DNA of 64,000 nucleotides from a virus (IMGVR_UViG_3300026097_000008:1-64000), one strand, 5' to 3'; numbered from the stretch's first letter, positions 1 through 64,000 are shown. Notes: generated from the sequence alone by a model not told the origin. Numbers and translations are program-made.

Positions 1-13
1 TATATACTTCTAG

Positions 14-26
14 TAAGCTATTGATA
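14..26 (-). promoter_or_regulatory. IHF consensus site
   Basis: Reverse complement TATCAATAGCTTA matches WATCAANNNNTTR exactly. Near-matches at 51-63, 113-125 and 330-342. Confidence 0.65.
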
Positions 27-183
27 TTGTTGGAGTTCAAGTTCACACACTAAGCTATTGTTGTTTATGGTGATTTGTTCGAACTGTGTCGCGGGGTCTA
101 ATAGAGCTTATAGAACAATGACTTATGATGTGTTGTTGAGGCTGTGCGTGAGGTATAGCTTCTAACTGTGTGTGAGGGGCCGT

Positions 184-242
184 TGTGGATAACGTTATAC
201 ACAGTGTAGGTTGTGGATAAACTGTGGATAAACTGTGGATAA
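184..242. promoter_or_regulatory. Cluster of 5 DnaA boxes
   Basis: TGTGGATAA (reverse complement TTATCCACA) at 184-192, 212-220, 223-231 and 234-242, plus TTATACACA at 195-203. The last three have an 11-bp period. Confidence 0.9.
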
Positions 243-275
243 CTTTTGCGAGCGAGAAGAACGGACAAACGAACG

Positions 276-303
276 GGTGCGCATAAGACATATTATGTTA
301 AAT
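276..303 (+). other. dif: dif-like XerC/XerD recombination site
   Basis: GGTGCGCATAA-GACATA-TTATGTTAAAT. Both 11-bp arms are identical to E. coli dif; only the 6-bp core differs. Confidence 0.9.
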
Positions 304-351
304 GTGTGTGCGAGGATTTTCCTCAACGTTTTCAAACACTTAGCGGATTGC

Positions 352-399
352 ATTTAACATAATCCCGTGTGTGTGCGCATATAAGTTATTATGTTAAAT
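352..399. other. Second dif-like site (372-399) plus inverted XerD arm (352-362)
   Basis: TGTGCGCATAT-AAGTTA-TTATGTTAAAT (XerC arm 9/11, XerD arm 11/11). ATTTAACATAA at 352-362 is an exact inverted XerD arm. Confidence 0.75.
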
Positions 400-416
400 T
401 GGGGCGAGGGGGCCGC

Positions 417-429
417 TAAGTTGTTGATT
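417..429 (-). promoter_or_regulatory. IHF consensus site
   Basis: Reverse complement AATCAACAACTTA is an exact WATCAANNNNTTR. It lies in an imperfect inverted repeat, 315-346/413-444. Confidence 0.7.
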
Positions 430-567
430 TTGTTGAGGGAAATCGATTTATAACCTCTTGTTTTTGCTAGTGTTCTTTCTGTGCCGTTTGTGCATTTTTT
501 AGTTGACAGCAGCACAAACTTGTAGTATAGTGTATATACAAGCTTAAACAATATAGAGGGCACTACT

Positions 568-828
568 ATGCAAACACAAACATACACAAACGCTGTTGCA
601 ACTGTTATTGCGTTTTACGCAAAGCAAATTGCAAACGCAAGCTACGACAGCGTAGCGGAAGCTAACGACTACAGCATAACAGACAACTGCGAAAAAATAC
701 AGTACTTGCTTGCGGAAAGTGCGCAACACACTACTGTGCAAAGTTTAGCAGTTGCCGCGCTTAACAGTGCAGCGGATACAGTAGTACGCGAGTGCATGTA
801 TACACAATTGCAAGCGCAAATTAATTAA
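568..828 (+). CDS. Early hypothetical protein (86 aa)
   Basis: Own promoter; GAGGGC at 556; ATG. Confidence 0.8.
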   Translation: MQTQTYTNAVATVIAFYAKQIANASYDSVAEANDYSITDNCEKIQYLLAESAQHTTVQSLAVAALNSAADTVVRECMYTQLQAQIN

Positions 829-901
829 AAAACACTTGACAACTGCGTGTACATATGCTATAGTGTATGTACACGTTAACAATAGCAAAGAGGGCAAACT
901 T

Positions 902-1078
902 ATGCTAAACAAACTTAGTACGCTTAAAGTTAAAAACGGACGCTATGCGCGAATGCAAGTAATTCGCATTTTGGATAATGCTGTACAGTATAGTGCGCTG
1001 TTTATTAAAAACGACGGCTATACAGAAAAGCGCATTTGCACTGTGCGTAATAACACTGTAGTAGCTTGGCAAAGTTAA
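902..1078 (+). CDS. Early hypothetical protein (58 aa)
   Basis: Promoter at 836; GAGGGC at 890. Start moved to ATG 902. Confidence 0.75.
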   Translation: MLNKLSTLKVKNGRYARMQVIRILDNAVQYSALFIKNDGYTEKRICTVRNNTVVAWQS

Positions 1079-1166
1079 CAAATTAATAGTAAAATACAAT
1101 TGTACATTGTAGCATGTGTGTGCTATAGTATACACGTACACTAACAAATAGCAAAGAGGGCTATAT

Positions 1167-1367
1167 ATGCAAAACACACAAACACTGCTACAACAGTATA
1201 ACAGCACCCGCCGTTTTTTACTTACGCTAAACGAAGCGCAACTGCATTTATTAATAGCTGCATTAGATGACAACAACTGCTTGCAAATAACACAAGCACA
1301 AGTGGACAGCGCATACGACGCAATAGACGAACGCACACGCATGCAATATGCACAACACACAAAATAA
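1167..1367 (+). CDS. Early hypothetical protein (66 aa)
   Basis: Promoter at 1101; GAGGGC at 1156. Confidence 0.8.
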   Translation: MQNTQTLLQQYNSTRRFLLTLNEAQLHLLIAALDDNNCLQITQAQVDSAYDAIDERTRMQYAQHTK

Positions 1368-1450
1368 TTTAAAAAACGGTTGACAGCACAGCAAACTTGT
1401 GCTATAGTATACACATACACTAAACAAACAATTGCAATAGAGGGCAAACT

Positions 1451-1588
1451 ATGCAAAAGCTTTTAAACAAAATTACTTTTTACTTTTTGCAACGTGCGTA
1501 TGCGCAAATGGAAGCAACGGGCGACTTGCAAAACGCAGACGACGTTGCGGAGCACGTAGAAGATTATTTTACATATTTTGTAAAATAA
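1451..1588 (+). CDS. Early hypothetical protein (45 aa, not in ORF track)
   Basis: Promoter at 1380; GAGGGC at 1440; MQKLLNKITF...YFVK*. Confidence 0.75.
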   Translation: MQKLLNKITFYFLQRAYAQMEATGDLQNADDVAEHVEDYFTYFVK

Positions 1589-1663
1589 CACTTGACATGT
1601 GTGTGTACTTGTGCTATAGTATACACACACTAAACAAACAATTGCAAAAATAGAGGGCTATAT

Positions 1664-2005
1664 ATGCAAACAATTAATGATACTACATACGTGCAAGCAC
1701 ATGATGCTGCAAACTTAATTACGTTTTTAGCTACAGAATTAGCTATGTATACAGCACGTGTAAAATACACACACGAAACTATTAATAGTATGTGTGTTAA
1801 ACAATTGTGTGATAATATTGATTTTTTAAACTGTGTATATAACGATTGTGTTAATAACACACAGCAACACGAAATGTTTAGTGTAATTGCTGTGTTATTT
1901 GCAGATGGTTATGCAGATGATATTTTAAACAATAATATATTTGACACGTTTAAAGAATTTTGTGCTATTAATAATTTTGAATATGACGAATACAAATATT
2001 TTTAA
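1664..2005 (+). CDS. Early acidic hypothetical protein (113 aa)
   Basis: Promoter at 1592; GAGGGC at 1653. Confidence 0.8.
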   Translation: MQTINDTTYVQAHDAANLITFLATELAMYTARVKYTHETINSMCVKQLCDNIDFLNCVYNDCVNNTQQHEMFSVIAVLFADGYADDILNNNIFDTFKEFCAINNFEYDEYKYF

Positions 2006-2098
2006 ACACTGTATAAATTAACAGTTGACAAGTGTGTGTATGTGTGCTACAATGTACACATACACTAAACAAACAATTGCAAAAATAGAGGGCTATAT

Positions 2099-2293
2099 AT
2101 GCAAAACAAGTACGCTACGCTTAAAGCACAACTGCTTGCAGTAATTGAAGCAGCAGATGATGCATACGATTTGACTGACGTAGATGAATATGCAGATGCA
2201 AGCAACGAATATGCGCTTGTGCTTGAAGAGATTGTGCAACTGTACGAAGCTGCTGATTTTGATACACAAAGCATTGTGCAAAACGCACTGTAA
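2099..2293 (+). CDS. Early highly acidic protein (64 aa)
   Basis: Promoter at 2025; GAGGGC at 2088; D/E-rich. Confidence 0.8.
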   Translation: MQNKYATLKAQLLAVIEAADDAYDLTDVDEYADASNEYALVLEEIVQLYEAADFDTQSIVQNAL

Positions 2294-2371
2294 AAAATAA
2301 CACTTGACATGTGTGTGCGTGTGTGCTATAGTATACACGTACACTACGCAAACAGCAATAGAGGGCAAACT

Positions 2372-2839
2372 ATGTACACATTTGCAAACACACTGCTTAC
2401 TAAACTTGCGGCATGCGAGCATGTTAACGTTGAACAGCGCGACAGCGAAGAATACGTTGTGACAGTAGACTTAGGCGGCGGCTATGCTGACAAGGACTGG
2501 GAAGGCGGCTACTGGGCTGACACAGTGCGCATTACGGACGAAACGCTAGAATTGCAGTTTAGCGTATTTGGTGGAGACAGCAACTGGAACGCTGACGATG
2601 ACTGCGATTACTGCATAGGCGAAGGCTACGTACACATGCACTACGCAGACTATGGCGAAGGCAACTTAGCATACACAAGTGCATTAGAAGATGCGATTAA
2701 CGATGCTATACAAACACGCACAAATGGCATACTGTATGCAGACGGAAGCGAGCAGGGCATGCAAGGCTACGACAGCGCAGACGAGTGCTATTTAAGTTTA
2801 GACATTGAAGAGTGGTACGAGGAGACTGTGCAAGCATAA
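2372..2839 (+). CDS. Early highly acidic protein (155 aa), possible DNA mimic
   Basis: Promoter at 2304; GAGGGC at 2361; start ATG 2372. Very D/E/Y-rich with few K/R. Confidence 0.8.
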   Translation: MYTFANTLLTKLAACEHVNVEQRDSEEYVVTVDLGGGYADKDWEGGYWADTVRITDETLELQFSVFGGDSNWNADDDCDYCIGEGYVHMHYADYGEGNLAYTSALEDAINDAIQTRTNGILYADGSEQGMQGYDSADECYLSLDIEEWYEETVQA

Positions 2840-2934
2840 AAATAAATTGCACTGCTGTTAAAAAAACACTTGACAGCAGTGCAAACTTGTGCTATAGTGT
2901 AAACATAAACTTAAACAAGCGAGAGGGCTACGCC

Positions 2935-3252
2935 ATGTTTTACGTATACGAGAAAGCAACCACTTATATTATCGGCAAGCAGGGCACACCGGATCATCGT
3001 GCTAGCTACAAGACAATGGCTGCGGCTAAGGCAGCACTCACACGCATTGCAAAGGCGAGTGGCTTAATGCCCGTGGATGAGAACTATCCCCTCTACACAC
3101 TAGGCATTGCAGAAGCTGCCTACTTCCACAAGTCGATTGAAAAGCAAGTCAAGCGAAAGGTGCTTGAGGGCTTTGGCGGCAAGGAATATTACGAACCCAT
3201 CAACACTCCCAACTACTGCTCGCCCAGCTCAGAAAGTTATTGGTCGATGTAA
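2935..3252 (+). CDS. Early hypothetical protein
   Basis: Promoter at 2870; GAGGGC at 2923; ends TPNYCSPSSESYWSM. Confidence 0.85.
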   Translation: MFYVYEKATTYIIGKQGTPDHRASYKTMAAAKAALTRIAKASGLMPVDENYPLYTLGIAEAAYFHKSIEKQVKRKVLEGFGGKEYYEPINTPNYCSPSSESYWSM

Positions 3253-3321
3253 AAAGAGGTTGACAGCGTAGCCGTTTGAGGCTATACTGTATATAACAGT
3301 TAGGCAAACGGAGGGCAATCC

Positions 3322-3564
3322 ATGCAAAACACATTTATAACAGACTACGGTATGTTTACTAGCGCAGGCAACTGTGCTGTGGACGAAATCGTTCGCGAAG
3401 CACGTGAGCTGGCAGGTGTAGACGGGCCAGTTAACCCTGTACAACAGGCCATCAACTACATGCTCAACGAACTGGAGTACCTAGGCAAGGAACACTTCGA
3501 AGAAGCAGAGGACACCGCGGTACGTGAAGCCGCACTGGCAGAGTTCTTCGCAGAGGAGGATTAA
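3322..3564 (+). CDS. Early acidic hypothetical protein
   Basis: Promoter at 3260; GAGGGC at 3311. Confidence 0.85.
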   Translation: MQNTFITDYGMFTSAGNCAVDEIVREARELAGVDGPVNPVQQAINYMLNELEYLGKEHFEEAEDTAVREAALAEFFAEED

Positions 3565-3638
3565 AAAGAGGTTGACAGGGTAGCACTTCGGTGCTACACT
3601 GTATATACAGTTAAGCAATAGCAAAGAGGGTAAACGCT

Positions 3639-3914
3639 ATGAACACAGTCCAAACAGCAATCAACGCAATCCGCAACATGAACAACGATGAGCTGAACCA
3701 GATTATCGAAGCGGTCAAACTCCAACGCACATACCTAGCACGTTCGACAGCAAAGGCTTTGGCTGTTGGTGACACTGTGCAATTTACAGGACGCGGTGGC
3801 AATACAGTGACTGGTACGGTCACAAAGATCAATCGCAAGACAGTGGTAGTAGACGAAGGCTTCACACGCTGGAAGGTGCCAGCTAGCCTGCTGTCTTTAA
3901 CGGAGACTGCATAA
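3639..3914 (+). CDS. Early protein with SH3/KOW-like beta C-terminus
   Basis: LAVGDTVQF...GTVTKINRKTVVV...WKVP pattern; promoter at 3572. Confidence 0.75.
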   Translation: MNTVQTAINAIRNMNNDELNQIIEAVKLQRTYLARSTAKALAVGDTVQFTGRGGNTVTGTVTKINRKTVVVDEGFTRWKVPASLLSLTETA

Positions 3915-4033
3915 TGTATGAAGTCCTACTAAATGGCAAGAGGGTTGCGCTATGCAACTCTCTCCAACTTGCAGAAAGCTATGTTCGATCAACCCCGGGT
4001 GCTACAGTCGTAGGCCCCGCTGCTAGGAGATAA
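3914..4033 (+). CDS. Small hypothetical protein (39 aa)
   Basis: TAATG overlap with upstream gene; GGAG upstream. Confidence 0.5.
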   Translation: MYEVLLNGKRVALCNSLQLAESYVRSTPGATVVGPAARR

Positions 4034-4036
4034 GAT

Positions 4037-4612
4037 ATGCCCAACTGGTGCTACAACAATCTAGACATTACCGCAAAGACACCTGAGCAGATGGAGATGC
4101 TTGATCGTGTGAGCAAGGCAGAAGCCGCGGATGGTTTCATCAGTATGTTCCTTCCGCTGCCTGAGGCACTCAAGGAAACTACAAGCCCTGCACCACAGCC
4201 AGGGCAAGCCAACTACAAAGGCGAACAGCCAGTGGTGGACGGTTTCGACAACTGGTATGACTGGCAAGTGGCCAAGTGGGGAACCAAGTGGGATCCAGAA
4301 GTCATGGACTGTGATTACGATGGCGAAACTCTTACTGTATCGTTCGACTCAGCTTGGGCACCGCCCATTGCGTTCTACGAGTGGTTAGTAGAACAAGGCT
4401 ACGAAGTAAGTGCCAACTACTACGAGCCAGGTATGGACTACGCTGGGGAGTGGGTCAACGGCGATGACTTTATGCTAGAGAATGTGAGCGACCTTGCTCG
4501 CCAGACTGAGGAGTCACTGTCCACTCGCGAGTATGACATCCTCGAGATGTTTGGCATCTTTGAAGAGGTTGCTCAATACGACGAAGAAGAAATGTTAGAC
4601 GACGGTGCATAA
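4037..4612 (+). CDS. YubB/DUF1281-family ferredoxin-like protein
   Basis: MPNWCxN, WYDW...WGTKWD, FDSAWAPP and YYEPG motifs; AGGAG RBS. Confidence 0.8.
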   Translation: MPNWCYNNLDITAKTPEQMEMLDRVSKAEAADGFISMFLPLPEALKETTSPAPQPGQANYKGEQPVVDGFDNWYDWQVAKWGTKWDPEVMDCDYDGETLTVSFDSAWAPPIAFYEWLVEQGYEVSANYYEPGMDYAGEWVNGDDFMLENVSDLARQTEESLSTREYDILEMFGIFEEVAQYDEEEMLDDGA

Positions 4613-4671
4613 AACGGTTGACAAACTGGGCTCTCCTTGCTATACTGTATTCATAGTGAGGAGGGCATCCA

Positions 4672-4809
4672 ATGAAGCAGTCAAAGATCAAAGTTCGCAA
4701 CAAGGCGTTTGGCCAAGCTCGTTCAGAAGGACGACTAGCCGCTCGCGTGGAGCGTGACCGCACCAAGTACCATCGCAAAGAAAAACACAAAAACCGGTTG
4801 ACAGCCTAG
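4672..4809 (+). CDS. Small basic protein, ArfA-like (45 aa, not in ORF track)
   Basis: Promoter at 4618; GAGGGC at 4661; RVERDRTKYHRKEKH. Confidence 0.65.
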   Translation: MKQSKIKVRNKAFGQARSEGRLAARVERDRTKYHRKEKHKNRLTA

Positions 4810-4857
4810 GCACTAGGTGCTATACTTTATATAACAGTTAGGGCATTGGAGGGCAAG

Positions 4858-5145
4858 ATGGCTTATTACACTTACACTAAAGATCCAATCGGGTGCTTCG
4901 TTGAGAAGGACACCGGCAACTATTTCGAATATAGTGACATCGGCGACGATCCTATGATGTACGAAGAAAACGGTGGCTTCACTCACAAGGTATGGGTAGG
5001 CGGCGGTGGCGTATGCGGCGACCAAGGATATCGCTATGCCGTGGTTATGAAGACAGTGGCCCTCATCTGTGTGGATGAAGATGACGAAGGACTTCCGGTA
5101 GTAGAGAAGTGGTACTTGAAAAAGAACACGGAGTATGCGGTATGA
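4858..5145 (+). CDS. Early hypothetical protein
   Basis: Promoter at 4798; GAGGGC at 4849; start ATG 4858. Confidence 0.8.
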   Translation: MAYYTYTKDPIGCFVEKDTGNYFEYSDIGDDPMMYEENGGFTHKVWVGGGGVCGDQGYRYAVVMKTVALICVDEDDEGLPVVEKWYLKKNTEYAV

Positions 5146-5351
5146 GCTTGCAATGTCTTACAGAGACCACAGAGGATCTACTGCCTCACACCTATCTAGT
5201 AGACGAAAAGCGAGGCAAGATGTTGGCCTACCGCAAGAGCTCAGGTGAGATTGATGTCTTCTCCAAGCCACTCTCCTTTGGAAAGAAATACAGAAAGTTC
5301 AAAAAAGTGGTTGACAACGAACTGGTTCGAGCATATACTGTATACAGTTAA
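5142..5351 (+). CDS. Hypothetical protein
   Basis: ATGA overlap; GGAG RBS. Confidence 0.7.
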   Translation: MSLQCLTETTEDLLPHTYLVDEKRGKMLAYRKSSGEIDVFSKPLSFGKKYRKFKKVVDNELVRAYTVYS

Positions 5352-5375
5352 ACAATAAAGCAGAGGGCTTACAAA

Positions 5376-5852
5376 ATGGGTACACGTTCAGCAATTGGTT
5401 ACAAGACTCCAGAAGGCAAGATCCGTGCAAAGTACTGCCACTATGATGGCTACGTTGCACACAACGGACGCATCCTGCAGGAGCACTACCAAGCCGCATA
5501 CAAGATCGCACAGTTGGTAGAACTAGGCGACATGAGCACACTTGACGCAGAGATTGGTGTACAAGTAGACTTTGACGATCGTGACGCACACGAAGGACAG
5601 TGTGTGTTCTATGCTCGCGACAGAGGCGAGACAGGTACAGATGCACAAGAGTTTGACACTGTGCAGGAGTTTGTTGACTACTATGCGTCAGCAGGATGCG
5701 AATACTTCTACTTGCACACAGCCGCAGGTTGGATTGTACATGACCGCTACAATGTAGGCAAAGACTCGTTTGGCTACCCTGTGTTTGACGACTTGGAGAC
5801 TTGTGTGGCGCTTGAAGTGTCACGCCTCAAAGCACAAGGCTACGATATCTAA
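5376..5852 (+). CDS. Conserved phage early protein (MGTRS...YCHYDGY type)
   Basis: Promoter at 5311; GAGGGC at 5364; motif common in phage hypothetical proteins. Confidence 0.85.
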   Translation: MGTRSAIGYKTPEGKIRAKYCHYDGYVAHNGRILQEHYQAAYKIAQLVELGDMSTLDAEIGVQVDFDDRDAHEGQCVFYARDRGETGTDAQEFDTVQEFVDYYASAGCEYFYLHTAAGWIVHDRYNVGKDSFGYPVFDDLETCVALEVSRLKAQGYDI

Positions 5853-5916
5853 AAAGAGGTTGACAGTCCTACGGGGCTGTCATATACTTAATGTAAGAGG
5901 AGTAAATAAGTTTCAA

Positions 5917-5993
5917 GCGCCTGTAGCTCAATTGGTTAGAGCGTCGGACTCATAATCCGGGGGTTGGGGGTTCAAGTCCCTCCGGGCGCACCA
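5917..5993 (+). tRNA. tRNA with CAT anticodon, probably Ile2 (else elongator Met)
   Basis: Cloverleaf; TCGGA-CT-CAT-AA-TCCGG; encoded CCA; paired 1-72; C4-G69/C5-G68 as in TilS substrates. Confidence 0.9.
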
Positions 5994-5997
5994 TATA

Positions 5998-6074
<77 letters not shown>

Positions 6075-6179
6075 AACAACGACAGCGCACCTTAGCAATG
6101 GCGATGAGCTAGGAGATCAAACTGCGACTGTCAGGCTCTGGGACTATTAATAGACTTGCCTGGGGTCGCGCAATCCATT

Positions 6180-6266
6180 GCTCGCGTGGTGGAATTGGTA
6201 GACACAAGGGACTTAAAATCCCTCGCCCCAAAAGGCATGCCGGTTCGAGTCCGGCCGCGAGTACCA
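6180..6266 (+). tRNA. tRNA-Leu(TAA)
   Basis: AGGGA-CT-TAA-AA-TCCCT; long variable arm; GTTCGAGT; CCA. Confidence 0.95.
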
Positions 6267-6269
6267 AGT

Positions 6270-6330
6270 TTGCGGAAGTTGATCTCAGAATGTGCCCTCG
6301 TTCTTAGTAGATCCTTCCGCAATATTTTTT
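6270..6330 (+). ncRNA. Hairpin/terminator displaying GCCCUC in its loop
   Basis: TTGCGGAAG/CTTCCGCAA, GATCT/AGATC and AGAA/TTCT stems; loop TGTGCCCTCG; T-tract follows. Confidence 0.7.
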
Positions 6331-6409
6331 GAAAAAAATGGTTGACAAACCTGGGCATTGGTGGTATACTGTATATAACAGTTAGGAAATAGACATTAGA
6401 GGGCACACT

Positions 6410-6808
6410 ATGTCAATCACACTTCTTCAACACATTGAGTCACTTAACGCACAAGCTGATCTGCTCATGGAGCAGGAGCCAGGCTTGTGGATGAGCAAGT
6501 ACACGGACGACATGAGCCATTGGGCAGACATGGGTGTGTACACTGTGGAGGACTTCAAGCGTAGTCAGTTGATCAATGGTATCTCAGATGCATCAAAGGA
6601 CCTCTACGGTTGCCGCATGCGCCTTGCGTGGGATGAGATGAGCATTGAGCAGATGGAGTCTACATACGAGAACATCTGTGCTCAGTTGAACGCACAGTAT
6701 GAAGAGGAGAAGGCTGCGGCTGAGTGGGAAGCAGAGTGTAAGCGTGGATTGCCAGATGACTGTAAGCCACTGCCCTACGAAGACTACGCATACCTGGAGG
6801 AGGTGTAA
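6410..6808 (+). CDS. Early hypothetical protein
   Basis: Promoter at 6342; GAGGGC at 6399. Confidence 0.85.
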   Translation: MSITLLQHIESLNAQADLLMEQEPGLWMSKYTDDMSHWADMGVYTVEDFKRSQLINGISDASKDLYGCRMRLAWDEMSIEQMESTYENICAQLNAQYEEEKAAAEWEAECKRGLPDDCKPLPYEDYAYLEEV

Positions 6809-6809
6809 G

Positions 6810-6887
6810 ATGGAACTGCTGATCGCATTCACACCCGCACTGGTCATCTTCGTTCCTATGGCGATTGCAATCATGCTTCGCCCGTAA
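6810..6887 (+). CDS. Small membrane peptide (25 aa)
   Basis: GGAGGAGG RBS; MELLIAFTPALVIFVPMAIAIMLRP. Confidence 0.6.
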   Translation: MELLIAFTPALVIFVPMAIAIMLRP

Positions 6888-6959
6888 TTAGGGGTTGACA
6901 AACGATCATTTAGATCATATACTGTATAGACAATGAAGCAAACGATGAGGGCAAACATC

Positions 6960-7118
6960 ATGACAGACTACAGAGATTTCGCAATTGAGTTGGTTGAGGA
7001 TATGGGCTACTCCGCAGAGGATATGCTCACAGCCGCGCTGAAGTATATGAGCCAATCCGACGTTGAAGATATGCTTCGCGTCAACGAGTATCCACAACCT
7101 TGTGAGGAGGAAGTGTAA
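6960..7118 (+). CDS. Small acidic early protein
   Basis: Promoter at 6895; GAGGGC at 6947; start ATG 6960. Confidence 0.75.
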   Translation: MTDYRDFAIELVEDMGYSAEDMLTAALKYMSQSDVEDMLRVNEYPQPCEEEV

Positions 7119-7333
7119 TGGAATACTTCACCACAGTCCGCGCAGAGGTGTATATCACCCTGCGAAGCGAGCGTCCATTGGACCGAGAAGAAGTTCACAC
7201 AGTGCTGAGCGAGATGCACTACGAATTCGGAGACGATGAAGGCTACGGCCTCGACGACGGCGAGAGCACTCACATCTGTGCTACACGCTGGGAAGATAAT
7301 GAAATTACTCATATGAATCGGGAGGACGCATAA
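7118..7333 (+). CDS. Hypothetical protein
   Basis: TAATG coupling; GAGGAGG RBS. Confidence 0.75.
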   Translation: MEYFTTVRAEVYITLRSERPLDREEVHTVLSEMHYEFGDDEGYGLDDGESTHICATRWEDNEITHMNREDA

Positions 7334-7494
7334 TGTTCCAGCAATACTTTGTATACTACGATGGCCGGTTCGCTGGCACTGTGATGGCACTGTCAGAGTC
7401 TAGTGCAAAGGACAAAGGCTGTCAACTCGCAGGTGTAAGCGCAAGTGCATACACTGGTAAGGCTCGAAGATTAGTTGAAGTTGTTCGCAGATAA
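7333..7494 (+). CDS. Hypothetical protein (53 aa, not in ORF track)
   Basis: TAATG coupling; GGAGG RBS. Confidence 0.65.
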   Translation: MFQQYFVYYDGRFAGTVMALSESSAKDKGCQLAGVSASAYTGKARRLVEVVRR

Positions 7495-7556
7495 TGGTTG
7501 ACAAACTTGGATAAGACTGTATACTATTATTAATAGTTAGGACAAACGAGGGCGAT

Positions 7557-8558
7557 ATGCAAAACATTAAAATCACAGAAGGGTACTACAAGATTCGAGG
7601 CAAAGACACATCAGTGGCTGGACTTGTGTTTCCCCTAGTAGAAGAATTTAAAGTAGGCAACAAAGGCGGCTATGTCACAGTAGACGGCCGAGCAATTGCA
7701 GGCTTCCCAGACCGTAATATCAAAATCAGTTGCGGTGGCCCGGAGGACTACGAGCTTGTTGGTGCAGACGTATCAGTCAGCCAGCGAGAAGAGACAGACG
7801 AAGAGATCATTGAGCGCCTGCGAGAGCGTTTCGACATGCTAAAGGAAATGACCAAAGCTGTCAAGAAAGGCGATGTGCGAGCGATGATTGTTTCGGGTCC
7901 TCCGGGCGTAGGTAAGAGTCACGGCGTAGAAGAAGTGCTAGACCGCTACAAGATGATGGAGACACTTGGCGGCACCAAGAAGTACGAAGTCGTCAAAGGT
8001 GCTATGAGCCCGATCGGATTGTACGTAAAGCTTTTCAAATATGCAGACAAAGACAATGTATTGGTGTTCGACGACTGTGATTCAATCTTCGACGAGCCGC
8101 TTGCTCTTAATATTTTAAAAGCTGCGCTTGATAGCAAGAAGACACGTACCATTCACTGGAACACAGATTCATTCAAGTTGCGCAACGAAGGAGTGCCAGA
8201 CAGTTTCAAGTTCGAAGGTAGCTGTATCTTTATTACCAACCTGAAGTTTGATAACGTTAAGAGCAAGAAACTACGTGATCACCTTTCAGCACTAGAGAGC
8301 CGTTGTCACTATATGGATCTTACCATTGACACAGAGCACGAGAAGATGCTCAGAATCAAACAGGTGATCCGCGACGGTATGCTAGATACATATGAGTTCG
8401 ATGAAGAACTCAACGAAGAGATTATCGACTTTGTCGATATAAACAAGAAGCGACTGCGTGAGCTGTCATTAAGAACAGTACTTAAGGTCGCCGACTTGGC
8501 CAAAGCTTTTCCCAGCAATTGGGAGGCGATGGCTGAAAACACTGTGATGTCGCGTTAA
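7557..8558 (+). CDS. AAA+ ATPase
   Basis: Walker A GPPGVGKS, Walker B VLVFDDCD, sensor-1 IFITN, ALESR; promoter at 7498; GAGGGC at 7548. Confidence 0.9.
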   Translation: MQNIKITEGYYKIRGKDTSVAGLVFPLVEEFKVGNKGGYVTVDGRAIAGFPDRNIKISCGGPEDYELVGADVSVSQREETDEEIIERLRERFDMLKEMTKAVKKGDVRAMIVSGPPGVGKSHGVEEVLDRYKMMETLGGTKKYEVVKGAMSPIGLYVKLFKYADKDNVLVFDDCDSIFDEPLALNILKAALDSKKTRTIHWNTDSFKLRNEGVPDSFKFEGSCIFITNLKFDNVKSKKLRDHLSALESRCHYMDLTIDTEHEKMLRIKQVIRDGMLDTYEFDEELNEEIIDFVDINKKRLRELSLRTVLKVADLAKAFPSNWEAMAENTVMSR

Positions 8559-8713
8559 TGCCCTCGACGCTATCACAGTTAATAGATATGATTATTGAGC
8601 AACAGCCCTCACTGCTCTGATCATATCACAAGGTGTCAGATGCAAGCCCTCACGCTCTGCACCGCTCTAGCCCTAGCAGGATGTGCCCTCGTCCAATGCT
8701 AGGGCTTTTTTTT
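8541..8713 (+). ncRNA. Four-hairpin candidate sRNA/3'UTR with GCCCUC loops, ending in an intrinsic terminator
   Basis: GCCCTC at 8560, 8605, 8646 and 8685, each at the apex of a different stem. The last stem, AGCCCTAGCA/TGCTAGGGCT, is followed by a T-run. Confidence 0.8.
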
Positions 8714-8788
8714 GATCTTTTCGGTTGACAGCACTGCTGAGTGGTGCTATAGTATATGTATAGTTAGAACAAACGGAGGGCAATCCAA

Positions 8789-9010
8789 ATGTCAACAGAA
8801 CTTAGAAATGTACCAGGATGTGTAGCACAGAATGAATTGCGTCAGACTCGCTTCTGGGGTGGCAAGAATCGTCAGACCTGTGTACAAGTCACAAACCGCA
8901 ATGGTGAGTTCCTGCAACTGGACAAGTTCCAAGCTCGTGCATTGGCTGTAGAGTTGATGCTGTTCGCAGAAGGTCGTGAAGTTGAAGAATTCGAAATGGA
9001 GGAAGTGTAA
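8789..9010 (+). CDS. Early hypothetical protein
   Basis: Promoter at 8725; GAGGGC at 8776. Confidence 0.8.
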   Translation: MSTELRNVPGCVAQNELRQTRFWGGKNRQTCVQVTNRNGEFLQLDKFQARALAVELMLFAEGREVEEFEMEEV

Positions 9011-9156
9011 TGGACCTTTGGGATCGAGTGATTGAGCAACTGCGCAAAGACATTGAAGAGGGCGAAGTGATGCCCATGTACGAAATGCTTCAGCAGGTGC
9101 CCAAGGATGTGTTGATCGCATACTTGCCGGAAGAGGAAGCAGCAGATGTTGGATGA
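9010..9156 (+). CDS. Small acidic hypothetical protein (48 aa)
   Basis: TAATG coupling; GGAGG RBS. Confidence 0.6.
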   Translation: MDLWDRVIEQLRKDIEEGEVMPMYEMLQQVPKDVLIAYLPEEEAADVG

Positions 9157-9247
9157 TCCATGTGATGATTGGTCGCAATTAGGGGTTGACAAAGCACACA
9201 AGTGATGGTATACTGTATATAACAGTTAGGGCAAAGAGGGAATACAA

Positions 9248-9427
9248 ATGCATATCAACGACATCTACGCATTGCGCACAGAGTTAGCCAAAGTATTATG
9301 CAACGAATCTGTGGACCGCACAGCCATCCGTGCATTGTTAAGTGCCGCACAAGAAGAGATCACAGAGTTCGAGAAGTACATGGAACAACGAGCACTTGAA
9401 GAAGAAGCACGGGAGTACGCAGAATGA
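9248..9427 (+). CDS. Hypothetical protein (59 aa)
   Basis: Promoter at 9186; GAGGGA upstream. Confidence 0.7.
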   Translation: MHINDIYALRTELAKVLCNESVDRTAIRALLSAAQEEITEFEKYMEQRALEEEAREYAE

Positions 9428-9534
9428 CACAGTACAACGAGAAGGCAGTAGACGAGGCAATCAAACGTGATCCTCGTATCAAAGGCAAAGAAGCCAAGCT
9501 GATCAAAGCACTATTGAAAGGTCGCAAACAATGA
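9424..9534 (+). CDS. Small basic protein (36 aa)
   Basis: ATGA overlaps at both ends; GGAG RBS. Confidence 0.6.
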   Translation: MTQYNEKAVDEAIKRDPRIKGKEAKLIKALLKGRKQ

Positions 9535-9806
9535 ACCAAACATATTTTGAAGCAACCCCGCAACAGAAGAAGCTGGCAGACATCGGACGAGCCATGATGG
9601 ACTTCTCCGAAGAGTACGGTAAGATCCACGGATTGAAAGCTGTCACAGACGACGGCCTGCGCACTCTCAACAACCTCAGCCAAGTAGGCTATATGCTGAC
9701 CACAGTTGGGGCTACCTTTGGTAAAAACTCTAAGAGCTTCTCAGAGGACGAGAAGAAATTAATTGCAGATTTCATTAACAAAAAGGTTGACATCGAGCGC
9801 AAGTGA
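9531..9806 (+). CDS. Hypothetical protein
   Basis: ORF coupled to the upstream gene. Confidence 0.75.
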   Translation: MNQTYFEATPQQKKLADIGRAMMDFSEEYGKIHGLKAVTDDGLRTLNNLSQVGYMLTTVGATFGKNSKSFSEDEKKLIADFINKKVDIERK

Positions 9807-9847
9807 TGGTATACTGTATATAACAGTTAGGGCAAAGGGCAAATACT

Positions 9848-10090
9848 ATGAAGCGCGATACACTGATCAAAAACCTAAACTCCAAGTTTAACCTTAACGC
9901 TGTTCCTTCAGAAGAGTGGGACGGTGCTGAAGGCGGCATTTGGATCCGCGACAACATCTGCAAGCCGGAAACAGACTACTACCCATATGCGGATGGCACT
10001 ATGCAGGACAACAAGTTGAATCGCTACTTGCGCAAGGCGGGTTGGTTTGCTGAGCCGTACGACAGCGAAACAATAATGATTTGGAAATAA
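9848..10090 (+). CDS. Early hypothetical protein
   Basis: Promoter at 9787; AGGGC occurs twice in the leader. Confidence 0.8.
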   Translation: MKRDTLIKNLNSKFNLNAVPSEEWDGAEGGIWIRDNICKPETDYYPYADGTMQDNKLNRYLRKAGWFAEPYDSETIMIWK

Positions 10091-10156
10091 GAGGTTGACA
10101 AGTGCCAAGGATGGCACTATACTTTATTAAACAGTTAAGCAAAAGAGGGCAAACTA

Positions 10157-10429
10157 ATGCGCACACTTAAAAACTTCATACAAGACAACAACCGCTGGAT
10201 GGCACTGTTCGGCAAGGCGGACATGACTTTCCCACTTACACAATCAGATGTAGATGACTTAGCACGTACACTAGACGCCAAGCTATCACCTGAGAACCTA
10301 CACTGCGATGGAGAGATCACTGTAGCAGAAGCCAATCGCAAGTACAACCGTTTGGCAACAACCTATCGCGAGCTGTGTGAGTACTGCGACTCAAAAGGCT
10401 TGCGTGAACCAACTGTATACGAACTCTAA
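10157..10429 (+). CDS. Early hypothetical protein (LSPENLHCDGE motif)
   Basis: Promoter at 10095; GAGGGC at 10145. Confidence 0.85.
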   Translation: MRTLKNFIQDNNRWMALFGKADMTFPLTQSDVDDLARTLDAKLSPENLHCDGEITVAEANRKYNRLATTYRELCEYCDSKGLREPTVYEL

Positions 10430-10498
10430 GAGGTTGACAAACAGTCAGCTTGAGCATATACTGTATAGACAATGAAGCAAACACAGAGGGCAAACTGT

Positions 10499-10840
10499 AT
10501 GAACATTCAAGAACTTAAGAACATCCTAGTTGAAGCACAGAACGCGGCAACAGCCAAGAGCATGGAAATGTATACTCAACACGGCGACGGTTGGGCATGT
10601 GGCTTTGCTTGGGTAAACATCTACAAGCATGAAGGCAAAGCAATCAAAGGCAACACCAAGCTGGGCAAGCTGCTCAAGCAAGCGGGTGTGCGTCAAGACT
10701 ACACACGAGCATTCCAGGTGTGGGGTGGTGAGTGGTACAACGGACAGAGCATTGACATCAAGGAAGCTGGTGCTAGGGCTTATGCAGATGTGCTCAAGCG
10801 TTATGGCTTCGAAGCTTACGCAGGCAGCAGACTAGACTAA
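10499..10840 (+). CDS. Conserved phage protein (CGFAWV motif)
   Basis: Promoter at 10434; GAGGGC at 10486; start ATG 10499. Confidence 0.85.
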   Translation: MNIQELKNILVEAQNAATAKSMEMYTQHGDGWACGFAWVNIYKHEGKAIKGNTKLGKLLKQAGVRQDYTRAFQVWGGEWYNGQSIDIKEAGARAYADVLKRYGFEAYAGSRLD

Positions 10841-10863
10841 CTGTTAAGCAACACTTAATAGTT

Positions 10864-10944
10864 GAGAGGTAGTCAAATGATTTGGCTACCTTTTTTATGC
10901 ACAACACACAGTCAAAAAAAAGCACAGCCCAAATGCTGTGCTTG
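10864..10944. terminator. Convergent intrinsic terminators
   Basis: AGGTAGTCAAA/TTTGGCTACCT plus T-run on +. A-run followed by AAGCACAGC/GCTGTGCTT for the - strand. Confidence 0.75.
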
Positions 10945-10961
10945 TATGTTAGTAGCGTATG

Positions 10962-11135
10962 CTACACGTCAAAGTTTAACAGTACTGCTTCCTCATCATA
11001 TGTGTAGTGTTCCGCATTGTACAGTTCAAGTTCTTTTGCGTTATAGTGCGAGAACGCAATAACGGGCAAGTGCTGTGGTAGTGCTTGTAGTTGTGCTACT
11101 AGTTGCGCTACTGTTAGTTGCTGTTGCTGTTGCAT
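10962..11135 (-). CDS. Early hypothetical protein (57 aa), convergent with the main early array
   Basis: Minus-strand promoter TTGACT-N17-TATTAT (11195-11167); GGAG RBS; MQQQQQLTVAQL. Confidence 0.75.
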   Translation of the reverse strand: MQQQQQLTVAQLVAQLQALPQHLPVIAFSHYNAKELELYNAEHYTYDEEAVLLNFDV

Positions 11136-11469
11136 ATGTGCTACTCCGTTTTGTTTACTGTTTATATATAATAGCACAACACACTAAAAAGTCAATCAAA
11201 ATTATTTTGAAAAAATTCTCAATGAAATCAATGGGGTCGGAGGTATAATTAGAAAATTTCTGAGGGGGTCGGCGTATACTATTGTTTTTGCTACAGTTTT
11301 TAGTTGCGCTTAATGATCTCCTTCTCTTCTCCCTTTTCTACCTTTCTACACACTACACAAAAATGGGGTGAGTGCAAATCACCACCTCACTTCTGTAAGT
11401 ACTTCACCTAAAAAAACTGCGCAGCAAATTTTTTACCCTGCAGGACCCATTTCGGGCTATAAGTACTGT

Positions 11470-11544
11470 ATGGAACCTTTATCTGCAATTGGTATAGTAT
11501 TCTTCACGGCTATAGTACTTGTACTACTAGGAGTGTTTGATTAA
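11470..11544 (+). CDS. Small hydrophobic peptide (24 aa)
   Basis: TATAAGTA-ctgt-ATG; MEPLSAIGIVFFTAIVLVLLGVFD. Confidence 0.45.
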   Translation: MEPLSAIGIVFFTAIVLVLLGVFD

Positions 11545-11773
11545 CCTCACTCACAGCGAACGCGAACTCTACACGAATACGAGCTAGCGAGTAAGAGTGT
11601 GTGAGTAGCGTGAGATGTCAGACGTAGCCATACGGCTGCTAAATACTCTTAGTACACACAGTGCTATGCACGGCAGTTTGAACATATGTCATACTTGCTA
11701 GTTGTTTATAGCTAGATAAGCTCAGCAGACTAGCCGCTGGCACTGTGTGTATGTTCAACTAGAGTATTCTTAT

Positions 11774-11989
11774 ATGTACACAGTCAAACTCATATACGAT
11801 CCAGAACCATACACTACTACGCTTAAAGAGTCAATCACATACTGTGCTACCATAGAACTATTTCTCAAAGGTATACACACAGTACAAGCAAGTGCTACAC
11901 GCATAGTGTTTGAGAGTGATCGTGACCGTATGCTAGGCTTGATATACTTGTCAGAGTCAACCAGCTTTACAGCAGTATGCATAGACTAG
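11774..11989 (+). CDS. Hypothetical protein
   Basis: ORF only; start uncertain. Confidence 0.45.
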   Translation: MYTVKLIYDPEPYTTTLKESITYCATIELFLKGIHTVQASATRIVFESDRDRMLGLIYLSESTSFTAVCID

Positions 11990-12258
11990 TACACGGTGAG
12001 ACTGTGTGTCAAAAGACTCATCTTTTAGTCGATCAGCATTTGCGGGGTGTTTTAGGGCTATAAAAACAGTCTGTCGTTATGGTTGAGACATTTTAGATTT
12101 TAAGTGTGCGCACAGTATCGTTGTACTGGAGAGCTGTTAAGTGCGTAGTTTAAGAGGGTAAAATTTTTGCTAAAATCTAGCTTCGCTAGCTGCTTCGCAG
12201 CTCTAGGCTTTTGCGCTGACCGCTGTGCGGCTTTTCTGGCGCGGACGCTTCGCGCTTG

Positions 12259-12786
12259 TTAAGCCTTAAGCGGATTGGGCTGCATTCCCCACACAGTAAG
12301 AGCCCAGCGTTCTCCTTGTTTAGGTGCTGTTGCTCTGTGCTCTAGTGTAGCCGGGAACAGTACGGCTTCACCTTTGCCTAGATCGTAGTAGTTGTCTCGT
12401 GTTTGGAACTGTGCGTGTGGTGCTGGTTCTAGTGTGCATGTAAGTGTGAGGCTGCGTATGCTTGAGCGATACTTACTGGGGATTAGGTCTTCGTGCCAGT
12501 CGTAGAACTCTCCTTGCTTGTAGCAGCTCACCTGATAAGGATGCTGTAGCCAAGTCACTGTGTAGTCATCACGACCTGTCATAGCGTCATAGAAGCGTCC
12601 TTGGTCTTCGAACTCTAACCAAGCTACTGTGTTTGATCTTACATCTCGATCATAGCCTGCTGTGGTTCTAGCTAGAGCAAGTTGATCCTGTGCTCTAGCT
12701 ATAATGTCATCACACTCTTGGGCTGTGAACAGTTGAAAAGGTTCTAGTATTTGTGGGTGGTGTTGTACCATTGACTTATACTCCAT
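12259..12786 (-). CDS. 2OG-Fe(II) oxygenase (prolyl hydroxylase-like)
   Basis: YDWHED...FPATLEHRATAP..GERWAL: HxD...H...R. Confidence 0.85.
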   Translation of the reverse strand: MEYKSMVQHHPQILEPFQLFTAQECDDIIARAQDQLALARTTAGYDRDVRSNTVAWLEFEDQGRFYDAMTGRDDYTVTWLQHPYQVSCYKQGEFYDWHEDLIPSKYRSSIRSLTLTCTLEPAPHAQFQTRDNYYDLGKGEAVLFPATLEHRATAPKQGERWALTVWGMQPNPLKA

Positions 12787-14390
12787 AGTTTAGCATCGCT
12801 TGTTTGTATATAGTCCGAATTGTTGTTGTGGCGAACCACACCTTGGCCGCTTACAATGTCTCCGTCCCTGTAGGCGAATGCTCGGGGAATATGTACATCT
12901 ATGTATTCGCCGTAGTTGGTGCCCAGTGTGAGGAACGTCACCCAACGACCGTTCTTGCCGCGAAACACTCTGCCGTTGGCAATTACACCTGCAAACTCTA
13001 CACGCTCTAACCATTTGGATTGCACACCACAGCGAGGTACGAACTCTTGTTGCCACCATCCTGGTTTAGTTTCGATTCCTCTGCGATGTGCTTCGCACTG
13101 ATACACCCACGGCCTATAGCTGCCTTGACAGTGTTTTAGATTTGCGGCCCAGAACGCTTCCGGGTTGTGTGCTTTCTGATATGCCAGTGCCCATATGAGA
13201 CGTCCAAGGTTGACTGCATGGGCGCGGCATAAGCCGAATCCACTGAGCTCCTGTAGTGCAGCCATTGCTTCGGCCTTGCGAGGGTTGTTGCCCAGCCTTT
13301 CAACAAATTCAAGAATCTTTTCATCGTTCTTTTTGGCAAATGCTCTCCTGTACATGTCTGCTTCATACATATCTACGCCGATGATATTTGAGATAATGTC
13401 AATAGCATCATCTTCAAACACAACAGCATCCTGTACAGCTTCTTGCGACCAGTCCTGGAACATGGCTGCTTTTTGTCTTCCGCTCATAGCCACAGGACGA
13501 ACCATAGCTGTTGCAAACACACAGTCGTATACTGACGTGGGCTGTATTGCTCTGAATAGTCTACGCATAGCAGGGCTCTCTCCTTGTGTGACACCTAGTA
13601 CATCGCCACGACGCAATAGCGCCGCTGTACGGTCGTCATATGCAGGATAATCAGCCAATGCTGTGTGCGGGTCAATCTCTAGTAGTTGGCTTAGTCCCCT
13701 GTTGGCGAGAATGTCAACCTTGAGATGTTCTAGATCTTCTATTTCATATTTGTCTAGTAGTATTTGATTGTCTTGTGTTATAAGTGATTTTGGTAATTGC
13801 CTTGTAAACATTACGATGCCTCCACAGTGTTTTGATATTGCTCTTTTCTTGCCTATCAGCTTGCGCTCTATGCGCTTGGCTTCTTTAGGATCAACCCCTA
13901 TGCCTTCATAGGTAAAGTTGCGTGGGAGCGTACCTGTGGCACCGAGTCGCTTGGCAGCTTCTCGTCGTGCGCTTTTTTCTTTGTAGGTGACATAGTTGCT
14001 CAGTCGAGCTGTCTTACCCGGCCATTTGCGGAATATCCTTTCCATGACTTCCGTCTGTCGATGATGTTCAAAGTCTATGTCCACGTCAGGCAAGTCGTCC
14101 CTCAAAGGGTTCATGAACCGTGCCACAGGTATGTTCCACTCTATTGGATCAACGTCTGTTATACCCAATAGATAGCACACAAGTGAACTGCCTGCTGACC
14201 CACGTGTCATGTGTTGTAGGTCTTCAGTGAGGTCGATGATATCACAAATTTGAAGGAAGTAATCAGTGAATCGCTGAGAGAGAATGAGCTCGAATTCTTC
14301 AGCTAAACGATTTTGATAGTTGTCTCCGGGTGGGATAGGCCTTTTGAATCGATTGAGTAGCCTCTGTATGTTTTCTAAATCTGTTGCCAT
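12744..14390 (-). CDS. dnaE: Truncated DNA polymerase III alpha-like protein (no PHP domain)
   Basis: RGSAGSSLVCYLLGITDVDP, PDVDIDF, HCGG, KVDIL, FGLCRAHA; C-terminal OB-like segment. Confidence 0.88.
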   Translation of the reverse strand: MATDLENIQRLLNRFKRPIPPGDNYQNRLAEEFELILSQRFTDYFLQICDIIDLTEDLQHMTRGSAGSSLVCYLLGITDVDPIEWNIPVARFMNPLRDDLPDVDIDFEHHRQTEVMERIFRKWPGKTARLSNYVTYKEKSARREAAKRLGATGTLPRNFTYEGIGVDPKEAKRIERKLIGKKRAISKHCGGIVMFTRQLPKSLITQDNQILLDKYEIEDLEHLKVDILANRGLSQLLEIDPHTALADYPAYDDRTAALLRRGDVLGVTQGESPAMRRLFRAIQPTSVYDCVFATAMVRPVAMSGRQKAAMFQDWSQEAVQDAVVFEDDAIDIISNIIGVDMYEADMYRRAFAKKNDEKILEFVERLGNNPRKAEAMAALQELSGFGLCRAHAVNLGRLIWALAYQKAHNPEAFWAANLKHCQGSYRPWVYQCEAHRRGIETKPGWWQQEFVPRCGVQSKWLERVEFAGVIANGRVFRGKNGRWVTFLTLGTNYGEYIDVHIPRAFAYRDGDIVSGQGVVRHNNNSDYIQTSDAKLWSISQWYNTTHKY

Positions 14391-14442
14391 TTTTAGCCTC
14401 TTGCTTTTACTTGTATGCCTAGTGCGCTACATTGCGCAAGAG

Positions 14443-14450
14443 TATTTATA
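14443..14450 (-). promoter_or_regulatory. T4-type late promoter TATAAATA
   Basis: Exact match upstream of dnaE. Exact copies also at 34464-34471 and 51657-51664. Confidence 0.7.
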
Positions 14451-14488
14451 ATTGGAGACAACAGCGGTGTGCAAAAAGAGACGATTAT

Positions 14489-15925
14489 TTAATCGCCTCC
14501 TAGATTGTTTAGAAACTGTCTTAGCTTGGTACTGTCTGTTTCAGCACGAATCTTACCTACTGTATCACCTTCAGTAGGATCTTCTTTTGGCTCACTAGAA
14601 CTGTTGTCAACCCCTTGGCCACCAGTGCGTTTGATTTGATCAAACACTGTTGACTTGCGTTTGTTGAACTCTTGATATTCTTCGTCCTCACCTAGGTCAC
14701 GTATGCGCAGGCTGTCCACGTCAAACTCCAAATCAATCTTTTGTCCTACGCCACTACTTGAACGTGTCTTCATCAACTGGATCTGATAGCGTCCACGTTC
14801 ACGCATAGCTCTACTTGTAAAGATACCGATCAAGTTGTCCGCTGTATTAATCTTAGATATGCCACCCGAGATGTGCGAGTGATCAAACTCAATCTCTTCT
14901 ACTGAGCTACGGTTCAACTGCGATGCTGTGACAAAGATACAGTTAAGTTCCATAGCCAAGTTGCGTAGCTCTTCCGACACATATTTGTCCTTGACAAACA
15001 AGTTTTCAGCACTGATTTTCTGTCCAATTGGATGCATCAAATCTAGATAGTCAATCAGCAGTACGTCTACTTTGCGGCCTGTTTTGATCTCATACTCTTT
15101 CAAGTAGGCCCTAATATCATTTGCGTTCTTGCCTGTGGGCATGTACTTGACTTGGAATGCACCACTCTTCTTGCCAATCATCTTGACCTTCATTTCAACA
15201 TCATCAATGCTCTTGAAAATGTCGCGTGTTGGAATGTCTGTGGTCATTGAATCAAGACGCATACTAACCAAGTTCTCTGAAAGCTCAAACGTCAAGTATA
15301 ATACATTCAAACCTGCTTCGCACCAGTTCACACCCATGTTCGCTAAGAACAAACTCTTACCAGATCCTGAACCACCTGCAAAGATATTCAGCTCGCCTCT
15401 GTTGAACCCACCGAATAGTTTCTTGTCCAACCCAGGCCACCCTGTGCTCACCTGTCCGTTTTTGTCTTTGATAGCTTCTAGTCTTGCTCGAGGATCCGCA
15501 AAGTAATCAGTACCAAGATCTTTCTGCAAGCCAATCTGTACAGCTTGCTTGACCAGTTCTTCACAGCGTCCATACTCACCGTTCTCTAGCAAGTCTGCGC
15601 TTTTGAGAATAGCTGCCTCTAGTGCTTTGTGTTTAGAGAACGTTTCAAAGTCCTGCAACAACCAGTCATAGTGATTCTCTTGTAGTTGTCCTGGGTCTTT
15701 CAAGTTAGTGTCTGTAGCAGCATTCACCATATCAAATGTAGGCAATGCGTTGTGCTCTTCTACATATGTTTTAATAAACTTAGCCGGCTCTATCAAACGT
15801 CTGTCAAATGTCATAGGATCAAACACACCCTGACAGCGTACAAAGCTCTCAGCGTCTGTCATAAACATTTCTAGATATACCTTCTGTATATCATAACCAT
15901 AATCTGTGTTCTGTCTAGTTGTCAT
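14489..15925 (-). CDS. Replicative helicase, T4 gp41/DnaB-like
   Basis: GGSGSGKS, YLTFELS, LLIDYLD, TASQLNR, KTR. Confidence 0.95.
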   Translation of the reverse strand: MTTRQNTDYGYDIQKVYLEMFMTDAESFVRCQGVFDPMTFDRRLIEPAKFIKTYVEEHNALPTFDMVNAATDTNLKDPGQLQENHYDWLLQDFETFSKHKALEAAILKSADLLENGEYGRCEELVKQAVQIGLQKDLGTDYFADPRARLEAIKDKNGQVSTGWPGLDKKLFGGFNRGELNIFAGGSGSGKSLFLANMGVNWCEAGLNVLYLTFELSENLVSMRLDSMTTDIPTRDIFKSIDDVEMKVKMIGKKSGAFQVKYMPTGKNANDIRAYLKEYEIKTGRKVDVLLIDYLDLMHPIGQKISAENLFVKDKYVSEELRNLAMELNCIFVTASQLNRSSVEEIEFDHSHISGGISKINTADNLIGIFTSRAMRERGRYQIQLMKTRSSSGVGQKIDLEFDVDSLRIRDLGEDEEYQEFNKRKSTVFDQIKRTGGQGVDNSSSEPKEDPTEGDTVGKIRAETDSTKLRQFLNNLGGD

Positions 15926-17399
15926 TCTTTGTTCCGGTGAATACTTTTACGTTATACATTGTAGCAAACTCTTGTGCATCTGTCAAGTCATTTACCATAG
16001 GCTTGCCTTTGATGTTTAGGCTAGTGTTGAGTAGCATAGGACAGCCTGTTAGCGCATACCATCGTTCGAGCAAAGCTCGTATTCCGCTACCATCCTTCGG
16101 TACTGTTTGGACTCGGGCAGTATTGTCGGCATGGGTGATGGCAGGATACAAGTGTGGATCTCTGACTCGGGCTGTAAACTGCATATAATTGTTGTAGTGT
16201 CCTTCAAAATAGTCATCTGCATGTTCGGCGAGCACAACTGGAGCAAATGGTCTGAACTTCTGTCTGCGTTTGATAGCATTGACTCTATCTTTAATATCGC
16301 TGCCGCGGGGATCAGCAAGCAGGCTGCGATTACCAAAAGCTCTTGGACCATATTCCGCTCTGCCATTAGCGATCCCACATATTCCCACAGTTTGGAGTTC
16401 CTTGACTGCTTCTTCAACTGGATACTCTCCTTCTATATTGTAGCCCAAGTATGCATGTGGCATAGGCAGTGTTTGCTTCTTAGACGCAAGCACTGCGCCT
16501 ACAGCACTACCTGCGTCACCTGGGTTGGGCATTATCCATACGCTGTCGTAAAAGCGATAAGCGATGCTGTTTGCACTACAGTTTAAAGCACACCCTCCCA
16601 TGAGCACAAGGTTCTTACTGTCAAAGTTTCTACTGGCCCACAGTAGGGTATTGCATAGTATGTATTCATATACCTTCTGGGTAGCAGCAGCAATGTCAAA
16701 CATATCTTGTTCAGTAGTTAGTTCTGGACGCCACCAACGACACCCTCTATGTAGATTGTGCTTGAGTTTTATTTTAGGGTTATACCCTATGCCTTCTTTG
16801 TCAATAAACTCATTGAGTATGTCCATAAACAGTCGATGGGGGTCACCGTATGCTGCCATACCCATAAGGATGTATTCGTCTTCGTTTGGCTTTAAGCCTA
16901 CACGCTGTGTCATAGCACTATACCACAAGCCTATGCTGTGTGGATACCCTTGGCTATAAACTTTGTTTAGTTTGTCGCCTTTGCCTTCCCATAAGGTTAG
17001 CGTTTCGAATTCGCCAATGCTGTCGATACATACGACAGTAGCATCTCGAAAGCCACTAGTATAATAACCAGCGGCAGCATGACTATGATGGTGATTGCTA
17101 TAGCGAATAGGAGCATGTATACTATACCCTGCAAGATAATTCTTGACATTGTTTTCTCTATAGTTCCACCCTTGTCCTGCTCTAAGCTGTCTAAAAGTTT
17201 TCCTAAGGGGTCGTTCGTACCAAACAACTTCATCAGGCTCTCCCCATTGTAGTGCGTAGTCTATTAGTTCTTTATTTAAGTGTGCATCGTTCTTAGTGCC
17301 GCTGAAGCGTTCACTATGACTAGCGAACTCAAGTCCTTCATCTGTAAACACTGCTAATGCAGCATCGTGACTGTTTGCTGATATGCCCCAAGTAATCAT
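15915..17399 (-). CDS. Carbamoyltransferase (CmcH/NodU family)
   Basis: HDAA, HHHSHAA, MGMAAYG, GGCALN, EYGPRAFGNRS, LNTSLN. Confidence 0.95.
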   Translation of the reverse strand: MITWGISANSHDAALAVFTDEGLEFASHSERFSGTKNDAHLNKELIDYALQWGEPDEVVWYERPLRKTFRQLRAGQGWNYRENNVKNYLAGYSIHAPIRYSNHHHSHAAAGYYTSGFRDATVVCIDSIGEFETLTLWEGKGDKLNKVYSQGYPHSIGLWYSAMTQRVGLKPNEDEYILMGMAAYGDPHRLFMDILNEFIDKEGIGYNPKIKLKHNLHRGCRWWRPELTTEQDMFDIAAATQKVYEYILCNTLLWASRNFDSKNLVLMGGCALNCSANSIAYRFYDSVWIMPNPGDAGSAVGAVLASKKQTLPMPHAYLGYNIEGEYPVEEAVKELQTVGICGIANGRAEYGPRAFGNRSLLADPRGSDIKDRVNAIKRRQKFRPFAPVVLAEHADDYFEGHYNNYMQFTARVRDPHLYPAITHADNTARVQTVPKDGSGIRALLERWYALTGCPMLLNTSLNIKGKPMVNDLTDAQEFATMYNVKVFTGTKNDN

Positions 17400-17518
17400 T
17401 TGTAGATAAAAGGATCTTTTTCTTGAAGTTCTTTTAAACGCTTCTTAAGATATCTGTGTTCTCTCCATGCTGTATAAGGCCAACATACCCATGACCAAAT
17501 CTTCTTTAAGTAAACCAT
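17396..17518 (-). CDS. Small protein (40 aa, ends KDPFIYK; not in ORF track)
   Basis: Fills the gap between primase and carbamoyltransferase with overlapping start/stop codons. Confidence 0.6.
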   Translation of the reverse strand: MVYLKKIWSWVCWPYTAWREHRYLKKRLKELQEKDPFIYK

Positions 17519-18489
17519 TTTTTTGCTCTCAGTCTAATTTTAAGTGCGCTTTCGTTTGCACTTGTTGCAATACTATGTAATGTATATAGTCTACCGTACT
17601 TATCTACAGCATCTCCGATATCATTTATTTCTTCACCCCATTCAGGCATGCTCACACTGAAGCCTAGTTCAATTGCACGTTCCACTAGCTTGCTACCAGC
17701 CTTGTCTCTATCGGGTACAACAATAATGTCTTTTTGTAAACGCTTGAGTAGCATAGCCTGTTGGTCCGATATCTCTGATCCGCCTAAGGCACAACCTTCT
17801 ACGTGTATGGCATCTATCTGACCTTCGCACACGATAGCAAACACCTTAGTATGACGCTGATCGTCTAGCCCATAAACAAAGCCAGGCTGTACTTCTGTAA
17901 GGTACTTGGGCTTCTTGTCAGGCACCACACTACGCCCAGTCCAACCTACTACCCTACCTTCATAGTAGAAGGGTATGATCAATCTATCACGGTACCCTAG
18001 GCTTGGGCTCCAATAGTAGTCAGTGTCATCTACGTTTAGATTACGTGCTGCCATGTATTCTAGCACAGCCATGCTAAACTTGTTAAAGTCTGTGATGTCT
18101 GTGATCTTAACAGCATCGTCTGGCAACGGAACAGTATTGAAGGTAGGCAGGCTCGCTATACGTTCCTTGACCTCAACGCCTTCGTTTTCTCTCATCACTT
18201 CAAGTGCCACCTTGTTGATTATATCGTCAGGTGCTCCCATCCACTGGAGTAGTTTACGCAACTTGTGTGAGAACTGTCTGCCCGGTTGCCAGCTAGCCTT
18301 GAAACCGCAGTTGAAGCAGTGATAGCTGATGCCGCCATCTGGGTTAGCAATCATGCCGCCGCGGCCACGAGTGTCCGCACTGTGTCCATTGTGGTGGCAA
18401 CACTGTGCATTGAAGCTTAACCAGCCACTAGGAGTTTGTTTCCTTTTGGCAGGCAAGTATGTCAGAACTGTTTCGCTTACTACACTCAT
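17506..18489 (-). CDS. DNA primase, T4 gp61-like
   Basis: Zn finger ending CFNC, RLIIPF, KYL, TOPRIM CEGQID and PDRD. Confidence 0.92.
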   Translation of the reverse strand: MSVVSETVLTYLPAKRKQTPSGWLSFNAQCCHHNGHSADTRGRGGMIANPDGGISYHCFNCGFKASWQPGRQFSHKLRKLLQWMGAPDDIINKVALEVMRENEGVEVKERIASLPTFNTVPLPDDAVKITDITDFNKFSMAVLEYMAARNLNVDDTDYYWSPSLGYRDRLIIPFYYEGRVVGWTGRSVVPDKKPKYLTEVQPGFVYGLDDQRHTKVFAIVCEGQIDAIHVEGCALGGSEISDQQAMLLKRLQKDIIVVPDRDKAGSKLVERAIELGFSVSMPEWGEEINDIGDAVDKYGRLYTLHSIATSANESALKIRLRAKKWFT

Positions 18490-18495
18490 ACTCTA

Positions 18496-18524
18496 ATTAT
18501 AGCGCAGAGTGTGCTAGATGTCAA
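18496..18524 (-). promoter_or_regulatory. Perfect sigma70 promoter for the primase-helicase operon
   Basis: TTGACA-N17-TATAAT, 6 nt before the ATG. Confidence 0.85.
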
Positions 18525-19304
18525 TCAGTTTCGGACGAGAATTTTTGTGATTGTGCTTGCTGGACTGGCAGTTGCCTTAAATCTAATATGATTGAATACA
18601 CCATTAAAGTTCGCCGGTGTTGGTTCTGTTTCACTTCCAGTAAACGATATTGTATCAATGTCGGCCCAGGAGGTTGAATCTGTAATTTCGTTATCCAACG
18701 TAGCTTGTATAACAATGTCTCCTATAAAACTATCTGTATATATAACCGCAGTATGGAGTGCTTCGTTTCCATTTATTCCTGGCTGTGCATCTATAGTAGA
18801 CGAATACCAGCTGTCATTGTCAGGCAAAAATGTTGTGACAGATGTGGATTGTTTTGGAGCTGGATACTGTTTGGTGTCGACATAGATAGTTCCGTTGCCA
18901 TTAAAATGTGTATCTGCATAGGTCAGTACATTATCACCGTTAGAATCTACTAGATGAATAGCGTATGTGAGATATTGAGATTTAACATTTAATAAATCGT
19001 TTTCCGTGATCGTGACTTTAAATAATCCTCTTACCGCAGCACTATCATCGCCTGTAATAGCCACACCGTCATGTTCAATTATTAGATTTTGATTTTCGTC
19101 AAACGCTTGGAATTTAGGAGTGTAGCTCCCTATGTTCAAAGGTTTTTGATCAGCATTCAAAACTCTAAATTGTAATATATTATCAATATTTGTGAATACT
19201 TTAATTTGTCTACTATACACTGGTCTATACTCCGTGACGAATCCTGCTTCATTAGCAATAATGGTTATTCTGTTATTGACTAAATATCTAGGTACTATTT
19301 GCAT
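18525..19304 (-). CDS. Conserved hypothetical protein, beta-rich, possibly virion
   Basis: Start moved to ATG 19304, after GATAAATA. Confidence 0.8.
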   Translation of the reverse strand: MQIVPRYLVNNRITIIANEAGFVTEYRPVYSRQIKVFTNIDNILQFRVLNADQKPLNIGSYTPKFQAFDENQNLIIEHDGVAITGDDSAAVRGLFKVTITENDLLNVKSQYLTYAIHLVDSNGDNVLTYADTHFNGNGTIYVDTKQYPAPKQSTSVTTFLPDNDSWYSSTIDAQPGINGNEALHTAVIYTDSFIGDIVIQATLDNEITDSTSWADIDTISFTGSETEPTPANFNGVFNHIRFKATASPASTITKILVRN

Positions 19305-19324
19305 AAGTATATTTATCGAGAAAT

Positions 19325-19696
19325 ATGTTATTAAAAGATATTGAACAAAACTTTCCATACATAAGCGTTGTCACATATGGTGGCAACGAATATGTCGGCA
19401 TCATTGCTAATCAAGATCAGTATATTACAAGCATGTATGTATACACTAATTTAAAAACAGAACAAGAGAAAAAAGCATTTTTAGAACTAGGAGATACTTG
19501 GTGGTGGGAATCAAATAGAATGATTCCTATTAATATCTTTCTTAGAAATGAAATTCAACCATTTTCCTATGCAGTTCTTACAATGAATTCAAAAGATGTG
19601 AGAGTAAGCATAGGACCTTGTGTAAATTTAAATAATCTTGCAGTTAAAAGAGTAAAAAGAAAATCTGTACAATTGGTTAGAAAACCTAAGAGTTAA
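19325..19696 (+). CDS. Conserved hypothetical protein (WWWESNR motif)
   Basis: Long ORF divergent from the previous gene. Confidence 0.8.
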   Translation: MLLKDIEQNFPYISVVTYGGNEYVGIIANQDQYITSMYVYTNLKTEQEKKAFLELGDTWWWESNRMIPINIFLRNEIQPFSYAVLTMNSKDVRVSIGPCVNLNNLAVKRVKRKSVQLVRKPKS

Positions 19697-20183
19697 CAAA
19701 CCATACATTGTTAGGGCCTACTTCGTAATTTGATATTAATTCATTTACAGCTTTATTAACACCTGGATAGTCTATGTCGTGTCCGCTTAAAATTCCGCCT
19801 GAGTGTACTTTGTCCTTATAGGCTATTATGTCTTTGCTACATCCATTATAACTATGATCTGCATCTATAAAAACTAAGTCAACTTTAGGTATTTTGTCTA
19901 CTACAAATGAACTATTGCCTTCAATAGCAATTAGTCTTTCATTATATTTCTTTTTTATATCATTAGTGTAAAATTGTTTGATATTATTATCTACTGCATA
20001 AATTTTTAAATTAGGGTTTTGATCTAACAAATGAAAAGTAGTGCGTCCGTCTCTAACACCTACTTCGGCCATTGTTGTAAAATTATTTTGCTTTATTAAA
20101 TAGTTAAGAAAATGTCTTCTATTACTTTTACCCGACCACTCAACGGTCATAGGAACATGTAATAAGTCATTACGTCTAGCCAT
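19686..20183 (-). CDS. Class I SAM methyltransferase (Methyltransf_24-like)
   Basis: AEVGVRDG, DLVFIDADHSY, GGILSGHD. Confidence 0.88.
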   Translation of the reverse strand: MARRNDLLHVPMTVEWSGKSNRRHFLNYLIKQNNFTTMAEVGVRDGRTTFHLLDQNPNLKIYAVDNNIKQFYTNDIKKKYNERLIAIEGNSSFVVDKIPKVDLVFIDADHSYNGCSKDIIAYKDKVHSGGILSGHDIDYPGVNKAVNELISNYEVGPNNVWFVNS

Positions 20184-20736
20184 TTAATTGCTCCACTAAT
20201 AAATTCATGTGTACTACTACTGCCATTGCGTAAGATACAGCATGCGCTTTCTTAAAGTAGTAATCACCATTAGTCGGCTTTGTCCACACTTCTTTCATTA
20301 TCTCGTTCCAAGTCTTCCCAATCAGATGTCTCTTCGCGGGCCGTATCATAGCAAGGACGGCAGCTAACTGTTCCACGGAAGTTGGGCAAGTCTGCTTCAG
20401 AATTGATGTATGGCCATTTAAATGAAATAGTTGATCCACAAACTCTTCGTGTTGTAAAAGTTCCCACATTGGCTCTTTAGTCATAAGTTCTTCTAAGTGT
20501 GCTTCGTTGCGCACATCTTTGTATATGCTTACATTAAGAAAGTCGAGTTTAAAATAGCCGCGATCTTCTGCAGCCTTGTGTTCGATTGTGGAAATATTGT
20601 CTACAGGGCTATGTGGGATTGCAGTGACATACACGCCAGTGTTGTGTTTCTTGCCACTGTCTAAACGTGCAACATGATGTTGTATCTTAGATAATATAAT
20701 ATCTCTATTTGCAAAATCTATATCAATATCCGGCAT
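20176..20736 (-). CDS. Minimal DnaE-like polymerase fragment (split DnaE C-part)
   Basis: MPDIDIDF, KHNTGVY, YFKLDFLN, AMIRP, FKKAHAVSY. Confidence 0.85.
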   Translation of the reverse strand: MPDIDIDFANRDIILSKIQHHVARLDSGKKHNTGVYVTAIPHSPVDNISTIEHKAAEDRGYFKLDFLNVSIYKDVRNEAHLEELMTKEPMWELLQHEEFVDQLFHLNGHTSILKQTCPTSVEQLAAVLAMIRPAKRHLIGKTWNEIMKEVWTKPTNGDYYFKKAHAVSYAMAVVVHMNLLVEQLNG

Positions 20737-21437
20737 TACAAATTGCTTTCCTTAGCAACATCTTTAACTAATTGTACATCATTAGATAATCGTTTAAACC
20801 TCATAGCCCAGTGTTTAGGATTTATAACATGATATACCATACTTAATTGTTCATCATTAAATTTACTTAGCATTTCTTTCCCACTAGCACAATTAAGAAT
20901 CAGCCAAGGAGACATCTTGCCATCTTTAATATGCCATACTGCTCTGTTTAAGCTTACATGTTGAAAATAATGATTCCAAGGCGCAGGATCATTATCACTT
21001 GCCCATTCTAACATTGTTTGTATACTACGTTCTAACGCTGTAGTGACATCTTCTTTTAAAATAAATTCTAGTACATATTTCTCATACATTTCGTCTCGAC
21101 ACCAGTGATCTAGCTTAACTCCACTAGTGACAACATAGTCTATGTATCTGTCAGGATATAAAGGACGAACATTGCTAATAAAGGAACCAAATTTAACAAA
21201 AGCATTATAATAGGGTGACCCGACAAAATCCGCATACGTTTTTTCTTTTTTGTTGCCTGCACTGAGCGTATAGAATCTTTGGAATGCATAGAAGCCATGT
21301 CTTACTCTCTTTTCATCTTTTTGTAGCCATCGTCTTTTCTTTTCACACATGTGTGCTGCAAGAGTCTTCTCTCTTACATAAGAGCTTCCACAATATTCAC
21401 AGTTATACGGTTTGTCAGAGCTTGGCGTCAATGCCAT
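20736..21437 (-). CDS. C2H2/C2HC zinc-finger hypothetical protein
   Basis: YNCEYCGSSY...LAAHMC; start uncertain. Confidence 0.75.
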   Translation of the reverse strand: MALTPSSDKPYNCEYCGSSYVREKTLAAHMCEKKRRWLQKDEKRVRHGFYAFQRFYTLSAGNKKEKTYADFVGSPYYNAFVKFGSFISNVRPLYPDRYIDYVVTSGVKLDHWCRDEMYEKYVLEFILKEDVTTALERSIQTMLEWASDNDPAPWNHYFQHVSLNRAVWHIKDGKMSPWLILNCASGKEMLSKFNDEQLSMVYHVINPKHWAMRFKRLSNDVQLVKDVAKESNL

Positions 21438-21882
21438 ATTCTTCAGCCAATTGTTTGAGTTCTTTTTTTGTAGATAGTCCAGCAAGTAATTCTACCTCGT
21501 CTGTTTTCATGTTAGGATAAATTTGTTCTAGCAGTTTAACAGCTTTGTCGTTGCCGCCTGCTTTTTTCTTAAAACCAATCCAAGGATGAAACTCGTTCTT
21601 ACCAGTTGCGCCGCTCATACACAACAACTGCCACATCAATTTTTGATGTCCGTTTTCTTTGCCGACACCGATTGTGTTGAAGTGTATGTTGTAATACTCA
21701 TTGGTCTTAAAGATTGCAAGCTCTTGTTTTTCACGACTGCCATTAACACTAGCAACATATCTGTTCAACAACCAGAAACTGATTTGTTTCTTATGCTCGT
21801 CTTCTAGATGATTCCAAATGTCTTTTTCGTCATTGTCAATCCAGCTGAGTATTTCTTTTATTGCAAGTTTTTCTGATGCCAT
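21415..21882 (-). CDS. Probable clamp-loader small subunit (gp62-like)
   Basis: FWLLNRY, FHPWI, terminal helical pattern; replication context. Confidence 0.6.
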   Translation of the reverse strand: MASEKLAIKEILSWIDNDEKDIWNHLEDEHKKQISFWLLNRYVASVNGSREKQELAIFKTNEYYNIHFNTIGVGKENGHQKLMWQLLCMSGATGKNEFHPWIGFKKKAGGNDKAVKLLEQIYPNMKTDEVELLAGLSTKKELKQLAEEYGIDAKL

Positions 21883-22541
21883 GCTTCTACGTCCTCTGGA
21901 GAATTAATTTCTATACCGTTATAGTATACAGGATTTATTCCGATTTGCCAACTATTTTTTAACCATCTTAGTTGTTCTAATTGCTCAATTCTTTCTTCTT
22001 CGGGTACAGGCAGTGAAGGATACATTTCTAATGCATTACGCTTGTATCCGTAAACGCCCAAATGCCAACTACCATATCCTGTTATACCTCTGCCAAACCA
22101 TAATGCATGTTCGCTTGCGTGTACACACTTTACTGTGTTAGGATCGTCTTGCATCTTTTTTGGCATTGTAGCATACACTGTTGACACAGCATAGTACTGT
22201 AATAGGTTATGACATTTGTTGATTACTTCTGCTGTAATGTCCGGCATGTCGCCTTGTACATTGATAAATGTATTGTACTTGTTAAAAAAACTATTCTTGA
22301 TAGCACCTGCACATCGTTCAGTGCCATTTGCATAATCTACTTCTTCAATCCAACAACAACTAGCACCAAACAGATTAAAGATGCGCATATCGTCAGTAAG
22401 CACATACGTATCTAACCCTGTCTTGCGACAGCGTTCATACACCCTGCGTATCATAGGAATGTTATCTAGTGCAATCAAAGGTTTGCCCGGAAGGCGTGTG
22501 CTACCGTATCTAGCAGGTATAAGAATTGCAGTTTTACTCAT
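21858..22541 (-). CDS. kdsB: CMP-Kdo synthetase
   Basis: IPARYGSTRLPGKPL, GTERC, INVQGD, EQLEQLR. Confidence 0.93.
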   Translation of the reverse strand: MSKTAILIPARYGSTRLPGKPLIALDNIPMIRRVYERCRKTGLDTYVLTDDMRIFNLFGASCCWIEEVDYANGTERCAGAIKNSFFNKYNTFINVQGDMPDITAEVINKCHNLLQYYAVSTVYATMPKKMQDDPNTVKCVHASEHALWFGRGITGYGSWHLGVYGYKRNALEMYPSLPVPEEERIEQLEQLRWLKNSWQIGINPVYYNGIEINSPEDVEAWHQKNLQ

Positions 22542-23098
22542 TTAGTTCCTTCATAAAATGCTATTGTATCGCTTTTCCATTTACGCACTGTATAACCTAA
22601 GTCTAACAACAATAGGATAGCGTTATCTGCTTCGTTTCTTTTGTTTTCAAAAAAGATAGTTGGACGATTTTTCTTAATTGTTTTTAAAGCACCTTGGATA
22701 ACATAATATTCGTACTGTTCGGTATCAATTTTAATAAAATCAATGTTTTCAAAAAATTTAAAACTATCCAAAGTCTTTACTTCTACGTTGTACGATTCTC
22801 CTGACCAAGATGCAACCCTATCTTTGTGCAAAGATCCGTGCTCGGGATTATTTGTATTACTATTCATAGCTAAAATAGCTGTTGTATTTTTATCACCTAG
22901 TGCAATATCGTAGCATTCTAATTGTTTATAATTTGAAAGTTCTTTGTAGCTTTCTGGATTAGGTTCAAAACAAATAACTCTATTAAAAGTATCTAAAAAC
23001 GGAACACTAGTATCGCCATTGTGTGCACCAATATCTATATAGGTATGAAATCCTTTAACATATGGCAAAGCCCATTCTTTGATCTTTCTTTCGCTCAT
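22538..23098 (-). CDS. FkbM-family methyltransferase
   Basis: IDIGAHNG, FEPNP, IDFIKIDTE. Confidence 0.9.
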   Translation of the reverse strand: MSERKIKEWALPYVKGFHTYIDIGAHNGDTSVPFLDTFNRVICFEPNPESYKELSNYKQLECYDIALGDKNTTAILAMNSNTNNPEHGSLHKDRVASWSGESYNVEVKTLDSFKFFENIDFIKIDTEQYEYYVIQGALKTIKKNRPTIFFENKRNEADNAILLLLDLGYTVRKWKSDTIAFYEGTK

Positions 23099-23913
23099 TT
23101 GCCAAATCCTGTGTAATTTCTATCAACTGGAATCGTTTCTGTTTTGCGGTATGTGTACTTTACAATGTCTGACACTACGCTTTCGAACTCATCTAGTCGC
23201 AACATGTTAGGACCATCGCTAGGTGCGTTGTCTGGGTCAGCGTGTACTTCTAAAAAGAAATTTGTAATCCCCAAAGCACTAGCTGCACGAGATAGGCTAG
23301 GAACATAATCCCTATTCCCGCCGCTACTACTTCCGTTGCCGCCTGGCTTTTGTACGCTGTGTGTGGCGTCCAATACAATAGGACAATTAAAGTTATCAAG
23401 CATATAGTTAAGGCCGGTGAAATCAACAACCAAAGTATTATATCCAAAGCTAGTACCCCTTTCTGTGATCCACACTTCTTGAGCACCTTCAGTTTTTGAA
23501 AGGATGCCTTTTACATCCCAAGGTGCTAGGAACTGACCTTTTTTGATATTTACAATCTTATCAGTAGCACATGCTGCCGTAATGAGATCAGTCTGACGAC
23601 ATAAGAATGCAGGAATCTGCAGGACATCTACAGTGTCATTGAATTCCCTTGTAATACGATTTACTTGCACATAATCATGTACATCAGTAAGAGTTTTTAC
23701 GCCTAGTGCTTCTTTTATAGCACGAAAGTCTTGTAGTGTTGATTCCATGCCCATGCCGCGCTTACCGTTAGCACTTGTACGATTTGCTTTGTCGTAGCTT
23801 GCTTTGAAATAATAATCTATTCCGTATTTGTCGCAAACACGTTTACACTCTTCAGCGACCTCCGAGCTTTGTCCTAGACTTTCGTGTTGACATGGCCCTG
23901 CTATAATTCTCAT
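23095..23913 (-). CDS. kdsA: Kdo-8-phosphate synthase
   Basis: IAGPC, KASYDKANRTS, QIPAFLCRQT, KKGQF, DATHSVQ, SDGPN. Confidence 0.96.
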   Translation of the reverse strand: MRIIAGPCQHESLGQSSEVAEECKRVCDKYGIDYYFKASYDKANRTSANGKRGMGMESTLQDFRAIKEALGVKTLTDVHDYVQVNRITREFNDTVDVLQIPAFLCRQTDLITAACATDKIVNIKKGQFLAPWDVKGILSKTEGAQEVWITERGTSFGYNTLVVDFTGLNYMLDNFNCPIVLDATHSVQKPGGNGSSSGGNRDYVPSLSRAASALGITNFFLEVHADPDNAPSDGPNMLRLDEFESVVSDIVKYTYRKTETIPVDRNYTGFGK

Positions 23914-25001
23914 TACCATCCAATCCTTTCCCATGGTACGTTTTTGTTTCCAAAGTGTCCATATGTACAATTATCGCTATAATTAGTATATTTGAATAAA
24001 TCAAATCTGTCAATAATTCCTTTTGGAGTCATATCAATATTGTCTTCAATAAACTTTTGAATACTTCGATTGTGTCCATTTGAATCTACATAGATACTTG
24101 TTGGCTCTTTAACACCAATAGCATAACTCAACTGAATTTGACACCAATCTGCCATATTATCTGCTACTACATTTTTAGCAAGCCAACGTGCCATATATGC
24201 TGCACTGCGATCTACTTTAGTAGGATCTTTGCCACTAAAGGCTCCGCCACCGTGTGGTGCAAATCCCCCATAAGTATCTACAATAATCTTACGTCCTGTG
24301 ACACCTGCATCTCCGTCTGGTCCACCAATAACAAAGTTGCCAGTAGGATTAATGTGCCACACAGTATCGTCATCGATTAAACCACCGCATACTCGATTTA
24401 CAGCATCTTTTATCGGCACTTTTATGCTGTGTCCAAATCCTTCGCGATGCTGATGACTTACTACAACTTGGTCAATGCGTTTTACACGACCACCTTCATA
24501 CTCTACGCTAACTTGTGATTTAGCATCTGGCAGCATATAATCATACCCATCCAGTCGCATAGACTTTAATTCTTTAAGTATTTCGTGGCTGTAGTAAATA
24601 GGTGCTGGCAAGTATGCGTCATTGTCATTGCAAGCATACCCAAACATAATGCCTTGATCGCCTGCACCAAAGTTGTCTGTTCCCAATGCAATATCGCCAC
24701 TCTGTGCATGAATTTCGTTGTAGATGTTTAGTTTATCCCAATGAAACCCATCCTGTTCATATCCGATCTCACGAACTTTGTTGCGGATGATTTCTTTGAC
24801 TTCGTCATTGCTTACGTTGAAGTTTTTTACTTCGCCGGCTAATGTGACGTGATTAGTAGTGACAAGCGTTTCAACAGCAACACGAGTAGTTTCGTCTCCT
24901 CCTGCTAAACCAGCATCAACCAGTCCATCTGATATTTGATCTGCAATTTTATCTGGGTGTCCGTCGCTAACACTTTCGCTAGTAAAAATATAGTTATTCA
25001 T
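23913..25001 (-). CDS. metK: S-adenosylmethionine synthetase
   Basis: FTSESVSDGHPDK, GAGDQG, GRKIIVDTYGG, GGGAFSGKDPTKVDRS. Confidence 0.98.
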   Translation of the reverse strand: MNNYIFTSESVSDGHPDKIADQISDGLVDAGLAGGDETTRVAVETLVTTNHVTLAGEVKNFNVSNDEVKEIIRNKVREIGYEQDGFHWDKLNIYNEIHAQSGDIALGTDNFGAGDQGIMFGYACNDNDAYLPAPIYYSHEILKELKSMRLDGYDYMLPDAKSQVSVEYEGGRVKRIDQVVVSHQHREGFGHSIKVPIKDAVNRVCGGLIDDDTVWHINPTGNFVIGGPDGDAGVTGRKIIVDTYGGFAPHGGGAFSGKDPTKVDRSAAYMARWLAKNVVADNMADWCQIQLSYAIGVKEPTSIYVDSNGHNRSIQKFIEDNIDMTPKGIIDRFDLFKYTNYSDNCTYGHFGNKNVPWERIGW

Positions 25002-25261
25002 TTAGTGTCCTTAATTATATAGTAAGTTGTGACTAATTTGTCAAGTTGTTTTTTTAGGGTTTCGTTTGTTTGAGATAATTCGCACAAGTTTTTCCATTCA
25101 CTGTATTCTAATAGACTACCTTGTGCTCTAGCTACTCCTGCAGGATCGCCGCCTATGATCCAACGCGGTATTGTATTATGCGGAGGATCTCGATATCGAG
25201 CGTACACAACACCATCATCACGTTCGTATATCAAAGCTTCTCCAGGTATCATTTTAGTCAT
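24998..25261 (-). CDS. Hypothetical protein
   Basis: Coupled ORF within the operon. Confidence 0.75.
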   Translation of the reverse strand: MTKMIPGEALIYERDDGVVYARYRDPPHNTIPRWIIGGDPAGVARAQGSLLEYSEWKNLCELSQTNETLKKQLDKLVTTYYIIKDTK

Positions 25262-25791
25262 TTTTCGATAGCAATATCTAGCTTACCTTTTTTTGTTAAT
25301 ACAGAATAAACAATTTGGCCTTGAATAAAATTTGTAATTTTATTCTCCCACCATTCTTTCGATTCTAAAATCAAATGGGCATTTCTTCCGTCGGGCAATT
25401 TTTTTCTTGCAGGCAGTGTATCTATTCTTAACCAAATATTTTTTTCCGCTAATCTAGAAATATCAGCAAGCACAGTGTTTAACCATTCAGGTTCAATATG
25501 TTCTAGCACATCATTACAAAATACACAATCAAATTTGGCATGTTGTAGTTGTATTGCAAACATAGGCACTGCAGGATCGTATCCAGTCCATAGTGTATTA
25601 GGATAATTATTTTTTAAATGTGATAGTATAGCACCCTTGCCGCATCCATAATCTAGTGCATTCTTAGGATTCCACTTATCAAAAAACTTATAAAAATTAC
25701 CTAAATCCTTAAGCTTGCCGCCGAAACCTCTAGGTCTATCCTTAGCAGCATGTAAGTATTTTAATTGAGTCAGATAATCTTTACTATACAC
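25258..25791 (-). CDS. Class I SAM methyltransferase
   Basis: LDYGCGKG, YDPAV, DVLEHI. Confidence 0.9.
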   Translation of the reverse strand: MYSKDYLTQLKYLHAAKDRPRGFGGKLKDLGNFYKFFDKWNPKNALDYGCGKGAILSHLKNNYPNTLWTGYDPAVPMFAIQLQHAKFDCVFCNDVLEHIEPEWLNTVLADISRLAEKNIWLRIDTLPARKKLPDGRNAHLILESKEWWENKITNFIQGQIVYSVLTKKGKLDIAIEK

Positions 25792-26140
25792 TTGTGCCTA
25801 CTGAGCGTCTTACAATGTCATTATGATTAAATTCTGCCCAGTATAGTTCAAATGCTACACCGTCTTCCAGTCCTTCAAACTGATGAATCTTACCTGGTTT
25901 GACTTGTGTGAAGTCTCCAGCTTCAAGAATAGTTTCATCAACTAATCCATCTTGATCACCGTCTTGCCAAACACGCACAATCATTTTTCCTGACTCTACA
26001 AAGAATCCATTCCATTTAAATTGGTGTTCGTGTTCACTACACTTGTATCCTGCTTTGTATTCAATACGATGAAACTCTAGTACACCGTTTGCGTGGATCA
26101 GTTCTGTCTGTCCCCAAATCTTCCCTGCTTTCATTGTCAT
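25784..26140 (-). CDS. Cupin-domain protein
   Basis: SEHEH...VESG...GD...PGKIHQF. Confidence 0.85.
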   Translation of the reverse strand: MTMKAGKIWGQTELIHANGVLEFHRIEYKAGYKCSEHEHQFKWNGFFVESGKMIVRVWQDGDQDGLVDETILEAGDFTQVKPGKIHQFEGLEDGVAFELYWAEFNHNDIVRRSVGTSV

Positions 26141-26151
26141 CTTTCCTTCCT

Positions 26152-26658
26152 TTACATTAATTTTGAATAATCTATAGTTTCGCTTTGTCTGCTTATATCT
26201 TTAATAAAAAAAGCACATAAAGGCTTTGGTCCGTCTGTAATGGGTATGCTAAGTAATTGCCCATTTTTAGTTTTAGGAAAATACCATTTTACATCATTAT
26301 AAAAATTAGTTATTTTGATATCACCAAATTCAAGTTTGAAACTGGACAACGGATTAAAAAGAAAAGCTTCAAATCCTCTATCATTAATACTTGTTAATGG
26401 TAATACTTCTAAATCATTCCCACTATAGCTATCACCTACTGCCATGCTCCAATCTACTGGCATCATAATTTCTTTTCCCATTATTTCCATAACTATTGCA
26501 GGACTACTAAATGATTCTAAGAAGATTAACGGAATAAAAAAGAAATCAGGATCTTTAGGATCCGAATTATCTAGTACAGCAAATCTTACGTCGTCCTCTA
26601 ATTCGTCAGGTAAATTTGTTAAATTAAAACATTTATTTTCCAATGTAAGTATTCTCAT
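26152..26658 (-). CDS. Conserved hypothetical protein (possible degenerate Hint fold)
   Basis: ORF directly downstream of uvsW; start ATG 26658. Confidence 0.75.
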   Translation of the reverse strand: MRILTLENKCFNLTNLPDELEDDVRFAVLDNSDPKDPDFFFIPLIFLESFSSPAIVMEIMGKEIMMPVDWSMAVGDSYSGNDLEVLPLTSINDRGFEAFLFNPLSSFKLEFGDIKITNFYNDVKWYFPKTKNGQLLSIPITDGPKPLCAFFIKDISRQSETIDYSKLM

Positions 26659-26660
26659 AG

Positions 26661-28124
26661 TTAGTTCCAATCTACCTTTTCTATTGTGAAGGGGTACTGG
26701 GCTTCCTTATAAAACTTTTTACGTTGCGTAAGGTGCCGCTTCGCAAACTTACATGTTGATGTAAGGTCCCATATTTGCACGAAGTCTTTGTCCTTTGCCT
26801 TTCTTACACCTCTACCAATTGACTGGATTACTCTTACAAAACTCTTGCCCGGTTCAAGCAACACAAGATTAAAGATACGTGGAATGTTCAGTCCAACAGC
26901 CGCAACACCATATGTAGCAATGATTACTTCATTGGTGCCTTCGCGGATTGTGTCATATGTTTCTTTTCTGTCTTTGTTCTTTACAGCACCGCTTACAAAT
27001 GTGCTGCCTGGAATAAGTTCTGCTAGTGCTTCACCTGCACTAATTCTATCTACTAGTATAAGTGTGTTGCCTGATTCTTTAACTGTGTTTAATAATTTGC
27101 CTATATATTCTAATCTTGCTTGATTAGTGACCAAATACTTTAATTCTTCTTGGTACCCTGCATGCGCTACGGTATCCATTAGCTGTACAATGTTAACGTG
27201 ACACTGTGCAAGTACACCCTTGTCTTGCAATTCCTTAGCACTGATCTGTCCAATTACAGGACCTAAGCTAGCATGAATACTTTCAAATTCAAACTTCTCT
27301 TTGGGCACTGTGCCAGTTAGTCCCCAGCGGATCGGAGCATTACGTAGGTTGCGTGTAAGCAAGTTTTTGAGAACCTCTGCTTTGGCTTGATGTACTTCGT
27401 CGACAATAATAGTGCTTACACCTTCTAGGAACTCTGCCAGTCCTAATACTGCACTGCCGTCTTTGAACTTCTTGTCTAGAATGTTCAAGCTCTGCCAAGT
27501 GCAAATTGTATGAGTCTTACCTAGTTGCTTTCTGTCGCCGAAGTATACCCCTACGTCGAGACCGCAGTTAATATAGTCCTCTTCTGTTTGTTCTACTAAC
27601 GACTTGTTAGGAACAATTACTAGAGACCTACCATACGGCTCACTTATGTGTGACAGCGTTGCTGTGGTAATTGTTTTGCCTGCGCCAGTAGCAATCTGTT
27701 GTAAGCTTTGTGGATTCTTAATAAAGTTGTTGATTGCTTCTACTTGATAGTCACGCAGAATAATATCTTCGCCTTCTGCGGGATGTCCCGCCGGCCACTT
27801 AACGCCTTGATCCTTCCAGTAGTTCTCTGTGACTTCTGGAAAGTTAAACTGCACAGGATGTCGATGATCTTCAATGTCTACAATTTGAACATTATTTTTT
27901 TCCAATACACTAACAATAGTATCAAGATGGTTAACATAGCCAGTGCCACCAATACCAAAGAAAGCAACCTTACCGTCCCATCGTCCAAGTTTGTATTGTG
28001 GCATATACTTTGCATATGGCACTTCGAACTTGAGAGCGTTTGCAAGCTTACGGCGTACATCTACTTCAAGTCCTTCTAGCTTGATGTTTACTTCATCTTC
28101 GATTATTAGTTTACATGATGCCAT
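26661..28124 (-). CDS. uvsW: SF2 DNA helicase
   Basis: LRDYQ, ATGAGKT, DEVH, GLTGT, QSIGRGVR. Confidence 0.92.
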   Translation of the reverse strand: MASCKLIIEDEVNIKLEGLEVDVRRKLANALKFEVPYAKYMPQYKLGRWDGKVAFFGIGGTGYVNHLDTIVSVLEKNNVQIVDIEDHRHPVQFNFPEVTENYWKDQGVKWPAGHPAEGEDIILRDYQVEAINNFIKNPQSLQQIATGAGKTITTATLSHISEPYGRSLVIVPNKSLVEQTEEDYINCGLDVGVYFGDRKQLGKTHTICTWQSLNILDKKFKDGSAVLGLAEFLEGVSTIIVDEVHQAKAEVLKNLLTRNLRNAPIRWGLTGTVPKEKFEFESIHASLGPVIGQISAKELQDKGVLAQCHVNIVQLMDTVAHAGYQEELKYLVTNQARLEYIGKLLNTVKESGNTLILVDRISAGEALAELIPGSTFVSGAVKNKDRKETYDTIREGTNEVIIATYGVAAVGLNIPRIFNLVLLEPGKSFVRVIQSIGRGVRKAKDKDFVQIWDLTSTCKFAKRHLTQRKKFYKEAQYPFTIEKVDWN

Positions 28125-29374
28125 TAAATTTTTTCTACCTGACCTTTTAAAAACGGAGAACTATCATTATCATAATGAATGACTAAATCAAGTTCATTTA
28201 AATAATATTGTATTTTCGGGCTTGTCATGTATCTGTCGCTTCCGAACATAATTGCTGCTTTAGGTTTCCATTCAGTTTTTAATATTGTTTTTGGAAACTT
28301 ATTCTTAGTAGTATACACTACTTTGGGGAAGTTGTCAAGTTTGCTGTTTAATTTATTGTTTTTAATATATTCATTAAATTGTTTATCATTATAATCTGCA
28401 TTATCTTTTCTATAAAGTACACAAAAATCGTCATCTGCCAATATATTTTTAAACGATCCATAAGTTTTAACTAATTCATCAAAATCAGTATTTTCATTTA
28501 AAACAATCAGTAAAGGAAATCTATATAACTCAATTAGTGCTTCCGCTAGTCTATCAAAATTAAAAGTTTCAGGATTAATCAAAATTTGACGTTGATTTCT
28601 TTTTACTATTTTTTGGCCAAGAGTAGTAAGTTGGCTAATACTGCTATCTAAATCTATCTGATCAAAATGATGTAGGCCATATAACTTCTGTCTGTCCTTC
28701 AATAATGCTAAGTTGTCATTATCAGGATCTCCTATATCGGATATAATATATTCTATTGCTTTTTTATTTAAATTTTCAAGGTTAAAACTATAAACGCCTG
28801 GCACGTATTTTCGTTTGTTCTCATTCATAAATTTAATCTTTTCGTATTTCTCTTGTAGTTCAGTATCAATCTCGAAGTTTTTATCTTTGAGTGCATCGAT
28901 TACATTGAATATATTTTTTTCCGACAGTGTAAAATAATGTATTTTATTTTCTTTATCGTATACTGCATCCTCATCTGTTCTACGAATTGTCTCTATCAAA
29001 GATATTAATTTTTTATTAAAGATGAATCTAACAGCAATCCAATGATTTGTTTTGTATGATTCATATACAGTGTTTCCGGGATGTTCTACAATTTTCATCC
29101 AACGACTACGATCTAGTTGTCTCAAAGGCAATCTTAAAGATTCTAAAGCAACATCAACATTGTAATCTAACGATGTAAACTGATCAGCATATTTAGATAA
29201 TTTTTCTTTTGATAATTCGTATTGACGGTCTGTCAAACCTGTGCCTTTAAACACCTGTCTTGCCAAACTATATAATAAATTATGATCGCTAGATTCAATC
29301 TGTATTTTAGATTGTCCTTGCAGTCCTGCAAGAATCTCAAGAAGATCTTCGATGGTGTTTGCTACATTTTTCAT
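28124..29374 (-). CDS. Hypothetical protein
   Basis: 416-aa ORF; perfect sigma70 promoter at 29409-29381. Confidence 0.85.
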   Translation of the reverse strand: MKNVANTIEDLLEILAGLQGQSKIQIESSDHNLLYSLARQVFKGTGLTDRQYELSKEKLSKYADQFTSLDYNVDVALESLRLPLRQLDRSRWMKIVEHPGNTVYESYKTNHWIAVRFIFNKKLISLIETIRRTDEDAVYDKENKIHYFTLSEKNIFNVIDALKDKNFEIDTELQEKYEKIKFMNENKRKYVPGVYSFNLENLNKKAIEYIISDIGDPDNDNLALLKDRQKLYGLHHFDQIDLDSSISQLTTLGQKIVKRNQRQILINPETFNFDRLAEALIELYRFPLLIVLNENTDFDELVKTYGSFKNILADDDFCVLYRKDNADYNDKQFNEYIKNNKLNSKLDNFPKVVYTTKNKFPKTILKTEWKPKAAIMFGSDRYMTSPKIQYYLNELDLVIHYDNDSSPFLKGQVEKI

Positions 29375-29388
29375 AAGTTAATTATAAC

Positions 29389-30237
29389 TTAAAATAGCTT
29401 ACTTGTCAAGCGTTTATGTGGGATACCTTGACTAATTTCATCAACAGTATATTCTGTCCATGCGTAGTCGTTTAGCCACTGTGTTCTATCGGGCAAGGGC
29501 GGATTGTTGATGTTTGTAAGACTTTTAATACTGACGTCCCATGCAAGACTACTGTGACTAGTATAGGCAGGTATACCTTCTATAACACTGTGTATACCAG
29601 GATTGCTAGTCCAACTTACAGTACAATAGATATTACCAAATCTCATATCAAAGTCGTCGTATGTACCTGGTATTTGTCGAGGCTCTTGCCTATAAACATT
29701 TTTATATTGTGTTTCTATTGCTTCTAGTCTACATCTAGGATGAGGACGAAACAGTATAGGGCGATCAGTGTGTGCTTGTATGTTTTCAATAGTATCCATA
29801 ACCCATTGACTCATGCGAGGTTGATTACGCCACTGTTCGCTCTTTTCGTGCTGTCCTGCTATAAGAACAAACTCGCCGTCAGTACGCCAAGGCTTTAGTC
29901 TAAGACCAAGTAGATCGCTACGCCTACTATCGTTCCCAGCATCACCGAAAAAAGCATCTCTATTAATCCCATTTAATCCTACCTTCCATGTTGTACCTCG
30001 CTGTATACCACCTACTTCTAAGACCACCACCGGTTTGGATTGCGAACGTGCCCTGTCCCATATAGCTTTATTCTGAGCCATTCGACCATTCCACAGAACA
30101 CTCCAAATGACATCCACATCAGCAGTAGGGTCGTTGTCAACACAATGCCAGCCAAGGCTAGTGGCGCCAGCAGCAAAAGCATCAAAAATTGGTCCACTGT
30201 TAAGTGCGCCATATTGTCTCCATAAACTAAATTTCAT
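29389..30237 (-). CDS. Glycosyltransferase-like protein (capsule KpsS/KpsC-like fold)
   Basis: FRPHP, WTSNPGIHSVIEGIP pattern. Confidence 0.65.
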   Translation of the reverse strand: MKFSLWRQYGALNSGPIFDAFAAGATSLGWHCVDNDPTADVDVIWSVLWNGRMAQNKAIWDRARSQSKPVVVLEVGGIQRGTTWKVGLNGINRDAFFGDAGNDSRRSDLLGLRLKPWRTDGEFVLIAGQHEKSEQWRNQPRMSQWVMDTIENIQAHTDRPILFRPHPRCRLEAIETQYKNVYRQEPRQIPGTYDDFDMRFGNIYCTVSWTSNPGIHSVIEGIPAYTSHSSLAWDVSIKSLTNINNPPLPDRTQWLNDYAWTEYTVDEISQGIPHKRLTSKLF

Positions 30238-30273
30238 TTGTAAATACCTTACTATATTTACAAAGGATTAACA

Positions 30274-31113
30274 ATGTCAGACATAACTGTGATTACAACT
30301 TTCCATAAACCGGGGCTCGAGAAATATGCGCAAAGATTTTTAAATTCGTTTTCTGATCAGGTAGATAAACGCATTAAACTTGTTGTGTATGCAGAAGACT
30401 GTAATCCAATAAATCCCGATACTGATCAAATAACAGTATTAGATGCAAAGGAAGCATTGCCCAAATTAAGCGCATTTAAAGAAAAATGGAAAAATGATCC
30501 TAAAGCAAACGGTATACCGCCAGATGACATTAAGCGTAGACGTCCACGTGATTGGAACAAGGCCTTCAAATGGGATGCTGTTCGCTTTGCTAATAAAACA
30601 TATGCAGTATTCGATGCATGTGAGCATTCAAAGGGATGGGTAGTTTGGATGGACGCAGACAGCTATATTCATAGTCCGTGGAGTTATAAAGACTTTATTG
30701 CATTACTTCCTAACAATGCTTATGTCACATATGTTGGAAGGGGCCGAGGATCACAGACATGGCCAGAGTGCGGCTTTTACGGTATGAATCTAAATCATCC
30801 TACCTGTCACGAATTTCTCAAAGACTTTGAACAAATGTACGAAGATGCAGACAACGGGATCTTTACACTAGAAGAATGGCACGACAGTTATGTGTTTGGT
30901 GAAATACTTAAGAAATATAAGGACTTTCCTTCACATGATTATAGTGCAGACATGTACATGCGAGAAGCAAAAACCGGCGGTGGCGGACACCCGCTTATTA
31001 ATGGCCCTTTAGGTAAATTTATGGATCACATGAAAGGCGGGCGTAAAGATCAAGGAAAAAGCAAACCTTCAGATATAATGGTAAAACGGCAAGAAGCATA
31101 CTGGCAACGTTAG
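30274..31113 (+). CDS. GT-A glycosyltransferase
   Basis: WMDADS, ECGF, WHDS, DHMKG. Confidence 0.75.
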   Translation: MSDITVITTFHKPGLEKYAQRFLNSFSDQVDKRIKLVVYAEDCNPINPDTDQITVLDAKEALPKLSAFKEKWKNDPKANGIPPDDIKRRRPRDWNKAFKWDAVRFANKTYAVFDACEHSKGWVVWMDADSYIHSPWSYKDFIALLPNNAYVTYVGRGRGSQTWPECGFYGMNLNHPTCHEFLKDFEQMYEDADNGIFTLEEWHDSYVFGEILKKYKDFPSHDYSADMYMREAKTGGGGHPLINGPLGKFMDHMKGGRKDQGKSKPSDIMVKRQEAYWQR

Positions 31114-32030
31114 ACGTATTGGCGCATAAATTCCCATGCTTCGCCGCTCATAGTTTGGTCAAAACTCCAATGACACATAGCAATTCTTTCTAGCCATTCT
31201 TGCCTATCATACAACTTTGGATCTTCTAATCTTTTTAATGTACTATTAGCAACTTCCCCGTACATACTATATTCCTTAGCAGGATCCATTTGAAACACTG
31301 GCACGCCTTCGATTAGACTAGCAACTCCAGGACTACTGTTGAATAATACAGTTGCCCAAGCGTTTTTAAGGTCTTCTTGTATAGGCGTATCTTTATTACT
31401 TATTGTAACTCCAGGAATGTTAATCCTTAAATATTGACTAGTTTTTCCATCTCCTGGGTGACCTCTAACTACAATAGGCCTATCAGTATGTTTTTTGATC
31501 TGCATAATAACTGAATTACAAAATTGCATTACATCCATACCTTTCATGCTCCAACCGCCATTACGTTGTAAGCATACTAGAATATAATTGCCTTGCGTTC
31601 TATAATCTTTGACGTCAATACTTAAATCTTTTTTTATAGTTTGCCATCTACTAGGATCCACATCTTTATCAAAATAAAATCCTGTACCTCTAAATATTCC
31701 ATCAAAGGAATATCTCAAATAATGATGAGGTTGATTTGATTTATTAAGATAAAGAAATAAATTACTATCAACAATAAGTGACCTTTTTTTCATAAGACGT
31801 TGATGATCAATTACTCGTTGTCTTAATTGAAGATGCGGTGATTTTTTACTATTTTGATGAACAAATCCTTGCAATACAGCTACATCGCAATCAACTATAT
31901 CTGTTTTAAAATGATCGATTCCTACGTTGCCTTTAGAATTTACACCTTTTACAAAATTTGAAAGAATAGCCGGTTTTTCTGGTTTACTGTTCTTTGGTGG
32001 GATCCCACAGTGATAGCTCACTACTTTCAT
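31110..32030 (-). CDS. Glycosyltransferase-like protein (paralog of 29389-30237)
   Basis: VRGHP, FNSSPGVASLIEGVP. Confidence 0.65.
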   Translation of the reverse strand: MKVVSYHCGIPPKNSKPEKPAILSNFVKGVNSKGNVGIDHFKTDIVDCDVAVLQGFVHQNSKKSPHLQLRQRVIDHQRLMKKRSLIVDSNLFLYLNKSNQPHHYLRYSFDGIFRGTGFYFDKDVDPSRWQTIKKDLSIDVKDYRTQGNYILVCLQRNGGWSMKGMDVMQFCNSVIMQIKKHTDRPIVVRGHPGDGKTSQYLRINIPGVTISNKDTPIQEDLKNAWATVLFNSSPGVASLIEGVPVFQMDPAKEYSMYGEVANSTLKRLEDPKLYDRQEWLERIAMCHWSFDQTMSGEAWEFMRQYV

Positions 32031-33684
32031 TTACAGTCCTCCAAGCATAACCTGATTCCATTTCAGGTATAGTAAATTGACAGTATGCAATATGATTCAT
32101 AAATGCATTCATTTCTTCTTTTGTTGGTATTTTTGGTTTGTCAATATTTTCTATCTGTGTTTCGCAAATAGCTTCTGCGGCATTAGGACCGAGTACAAGA
32201 GCAGGCTTACCCTCCATTAGTGCTTCAATGCTTGCAATACTATTATAAGTTACCAAACAATGGACATCGTCTGCTAGAGCTTGTTGTATAGTTTTATTGG
32301 TAACTCTTTCTGTCCTGTTGGGTTTGAGACGTATTTCGATCGGACGGTCAGTATATTGTTTTAACTGTCTTACAGTTTGTTTAACCCATTCTTCTGGAGT
32401 TGGCTGACCAAACATATCCATAACTTTTAAACTAGGCGGACAAACTAAAATTTTACTTCCTGAGGTAAATTTTTTAAATTTATAACCGAACATCTTAGCT
32501 CTATCATTTGGCCTATCTATAATTGGACCAATTTGTTGTACATTATTTTTTGTAATACGATGTACCCATTTAGTTTTAGTATTGCCAAAATATCCAGTAT
32601 CAACTGCATAAAATGTTCTTCCGGTTTTTTTACAACTGTCGATAGCTTTTCTACTTCCGCCACCTAATCCTCTTATTAGCATCGGAGTGTTAGTATCTTT
32701 TTCTTTATCCCAATTTGACAATTGCGCTTGCGAGCCTATTGCTAAACTTCTTAAGATAGGATCATACTGATGTCCGTTAGATTTATAATTAATTCCTCCT
32801 TCACTATCAATTGCAATTACTTTATTTCCCATAGTGCTTTTTACCTTTTCTGTAATACTCTCCCAAGTATCGTTATAATAGTAATTATTAGGATCTATTT
32901 GATAATTTAAAATTGCTCTAAATAAATCCTTCTTATCATCATCTAAACTTGTAAACTCGCCGGGCTTAGGTACTTTTAACCGATTTACACTCTTAATATA
33001 CTTTTTTTCTACAAGCAACCAATCTGCGGCATACTCACATGTTTCGTATTCTTTAAACCACGGTCCGCCTTCGGTATAATGTAAAGCACATGGATGCCCG
33101 TCTTCTGGTTCTTTATACCATCCTACTAACCAGTTCCATTGATGATGAATTTTTCCAATTAGGTTATCGTTTAACCAACTAAATCTATGTAAAAATTTAC
33201 CTGAAGTTGCTGGATTATTTACTAGTTCTTTTGTTAGTTCTCTATTAGCAGGATGACTACAATTCCATAATACCATTGAACTCCAATTTTTTCTTGGATA
33301 TTGCGTTTGCTGTTTTCCATCCATCTTAGATCCTTCATCAGGAGTGTAATCGTGATGCACACACATAATAGCTTTTTCGTTATCTATTTTTTCAAACAGT
33401 TTTTCGATGCTTACTTTAAATAAGAAATCACAGTCTATGAATAAAGCCCAACCTTCAAATTTACATAGCTCTGGAATTAAAAACCTGCTAAATGTAAATT
33501 CTGTAGATCCTAGTTTATCTTCTTGTCTCCAATACATTCCTTGTTTTCTTAATTCTTCCAACTTTAAAGGAATAATTTCTATATTTTGTGGATGATTAGC
33601 TGTATCAAGAATACTTTGTTTTGCAACCTGATATGCAATGTCTTCTCTGCTATCGTACCCTATAAATATTTTTAGTGTTTCCAT
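31984..33684 (-). CDS. Two-domain glycosyltransferase (GT8-like plus KpsS-like)
   Basis: IFIGYD, STEFTFSRF, FIDCD, PRKNWSS, HYTEGGPW; C-terminal YNSIASIEALMEG. Confidence 0.8.
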   Translation of the reverse strand: METLKIFIGYDSREDIAYQVAKQSILDTANHPQNIEIIPLKLEELRKQGMYWRQEDKLGSTEFTFSRFLIPELCKFEGWALFIDCDFLFKVSIEKLFEKIDNEKAIMCVHHDYTPDEGSKMDGKQQTQYPRKNWSSMVLWNCSHPANRELTKELVNNPATSGKFLHRFSWLNDNLIGKIHHQWNWLVGWYKEPEDGHPCALHYTEGGPWFKEYETCEYAADWLLVEKKYIKSVNRLKVPKPGEFTSLDDDKKDLFRAILNYQIDPNNYYYNDTWESITEKVKSTMGNKVIAIDSEGGINYKSNGHQYDPILRSLAIGSQAQLSNWDKEKDTNTPMLIRGLGGGSRKAIDSCKKTGRTFYAVDTGYFGNTKTKWVHRITKNNVQQIGPIIDRPNDRAKMFGYKFKKFTSGSKILVCPPSLKVMDMFGQPTPEEWVKQTVRQLKQYTDRPIEIRLKPNRTERVTNKTIQQALADDVHCLVTYNSIASIEALMEGKPALVLGPNAAEAICETQIENIDKPKIPTKEEMNAFMNHIAYCQFTIPEMESGYAWRTVNESSELSLWDPTKEQ

Positions 33685-34458
33685 TCAATCTCTTCTTTCA
33701 ATGTCTTCTTCATAGCATTTGCCCCACTGTATTTCGAGTACATGTGCATTAACACCATTGGGATTGCTTGCTTTATGCCATACTTCTTTGCCTATTTCAT
33801 AAGGCATTGCGTGGGGCTGGATGTGAACGACACTTTGTCTTCCTTCCCATTCTGTTTCCATTTTGACAATACCTTCAAGAACAAGCCATTGTTCTGAACG
33901 CTCGAAGTGCTTTTGATTGCTTAAACTCTTGCCGGGGTAAATTACAAGTTCTTTTACTTTATATCCCTTCTCTGGCTTGTCGTCTAGTACACGCCAATAG
34001 CCCCAATCGCGTTCGGTCTTTTGTGTTTTCCACTCGTCAAGTATCCAACTGCTTGAATTAGCTTTGTTACTGCCGCCTACTTTAAATTTAAATTCAACAT
34101 CGGTGTGCTCGCTGTATACTTTGTATTCAGGAGTGTTGGTGTTTATTCTATCGCCGCCGTTTGCAAATACAAGATTCCAGCTACTGCCTTTTGTTGACAA
34201 TACTTGCATAATAGCATTACACGCACTATCGTCATCATCGTTGAATGCAATTACTTCGTCGACACATGCAAGTTCTTTGATAATTGCAGCACGTTCTTCT
34301 AAGGGCATAAATGGTCTGCCTTTTTTACGTGCAAGCCATTCATCTGAATTGACACCTACTACAAGATGATCACCTAATTCCCGTGCTTCTTTAAAATATG
34401 CTATGTGCCCCGAATGCAAGGGATCAAATCCGCCAGTCACTAATACCACTGTGTTCAT
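33685..34458 (-). CDS. Cytidylyl/adenylyltransferase fused to cupin
   Basis: TGGFDPLHSGH, NSD, ANGGDR; C-terminal mannose-6-P isomerase-type cupin. Confidence 0.9.
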   Translation of the reverse strand: MNTVVLVTGGFDPLHSGHIAYFKEARELGDHLVVGVNSDEWLARKKGRPFMPLEERAAIIKELACVDEVIAFNDDDDSACNAIMQVLSTKGSSWNLVFANGGDRINTNTPEYKVYSEHTDVEFKFKVGGSNKANSSSWILDEWKTQKTERDWGYWRVLDDKPEKGYKVKELVIYPGKSLSNQKHFERSEQWLVLEGIVKMETEWEGRQSVVHIQPHAMPYEIGKEVWHKASNPNGVNAHVLEIQWGKCYEEDIERRD

Positions 34459-34493
34459 GTAGATATTTATATTAGTAGTTTATTTTGTGAATT

Positions 34494-35180
34494 TTATTTG
34501 ACTTGTACATACTGTGATCTGTCAACTGTACCTTTAGGTATTTTTTTAATTGTGCGTTCTGGCCAACGAAATCTATGTTTACTCTTATAATGTATAAGTT
34601 TAGCATGCATTTGCGGTTTCTTAAAATAAAAGTTATTATATATATCGCACGGAAAAACATGAATGTTTGTATTATGTCTTGTGACTGTTGTGCCTGTATC
34701 ACTAGAACTAACATGACATAGCTTATTAAGTTCAACTTGATCACTTACTGCTGTTTCACATTGATTGATCCATTGTTTTACAAAATTTTCTGCACGAATG
34801 CTATTCCTAACAAAAACTACACCTGCATTAATAGGCAATCCGTTTTCTTTGTCTTTAGGATTTCTGCCTGTCACACCTATATCAAAATTTTGCATTGTAA
34901 TTTCGTCAAATCTGTCCCAAACAATTACATCAGCGTCGATCCACACGACATAATCATTTTTTGGAATGTTTTTCATAGCATCATATATAATACTGGGCTT
35001 GCAAGGAATCTTTGCTCCTATGTTATCGCTTACCCTTCCTGTAAAAGGTTTTCCAGTATCTAACCCGCCCAAATCGTATATTGTTGTTTTGTACCCTAGT
35101 GTCTTTGAAGAGTCAGCGCATTTATAAACATATTCTTTAAAATTAGCATCAGCTGCTGTAATAACGTGTATATCGCTCAT
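34494..35180 (-). CDS. Nucleotide-diphospho-sugar transferase
   Basis: WIDAD, INAGV, SDQ. Confidence 0.75.
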   Translation of the reverse strand: MSDIHVITAADANFKEYVYKCADSSKTLGYKTTIYDLGGLDTGKPFTGRVSDNIGAKIPCKPSIIYDAMKNIPKNDYVVWIDADVIVWDRFDEITMQNFDIGVTGRNPKDKENGLPINAGVVFVRNSIRAENFVKQWINQCETAVSDQVELNKLCHVSSSDTGTTVTRHNTNIHVFPCDIYNNFYFKKPQMHAKLIHYKSKHRFRWPERTIKKIPKGTVDRSQYVQVK

Positions 35181-36493
35181 TAATTTTTTCCTTTTTCTGT
35201 GACATGAAATCCACGTTTTTCTCTTTCTTGGAATGGAAAATTATTGATTTCTAAATATTCAGCAAGAGCATTCTTATATTTCTTATTTTTGCAATCTGCA
35301 GACAACCATAAAAATTCTTGAACTAAATCTCTATCTAAAAATGGATACCTAGTTTCTATGCCATAATTTCCTGCTACATATTCTTCTTTATTTAGATATT
35401 GTATTTGTGTTCCATCCCAAAAACTATGCCACGGAAAAAACCCTTCTAACGAGTCTGGAAATAACCCGCCAAAAGAACTGTGTTTATAGATCTTTTTACC
35501 TGCAAATCCGTAGTCGCTTAATATTTCGTCAGCACCTTGACCACTAAAATAGATTCTTTGATTTCTGTGGTTAGCATATTTACATATAGTTGTTAACCCG
35601 ACACTTGCTTGATCTTTTTTAATATCGTAATCAAAAAATTTATCTTTGTAAAAAAAGTCTTCACATGTATCTCTTAGCTGTTTTCTATTTGCTTTAAATT
35701 CTTCAGGCTTCATGTCTATTTTTACAACATCTTTGATAATAGAAAATCTTTTATTTAGAACATCGTGGTTTTCATTGTTAATAATACTATATGCAGTAAA
35801 CTTTTTATTTTGTTTTGTTAATTCGCAAGCAATCGCACCACTATCATACCCACTACTCAATCCCAAAAACATTCCTTTTTCTGTGTTAATAGATCTTTTT
35901 TGTATGCTTGTTTGAAATGCACTAATCCAGTCATCATATGTATTCTTATGTTGACGTAGATCAAAATTAAAATTTTGAAATTCGTTTGTTTGCGTGTGGC
36001 TCTTTAGATCAAATATCTTAGTAGTGTTTGCATTTAGTTTTTGAGCGTTTGAAAACCCAAGTTGTGTAAGCTGGCTTTTATAACTAGCAACAGCAAATCC
36101 ATTAGAAAAATCAAACCAAAGAGGTTTGCATGCAAATGTATCTGTACTAATAATTATTTTATTTCTAGCAAAATCTATCAAACAAAGAGCAAACTCTCCG
36201 TCGAGTAATTTTGTAAATTGTTCACCATGTTCTAAATACAAGTCTATTAGACAGTCACCGTCTGACTGATAATCACCGAACGTTTGGAAATTATATATTT
36301 CTCCATTAAAAACACATGCAATGTCGTTCTTGTAAAAAGGTTGTGATGTGTATGTTCCTGTAATGTGCAATAGATTATGTAAAAATTGCACACCATGTAT
36401 TGTTTTAATATTCGTAAGATCAGGTCCACGTTTTTTACAAAACTGATTCGACATTCCTATAGAACCTACGTTTGTGACACCAAACCCACACAT
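35180..36493 (-). CDS. Asparagine synthetase-like amidotransferase
   Basis: N-terminal MCG, RGPD, FNGEIYN, LSSGYDS, SGQGADE, RYPFLD. Confidence 0.92.
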   Translation of the reverse strand: MCGFGVTNVGSIGMSNQFCKKRGPDLTNIKTIHGVQFLHNLLHITGTYTSQPFYKNDIACVFNGEIYNFQTFGDYQSDGDCLIDLYLEHGEQFTKLLDGEFALCLIDFARNKIIISTDTFACKPLWFDFSNGFAVASYKSQLTQLGFSNAQKLNANTTKIFDLKSHTQTNEFQNFNFDLRQHKNTYDDWISAFQTSIQKRSINTEKGMFLGLSSGYDSGAIACELTKQNKKFTAYSIINNENHDVLNKRFSIIKDVVKIDMKPEEFKANRKQLRDTCEDFFYKDKFFDYDIKKDQASVGLTTICKYANHRNQRIYFSGQGADEILSDYGFAGKKIYKHSSFGGLFPDSLEGFFPWHSFWDGTQIQYLNKEEYVAGNYGIETRYPFLDRDLVQEFLWLSADCKNKKYKNALAEYLEINNFPFQEREKRGFHVTEKGKN

Positions 36494-37153
36494 TTATTTT
36501 TTTATCCTTTCTGGATTTCTTTTATCTCTACCATCAATATACATTCCGCCCACTGGACCTGGCAATACATGTATTTTAGAAAGGAGTTCATCTGGATTTA
36601 TAAATCTATCTCCTGTTTTCTTCACAGCATACAGTCTCCATTTAGAAATAGATTTTGATGTATGAGGTAATATTGCTGTATCTATAAATTCATAATCCGA
36701 AAGTTTAGTTATATTTTCCCAAAAAGATAAATCATAATAATATTGACAATGTCCTCGTTTAGTAAATTCAATATCAGGACCGATATGTATGGCAATTCCG
36801 CCAATTTTCAAACTATTATGAACATTTAGGAATGCTGTATGTTGCGATTCATATGGTTCGACATGTTCAATTGTTCCTGCATTTGTGATTACGTCAAAGT
36901 ATTCTTTGTATTCTAAAAAGTCCTCTAACTTTGACAAATCTTTAGCCAAAGCACCATGCAATCCATTTAAATCTACAGAAATGTGTTCATATCCTAGTCT
37001 AGTAAAATATTCCTTGCCTGTAGTTTCAGTTATTTGTTTGTCTGGACGAATTACTTGATTACCAAGTTCTAACATTTTTAGACCATTAGTTGAATCATAT
37101 ACTTTTCCAATCTGGTCATTTATCCAATTTAGATATGACGTCTTATACCCCAT
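36494..37153 (-). CDS. Methyltransferase-like protein
   Basis: LELGN, DVITNAGTIEHV. Confidence 0.75.
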   Translation of the reverse strand: MGYKTSYLNWINDQIGKVYDSTNGLKMLELGNQVIRPDKQITETTGKEYFTRLGYEHISVDLNGLHGALAKDLSKLEDFLEYKEYFDVITNAGTIEHVEPYESQHTAFLNVHNSLKIGGIAIHIGPDIEFTKRGHCQYYYDLSFWENITKLSDYEFIDTAILPHTSKSISKWRLYAVKKTGDRFINPDELLSKIHVLPGPVGGMYIDGRDKRNPERIKK

Positions 37154-37741
37154 TTACAACTTCCGTTTTATGAAAAATAATCCACTTTCGTTTATGTGTT
37201 TTCCATTTTCATTATTAAATTTAGTGCCGGTAGACAATTTTCTAATAGTTAATGAATCTTCTTCGCTCCATTCAAAACCTCTGCTATCCATGTGTTCTAT
37301 CCAATAGTCCTGCCACTGGCAGTTTACATGATGATGACCACGTTGCCCTGGAGTTCCGTGAGTCATAAAAATATATCTTCCGCAACATAAAGTATCTAAT
37401 AAATTACTAATAAACTTTTCTTCTACATGCTCAACTACTTCAACACAATTTACCATATCAACTGGTGCTATATAACTTTGCTCTGTCAAGTCGACCTTAA
37501 CTGTAGGAAATATAGCATTGTCTACATTCTTTTGCAAACCTTCTATCGCGATAGATTCTAAACCTTGTTCTGAAAACCATTTAGGTGCATGCCCGTATCC
37601 GCTGCCTACATCCATTACCGACTTAATTTTATACTTTTCTATAACATAATTCCAACTCTCTGGGCAAAAAGTGTGTCTATTTAACTCAACATTGTTTCCA
37701 CCTAAGTGTGGGTGTGCATCGTCTAATACAACTTTTGTCAT
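37154..37741 (-). CDS. Class I SAM methyltransferase
   Basis: MDVGSGYG, EVVEHV, GHHHVN. Confidence 0.85.
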   Translation of the reverse strand: MTKVVLDDAHPHLGGNNVELNRHTFCPESWNYVIEKYKIKSVMDVGSGYGHAPKWFSEQGLESIAIEGLQKNVDNAIFPTVKVDLTEQSYIAPVDMVNCVEVVEHVEEKFISNLLDTLCCGRYIFMTHGTPGQRGHHHVNCQWQDYWIEHMDSRGFEWSEEDSLTIRKLSTGTKFNNENGKHINESGLFFIKRKL

Positions 37742-37762
37742 AAACTCTCCTTAAACAATTAC

Positions 37763-38371
37763 TTATTCGTTAATGTAATACTCAAAATTATTTCTTTCTT
37801 TAAGAATTTTTTCAGTGAAAAATAGCTCTTCTTTACCCCAATCATGTCCTTTTTGACGTTCATCTTTTTTTCTCTTCCTTGTATAGTTGTAAAAGGTATG
37901 AGTTTTTTTCCAATCAAAACCATATATATTTACTTGCCTCGGTTTTGCAAAGGTTAAAAAGTACAAAAAAACAAGTCCTATAGAGGGACGCAAATCATTA
38001 GAAAAATTTCCATAATCTTGTATTTTTTGTAAAATAAAGCTAGGCATGATATATATTGGATTAGGTAGAGATTTAGAAAAATCTCTTGGATTTTGATATA
38101 CTTGCATCCAATTTGCATTTGTATCTAAACTAAATAGGTCGACCGACTTTGCCCAATTTTCATTATTATAAACTATCCAGTCAGTTTTAGATCCGTGTGT
38201 TTTATAACTATCATGATTTATTCCTAGATTAAATCTGCAAACAATATCATTATTATCTATATGCCTACCAAATTTTCTCTGATATAAAGATCGTGCATTA
38301 CCTACAACAGCTATCGATTTGTTTTCAAACAACTTGTATAGGTCTTGGTGTACAATATCTAATAGAGGCAT
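37763..38371 (-). CDS. GT29 (sialyltransferase-like) glycosyltransferase
   Basis: Sialyl-L-like AVVGN...ID..DIVCRFN...GSKT; S-like PSIG...V.IYGFD. Confidence 0.8.
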   Translation of the reverse strand: MPLLDIVHQDLYKLFENKSIAVVGNARSLYQRKFGRHIDNNDIVCRFNLGINHDSYKTHGSKTDWIVYNNENWAKSVDLFSLDTNANWMQVYQNPRDFSKSLPNPIYIMPSFILQKIQDYGNFSNDLRPSIGLVFLYFLTFAKPRQVNIYGFDWKKTHTFYNYTRKRKKDERQKGHDWGKEELFFTEKILKERNNFEYYINE

Positions 38372-38826
38372 TACAAACTAGCGTCTTCCATTCCCGCTAC
38401 ACGTAGCTTGACTACATTTGTTATCTGCCATTGCTTTTGATCAAGTGCTTTGAGTACACCCAACCACTTATTGCGCATAAGAGCAAATTCGTTAATAATT
38501 TTTTCGTAGTCAACAACGTCTGCCTCACCGTCTACGTATTTTTCAACGTCACGGCTTGACAGAGCTCGTTGATAGTTTTCAAGATATTTCTTAAAGTACG
38601 AGCTACGCAATCTACGTAGCTCGATGTTTAAGTAGTTTAAGATTGCTTCAATTTCTTGAAGCTGATTGAAACGATGTTCAACAATGCCTGGCATAGCAGC
38701 CGCAGCCTTTTCAACATTACCCACAAGTTTACACTCGTTTTTTGCTTCGCTAAGTTGTGTTTCAAAATATGCAACAGCATCAGGTATCTTACTAATGTCA
38801 CGACTAACTTCGCTATACCAGCCCAT
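38371..38826 (-). CDS. uvsY: Recombination mediator UvsY-like
   Basis: Helical ~150 aa, EKYVDGE, WQITN; next to uvsX. Confidence 0.7.
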   Translation of the reverse strand: MGWYSEVSRDISKIPDAVAYFETQLSEAKNECKLVGNVEKAAAAMPGIVEHRFNQLQEIEAILNYLNIELRRLRSSYFKKYLENYQRALSSRDVEKYVDGEADVVDYEKIINEFALMRNKWLGVLKALDQKQWQITNVVKLRVAGMEDASL

Positions 38827-39059
38827 TATTCATCCCATTTGTCTTCTTCTTCAAATACTTCGTCTTCGTCTAGATCTAAATAGTAATTAATTGCATGATC
38901 CAATGTAGCATCTGTACCTAACAAATCAGTAAATGCTTCATCACTTACACCATAATCAGCCATTAAATCTACAAAACGTTCAGCAGCCATCTCGACATGT
39001 TTTTTGTCAAGATATTCTTTAAACATCATCCAAACATCAGCAATTTGTTCTTCATTCAT
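38826..39059 (-). CDS. Small acidic hypothetical protein
   Basis: Coupled ORF. Confidence 0.75.
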   Translation of the reverse strand: MNEEQIADVWMMFKEYLDKKHVEMAAERFVDLMADYGVSDEAFTDLLGTDATLDHAINYYLDLDEDEVFEEEDKWDE

Positions 39060-40143
39060 TAGTAGTAGTTTCCTCGATCAGTTCGTCAGTTGCTTCTTCG
39101 TCAACTTCTGAGGTATTTACCTCTTGAGTCTCTTTAATTAAGTAATCTGACATAACCTTATCGAGTAGCGGGCCTACCCATTTTTTACGATATTCAAGAA
39201 TTTCTTCACCTTCAAGTGTAGTATACTTCAAGCGATTACCACTCTTTTCAATAACGCCTTTTGCTTCAAATAGTTCAAGCAAGCCGCTATATGGATTCAT
39301 ACCTGTTTCGTATGGAATCTTAACCTGTACACCTTCAAACGGTTTAGCATAACGAGTCTTCATAACCTTACAGCCTGCACGAATACCGCGCACTTCTGAA
39401 ATCTTATTGCCGTCCTCGTCTTCTTTTAGTTTTAACTTCTTCATTGCAACAACAATACTACTTGCATATATAAAGCCTTGACCACCTGAGATCTTATCAT
39501 CTGGGTCAAACATGTCCTGACTTGCATATGTATGGTTAGTACACACCAGACCTACATTATAAGAACCAATCATGTTAACTGTATTACGCACAAGTGATGT
39601 TAGTGCTTTAGGCTTACGGCCCATGTCACCTTTCATATCACCTTTGTTAAACTGATCAACATCAGTAGGTGTTAGCAACATACCTAATGAGTCAATAACA
39701 AATAATACCTTAGGACGATCTTCTTCGTTCATTGCTTTGTAGTCTGCCATAAACGTACTAACAGTCTTAGCAACGTCGTCAATCATTGACATGTTTAGTT
39801 TAAGTAGTTTTTCTTCTGAAGTGTCTACGTCAAGTGCTTTTAGCCATGCTTCGTCAAGTGCGTTTTCTGAATCGATAAGCACAACAAAGATGCCTTGATC
39901 TTGTGCATATTTTACAATATTACCTGCACAGATATATGATTTACCTGCACCTGACTCGCCTGCAAACACTGTGACTTTACCTAGAGGAACACCTTTATTC
40001 CAGTCGCCTGAAATAAGATAGTTGAGTGCAAAATTGCCTGTTGAAATCCAATCTGTTGGATCGTTAAAACCACTACTCATACCTGTAATGGATTTTGTTA
40101 GTGAAGTCCGAAACTTTGTCGGATCAAATGCCTTATTCGCCAT
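39052..40143 (-). CDS. uvsX: RecA-like recombinase
   Basis: GESGAGKS, IDSE, VIDSLG, SGG; start ATG 40143 after AGGAG. Confidence 0.93.
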   Translation of the reverse strand: MANKAFDPTKFRTSLTKSITGMSSGFNDPTDWISTGNFALNYLISGDWNKGVPLGKVTVFAGESGAGKSYICAGNIVKYAQDQGIFVVLIDSENALDEAWLKALDVDTSEEKLLKLNMSMIDDVAKTVSTFMADYKAMNEEDRPKVLFVIDSLGMLLTPTDVDQFNKGDMKGDMGRKPKALTSLVRNTVNMIGSYNVGLVCTNHTYASQDMFDPDDKISGGQGFIYASSIVVAMKKLKLKEDEDGNKISEVRGIRAGCKVMKTRYAKPFEGVQVKIPYETGMNPYSGLLELFEAKGVIEKSGNRLKYTTLEGEEILEYRKKWVGPLLDKVMSDYLIKETQEVNTSEVDEEATDELIEETTTNE

Positions 40144-40215
40144 AATGTCTCCTAATCTAAAAAGCGTAAAGAACCCCCAAGCAGTTCTTTCCAGCAACTG
40201 ATGGGGGCCGTGTTA

Positions 40216-41226
40216 TTACTGTCCTTGACGTGCGCGGATCATTGCAAGAATGTCCTGTGCGCCGCCGCCTTCTGCAGGAGCCGCTTCAGCCTCTGGTGCT
40301 GGAGTTGGCTCAGGTGCTGCCTCTGCTACTGGAGCAGGTGCTGCCTCTGGCATTGGTGCTGGAGTTGGTGTCGGAGCACTTTGGCTAGTAGCAGTTGCCT
40401 GTGGGCTTGCTGCCACTTGCGGGTCACCTGTACGCTGTGCCATACCTGCTGGGCGGAAGTATTGTCCCCAACGATCTGCATCATATGCTTCACCGTCTAC
40501 CGACGCTTCAAACATTTCTTGCATTACTTTAAGTTCAACATCAGTTGGCTTTTTAGGTAGGAAGTCGTTTAGATCAAACAACCCGTGTGTGTTAACTGCA
40601 TTCATTTCTGCATCACCTAGTGGACGCTCGCGACGTGCCCAGTTAGATGTTGAATAGTCTGCATAGCCGCCTTTAGATGTTTTGTTAAGACGGAAGTCCA
40701 CACCTGCTGTGTAATCTGTTGGCAATTCTTCCATGTCTGGATCCATAAGCGCCTGCTTAATGATCTGGAAGATTTGAGGTCCAATAATGAATCGACGAAT
40801 CGGATTCTCGGGAGCCTCATCATCTGCGATTGGATTGTCTGTGACAAAACCTTGGAAAATATAAGAGCGTTTTTTCCAGTATTTACGCCCCATATCTTCT
40901 AGTGAAGGATCTTTAAACCATCCACGTACTTCGTTGAGAATATTACAAGTCTCGCCATACATTTCCATACATGGAATTTGTACTTGTACTGGACGTGAAT
41001 CTGTTTCACCTTTTACGCCAGCAAACGGAAGTTTGATAACCAAACGCTCTTTCCAAAAGAAAGTGTTGTCTGCATTACCGTCAGGAAGGAAACGTAGAGT
41101 TGCACTCTCGCCTTCTTTCATATTCCAAAATGGATAAATTGGGTTTGGACCGCTTGGTCCTTTGTTGCCGCCAGCGTTTGCTTCTTGCGCTTTAAGTTTA
41201 GCTCGAATTTCTGCTAATGATGCCAT
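40216..41226 (-). CDS. Single-stranded DNA-binding protein, T4 gp32-like
   Basis: LRFLP, YWKKRSY, GYADYSTS; start ATG 41226. The upstream TTGACA-N17-TAGTAT promoter contains GATAAATA. Confidence 0.85.
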   Translation of the reverse strand: MASLAEIRAKLKAQEANAGGNKGPSGPNPIYPFWNMKEGESATLRFLPDGNADNTFFWKERLVIKLPFAGVKGETDSRPVQVQIPCMEMYGETCNILNEVRGWFKDPSLEDMGRKYWKKRSYIFQGFVTDNPIADDEAPENPIRRFIIGPQIFQIIKQALMDPDMEELPTDYTAGVDFRLNKTSKGGYADYSTSNWARRERPLGDAEMNAVNTHGLFDLNDFLPKKPTDVELKVMQEMFEASVDGEAYDADRWGQYFRPAGMAQRTGDPQVAASPQATATSQSAPTPTPAPMPEAAPAPVAEAAPEPTPAPEAEAAPAEGGGAQDILAMIRARQGQ

Positions 41227-41357
41227 AGTGCCTTTTCTCCTATAATGTTTGCCTATATGCGTTGTGCCTTTAATTGTATAGCACATGTTATATACTACAC
41301 AACTTTATTTATCTTGTCAACCTATAATTGCCAAGATTTTCAAGAATTTAGCCGAAC

Positions 41358-43625
41358 TTATAATCCGGCTAATCTTCTTAAATCTTCTGATTCTTTTTTG
41401 TACTTGTCTTTAATGGCGCCTAGTTCTTCTTCGCTCGCACCGTCTCTTCCGGCTTGTGCAAGAGCAGCCATGCCATCTTTACCGTATTTCTTTTTGCCTG
41501 TGTAGTACTGTAGTCCTGATTCTTCAACTTCGTCATCTTGTGATTCACCCATACCTGAATCTTTTCTAGCTTGTGCAAGCATTGGCTTTAGTTTAGCCAA
41601 CTCTGCTTTTACTTGAGGTACTTTAGGATGATTAGGATTATTTCTAATCAGTTCTTCAAAGTCTTTAATTGACTTTGCAATAAATTCGTACGAACCTTTG
41701 ACTCCAGTTGTTATTAAGTTATCAAGGTCATTTTGCTCATACTTTTCGCCTTGCGCTTTAAGTTTAGCTTGAATTTCTGCTTGATCTTCATCTGTTAAGC
41801 CCATTTTGTCATATATAGCAGGACCATATTTTTGTTGTGCCATTCTCAACAGGTTTACCACTCCGTATTTTGCTGTTGCGACATCACCAAAAAACTGAGC
41901 TACTTTTGATCCCCATTCGGTATTTGCAATTGCCATTGAAATAGGGCCACCCGCACCTAACTCTGAGATGGGTTCTTCTTGTAGTTCAGGATCTCTATAT
42001 CCGTTGAATTCTTCAAACTTTGCATTTACAGCTTCAATAAATGACTTAGCAGGATTAATGTACTCTTCGCCGTAATCTTTTTCTACTGCTGTTAGTACTG
42101 CTGTTTCGCCTTTTGGAAACTGTCCTGTTTCACGATCATACATTGACAAAATAAACTCAGTAACTGGAATCTTTTTGCCATCTATTTCTATTTCGTCTTC
42201 GTCGTTGTCACGTGCTTTGTTTAATGCTTTTGAAAATTTATTTCCTTCATCTGTTTTATCACCACAGATGCATGGACTTTCGCCGCAATCTTCACACATG
42301 GATTCCGCAAATTGTCCCATAGTTTCTTCGAATGCACTCTCAAGTTCACTTTCATACTTTTGGAAGCCGCCTGGCGGCAGCCCTCTAGTAGATCCACTTG
42401 GTCCTGATCCCATGAAGTATGGCATTTTAATAATCATACCTGGCTGAATCATTGACGGATCTTCAATGTCTGGGTTTTCATCCATAATAGCTTGTATTGC
42501 CGTATCTCTATCATGATTTTGGAAGTTATCATATTTAAACTTCATATAGATGCTGTACAATGTATCACCTGGTTGTACTTTATATGTTTCTGCAGGTAAT
42601 CCAACTTCGAGATCATCAACAGGAGCTTCGCCTAGTAGATCGCTTGCACCAACAATTTTAGCCTTTGTTGTTTCGCTCACTAGTCTATAAACAAATGGGA
42701 ATACATCTTTAAGTTCTTCATTAAACTGTTTTATAGTAAGTTGATCAATCCAATTTTCGGCGACATCCTCTGGCACATCTTCAAACACCGGCTGTTCAAA
42801 ATTTTCAAATGCTGTGCGATATGTTGATTCTTTCTGTAGGGATGATATTGTTTTTTTGATGTTGTTTAGTCTTTCATTGACAGGAAGCATGTAGCCACTT
42901 AACCCTTCTGCCATTACACTTGAACGATTTACGTACGATTTAAACTTTTTAAGGCTGTTTAGCTCCTCTGAAAGTCCTGTAATATGATTACCAAAATCAT
43001 CAAATGGTTTACCGCCTTCTGCCACATGACGTGCCATTGCTCTTGCACCGTTGAGATGTTTAAAAGGATATTTAAATCTTTCTCCTTCAGGTGATTCGAT
43101 AAAGATAGAACTTATATTTTGAATTCTTCCTGTTGCTGATTCAGTGTTTACTGGTTTACTATGCTTGATTGCTATCCTTGCTTCTCCGACATTTTGATAG
43201 CTGGTCTTGCTAGTACCATACATCTTTGATTCGTTCATTGTATCATCTCCGGTGCGATTTGTGGCTAAAAATTTGTAATCTCTTTGATCTAGATTTGATT
43301 TATTAATATTTCTTGTGTCAAATTTCAGCATACGTTTTTTGCTAAATTGACGTAATTCTTTTAAAAAGTCATACCAGTTTTCTCTAGTAATTATATCTTC
43401 GTTAGCAACAAAATCATTAGAATACATTACTTCTACTGTTTCATTTGATAAACTTATACTAACTTTGCCAAGTTTACGATCGCCCTCTGTGTAATCAAAA
43501 TCGTAAAATCTTGATTCATTGGGTTTGTTTGTCACTTTACCTTCGCCGTCACCGATAGTGATACTAGGAAAGCGACCTCGTATTTTATTAAAAAGTTCTT
43601 CTGCTATTAAATCTAAATTCTTCAT
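41358..43625 (-). CDS. Large late protein with inserted LysM domain
   Basis: YKVQPGDTLYSI...NPDIEDPSMIQPGMIIKMP; C-terminal LRRLAGL. Confidence 0.8.
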   Translation of the reverse strand: MKNLDLIAEELFNKIRGRFPSITIGDGEGKVTNKPNESRFYDFDYTEGDRKLGKVSISLSNETVEVMYSNDFVANEDIITRENWYDFLKELRQFSKKRMLKFDTRNINKSNLDQRDYKFLATNRTGDDTMNESKMYGTSKTSYQNVGEARIAIKHSKPVNTESATGRIQNISSIFIESPEGERFKYPFKHLNGARAMARHVAEGGKPFDDFGNHITGLSEELNSLKKFKSYVNRSSVMAEGLSGYMLPVNERLNNIKKTISSLQKESTYRTAFENFEQPVFEDVPEDVAENWIDQLTIKQFNEELKDVFPFVYRLVSETTKAKIVGASDLLGEAPVDDLEVGLPAETYKVQPGDTLYSIYMKFKYDNFQNHDRDTAIQAIMDENPDIEDPSMIQPGMIIKMPYFMGSGPSGSTRGLPPGGFQKYESELESAFEETMGQFAESMCEDCGESPCICGDKTDEGNKFSKALNKARDNDEDEIEIDGKKIPVTEFILSMYDRETGQFPKGETAVLTAVEKDYGEEYINPAKSFIEAVNAKFEEFNGYRDPELQEEPISELGAGGPISMAIANTEWGSKVAQFFGDVATAKYGVVNLLRMAQQKYGPAIYDKMGLTDEDQAEIQAKLKAQGEKYEQNDLDNLITTGVKGSYEFIAKSIKDFEELIRNNPNHPKVPQVKAELAKLKPMLAQARKDSGMGESQDDEVEESGLQYYTGKKKYGKDGMAALAQAGRDGASEEELGAIKDKYKKESEDLRRLAGL

Positions 43626-43638
43626 TGCTTTGTATTTA

Positions 43639-45219
43639 TCAATAGTTGGTGCTTATGAAGATCGGCATAGGTGTTTCGTAATCTTCTAAGTCTTCTGCTT
43701 GTGTGAAGGTATTGTAAACTCTTGGATCCCAATCTTTGAGTACATCCATCATTCTTAAGGTTAGCAATGTGGCACTAACCAAATCATCAGTCATGCCAGG
43801 CTTTGCTTGATAACTTGATGCTGTAGCTATAAATCCTTTTAATTCTGAAAGCAATGGTTTAGATTTTACTATCATTTTATCATTTTCTACCATTGTTTTC
43901 AATCGACTACATGCTGTAATCTTGGTGCTATGTGTAGTATTAAAACCTTTACGGAACTTGCGCACATGTCCTTTGCGAATTGGTTCAGACACAAAAAGGC
44001 CTGGTATATTCTCTTCCCCGAAATCGTTTATAACGATTAGTGCTGCTTCTCCGATACCATTGTTTTCTACACTCCAATATATACCGTTAGGATTTTTTGT
44101 TTCTTCCACAAGATATTTACATATATCGGATAGTACCCTAATCTGTCCTGGTATAGCTGTTGTATTGTGTTGCCACTCTGCTACTTGTTCATAAGTAGGC
44201 AATTCAAATACCTGTATAGCCGCATAGTCGCCGCCTGTACCCATACTAGGGTCAAGTGCTACACAATATGTAAACTGGCTTGTAGGTTTTTTATACCAAC
44301 GAGTTTGACCCATATTGAGAATAGGCGATACTCCTTCCATGGATGAAAGTTTAATTGAGTTAATTAGTGTTTCGTCAAATACTAAAAACTCGCAACCGTA
44401 TTCACGACGAAATTTTTCTTCGCCGATACGTCCGATTTCTTCGTCTCTCCATTTTTCGTCTCTGTCAGGATGTTCATCCCAGCTTGCAACAAAACTATGA
44501 AACCCGTTAACGCCGAGCTCTTGTTCATTACCGTGCTCGTCGAACTTTTGCTCGGCCTGCTTCCATATTTGTGCAAATGTATCTTCATCACTGTTAGGTG
44601 TGCTCGTAATAATAGCACGGCCACCTGTTGCTAGTGTAGGTGATATCGAAGTCCAAAATTCTTCAGCAATGTTAGGTTGCACGAATGCAAACTCGTCACA
44701 GTATAGTAGCGAGATTGACATACCACGTCCCGTGTTGCCTGTTGTTGTTTGTGCTACAATACGTGAACCATTTTCAAATTCAATTGACTGTTTATTATAA
44801 CTTGTGACGCCTGCTCTAATATGATCTGGACAAGTTTCGTACACAAAGCGTATGCGTGACATAATCTCCTGCGCACCTGTGTATTTGTGTGCAGCAACCA
44901 GGATAGTTTGATCCGGATTATACATTGCATACCAAGCAAGATAGATACTAGCACAGGTTGTTTTGCCTGTTTGTCTAGGCATCATGTTGATATTAAAACG
45001 ATAGTTGTGATAGCTGTGCATCAAACGTAATTGATACTCATATGGATCGAACAGCAACTTGCCTTTTACAGGGTGTTGAATAAAAGCAAAGTGACGTGCA
45101 AAATGTAAGTAGCCTTCATCAGGATCCATGCATTTAACAATGTCGTCAATCTGCGCTTCAGTAAATGTTTCTTTTTTATTGGCCTTCTTAATTAAGACGC
45201 CGTCTAATGATGCTGCCAT
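43639..45219 (-). CDS. Terminase large subunit (gp17-like)
   Basis: YEYQ, PRQTGKTT, LLYCDEFAF, ITSTPN, LDPSMG, DDLV. Confidence 0.96.
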   Translation of the reverse strand: MAASLDGVLIKKANKKETFTEAQIDDIVKCMDPDEGYLHFARHFAFIQHPVKGKLLFDPYEYQLRLMHSYHNYRFNINMMPRQTGKTTCASIYLAWYAMYNPDQTILVAAHKYTGAQEIMSRIRFVYETCPDHIRAGVTSYNKQSIEFENGSRIVAQTTTGNTGRGMSISLLYCDEFAFVQPNIAEEFWTSISPTLATGGRAIITSTPNSDEDTFAQIWKQAEQKFDEHGNEQELGVNGFHSFVASWDEHPDRDEKWRDEEIGRIGEEKFRREYGCEFLVFDETLINSIKLSSMEGVSPILNMGQTRWYKKPTSQFTYCVALDPSMGTGGDYAAIQVFELPTYEQVAEWQHNTTAIPGQIRVLSDICKYLVEETKNPNGIYWSVENNGIGEAALIVINDFGEENIPGLFVSEPIRKGHVRKFRKGFNTTHSTKITACSRLKTMVENDKMIVKSKPLLSELKGFIATASSYQAKPGMTDDLVSATLLTLRMMDVLKDWDPRVYNTFTQAEDLEDYETPMPIFISTNY

Positions 45220-45233
45220 ACTATTATTTAACC

Positions 45234-45260
45234 AAAAAAATAGGGCCCGCAGGCCCTATT
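45234..45260 (-). terminator. Intrinsic terminator
   Basis: AATAGGGCC-tgc-GGGCCCTATT followed by a T-run on the - strand. Confidence 0.8.
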
Positions 45261-45275
45261 GAATTATTTGAAAAA

Positions 45276-47717
45276 TTACTTGTTGTAGCCTTTTTCTTCT
45301 AATGCTTGTAATAGTTGAGATTTAATTGATTCTACAGCCATTGCATTATCACCATCTTGCGCCTTTGCATACGCCTTCTTCTCTCTATTAAGACCGCCAC
45401 TTAGATCTTTAGTCATATGCTTGTGATCTTTGTAGTCTTCTTCAGGAGCATTGTCCCACTCTTCTTCAACATTTTCTTCTGGTGTATCCATCATACGCAT
45501 CATGTTTACCATATCGTCGTGCTTGTCAACTGGACCCACATGCATATCTGCAACAGGAGATGCGTCTTTTGCTCCTGCTAGCTGCATCATACGAACTAGA
45601 TCTTTAACATTTTCTTCACCGCTTGCATTGAGTGTCACACTCATTGTGACTGGATTGCCTTCGTTTTGCGGCATTGGCATTTGGCCGCATTCGTCTAATT
45701 CGCTCATTATACTTTCCTTTAAAGGTTGTCTATCTGTTATGTTGTTGTCCCAACTAAAATCTGCTCTTATTCTACCTTGGCTGTCGGTACGCCCAGGAGT
45801 TTCTGTTCTTTGTTTTCCGTGCTCACTTTGTATCTGTTTCCAAAATCTATTACTATTTGCAATACTATAATTAGTGTCAGATCCACCCATGTATTTTTTG
45901 TTGAAATAACCATAAAAAGCATTATTCAAATCTGCTCTAGCAATTTGGTAATTAGTATTAGTACTTGTAGATTTTCTAGCTAGTTCTCTAATAGCATCCA
46001 TGTAATAATTATTTAACGTGCCGCTTCCGCCAGCTATAGGTGCACCATTTAATAGCATTTGTTCTGCTTTTTTCACAATAGGATGAGTACCTGCTCTCAT
46101 TTGTGCAGCAACTTTTTGAACATCTTGTGTTTTGTTGCCTGTAGAGCGTGTGGTAGTAGTTGTGCTAAACTTTGAATTATATTGCTGCAAAAGTTTTTTT
46201 GATCTAGGATCACTACTACCTTGTAATTTTTTAATTAAACGGTCTAGTTCGGCTCTTTCGTCTTGTGTTAAAGCTTCTGTAAGTGATTCCATTAATTTTA
46301 ACATGTCGAGCATGCTAAAATCTGTGCTTGCTGTTTGTATACCGCGTTCTCTGCCATCGCGCTCTGCATCTGGTTGCCCTGCTTCTTCATCAGCTTTTCT
46401 TAATAATTCTTCTATCCGCGAAATATCTTTATCTGTGACAGGATTTTCTGCTGCTGGTGGATTTGTTTGATCTCCTCTTGGATCAGTTGCATCTGGATCT
46501 GCTGCTGGTGGATTTGTTTGATCTCCTCTTGGATCAGTTGCATCTGGATCTGCTGCTGGTGGATTTGTTTGATCTCCTCTTGGATCAGTTGCATCTGGAT
46601 CTGCTGCTGGTGGATTTGTTTGATCTCCTCTTGGATCAGTTGCATCTGGATCTGCTGCTGGTGGATTTGTTTGATCTCCTCTTGGATCAGTTGCATCTGG
46701 ATCTACACTTCCGGTGCCACTATCTGTACTATCTGCATCATTTTCTGCGTCCGTCTGCGGTGCGTCTCCGCCTCTTGTGCCATCGCCTGCATCGCCTGAC
46801 TGCGTTGCACCTTCTTCGCCGCCTGTTTGCGGAGCAGATCTTGCATTTAATAGCTCTTGCAATTTAGCCATGGTAGTCGGACCAGCCTCGCCGTCTACTG
46901 TTAAGCCGTTTTGTCTTTGGAATTCTTGCACTGCCGCATAAGTTCCACGACCATACTTGCCGTCAACACCGTTTGGATCAAAACCTAGTCTGCTAAGTCC
47001 TGTTTGTAAATCACGCACACTATCCATTGCCTGACGTCCACCGTCATTGTAAGCATCTAATAAACTAGGCGTTTCTGTGTCTAGTCTACCTGCTAGTGAA
47101 TCACCTTGTGGTGCATTATCAGCACTATCAGCATCTAGTTCTGCATCTGTTTGTGGTGCAGGTGTTTCGCCCTTAGTATCAAGTCTTGAAGTTGGAGTAC
47201 CTGAGTCAGCACTATCAGCATCGTTTTCTGCATCAGTTTGTGGTGCTGCTGGTGGATTTGTTTGATCTCCTCTTGGATCAGTTGCATCTGGATCTGCTGC
47301 TGGTGGATTTGTTTGATCTCCTCTTGGATCAGTTGCATCTGGATCTGCTGCTGGTGGATTTGTATCAACTTGTGGCGCTTCGTCAGAAGCTGGTGTTTCT
47401 GGTTGTGCAGGAGCAGTTGTGTTTGGCTGTGCATCTTGCGTAGGTTCAGGCATGTTGGGCGAATCTTGTGAATCCAAAGGCTCATTTTCGTCTGGGTCAG
47501 ATACTGGTTGCGCAGGACTGTCTGTCATTATACCTGCAAGTTCCTCTGGATTGTTTCCAGTAGCATCTACACTTTTTTCAATTTCCTCAGCGTCTTCCTG
47601 ATCCCAACCTAAGTCTTTAGCAATTCTATCGGCTAATTCGCCTTCTTTTAATTCTGCTAATTTTTTTGTTTCTGTGCCAAAGGCATCGGCAATTTTAATA
47701 TAATCTCTAATATCCAT
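45276..47717 (-). CDS. Acidic repeat protein with peptidoglycan-binding (PG_binding_1) domain
   Basis: VRDLQTGLSRLGF...VDGKYGRGTYAAVQEFQRQNGLTVDGEAGPTT. Confidence 0.85.
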   Translation of the reverse strand: MDIRDYIKIADAFGTETKKLAELKEGELADRIAKDLGWDQEDAEEIEKSVDATGNNPEELAGIMTDSPAQPVSDPDENEPLDSQDSPNMPEPTQDAQPNTTAPAQPETPASDEAPQVDTNPPAADPDATDPRGDQTNPPAADPDATDPRGDQTNPPAAPQTDAENDADSADSGTPTSRLDTKGETPAPQTDAELDADSADNAPQGDSLAGRLDTETPSLLDAYNDGGRQAMDSVRDLQTGLSRLGFDPNGVDGKYGRGTYAAVQEFQRQNGLTVDGEAGPTTMAKLQELLNARSAPQTGGEEGATQSGDAGDGTRGGDAPQTDAENDADSTDSGTGSVDPDATDPRGDQTNPPAADPDATDPRGDQTNPPAADPDATDPRGDQTNPPAADPDATDPRGDQTNPPAADPDATDPRGDQTNPPAAENPVTDKDISRIEELLRKADEEAGQPDAERDGRERGIQTASTDFSMLDMLKLMESLTEALTQDERAELDRLIKKLQGSSDPRSKKLLQQYNSKFSTTTTTRSTGNKTQDVQKVAAQMRAGTHPIVKKAEQMLLNGAPIAGGSGTLNNYYMDAIRELARKSTSTNTNYQIARADLNNAFYGYFNKKYMGGSDTNYSIANSNRFWKQIQSEHGKQRTETPGRTDSQGRIRADFSWDNNITDRQPLKESIMSELDECGQMPMPQNEGNPVTMSVTLNASGEENVKDLVRMMQLAGAKDASPVADMHVGPVDKHDDMVNMMRMMDTPEENVEEEWDNAPEEDYKDHKHMTKDLSGGLNREKKAYAKAQDGDNAMAVESIKSQLLQALEEKGYNK
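46448..46702. repeat. 51-bp tandem repeat x5 (coding DPDATDPRGDQTNPPAA)
   Basis: Units look identical. Two more copies lie at ~47244-47362. Confidence 0.95.
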
Positions 47718-47718
47718 C

Positions 47719-48282
47719 TCAGCTTCCTATTGGACTCGTTGTATTCTGCTTATCGCCAATATCTTTTGACTCACCTGCAGGTGCGCCTTCCATTGGGTCA
47801 ATTTCGCGCTCTTTGCGAGCTGTTTCTAATTCTTTTAGGAGATCCATAACTCTATTACCGCCGACACTTTCTTGCGCACTTGTTCCGCCCATGTCTTCTG
47901 TAGTAAGCATAGTTTGGTATTCGCCTGCTTCTTCTTGCGACTGTTGTTCTTCAATAGGATCAAACTCACCTCGTACAGTGACATGACTGTGTGGCACTTT
48001 ACAGTTTTGTACTACGTATTGTTCTAGGATATAGCTTGTAGTTGGATACTTAACTTCAATATCGTATGTAGTGACTTCTATATTTTGTAGCTGCGGAAAG
48101 TCTAACGGACGTTCTGTAATTGGTGCTCTTTTACCTGCACCCATATTTACTACTTCAAATTTTTGCATATGTGTTTTAAGATTGTTGTCAAAATCTTCGG
48201 GCAATTCGCCTGCAACACGAACTTTAAATTTGTAAGTCTTTTGACTTTCTTGTAATAATTCTTTAAATGATTTCATGGCCAC
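47719..48282 (-). CDS. Conserved hypothetical late protein
   Basis: MKSFKELLQE N-terminus. Confidence 0.8.
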   Translation of the reverse strand: MAMKSFKELLQESQKTYKFKVRVAGELPEDFDNNLKTHMQKFEVVNMGAGKRAPITERPLDFPQLQNIEVTTYDIEVKYPTTSYILEQYVVQNCKVPHSHVTVRGEFDPIEEQQSQEEAGEYQTMLTTEDMGGTSAQESVGGNRVMDLLKELETARKEREIDPMEGAPAGESKDIGDKQNTTSPIGS

Positions 48283-48295
48283 TTCCTATTATATA

Positions 48296-48787
48296 CTATT
48301 TATCCATGTTCTTAAGTTTTTCTAGCAAACTATTACGGTCGGAAATAACATATCCTTCACCGTTAACGATGTCGCTCCCGTCGGAGGATCCTTCTTTGTC
48401 TAATTTTTCTTTCTTAAGTTGTAGTTCGATTGTTTTTAGTTTTTTGTCCATTTTAGCAACTTTAGCATCGAGACTAGTTTTCAAAAGGCCGCCTGCAACT
48501 TCAAATATTCTACCACTATAACGACTTTCTACGTTCATACCTAGATCCATTAAATCGTCGTATGCTTGTGCAGCCTTATCAGCAATATCATCTAGCTCCG
48601 AGTCTGCTTTATCACCTAAGCCTTTTACACTTGGCAGAGCACTTGCAATTTTATCAAACTCTTGCATCGCGCTAAAAGTTTCTTCTTGCTCAACAATAGC
48701 AGCCTCTGCTTTTTCTTTGTTTTTTTCTTCCTGGATCATTTCTTTTGAATCAGGTAAATTTAATAAATCTTCAAGTTTTTTGGTCAT
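48296..48787 (-). CDS. Helical protein, possible terminase small subunit
   Basis: Size, coiled-coil content, GRIFEVA; packaging-gene neighbourhood. Confidence 0.5.
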   Translation of the reverse strand: MTKKLEDLLNLPDSKEMIQEEKNKEKAEAAIVEQEETFSAMQEFDKIASALPSVKGLGDKADSELDDIADKAAQAYDDLMDLGMNVESRYSGRIFEVAGGLLKTSLDAKVAKMDKKLKTIELQLKKEKLDKEGSSDGSDIVNGEGYVISDRNSLLEKLKNMDK

Positions 48788-48816
48788 AGTAGTGGTCCAT
48801 TATATACTACTATTAT

Positions 48817-49251
48817 TTATCGTTTACCTGTGTGGAATATATCAGTTTCAGTTATAACCCTAAAGAATATACCCTTTTGTTTACACCATGCTCTAGCAGC
48901 TTCCCATTTTGCTTGATTAACTACCCAGTGCGCTTGATTAGCTCTACTGCGGCCGGTTTTTTCTTTTATAGTTTGATTGGCAGGTTTTACTTCAATTAGT
49001 TCTACTCTTTGTTTACCGCCCTTGTCTGCATAAGCAATAAAAAAGTCAGGTACATAAATTGTATATTTTCCTGACAGAGGATTTCGATATGGTATTTTAA
49101 TACTTTCACTAGCCCATTGTGCTACGCTAGGATGTTCATCGCAAAATCTCATAAAAGCAAATTCCCAGCTACTTCTATAAGTAGGACTTTTTGTACCTAT
49201 GTATTTTTCTGGAAATTTACAATTAAACTTTCCTTGCGCAAAACGGCTCAT
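48817..49251 (-). CDS. Head completion nuclease (T4 gp4/TnsA-like)
   Basis: YRSSWE, WASE, YVPDF, IEVKP, NQAKWEAA. Confidence 0.9.
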   Translation of the reverse strand: MSRFAQGKFNCKFPEKYIGTKSPTYRSSWEFAFMRFCDEHPSVAQWASESIKIPYRNPLSGKYTIYVPDFFIAYADKGGKQRVELIEVKPANQTIKEKTGRSRANQAHWVVNQAKWEAARAWCKQKGIFFRVITETDIFHTGKR

Positions 49252-49613
49252 ACCACAATATTACGTCTTTCGATTTTTTCAGTAGATCCTTGAATTTTAT
49301 ATCCTAGTACACTTGTTCTTAATCTACTATAGTTGAGTATTTCGGCAACTACTGCACTCAATTGAACTTCATTAAATCCTTTTAAGGTATCAAGAAGTGT
49401 AAAAACTTTTACGCCGTCGATTTTTGCTTGGTTTAATAAACTAGTACTTGTAGCAATAGCTGCTGACTTTTCAAAGCCCCTTTTCTCAAAAAAAGCCACT
49501 ACTGCATCTACTTCATTACTAGGGAAACTTAATTTTTTATTAAAGTAGTTGTCAAAAACTTCTGTGACCTTTCTATCACTAGTTCTTTCTTGGGCAGGCA
49601 AACTGTTTGTCAT
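49248..49613 (-). CDS. Hypothetical protein
   Basis: Coupled ORF. Confidence 0.8.
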   Translation of the reverse strand: MTNSLPAQERTSDRKVTEVFDNYFNKKLSFPSNEVDAVVAFFEKRGFEKSAAIATSTSLLNQAKIDGVKVFTLLDTLKGFNEVQLSAVVAEILNYSRLRTSVLGYKIQGSTEKIERRNIVV

Positions 49614-50914
49614 TAATTTACTCCTAAAGCTCTGTTTCTATAAATCTGTTGCGCACTAGAAGAAAGATTGCTCCATGCAGCATTTCTCTCATTTATACCG
49701 CCTGCATTGCCGTTATTCTGATAATCTTTTCCAAAAGCGTCTCTAGCTGCACTTTCTAAAGCAGCAGGATTATTACGCAACTCCTGTCTTTCTCTATAAT
49801 TATTTACAGCTTGCACGGCTACAGCGGCACCGGCTGTGGCTAATAATAATTTACCCTGACCGCCATCGCCGCTATTTTTTGGAAATAGCGTCTGCGCTAC
49901 ACCGCTTACATTGGCTCCTGCTACATTACCAATAGCTCTAGTTAAAATATTTAAACCACCTTGACGAAGTCCTTCAGAACTTAAATTCCTTACATTTCCA
50001 ATAAGATTAGCTGCGGCAAGTGCTGCTTCTAACGGATTGTCAAATGTATCTCCGCCTGCTATGAAGTCATATAAGTCTAGTGCACCTTCTATAATGCTTC
50101 CTATATTTTCTGTACCACCGCCAACTAAGCTTAATGGACTAGGAGTTTGATCGTAATGGTCTTGGCCAAATCCTTTAGGTTCACCTTGTGCTCCTGTTTC
50201 AATTTGTCCTGCATCATAAAACACTGCTTCGTAAGCAATAGTCATTTGATTCTCTGTTGTTCCTGCGCCGTCACTATTGTCTAGTCTATCGTGACCCCAG
50301 TTAGTGACAATAGGATTTACTAAGGTATAAGTGACATATGATCCTCTAGACAATTGACTTATTTGTATACTGTTAAAAAATGGTAAGCCAGGATTATTAT
50401 TATCTAAGCCAAACTTATATTTGTTTCTAGTAGAACCTTCATATGTACTATCAGGAGTACGAGAATATGCTCGTCCGTTATCTCTTATTTGATTGCCGTC
50501 AGCATAGTGATATCTATAATATGCTTGCATTAAGGCTGTAGTCAAACTTGAGTTGTCGTCATGGAATGATATAGTGATAGGGTCGTAGGTGATTGCAGTT
50601 TGTACATTTTTGACCCTATTATACATTTTTTTAGTTTCTATTTGGGCTTGATATTTGGGTAAATCTGCACTTTTAACAAGCATGCCCATTTCATTTATAA
50701 TTTTTGCACCGTCTACTGTCATTTTAGGAATTAGACTTGCAGCAGTGCCATTTATATCAAAGAATACATGATATAAAAATCTAGTTTTAGGTGCTAGTGC
50801 GTGATTATTATCAGTATATAATCTTGCGGCGTGAGCAAAGTCTCCTAAATTGCCTTTAGGATTTAGGGCGCCGCCCGCTACACTATCAAAGAAACCATTA
50901 TACTTATTTGCCAT
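49613..50914 (-). CDS. Tail tube-related/baseplate tube initiator (gp54/gp48-like)
   Basis: VKSADLP...YDPITISFHDD tube-fold pattern; next to the tube gene. Confidence 0.65.
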   Translation of the reverse strand: MANKYNGFFDSVAGGALNPKGNLGDFAHAARLYTDNNHALAPKTRFLYHVFFDINGTAASLIPKMTVDGAKIINEMGMLVKSADLPKYQAQIETKKMYNRVKNVQTAITYDPITISFHDDNSSLTTALMQAYYRYHYADGNQIRDNGRAYSRTPDSTYEGSTRNKYKFGLDNNNPGLPFFNSIQISQLSRGSYVTYTLVNPIVTNWGHDRLDNSDGAGTTENQMTIAYEAVFYDAGQIETGAQGEPKGFGQDHYDQTPSPLSLVGGGTENIGSIIEGALDLYDFIAGGDTFDNPLEAALAAANLIGNVRNLSSEGLRQGGLNILTRAIGNVAGANVSGVAQTLFPKNSGDGGQGKLLLATAGAAVAVQAVNNYRERQELRNNPAALESAARDAFGKDYQNNGNAGGINERNAAWSNLSSSAQQIYRNRALGVN

Positions 50915-51003
50915 ACAAATATTTATCTTATATAATTATATGCATACATAATAAAAAAGGGAGCATAAGCTCCCTTAATTACGCAGACTAAATGTTCTAG
51001 TTA

Positions 51004-51633
51004 TTATGCGCCGCCGCCTGTCACTAGAGTATTTGTGGTACGTCCAATTGCTGTACCAATACCAGTGCCTTGCGGCGATTGGATAGCATTGTCATATCTA
51101 ATATTTAATGTGACGCTGACTGGATCAGTTGAGTTTGAATAACTTAACTGGTTGTAGTTTGCACTCTCACAATAGCAACCGTAAAGTTCAAAAGTTTCCA
51201 GCACAGTTGGCGTGTTTGCGCCGTTTCCGCCGTCTAAGATTTCAATGCGTGTTGTAAACTTATAGTCTAAACCAGATGCTGCACTCGATTGCTCGTAGAA
51301 GTCAAACTGCTTCTGCAATTGTTCGCCTACTAGTTTTTGAACATTGTTGTTTACATCTTCACGTAAGTTAAGTGAAATCGGTTCCCATGTATGCTTGCCT
51401 GCTAGATATACACGAGAGTTGTAAACATCAATTGTCATTTGTTCAAAACTTACGTTTGGACGAGTCACATCAATAACTTGTTTTGTAAGTTCTGTAGTTG
51501 GCGTGCTTACACCAAAGTTTTCCAGCGTCACTCTAAAGCGATACTGTAGCTTTGGCATTAGCAAGCCCTGATTGCTAGCGGAATCACCGCTAGCAAGTGG
51601 TACTGTAATTTTTGATAGTGTTGAAATAGCCAT
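51004..51633 (-). CDS. Tail tube protein (gp19-like)
   Basis: YRFRV, GKHTWEPI, LYGCY; downstream of sheath. Confidence 0.88.
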   Translation of the reverse strand: MAISTLSKITVPLASGDSASNQGLLMPKLQYRFRVTLENFGVSTPTTELTKQVIDVTRPNVSFEQMTIDVYNSRVYLAGKHTWEPISLNLREDVNNNVQKLVGEQLQKQFDFYEQSSAASGLDYKFTTRIEILDGGNGANTPTVLETFELYGCYCESANYNQLSYSNSTDPVSVTLNIRYDNAIQSPQGTGIGTAIGRTTNTLVTGGGA

Positions 51634-51666
51634 TTAATCTGCTCCTAATCTATATGTATTTATAAC

Positions 51667-54600
51667 TTATAACCCTGCAATTTCACCGGTATTTTTCAAG
51701 CGTAGTGGAATGTAAATAAATTCAACTGCCTTGACTGGTTCAATAGCAATGTCTAAGTATAGCTCATTACGGTCGATTCTGCTTGGAGTATTGTTTGACT
51801 CGTCACATACTACTAGGTAATCATATAGAGCTCTTTGACCAACTAGTTCAAGGAGTAAGCTTTCTGCTGCCTGCTTGATTTCGTCTCGTGTAATCTTATC
51901 GTTTGGTTCAAAGATATACGGCTTAGCAAGCTGATTCAATTGTGAACGTAAGTATATCACCAGTCGTGCTACGTTAATCCTATCTAGTGCGCTTGCACCT
52001 CTTGCACGAGTTTTCTGACCAAATGCAACTAAACCTGCACCACTTATAAACGTAATTGGGTTAATGTTGTTTTGATACAGTGTATCTCTTTGACCTTCAT
52101 TTAGTGCTACTGCTACAAATTCTCCTTCACTATTCAAATAGCCTGTTGAACTTGCATTTGTTATGCCGCCGCGTCTTGTGCCAGCTGGTGCAAACCATGG
52201 GAAGCTAACTTGATCGCTTAGTGCAATTGTTCGTAGCATCATGTGTGATGCTGGAACAACTACATTATTACCGAAGTTGTCACTTGTAAAGCCTGCTGGA
52301 TAAAATACACCTAAGTATTCATCTCTGCTTACAAGACCGTCGTCGTTATCTTCAACAGCAGCATTTACGTTTGTTGCCCATTCGTTTAATGAAGTAGCAT
52401 CTGGTGTTAGTCTTAGTGGACTATCACCAACAATAAATGCTGTCAAACCTCTATCAAAGTTTAAGCTAATCATTTCTCCAATCAGCTCTGGATAGCCCGG
52501 CGTTGCCATTAGATTAAACAATCTTGATTCGTCATCTCTAATATCATCATTGCTATTTACTGTAGCTTGTAGAGCTTGTACAACAACTTTACGTTGTGCC
52601 TTGCGTCCAAAGCTACCTGAACCATCTGCTTGATTGCCTGACTCAGTCACCCAACGGTGTGGGTAGTAAGACCCCATATCTTCGTCGCCGTTGCGAGCAT
52701 TATCTGCATTTAAGTTAATGTAGTTGCGCTCGAAACGTTTTACATTAAATCCGCTTCTACGTAAATTCCATAGCAACATACCTTTTGGATATAGTGCAGG
52801 ATCAGGTGCATCTGGATCTAGGTAGTCGCTAACTAACAGTTCAGCAATAGTTGCATCCGGTGCCGTTGTTGCTGAGCCGCCTGTATCACCATAACGTGCA
52901 TCTGCAAATAGTATACCGTTTTCTGTAGTTTGATCTGACTTGTCAATCGGTGTGCCCCACTTTTGTGCTGTTGTACCTGAAAGTGTTGCATTATAAACAT
53001 AAATTGTTGGATAGTTTTCAAGATCAGAAGTATCAATCCATATATCGCCTGTCACTAGTGGTGTGCCGTCGCTTTGTGCAGTTGGCATACTTGCTGCAAC
53101 AATAGGACCTTCTGGATCTGCATCAGCATATTCGTTTTGATAACCTTTCCAGCTAGTACCGTCATGTACCATAATATCAACTTCGTCAACTACACTGCTA
53201 TACCATAGCTGTCCATCTGCTGCTAAACTTGTGACTTCATTAGGACTCGCAGTGTAAGTTAGGTTGTTCCAATTACTTGCAATCAGCTGCTTAGGTGATG
53301 TTGCACTAGTTGTACCATCTTGATAATATAAATTTGCAGTCCACTGACTTTCGTCTACGGCTGCGTCTTTTGCTTGATAGCCTATTGCTGCTAACAATCC
53401 GTCTGTATCAGTAAGTTTGATTTCACCACCTAATGAGTGTGAAATAACAATTCTATTACTTGCATCTACACTTGCGCTAACGTTTGTAATATTAGCTGCG
53501 TTAATACCTGCTGCAATTGCTGTTGCATCTGCACTAGCACTACCTGTTGTGACCACAGTCACAGTATATGGTGTGCTGTATGCTGCGCTACCGTCGTCAG
53601 TTGCACTAATAGAAAACTGATTAGTGCCTGCTCCTGGAGCCGCTGATGTAATTGGATTACTTGCAATATTTGTGGCACCAATATTTGATCTTCTATACAA
53701 ACTAAATGTGACAAGTGGCTGCGTGTCATCTGCAACATTTGTTTTTGCATAGATATCGCCTACACTAAGATTAGCACCGCCGCCTGTAGGATCTAGTCCG
53801 TAAATAGCTGCTGCACTTGTACCATACAATGGAGCACTTTGTGAATCCCAAAGCAGTGTTTCTGCGTTCCAAAGTTTGACAGATAAATTTGCGCCTCTGT
53901 TTGGTGTTGTAGTTTTAAACCAAACACTTCCTGTAGGACGAGCACTAAATCCAGATGGTTGTCCTAGGCTTGTATCCGTAGTCTTCCATGCAGGAACACT
54001 TGTATGTGCGCTTATCTGTACAGCAGGTGGAAAATAAGTTCCTGCTGTAATGCCTACTAATGTCAAAGTTGCGGCTGTACCGCCAATCAAAATATCACCG
54101 CTTGCACTAGAATCTAGTGCTGCTGATCCTGTACCATCACTATAAATTTCTAAATAGCCGTCAACTGCTTCTGCTGTGACGCCTGTAATTAACGCATCGT
54201 TAATAGCAGTTGCTATAACTGAAACTGTGTCGCCTGTTGTGACACTAATTGAAGATCCGTTAATTTCAATGTTGCCTGCGTCAGCCCCAGTTGCTGTTGG
54301 ATTAGCAGCCGTTCCTTTGATAGTTGGCCAACTCTTTGTCCAATCATCGCCGCCAACTTCTACCCAAGTACCGCCTGTATTCTTGTACCAAAGTTTGTTT
54401 AGTGATGTTACTGCAACAACAGCATAACTTCCAACGGCACCTATTGAAGCTTTAGGAGTATAATCTGCACCTGCATAATCTACAACATCTGCTGTATCCG
54501 TTATAACCGTCGGCGTTTGAGTTGAAAATGTTTGACCACCAGTGGTGTTAATTCCTTCACCGTTCCATTCAAAAATACCATAAATCGAATCAGCTGTATC

Positions 54601-55011
54601 AAACCAATAAGTTCCTGCTGTTGGATTTGACGCTGGTTCTGTAGCACTTGGCTCTAGCTCGCCTAAATCGATGTCAGCCCTTACAACGTAGGCTCTGTTG
54701 CTTACGCCTAATAGTGAATAAGCAGCTTGTAAGCCATATTCATTTAATTCGCTACCATTAATTGGATTATTATTTGCGTCTACTTGGAATAATGGGTCTC
54801 CAAATGTGTCTGCTAAATCTCTTTGCGATGTAAGCAAATAAGGTGTGCCTGCATTAGCTGCTAGCGTCCCTTGTGCTGTTCCTGTGCCTGCTGCATTTGA
54901 TTTGTTTGAAGCAGTGGCAACAAAAATCATTGGTACGGTACCTGGTTCTGCTGGGGTATAGAACGACTCGTCTATTACGCTAACCTGTACTCCTGGTGAT
55001 GTCAATGCCAT
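51667..55011 (-). CDS. Tail sheath protein (gp18-like), extended
   Basis: SPGVQV, PWFAPAGTRRG, RDTLY..NINP, FGQKT, RINVARL, FEPND; start ATG 55011. Confidence 0.96.
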   Translation of the reverse strand: MALTSPGVQVSVIDESFYTPAEPGTVPMIFVATASNKSNAAGTGTAQGTLAANAGTPYLLTSQRDLADTFGDPLFQVDANNNPINGSELNEYGLQAAYSLLGVSNRAYVVRADIDLGELEPSATEPASNPTAGTYWFDTADSIYGIFEWNGEGINTTGGQTFSTQTPTVITDTADVVDYAGADYTPKASIGAVGSYAVVAVTSLNKLWYKNTGGTWVEVGGDDWTKSWPTIKGTAANPTATGADAGNIEINGSSISVTTGDTVSVIATAINDALITGVTAEAVDGYLEIYSDGTGSAALDSSASGDILIGGTAATLTLVGITAGTYFPPAVQISAHTSVPAWKTTDTSLGQPSGFSARPTGSVWFKTTTPNRGANLSVKLWNAETLLWDSQSAPLYGTSAAAIYGLDPTGGGANLSVGDIYAKTNVADDTQPLVTFSLYRRSNIGATNIASNPITSAAPGAGTNQFSISATDDGSAAYSTPYTVTVVTTGSASADATAIAAGINAANITNVSASVDASNRIVISHSLGGEIKLTDTDGLLAAIGYQAKDAAVDESQWTANLYYQDGTTSATSPKQLIASNWNNLTYTASPNEVTSLAADGQLWYSSVVDEVDIMVHDGTSWKGYQNEYADADPEGPIVAASMPTAQSDGTPLVTGDIWIDTSDLENYPTIYVYNATLSGTTAQKWGTPIDKSDQTTENGILFADARYGDTGGSATTAPDATIAELLVSDYLDPDAPDPALYPKGMLLWNLRRSGFNVKRFERNYINLNADNARNGDEDMGSYYPHRWVTESGNQADGSGSFGRKAQRKVVVQALQATVNSNDDIRDDESRLFNLMATPGYPELIGEMISLNFDRGLTAFIVGDSPLRLTPDATSLNEWATNVNAAVEDNDDGLVSRDEYLGVFYPAGFTSDNFGNNVVVPASHMMLRTIALSDQVSFPWFAPAGTRRGGITNASSTGYLNSEGEFVAVALNEGQRDTLYQNNINPITFISGAGLVAFGQKTRARGASALDRINVARLVIYLRSQLNQLAKPYIFEPNDKITRDEIKQAAESLLLELVGQRALYDYLVVCDESNNTPSRIDRNELYLDIAIEPVKAVEFIYIPLRLKNTGEIAGL

Positions 55012-55123
55012 TATAGTTCTCCTGTTGGAAATGATATTTTTATTACTTGTATTTAGCATGTAGTGAACAAAAATGTGTTATAAACCACCACAAAAAGGGA
55101 TCGAAAAGGTGACTAAATACGAT

Positions 55124-55459
55124 ATGAGACCATTATGCAAATGCGGACAGCGTCCGGCAGCTATAAATTATAAAAAAGGAAACAGAATTTATTATCGTAA
55201 ACTGTGCGAAAAATGTTTACGTAATGGTCTAGGATCGGGAGTACCTAAATGGAAACAGTCCGGATACGAAAAAAAGAATATTTGTGAAAAATGTGGATTC
55301 AAATCTAAACACAGCGAACAATTCAATGTATTTCATATAGACGGAGACTTGAACAATTGTCGCCCGTCTAATCTAAAGACAGTTTGTGCAAATTGTCAGC
55401 GTATTATGCAGAAAGAAGGTGTTCTTTGGAAACAGGGAGATCTAGTTCCTGATTTTTAA
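55124..55459 (+). CDS. HNH endonuclease-like Zn protein
   Basis: CEKCG...HIDGDLNN...NL..VCANC; start ATG 55124 after TAAATA. Confidence 0.8.
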   Translation: MRPLCKCGQRPAAINYKKGNRIYYRKLCEKCLRNGLGSGVPKWKQSGYEKKNICEKCGFKSKHSEQFNVFHIDGDLNNCRPSNLKTVCANCQRIMQKEGVLWKQGDLVPDF

Positions 55460-55949
55460 AGATAGTACTCATTAAGACGTACACATTAAATTTAAGTCTA
55501 TCTAGGTCACCATTGTTGTCAATCGTATAATCACACATCCATTGCTCGATGCTCATTGAATTAGGATCTTCAGCAGGCAAGTAATCACAACGATCTACCC
55601 AAATAGCATAATCAAAAATTTCTTCATTTTGCATTGCAAAGAATTCACGCTTATTGCGTAGTCCGCAGTAAATATCGTGTTCTGCAAACAAGTTTCTCCC
55701 AAGGCGTGCTAGATCATCGCTACAATAATCGTGAATCATATTATACCATTCAGTACGATGATTGTGCCTGTCTGCATAACATTCTTCTTCGTCTGCATAA
55801 CCGTACTTGTCCTTTAGTTCATCAAAGATAAACAGCTCTGAACAAAATTTAGACGATGATTGAAATGTATAACCATATGCTTCTAACATCTCGCATACAG
55901 TATCTTTGCCGTGACGGCCGTGGCCTACTATTAGTAGCTTTGGTAACAT
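55404..55949 (-). CDS. dNMP kinase-like P-loop protein
   Basis: GHGRHGKDT, IDNNG; sigma70 promoter at 55999-55972. Confidence 0.75.
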   Translation of the reverse strand: MLPKLLIVGHGRHGKDTVCEMLEAYGYTFQSSSKFCSELFIFDELKDKYGYADEEECYADRHNHRTEWYNMIHDYCSDDLARLGRNLFAEHDIYCGLRNKREFFAMQNEEIFDYAIWVDRCDYLPAEDPNSMSIEQWMCDYTIDNNGDLDRLKFNVYVLMSTIFKNQELDLPVSKEHLLSA

Positions 55950-55982
55950 ACAAACTCCTATATAATTTACTATTATAACATA

Positions 55983-56198
55983 TTAGCGTTGGCTGTCAAG
56001 TATTTTTTTAGCTTCTCGTTCTTTCCAGGCTGCTTCAAAGCCTATTGCATGTATATGTGCTTCATGATTGCCCCATAAGCGAGCAAAATAACTATCGTAA
56101 GTTTTTTTAATGTCTTCTTCTTTCCATGATTCCGGAATAAGCTGGCCTTTTACCATCCAGTATAAACGGTTTGCTTCTTTGAGTTGAAATTGTGTCAT
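55983..56198 (-). CDS. Hypothetical protein
   Basis: TAAATA 5 nt before the ATG. Confidence 0.7.
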   Translation of the reverse strand: MTQFQLKEANRLYWMVKGQLIPESWKEEDIKKTYDSYFARLWGNHEAHIHAIGFEAAWKEREAKKILDSQR

Positions 56199-56236
56199 GC
56201 TAATATTTACTGTATAGTAAAATTATAGCGTTAACA

Positions 56237-57223
56237 TTAGCCTATAGTAAAGCCATATCCTGTGCCGCCAGCAACTGCTAGGCTTACTTCGTTTTCTAGC
56301 TTTTCCATTTCGCCCTGAGCTTCGGCTTTTAGACTGGAACCATTTAAACTTGTACCGCCTTGTGGCCCTGCAATAGTAGCAAATTTTTCTCTTGCTTCTC
56401 CTAGCATATATTTACAGCTTGCAAGTGTGTAATCTTTAATCCATTGTTTTGCCATATAGTCATCTAAAAGACTTAGATCAGGTCTATAGTTATAACAATA
56501 AAGCATAATAGTTTCTTCTGCTCTAGGACGCTGCAACAGAGTAAGTTTTTTACTAGTGGTATTCCATTTAAATTCTATAAAACTTCCGAACATACGTCCT
56601 ACTAATTCTTGATACTGGCTAAAGAAGTCATAGGTTGCAAGTCCGCCCATGCTTGAACTTGAAAGTAGATATGCATTTGTATACGCTAGGTTAAAAGGAT
56701 CAAATAAACTGCCGCCGCCACTTTCGCCCGAAGCATATAATTTTACAGATATAACATCTCCAGGAGTTTGTGGACTAGTAAATGTTATTGTTCTTTGTGT
56801 AGTATCAGTTGCGTATTGTGTAGTAGCATTACCATTTACTTCTACTACAATTGTGTCTACAGCTAAAAGATTATAATTTACTGTAAAAGTTTGATTTTGA
56901 CTTTGTGTGACTGTATATGTTTGGGAGTATAGTGGTCCTCCGCTAGCACTTGTACTAGGTCTTGATCCTATACTTCGACGAAAGATTTTTCTAACTTCTA
57001 CAACTTCATTAGGTAATGTGTATTCATTTTGATCTATAACAGTTTCCATAAACAAATATGATTCTTCTACGGAATTATCACTACGTTGTCTATACCGTGT
57101 TAGAGCTTTTGTAAGTGCAGTTTCATAATGAACTGGATCTAATTCAACGTCGACCATGCCGCCGCCTAGTAGTGCATAAACATAATCATATACTTCTTGC
57201 TTTTTTGTCTGTAAATCTGCCAT
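56237..57223 (-). CDS. Neck protein gp13-like
   Basis: LGGGMVDVEL, WIKDY.LA, GPQGG..LNG; start ATG 57223. Confidence 0.85.
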   Translation of the reverse strand: MADLQTKKQEVYDYVYALLGGGMVDVELDPVHYETALTKALTRYRQRSDNSVEESYLFMETVIDQNEYTLPNEVVEVRKIFRRSIGSRPSTSASGGPLYSQTYTVTQSQNQTFTVNYNLLAVDTIVVEVNGNATTQYATDTTQRTITFTSPQTPGDVISVKLYASGESGGGSLFDPFNLAYTNAYLLSSSSMGGLATYDFFSQYQELVGRMFGSFIEFKWNTTSKKLTLLQRPRAEETIMLYCYNYRPDLSLLDDYMAKQWIKDYTLASCKYMLGEAREKFATIAGPQGGTSLNGSSLKAEAQGEMEKLENEVSLAVAGGTGYGFTIG

Positions 57224-57266
57224 AGAGTTTCTCCGTACAGTATTTATGTTAACGATAAATATGTAT

Positions 57267-58403
57267 ATGCCAAGACTATCATTATATAAACCAGAACGCG
57301 GCAACGACTACGCATTTATAGACAAGCAAGTTCTTGAGATGTTTACTGTTGGCGGAACTGACATACACGTACACAAGTACCTAGGAACAGAAAATCCTAG
57401 CGATGCTGATGCAACAGCCGATCAACCACAATACGATGCTGTTGCAACAACTAATATACAAGACCTGTTATTTTTAGAAAATAGGGATAGAAAATACGAT
57501 CCTGACGTATACACAATGCGTGGTATCTATAATGTATCAGACATAGATTTTGATCTTAGTGCGTTTGGTATGTTTCTTAGTAATGATACACTATTTTTAA
57601 CAATACACATCAATAGTTCAGTTAAAACTCTTGGCAGAAAAATTATTTCAGGCGATGTAGTTGAGCTACCGCATTTAAAAGACGAATATGCACTTAATGA
57701 TTACAGTGTGGCACTCAAAAGATTTTATGTTGTAGAAGATGTTAATCGTGCAGCAGAAGGATTTAGTCAAACTTGGTATCCGCACTTGTACAGATTAAAA
57801 CTAAAACAAATTGTTGACAGTCAAGAATTCAAAGAAATACTGGATCTACCTGCAGAAGAAGATGTGCCAGGTGGTAATACATTACGCGATTTGCTTTCTA
57901 CCTACGACAAAGAAATGCAGATCAATAACGCTGTAATTGCACAAGCAGAAGCAGACAGTGCAAAGGCAGGCTACGATACTAGTCATTACTTTAGTTTACA
58001 GCTAGATGAAAATGGCAATACACAGGTACAAGACACCGATTCAGATGGATTGCCAGATGAAATGACTAGTGTAGATAGGGAAGGTTATAACGGATACTTG
58101 TTAGGAGACGGTATTCCAACAAATGGTGCACCATTTGGGCACGGCATTCAATTTCCTAGTGTAGTTGAAACAGGAGATTACTTCCTAAGAACAGACTTTG
58201 CTCCTACAAGACTGTTTAGATATGACGGGAATCGTTGGGTGAAACAAGAAGACAATGTGCGTATGACGCTAAGTAATACAAACACAAGAAGTACACAAAA
58301 AGGTACGTTTGTTAACAATACAAATACAAGTGAAATTGGCGGCGAGTCAACGGAAGAGCGTCAAAGTTTAAGTCAAGCACTAAGACCTAAGGCAGATAAC
58401 TGA
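57267..58403 (+). CDS. Neck protein gp14-like
   Basis: LSAFG, GDVVELP, YRLK; position next to gp13. Confidence 0.7.
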   Translation: MPRLSLYKPERGNDYAFIDKQVLEMFTVGGTDIHVHKYLGTENPSDADATADQPQYDAVATTNIQDLLFLENRDRKYDPDVYTMRGIYNVSDIDFDLSAFGMFLSNDTLFLTIHINSSVKTLGRKIISGDVVELPHLKDEYALNDYSVALKRFYVVEDVNRAAEGFSQTWYPHLYRLKLKQIVDSQEFKEILDLPAEEDVPGGNTLRDLLSTYDKEMQINNAVIAQAEADSAKAGYDTSHYFSLQLDENGNTQVQDTDSDGLPDEMTSVDREGYNGYLLGDGIPTNGAPFGHGIQFPSVVETGDYFLRTDFAPTRLFRYDGNRWVKQEDNVRMTLSNTNTRSTQKGTFVNNTNTSEIGGESTEERQSLSQALRPKADN

Positions 58404-59590
58404 TGAGATATAAAGATTTAAAAATCGTAGAGCAAATACTTATTGAACAGCCAACACAAATGTGTAGGATGCTTAAACGGGCTGCAAAAGAAAAAGATCG
58501 TGTTAATATGAATCTTGCAATTAGCACTAGAGACAATTATTTAAAATCTTATCCTCAACATACAGATTATTTAATGAGTTGTTCTGCAGGTATGGGTACA
58601 GGTGTAGGCAACGGCACTGGTACAGGAGATGTCGGTGACGGCACAGGTACAGGTAAGGACGGATTTGGTCCAGGCAAGGGAGATTCAGGTTTAGGTACAG
58701 GCGACAGTCAAGGACCAGGCAGCGGCACAGTGCCAGGATCTCCGGGTGACGGTGCAGGCCAAGGAGACCGTGCAGGTTCGGGCGAAGGTCCTAGCGAAGG
58801 TCCAGGTAAACCGGAAGGATCAGAGGACGGCGCAGGTGCAGCAGAAACTCAAAGAAAAGTGGATGAAGTAGAGCAAGCAATTCAAGATGGCGACTATCAA
58901 GGTGCCAAAGATATTATTGAAAATAATCCAGATGTTGCAGAAGCAATGCCTGATAGCCTCGAACAAGCAATTGATGATTTAATCATAGCTCAAGAACAAA
59001 AACAAGAAGCTGAACGTCGACGAGAAGAGGCTGAAACTAAACGCAAAGAACAAGAAGAAAAAGCTAGAGAAGCTGAAGAAGAACGGGAAGCAGCAGAACA
59101 AAGAGCTACAGAAGCACGTGAGCAAGAAGCTAGAGAGCGCGAGGCTAAAGAGCGCAGAGCTAAACAAGAAGAACGCGAAGCTGCAGAACGTGAAGCAGAA
59201 GCAAGGCGCGAACAAGAAGAAGAAGCTCGTAAAGCTGAAAAAGCGGCTGCTGAAGCTGAGCGTAAGAGACGTGAAGAAGCTGAGCGAAGAGCAGAAGAGG
59301 AGGCAGAACGCAAAGCTGCTGAAGAAGCTCGCAAGAAACGTGAAGAAGCTGAGGAAAAACGTAAAGCGGAAGAAGCTCGCAAGAAACGTGAAGAAGCTGA
59401 ACGTGCAAGAAAAGAAGCTGAACGTGCAGAGCGTGAAAGAGAAGCGGCTGAGCAAGCACGTAAAGAAGCAGAAGAAGCAGCTCGCAGAGAAGAAGAACGC
59501 AGACAAAAAGAAACTCCACCAGCAGAACAACCAGGACAGGGTGGTAGCGATCAAGATGTTATTATTATTGACGAGCCATGGGAAGACTAA
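58403..59590 (+). CDS. Low-complexity protein (Gly-rich segment plus E/R/K/A charged helix)
   Basis: GTG/GDG repeats, then ~170 aa of EAERK. Confidence 0.8.
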   Translation: MRYKDLKIVEQILIEQPTQMCRMLKRAAKEKDRVNMNLAISTRDNYLKSYPQHTDYLMSCSAGMGTGVGNGTGTGDVGDGTGTGKDGFGPGKGDSGLGTGDSQGPGSGTVPGSPGDGAGQGDRAGSGEGPSEGPGKPEGSEDGAGAAETQRKVDEVEQAIQDGDYQGAKDIIENNPDVAEAMPDSLEQAIDDLIIAQEQKQEAERRREEAETKRKEQEEKAREAEEEREAAEQRATEAREQEAREREAKERRAKQEEREAAEREAEARREQEEEARKAEKAAAEAERKRREEAERRAEEEAERKAAEEARKKREEAEEKRKAEEARKKREEAERARKEAERAEREREAAEQARKEAEEAARREEERRQKETPPAEQPGQGGSDQDVIIIDEPWED

Positions 59591-60738
59591 TGAAACTAAG
59601 AGATTTATTAAGAGAACAAGAAGAGCCGCAAGCTTATAGAGTAGCTATAGAATTAGATAGTGGTACTATAGTTCTTACTGTGCCTATTCCTATGACGGCT
59701 TTACAACGAGAAGACATAGAAGAAAGACTGAAAGCGTACATAGAGAAACATAAAGCTACATATAATATCGATGACACTTCTTTTAGTGTATGGTATCCAG
59801 TAGACGATGAAAATAACAAAGTAGAATTACCAGATGTAGATCTGCCTGACGTAGAAATTACAGAGCCATCTGATGTCGGCACCAAGGAGCCGAAACGTAA
59901 TGTTGCTACTCCGGGAGAGTCAGATCCTGTAGAAGAGCCAGAAGCTCAGAAGCCTGAAGCAGAGCCTGAAGTGCGTTCGTCGGGCGGTGTAAGATATGTC
60001 TCGCAAATGCAATCTTGGGCTGAACGATATAATAGAAATAATGACAATCAATGGCCACGTATGAATGGATACGGTGATCTTGTTGACGAAGAAGGTAATG
60101 TAGTAGGATCTATTGATGATGTGGTAGAGGATAATCCAGAATTACTAGGTCGTGCGCCACAGGATGAGCGCACTCAACAAATTTTACAAGGTGACGATGA
60201 CGGCGACGGTATAATAGACGATACAGGAGAGCCTGTTAAAATCCAAACAGATATGTATGATATACCTGATGCCAGCGACATACAACGGGCAAGAGAGTTT
60301 CAAGCAGAAGTAGACGCAAAATTTGGTGGCGGTGCCGATGGAGACACAGGTGACGAAGGTGTTAGCGGAGAAGAAGGTGCTGTCACAGGCGAGCAACGAG
60401 CAGAAATACCTAGTATTATTGAAGAATTAAGAGATGCAATGCAGGGACCGGGCACAAGTGAAGGTCAAATGATAGATGCATTAAAAAGAATTGGATCTCC
60501 TGCTCATCTAGAAGCTGTTGTACAAATGTACAGACAAGAGTACGGCGATAGCTTGCCGCAAGATATGATAGACGAGTTTAAATACGATCTAGGAGGTAAT
60601 AATGCAGCACAGGTTGAAGAAATTAACCGTGTGATGCGTCCGTTAGGCTGGGAAATAGTGGGTATGAGATATTCTACAATGAGATGGCAAAAAATTCCCG
60701 GAGTTGAAGTTGAAATCACGCCAGCAGGTGAAGAATAA
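59590..60738 (+). CDS. Acidic protein with C-terminal annexin-like repeat
   Basis: LRDAMQGPGTSE...YRQEYGDSL..DM..E; start ATG 59590. Confidence 0.75.
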   Translation: MKLRDLLREQEEPQAYRVAIELDSGTIVLTVPIPMTALQREDIEERLKAYIEKHKATYNIDDTSFSVWYPVDDENNKVELPDVDLPDVEITEPSDVGTKEPKRNVATPGESDPVEEPEAQKPEAEPEVRSSGGVRYVSQMQSWAERYNRNNDNQWPRMNGYGDLVDEEGNVVGSIDDVVEDNPELLGRAPQDERTQQILQGDDDGDGIIDDTGEPVKIQTDMYDIPDASDIQRAREFQAEVDAKFGGGADGDTGDEGVSGEEGAVTGEQRAEIPSIIEELRDAMQGPGTSEGQMIDALKRIGSPAHLEAVVQMYRQEYGDSLPQDMIDEFKYDLGGNNAAQVEEINRVMRPLGWEIVGMRYSTMRWQKIPGVEVEITPAGEE

Positions 60739-62279
60739 TGCAGCACTTTTATGACGGACAAATAAGACGCTACATAACTCAGATTGTTCGTCTAATGAGC
60801 AACTTCAGTTATAAAGACGGCAAGGGTAATTTAACAGAAATACCTGTGATGTATGGTGATCTTACACGTCAGGTTGCAAATATTATACGTGAAAACTCTG
60901 AAAATAAGATTCCTAGTGCTCCTAGAATGGCTGTGTATGTCACAGGCATTGAGCAAGATCTCGCTCGCATGGCCGATTCAAGTTATGTTAATAAATTAAA
61001 CATTAGAGAACGTGCATATGATGCATCAGGTCAAGAATATCTTAACACAGAAGGTAAAAATTACACAGTAGAAAGATTAATGCCTACTCCTTATCAATTA
61101 AGTTTAAATGTAGACATATGGAGCAGCAACACAGATCAAAAATTACAGATACTTGAACAAATTTTAATGTTGTTTAACCCAAGTTTAGAAATTCAAACCA
61201 CTGACAACTACGTTGATTGGACAAGTTTAAGTGTGGTTAACCTTACCGGAACTACATTTAGTAGTAGGACTATACCTGCAGGTGTTGATAGTGAAATTGA
61301 TATTGCTACACTTAACTTTCAAACACCTATTTGGATAAGTCCTCCGGTCAAAGTTAAGAAACTGGGCGTAATTACAACAATTATACAAAGTATCTTTAAC
61401 GAAAGTGCAGGAACAATAGAAGTAGACCTGTCAAGGCCCACACTGCAAGCATATCAAGATAAAAATTATCCCGAAGCTGATGTGAGAACGGCACTTAGTA
61501 ATGATAAAACTGTCACTACTCCAGGTACTGATGTCAATAGCGTAGTATACACAACTCCAACAGATGGCATACAACAAATCGTAGACGATCCACAATCTGC
61601 AAAAACTGATGCAGATGTAGTTATTAGTACTAGTCATGATAATTATAACTTGCTTGTTCTAGAAGGAACAGCAAAACTTGTTAGGAAAGGTGTAGTAGGA
61701 GCAGAAACCTGGTTAGGGTATTTAAAATCTATGCCATTTGATTTCGAAGGTACAGGAACAATGAATGGTACTGAGCTAAGATTACTACGTACTGACTGGG
61801 ATACTGAAATTGTAGGATATGTTCAAGTTAATCCGACAGATCCGACTGAGCTAGTTGTCAATTGGGACGACGATACATTGCCTGCCGACACTGTTTTCCA
61901 TGGTCCTAACGGTGATCGTAATAAAATCGACTATATTATAGACCCTCAGCGTACCAACCCTGAAGGATTAAAGAGCCAAAACCCAAGAATATTGCTACTA
62001 GGTGATATAAACAACAGTGCAAGTGTAGGGGATAGCTTCTACGACGGACCAGATGCATGGAAAAACGCCGATGGTACAGACTTTGTAGCAAATGCTAATG
62101 ACATTGTTGAGTGGGACGGTAATAATTGGTCAATTGTATTCGATGCTAGCGAAGACGATAGTACTATTGTATACACTACTAACCTAAATACTGGTGTTCA
62201 ATACAAATATGACCAAGATGAATGGATACTTTCGTACGATGGTGAATATCCAGTTGGGACCTGGCGCTTAGAATTCTAA
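60738..62279 (+). CDS. Tail sheath stabiliser/completion protein gp15-like
   Basis: HFYD..IRRY, IPVMYG, PRM, PTPY.L, LQILEQI..FNP. Confidence 0.88.
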   Translation: MQHFYDGQIRRYITQIVRLMSNFSYKDGKGNLTEIPVMYGDLTRQVANIIRENSENKIPSAPRMAVYVTGIEQDLARMADSSYVNKLNIRERAYDASGQEYLNTEGKNYTVERLMPTPYQLSLNVDIWSSNTDQKLQILEQILMLFNPSLEIQTTDNYVDWTSLSVVNLTGTTFSSRTIPAGVDSEIDIATLNFQTPIWISPPVKVKKLGVITTIIQSIFNESAGTIEVDLSRPTLQAYQDKNYPEADVRTALSNDKTVTTPGTDVNSVVYTTPTDGIQQIVDDPQSAKTDADVVISTSHDNYNLLVLEGTAKLVRKGVVGAETWLGYLKSMPFDFEGTGTMNGTELRLLRTDWDTEIVGYVQVNPTDPTELVVNWDDDTLPADTVFHGPNGDRNKIDYIIDPQRTNPEGLKSQNPRILLLGDINNSASVGDSFYDGPDAWKNADGTDFVANANDIVEWDGNNWSIVFDASEDDSTIVYTTNLNTGVQYKYDQDEWILSYDGEYPVGTWRLEF

Positions 62280-62292
62280 TATAATTAATAGT

Positions 62293-62730
62293 ATGAGTGA
62301 AGAAACTATTGTATGTAGTGGTGCACTGGTCTATGCCCTTGATACTAGACGCTTTTTGTTCTTACATAGAGCACAAGGCAAGAGATCTAACCTATGGGGA
62401 CTAGTAGGAGGTACTAATGAAGGTGCTGAAACTCCGTGGGAAGGCTTACAACGTGAAATTTTTGAAGAAATTGGTGAAATTTCTATAAAAAAGACCATAC
62501 CATTAGAGACATTCGTGTCTAATGATAGTAAATTTCTATTTCATACCTACCTTTGTGTAGTTGATACAGAGTTTTTGCCTAAACTTAACATTGAACACAA
62601 CGGATATGCATGGACTGAGTTTAATAAGTGGCCAAAACCTTTACATCATGGATTAAAAAATACGCTATCTAATAAAATTAACCTTACAAAATTAGAAACA
62701 GTATTTAAAGTAATAGACCTGTTGGAGTAA
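62293..62730 (+). CDS. Nudix hydrolase
   Basis: GGTNEGAETPWEGLQREIFEEIG Nudix box. Confidence 0.88.
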   Translation: MSEETIVCSGALVYALDTRRFLFLHRAQGKRSNLWGLVGGTNEGAETPWEGLQREIFEEIGEISIKKTIPLETFVSNDSKFLFHTYLCVVDTEFLPKLNIEHNGYAWTEFNKWPKPLHHGLKNTLSNKINLTKLETVFKVIDLLE

Positions 62731-62732
62731 TA

Positions 62733-63092
62733 ATGAAAGATAACACAGTTATTGAAAATGATTGGGGCAAAGAAATTATTTGGGCAAATTACAGTACTCA
62801 TGGTTGTAAAATTATGCTCTTTGAAAAACAAGGAGGCAAAACTCCGTTCTATTTTAATAAAACAATGGAAAAAACATGGTTTATTAATCACGGTGTATTT
62901 GTTATAAGATGGGTAGATACAGATGACGGTAAAATGTATCAACAAGAACTAAAAGAAGGTTCGGTCTTTCACGTAGAAACATTAAAACCCTGTTCTATTG
63001 AATGTACAAGCATAAACGGAAGTATTACTGAATCTAATAGTGGCATTGTAGAGAATGATGTGTATATAACTTTAGATAGGACACACTTTTGA
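62733..63092 (+). CDS. Cupin-like protein
   Basis: WGKEIIW...EKTWF..HG. Confidence 0.7.
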   Translation: MKDNTVIENDWGKEIIWANYSTHGCKIMLFEKQGGKTPFYFNKTMEKTWFINHGVFVIRWVDTDDGKMYQQELKEGSVFHVETLKPCSIECTSINGSITESNSGIVENDVYITLDRTHF

Positions 63093-63343
63093 TGTTAAAA
63101 ATTAGCCAAAGTCGACAATTTAAAAAAGATATAAAGAAATTTAAGCAAGGTGCAAAGAAAATAACAAATCCATTCTTGCAAAAAGAGTATGATGAGCTAC
63201 TAATAAGGTTTATTGATCAATGTAATATTATAGATAACGCCCATAGCTCGGAATATAATGGAAATATAGATCCAAGAACCATAAGAGATAATGTTATGGA
63301 AATGTCTTTTTTACGAGAAAAATTAAATAGCTTATTAAATTAA
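63089..63343 (+). CDS. Hypothetical protein
   Basis: Coupled ORF. Confidence 0.65.
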   Translation: MMLKISQSRQFKKDIKKFKQGAKKITNPFLQKEYDELLIRFIDQCNIIDNAHSSEYNGNIDPRTIRDNVMEMSFLREKLNSLLN

Positions 63344-64000
63344 GCTTAATCTTTTAACCACGATAGCTCCTACCATAGGAGCATGTGCTGTACACACATA
63401 TCTGTAAGTGCCGCTAAAGGATTCTGGAATTCTCCAATACAGATGTCCTCTGTCAGGATCATGGCTTGCACCGTCTACAACTTGTTCTGTCACATTTCCA
63501 TTATCGCTTACATGAAAAACTCCAGTTGGCAACGGATTGCCTACTGAATCTTGAATTTCTGTAGGATGGCCTGCTGCTTGAGATAAATCAAAACAAATAG
63601 TTGTACCAGATATTGCATATATTGTTGGATTTTGGCCTGAATAATGACTATTGAACTCGTATGCTGTAAATCCTACTGCTGTTGTTCTCAAAGTGACAAT
63701 TGCATGTTCAAATTGACTGTCTATTGTTAATCCTGCTGAATTTGCATCTGTCAAATCTCTAAATCTTTCTGCGCCAGCAACTATATTACTAGAAATAGTG
63801 ATAGTATCTGTCGAAGCGTCTGTTAACATACTAATACCATTACCTGGAACAAAAGTTAATGTATCTGTTGTTGTATCAGCTGATATAGTTGTTTGTGAAG
63901 GAACAGTGTTTACAGCAATATTACTAAATGCATTTTGATTAGCATCTCCGCCACCGCCTCCTGTGGCAGGATCTGCTGGAACCCAATTTGATCCATTCCA
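63335..64000 (-). CDS. Virion/tail-fibre-like protein with C-terminal cupredoxin-like motif (5' end outside window)
   Basis: Frame open to the window edge (WNGSNWVP); GHP...YVCTAHAPMVG. Confidence 0.75.
   Translation of the reverse strand, partial: WNGSNWVPADPATGGGGGDANQNAFSNIAVNTVPSQTTISADTTTDTLTFVPGNGISMLTDASTDTITISSNIVAGAERFRDLTDANSAGLTIDSQFEHAIVTLRTTAVGFTAYEFNSHYSGQNPTIYAISGTTICFDLSQAAGHPTEIQDSVGNPLPTGVFHVSDNGNVTEQVVDGASHDPDRGHLYWRIPESFSGTYRYVCTAHAPMVGAIVVKRLSLI

Follow-up and report, generated by a model that had tools for sequence, protein, structure and literature searches.

Hairpin loops that follow an early ATPase gene in an uncultured marine jumbo phage complement the leader tag of its early genes, pointing to a candidate antisense RNA

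What purpose is served by four tandem hairpins that directly follow an early ATPase gene, each presenting GCCCTC at its apex, in a phage whose early genes are preceded by the complementary hexamer? The locus lies in a stretch of 64,000 nucleotides, herein called the window, taken from the start of an IMG/VR virus record of 155 kb. The gene content of the window is that of a myovirus, with a tail sheath (1,129 aa), a DNA polymerase and a DnaB-type helicase, and the source is an uncultured marine jumbo phage with a host that is likewise uncultured. Cultured relatives, as judged by protein similarity, are distant only, namely the PA5oct-like phages (ATPase about 44-47% and sheath about 45% against the window) and Atu_ph07 (sheath 43%). 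A blastn search with the ATPase/array locus against 50,697 phage records gave no match.

The early region occupies bases 500-10,500 on the + strand and contains 20 near-consensus sigma70 promoters (TTGACA-17-TATA[C/G]T, 11/12 matches). Behind each comes a leader about 30 nt long and then a small gene, with the exception of the promoter of a tRNA operon. An 18-nt block, TACTGTATATAACAGTTA, is common to six of the early promoters (3285-3302, 4823-4840, 6367-6384, 9211-9228, 9812-9829 and 10120-10137; 0 expected by chance). It covers the -10 element and the transcript start and holds the inverted repeat CTGT-N5-ACAG, and may be bound as an operator by a repressor of the early promoters, or else be a conserved transcript 5' end.

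Counting both strands, GCCCTC occurs 28 times in the window against 10.6 +/- 3.1 expected, and 0/100 shuffles reach 28. GAGGGC accounts for 20 copies on the + strand, all within 556-10491, of which 18 stand 3-9 nt 5' of an ATG. The tags are as follows.

556, 890, 1156, 1440, 1653, 2088, 2361, 2923 and 3311, + strand: GAGGGC tags before ATGs, first half
4661, 4849, 5363, 6399, 6947, 7548, 8776, 10145 and 10486, + strand: GAGGGC tags before ATGs, second half
Genes at 3639, 9248 and 9848, + strand: near-variant tags GAGGGT, GAGGGA and AAGGGC, respectively

All tags lie in short leaders, each behind one of the about 20 near-consensus sigma70 promoters. Across 692 main-clade leaders, the distance of the tag varies less with respect to the ATG (sd 2.8) than with respect to the -10 element (sd 4.4). 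The tag, be it GAGGGC, GAGGGT, GAGGGA or AAGGGC, is restricted to the first gene behind each early promoter, and the GAGGGC form is found at 18 of the 20 promoter-proximal early genes. Translationally coupled downstream early genes have plain GGAG/GAGGAGG sites, and the minus-strand middle/late genes do not use the tag. Within the invariant core AGGGC, GAGG or AGG alone is available to the ribosome; the standard 16S 3' tail offers no counterpart to the subsequent GC(A/U).

The ATPase gene is itself one of the tagged early genes, and its 3'UTR carries the hairpin array.

7498-7525, + strand: sigma70-type early promoter, TTGACA-16-TATACT, of the ATPase gene and 3'UTR array
7548-7553, + strand: the ATPase gene's own leader tag, GAGGGC (GAGGGCG, 3 nt 5' of the ATG at 7557)
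7557-8558, + strand: early P-loop/AAA-type ATPase gene, 333 aa, phrog_1250, the last codons of which are the 5' arm of hairpin 1
8541-8579, + strand: hairpin 1 (predicted fold), loop AAUGCCCUC at 8557-8565, with the ATPase stop codon TAA (8556-8558) inside
8585-8627, + strand: hairpin 2 (predicted fold), loop ACAGCCCUCAC at 8602-8612
8632-8663, + strand: hairpin 3 (predicted fold), loop AAGCCCUCAC at 8644-8653
8669-8713, + strand: hairpin 4 (predicted fold), the intrinsic terminator, 8669-8706, with T-run 8706-8713
8725-8781, + strand: next early promoter, TTGACA-17-TATAGT (8725-8753), and GAGGGC tag (8776-8781) of the gene with its ATG at 8789

The ATPase assignment comes from phrog_1250 (E 1e-81), with Pfam AAA_16 and AAA below cut-off, and comparison of the protein with PDB sequences and NCBIfam gave no match. 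The array has a minimum free energy of -68.7 kcal/mol, compared with -46.9 kcal/mol in shuffles (z = -4.7; 0/200 shuffles as stable). GCCCTC stands at 8560, 8605, 8646 and 8685, and all four hexamers are predicted to be unpaired, in apical loops, which come in two versions (UGCCCUC x2, AGCCCUC x2). Hairpin 4 has the conserved inner unit GGAUG-UGCCCU-CGUCC with loop UGCCCU at 8684-8689 and, being G+C-rich and followed by a U-run (T-run to 8713), has the make-up of an intrinsic terminator; hairpins 1-3 have no U-run. The element is bounded on its 3' side by the next promoter, starting at 8725, and the only internal promoter candidate is a weak 9/12 match at 8564-8592. Two small ORFs within the array, of 35 and 31 aa, were dismissed because neither has a ribosome-binding site. 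A sequence-only reading of this DNA had described four stem-loops directly behind the ATPase gene, the first containing its stop codon, with unrelated stems, GCCCTC at the four positions given above and loops of the UGCCCUC and AGCCCUC types, and had identified GAGGGC as the exact complement of GCCCUC before the ATG of 18 early genes. The sequence, the predicted fold with its unpaired hexamers and the count of tags in the window agree with that description throughout.

Elsewhere on the + strand of the early region, GCCCTC is found at two positions only, 5059 (within an ORF) and 6294 (the loop of a tRNA-operon terminator). The former, at 5059-5064 inside ORF 4858-5145, is flanked by ACAG/CUGU and may have arisen by chance or form a weak additional loop. 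The latter belongs to the one early transcription unit whose promoter (5860-5888) drives no protein gene and instead directs tRNA-Met, tRNA-Arg and tRNA-Leu.

5917-5993, + strand: tRNA-Met (CAU)
5998-6074, + strand: tRNA-Arg (UCU)
6180-6266, + strand: tRNA-Leu (UAA)
6270-6330, + strand: fifth GCCCUC-loop hairpin, tRNA-operon trailer/terminator, with the hairpin at 6270-6322

This fifth hairpin has its loop UGCCCU at 6293-6298 and a T-run at 6325-6330 (T6), again the arrangement of an intrinsic terminator, with a minimum free energy of -22.7 kcal/mol (z -5.2). A GCCCUC-apex terminator/trailer hairpin lies directly 3' of the last tRNA in at least 25 relatives, where the stems are unrelated. Since a tagged leader is missing from the tRNA-operon transcript, action of its loop in cis is excluded, and this copy of the loop argues for action in trans. 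The 105-nt spacer between tRNA-Arg and tRNA-Leu (6075-6179) is without a match in Rfam and could represent a further small RNA.

The complementarity sorts the genes of the window by class. The best duplex between a loop and the start region averages -15.4 kcal/mol for the 20 promoter-proximal genes, all of which reach -12.2 kcal/mol or better, as compared with means of -9.7 kcal/mol for 10 internal early genes and -7.0 kcal/mol for 32 middle/late genes (Mann-Whitney p = 1e-9 for the class difference).

Relatives were collected by four ATPase-seeded collection scans, which yielded about 240 loci and 162 distinct 3'UTRs; one metagenome scan is represented by the best 80 of 543 relatives, and more distant codes were reached through clade-specific queries. 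Among these ATPase 3'UTRs, which come from marine phage contigs, 126 of the 162 hold one to five GCCCU(C/U) motifs, 369 in total. Fully 344 of the motifs (93%) fall in apical loops of the minimum free energy fold, and the motif has a mean probability of being unpaired of 0.93, compared with 0.34 elsewhere in the UTR. When the criterion was tightened to a small, well-closed apical loop, 69% of the motifs qualified, compared with 4-8% when the flanks are shuffled and the motif is kept in place. For 94 distinct hairpins with the commonest loop, of 6 nt, the five pairs of the closing helix are paired in 93% of cases, with many double changes, and the covariation score is 0.75 against 0.20 shuffled and 0.03-0.17 slid. 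Because these 94 hairpins were selected as predicted to pair, the flank-shuffle test is the fairer control.

The number of hairpins is four in the window and two to five in relatives, and their stems are of different sequence and co-vary. At the loop, the consensus begins with U (60%), A (25%) or C (15%), never G, followed by GCCCUC(A/G); it mirrors the leader consensus, which across 692 main-clade leaders is AGGGC followed by A (79%), U (16%), G (3%) or C (2%). The commonest loop is just 6 nt long and closed by G-C, and such a small loop may limit pairing to 5-6 bp. Several hairpin subtypes are conserved past the hexamer, among them GGAUG-UGCCCU-CGUCC (34 copies), GGACCGCCCUCAUCC (28), AGUGUGCCCUCGCUA (21), GCCCUCACGCUCUGC and GGAUGUGCCCUCGUCC, and this extra conservation may reflect a protein partner or a processing signal. 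Taken together, the comparisons support the array as a conserved 3'UTR RNA element with loops predicted to be unpaired.

Array and tag occur together or are absent together, given that the more distant, AT-rich relatives, an outgroup (L211-L250) along with L212 and L246, retain the ATPase gene (protein identity to the L147 query about 59-62%) and have neither; these loci have no bearing on whether loop and leader pair. PA5oct has a gap of only 43 nt after its ATPase homologue, and no array. One locus, L037, had the appearance of a tag without an array, which was ruled out when the array was found beyond an insertion of roughly 640 bp that separates it from the ATPase gene. The insertion (L037:2192-2830) contains a 125-aa minus-strand ORF, the last ATPase codons are repeated after it, and it looks like a homing-endonuclease-type mobile gene.

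The two partners change together between clades. The main clade combines GCCCUC loops with (G/A)AGGGC(A/U) leaders, 3-8 nt 5' of the ATG. In a sister clade, clade 2 (12 distinct 3'UTRs/contigs; ATPase about 62% identical to that of the window), GAGGGC and GCCCTC are both absent. Its early leaders read (A)AGGAGCGA(A), i.e., GGAGCGA(A), and two hairpins of its ATPase 3'UTR present the 9-nt loop AUUCGCUCC, which complements those leaders exactly, on closing stems that vary by contig (CCG/CGG, CUG/CAG, CCCGG/CCGGG, GUUG/CAAC). The match share was defined as the proportion of promoter-proximal leaders in which a stretch of 6 nt or more is perfectly complementary to a loop:

Main-clade loops, own-locus leaders: 77%
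Main-clade loops, clade-2 leaders: 1.5%
Clade-2 loops, own-locus leaders: 66%
Clade-2 loops, main-clade leaders: 5%

Reverse and same-sense controls gave 0-8%. Placed on the ATPase tree, the loop/leader codes are 107 G/G, 9 C2/C2 and 0 discordant, so that GCCCUC goes with GAGGGC and UUCGCUCC with GGAGCGAA. Smaller variants point the same way as this switch. The L134 array has three GCCCUU loops together with AAGGGC/GAAGGG leaders, while its sister L176 has GCCCUC. In L147/149, loop 1 (UAGCCCUCUC) complements the ATPase leader GAGAGGGCUA over 10 nt, and a second loop contains UGCUCC, which matches GGAGCA leaders. Flanking positions show a weak correlation inside the main clade (rho about 0.24, kinship ignored), and the independent co-variation events are therefore few: a single clean switch, with two or three others that are partial. 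A perfect 6-nt loop match is missing from about a quarter of the promoter-proximal leaders, and AAGGGC leaders form no more than 5-6 bp with GCCCUC loops.

The claim of the earlier reading that the loops are antisense to the early-gene leader motif thus withstands comparison, with 77% of own-locus leaders matched, and co-variation of loop and leader hexamer in relatives, which it had named as a check, came out positive. We regard the antisense relation of loops and leaders as strongly supported on comparative grounds, and it is very probable that early protein synthesis is controlled by pairing between them. Judged by sequence, both leader types consist of a short Shine-Dalgarno core with a 3' extension that matches the loops and not the 16S rRNA.

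Our preferred explanation, to which we assign a probability of roughly 0.6, is that the array is an antisense RNA carried on a 3'UTR, probably acting in trans, which occludes the ribosome-binding site of the first gene behind each early promoter. It has what would be expected of a trans-acting anti-SD small RNA, namely a seed that is predicted to be unpaired, is complementary to several ribosome-binding sites and co-varies with them in relatives. The regulatory RNAs would be the 3'UTR of the ATPase mRNA, with four loops, and the trailer of the early tRNA operon, with one. Their (U/A)GCCCUC loops would pair with the (G/A)AGGGC(A/U) tag, 3-8 nt 5' of the start codon. The tag consists of a weak Shine-Dalgarno core (GAGG) and an extension, GC[A/U], complementary to the loops and not to the 16S rRNA tail, so that the RNA would out-compete the 30S subunit on the tagged class alone; host mRNAs and the internal, middle and late genes of the phage should stay unaffected. 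With the extension, the RNA would have 6-9 bp as opposed to 3-4 for the ribosome, which would explain both the class specificity and the conservation of the extension. Because the pairing covers the Shine-Dalgarno core, the RNA should block 30S binding, and coupled downstream genes would follow the blocked first gene.

We infer that the RNA accumulates in stable form, acts in trans and represses. The likeliest outcome would be that translation of the early class is shut down while the stable structured RNA builds up, possibly followed by destabilisation of the mRNAs. A compact, terminator-ended RNA should outlive short, A-rich mRNAs. Such stability would matter, as the array promoter is one of about 20 equally strong promoters and shut-off would thus need an RNA much stabler than the mRNAs. 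Build-up of the RNA could end the early phase in the manner of the RegA protein in T4 (PMC3014915). The negative-feedback timer proposed in the earlier reading would be one possible use of such an RNA.

Other explanations of the same data have to be set against this one. The loops may pair with the leaders exactly as proposed and yet have a positive or protective effect on the early mRNAs, by shielding the leader from a nuclease (a RegB-like SD cutter or RNase E), by acting as a decoy or by delivery to ribosomes. Complementarity and co-variation are blind to the sign of the effect, and T4 does use an SD-cutting nuclease on early mRNAs (PMC3014915); however, the pairing covers the Shine-Dalgarno core 3-8 nt from the ATG, where known cases block 30S binding, and no RegB-like gene was identified here, so we consider a protective role unlikely. 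Pairing could also be confined to cis, the 3'UTR loops folding back on the ATPase leader to autoregulate one gene. The tag is always present on the ATPase gene, loop 1 of L147/149 complements the ATPase leader over 10 nt, and 5'-3' UTR pairing in icaR offers a precedent (PMC3868564). The own leader is indeed slightly better matched than the others, though hardly so (6.8 vs 6.5 nt, p = 0.002). Against this, two to five loops would be directed at one leader, the match extends to 77% of all promoter-proximal leaders, and the identical loop recurs on the tRNA-operon trailer, whose transcript has no tagged leader; a purely cis role therefore seems to us distinctly improbable.

The layout, with its identical loops on variable stems, is multivalent and would also suit a protein-binding sponge or assembly platform like CsrB/RsmZ, leader complementarity then being incidental or secondary, and the subtypes conserved beyond the hexamer (GGAUGUGCCCUCGUCC, GGACCGCCCUCAUCC, GCCCUCACGCUCUGC) fit this idea. 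Nevertheless, loop and leader switch together between clades, which a protein site would not require of its complement, and the loops are C-rich, with none of the repeated GGA (ANGGA) that CsrB/RsmZ loops hold for CsrA/RsmA, and without a match in Rfam; we give this explanation very little weight. Hardly credible is an array that regulates nothing, being either a stack of terminator/stability hairpins or a set of duplex-DNA protein sites in both orientations. Hairpin 4 does close the array as a bona fide intrinsic terminator, and two transcription units lie on either side, but terminators need no fixed loop, and arms that vary and compensate around an invariant asymmetric centre are the reverse of what a duplex operator shows, so that the centre can be relevant only as a single strand. 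A further idea, which we also hold to be very unlikely, is that the loops serve as an orthogonal anti-SD in trans or as a lineage-specific code, a private decoding channel in place of a brake. The phage would then address its own early messages only, or exclude co-infecting relatives that share the code, and divergence of the code between clades would act like heteroimmunity. This idea starts from a resemblance of the loops to the 16S rRNA 3' tail with upstream bases altered, GAU-UCG-CUCC in clade 2 for GAU-CAC-CUCC in 16S, and U-GC-CCUC in the main clade for U-CA-CCUC.

To place the candidate antisense RNA among known systems, Rfam was scanned at two levels. At gathering thresholds, positions 1-12000 yielded three tRNAs and nothing else, and cmscan of 8000-9300 with E up to 10 gave chance-level matches only, far below gathering scores. 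No match was obtained to RsaE/RoxS, RNAIII, C4 antisense RNA, CsrB/RsmZ or any other family, and literature searches found no description of this hairpin-array element. The earlier statement that no phage system with such a layout was known nevertheless needs amending, as the cuckoo/CcsR RNAs share the architecture. These small RNAs of Alphaproteobacteria (RSs0680, alpha-r14, SmelA075/A099), like the array, comprise two to four adjacent hairpins with a shared anti-SD-like loop motif on highly variable stems (PMC4615179; PMC8034643), and both end in a terminator hairpin. The array, with four adjacent same-loop hairpins on variable stems, conforms to this plan. It departs from it in the loop motif, which is CCUCCUCCC in the cuckoo RNAs as opposed to GCCCUC or UUCGCUCC in these phages (full loops (U/A/C)GCCCUC(A/G) or AUUCGCUCC), and in the upstream gene, a small DUF1127 protein for the cuckoo family as opposed to a 333-aa AAA-type ATPase. 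Furthermore, cuckoo RNAs are chromosomal and stress-induced whereas the array is phage-borne, neither a private SD extension nor a co-varying loop/target code is reported for them, and the two have no sequence or Rfam relation. The array would work like a cuckoo RNA but, with its different loop motif, gene context and taxon, is no member of the family; what is new relative to cuckoo/CcsR is the phage setting, the private SD extension and the co-evolving code.

Other systems share single features with the array. The c4 antisense RNA of phages P1 and P7 has loops that pair with the ribosome-binding region of its target genes, and loop and target differ together between related phages, giving phage-specific specificity. 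It belongs to the immunity of temperate phages, with a single operon (icd-ant) under its control. Its structure differs from that of the array, and Rfam gave no c4 match in the array region. RoxS/RsaE, RNAIII and SprX of the Firmicutes are stand-alone genes aimed at ordinary Shine-Dalgarno sequences of host genes. Like the array, they present several C-rich single-stranded regions, mostly loops, and in RoxS/RsaE-type RNAs these pair with the Shine-Dalgarno sequences of many mRNAs and block initiation (PMC4005690, PMC3053349); no homology to the array is seen, as there is no Rfam match. In the icaR mRNA of Staphylococcus aureus, an anti-SD motif in the 3'UTR pairs with the Shine-Dalgarno sequence and represses translation (PMC3868564), though this is a single motif acting in cis on its own mRNA, whereas here 4 + 1 loops face about 20 tagged leaders. 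The fifth hairpin, for its part, is a tRNA-operon 3' trailer that would be freed by tRNA processing, like 3'ETS-leuZ, to which it has no sequence relation. In E. coli, 3'ETS-leuZ is a regulatory RNA derived from a tRNA-operon trailer that sponges small RNAs. Closest in proposed outcome are the T4 RegA repressor and RegB nuclease, which bring about class-wide post-transcriptional shut-off of early mRNAs at ribosome-binding sites (PMC3014915), but these are proteins and the array is RNA.

Should the pairing prove functional, one small RNA code would time a whole gene class in a large, abundant group of marine jumbo phages, represented by hundreds of metagenome contigs, and the array would be an RNA counterpart of T4 RegA. 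A short Shine-Dalgarno core with an extension read by the phage RNA only would let a regulator gain specificity while ribosome recognition stays undisturbed. The natural code pairs GAGGGCA/UGCCCUC and GGAGCGAA/UUCGCUCC offer a test of orthogonality and are possible synthetic-biology parts. The cuckoo-type multi-hairpin anti-SD architecture would be extended from alphaproteobacterial chromosomes to viruses, and anti-leader RNAs may be a common, overlooked layer in the timing of phage gene expression.
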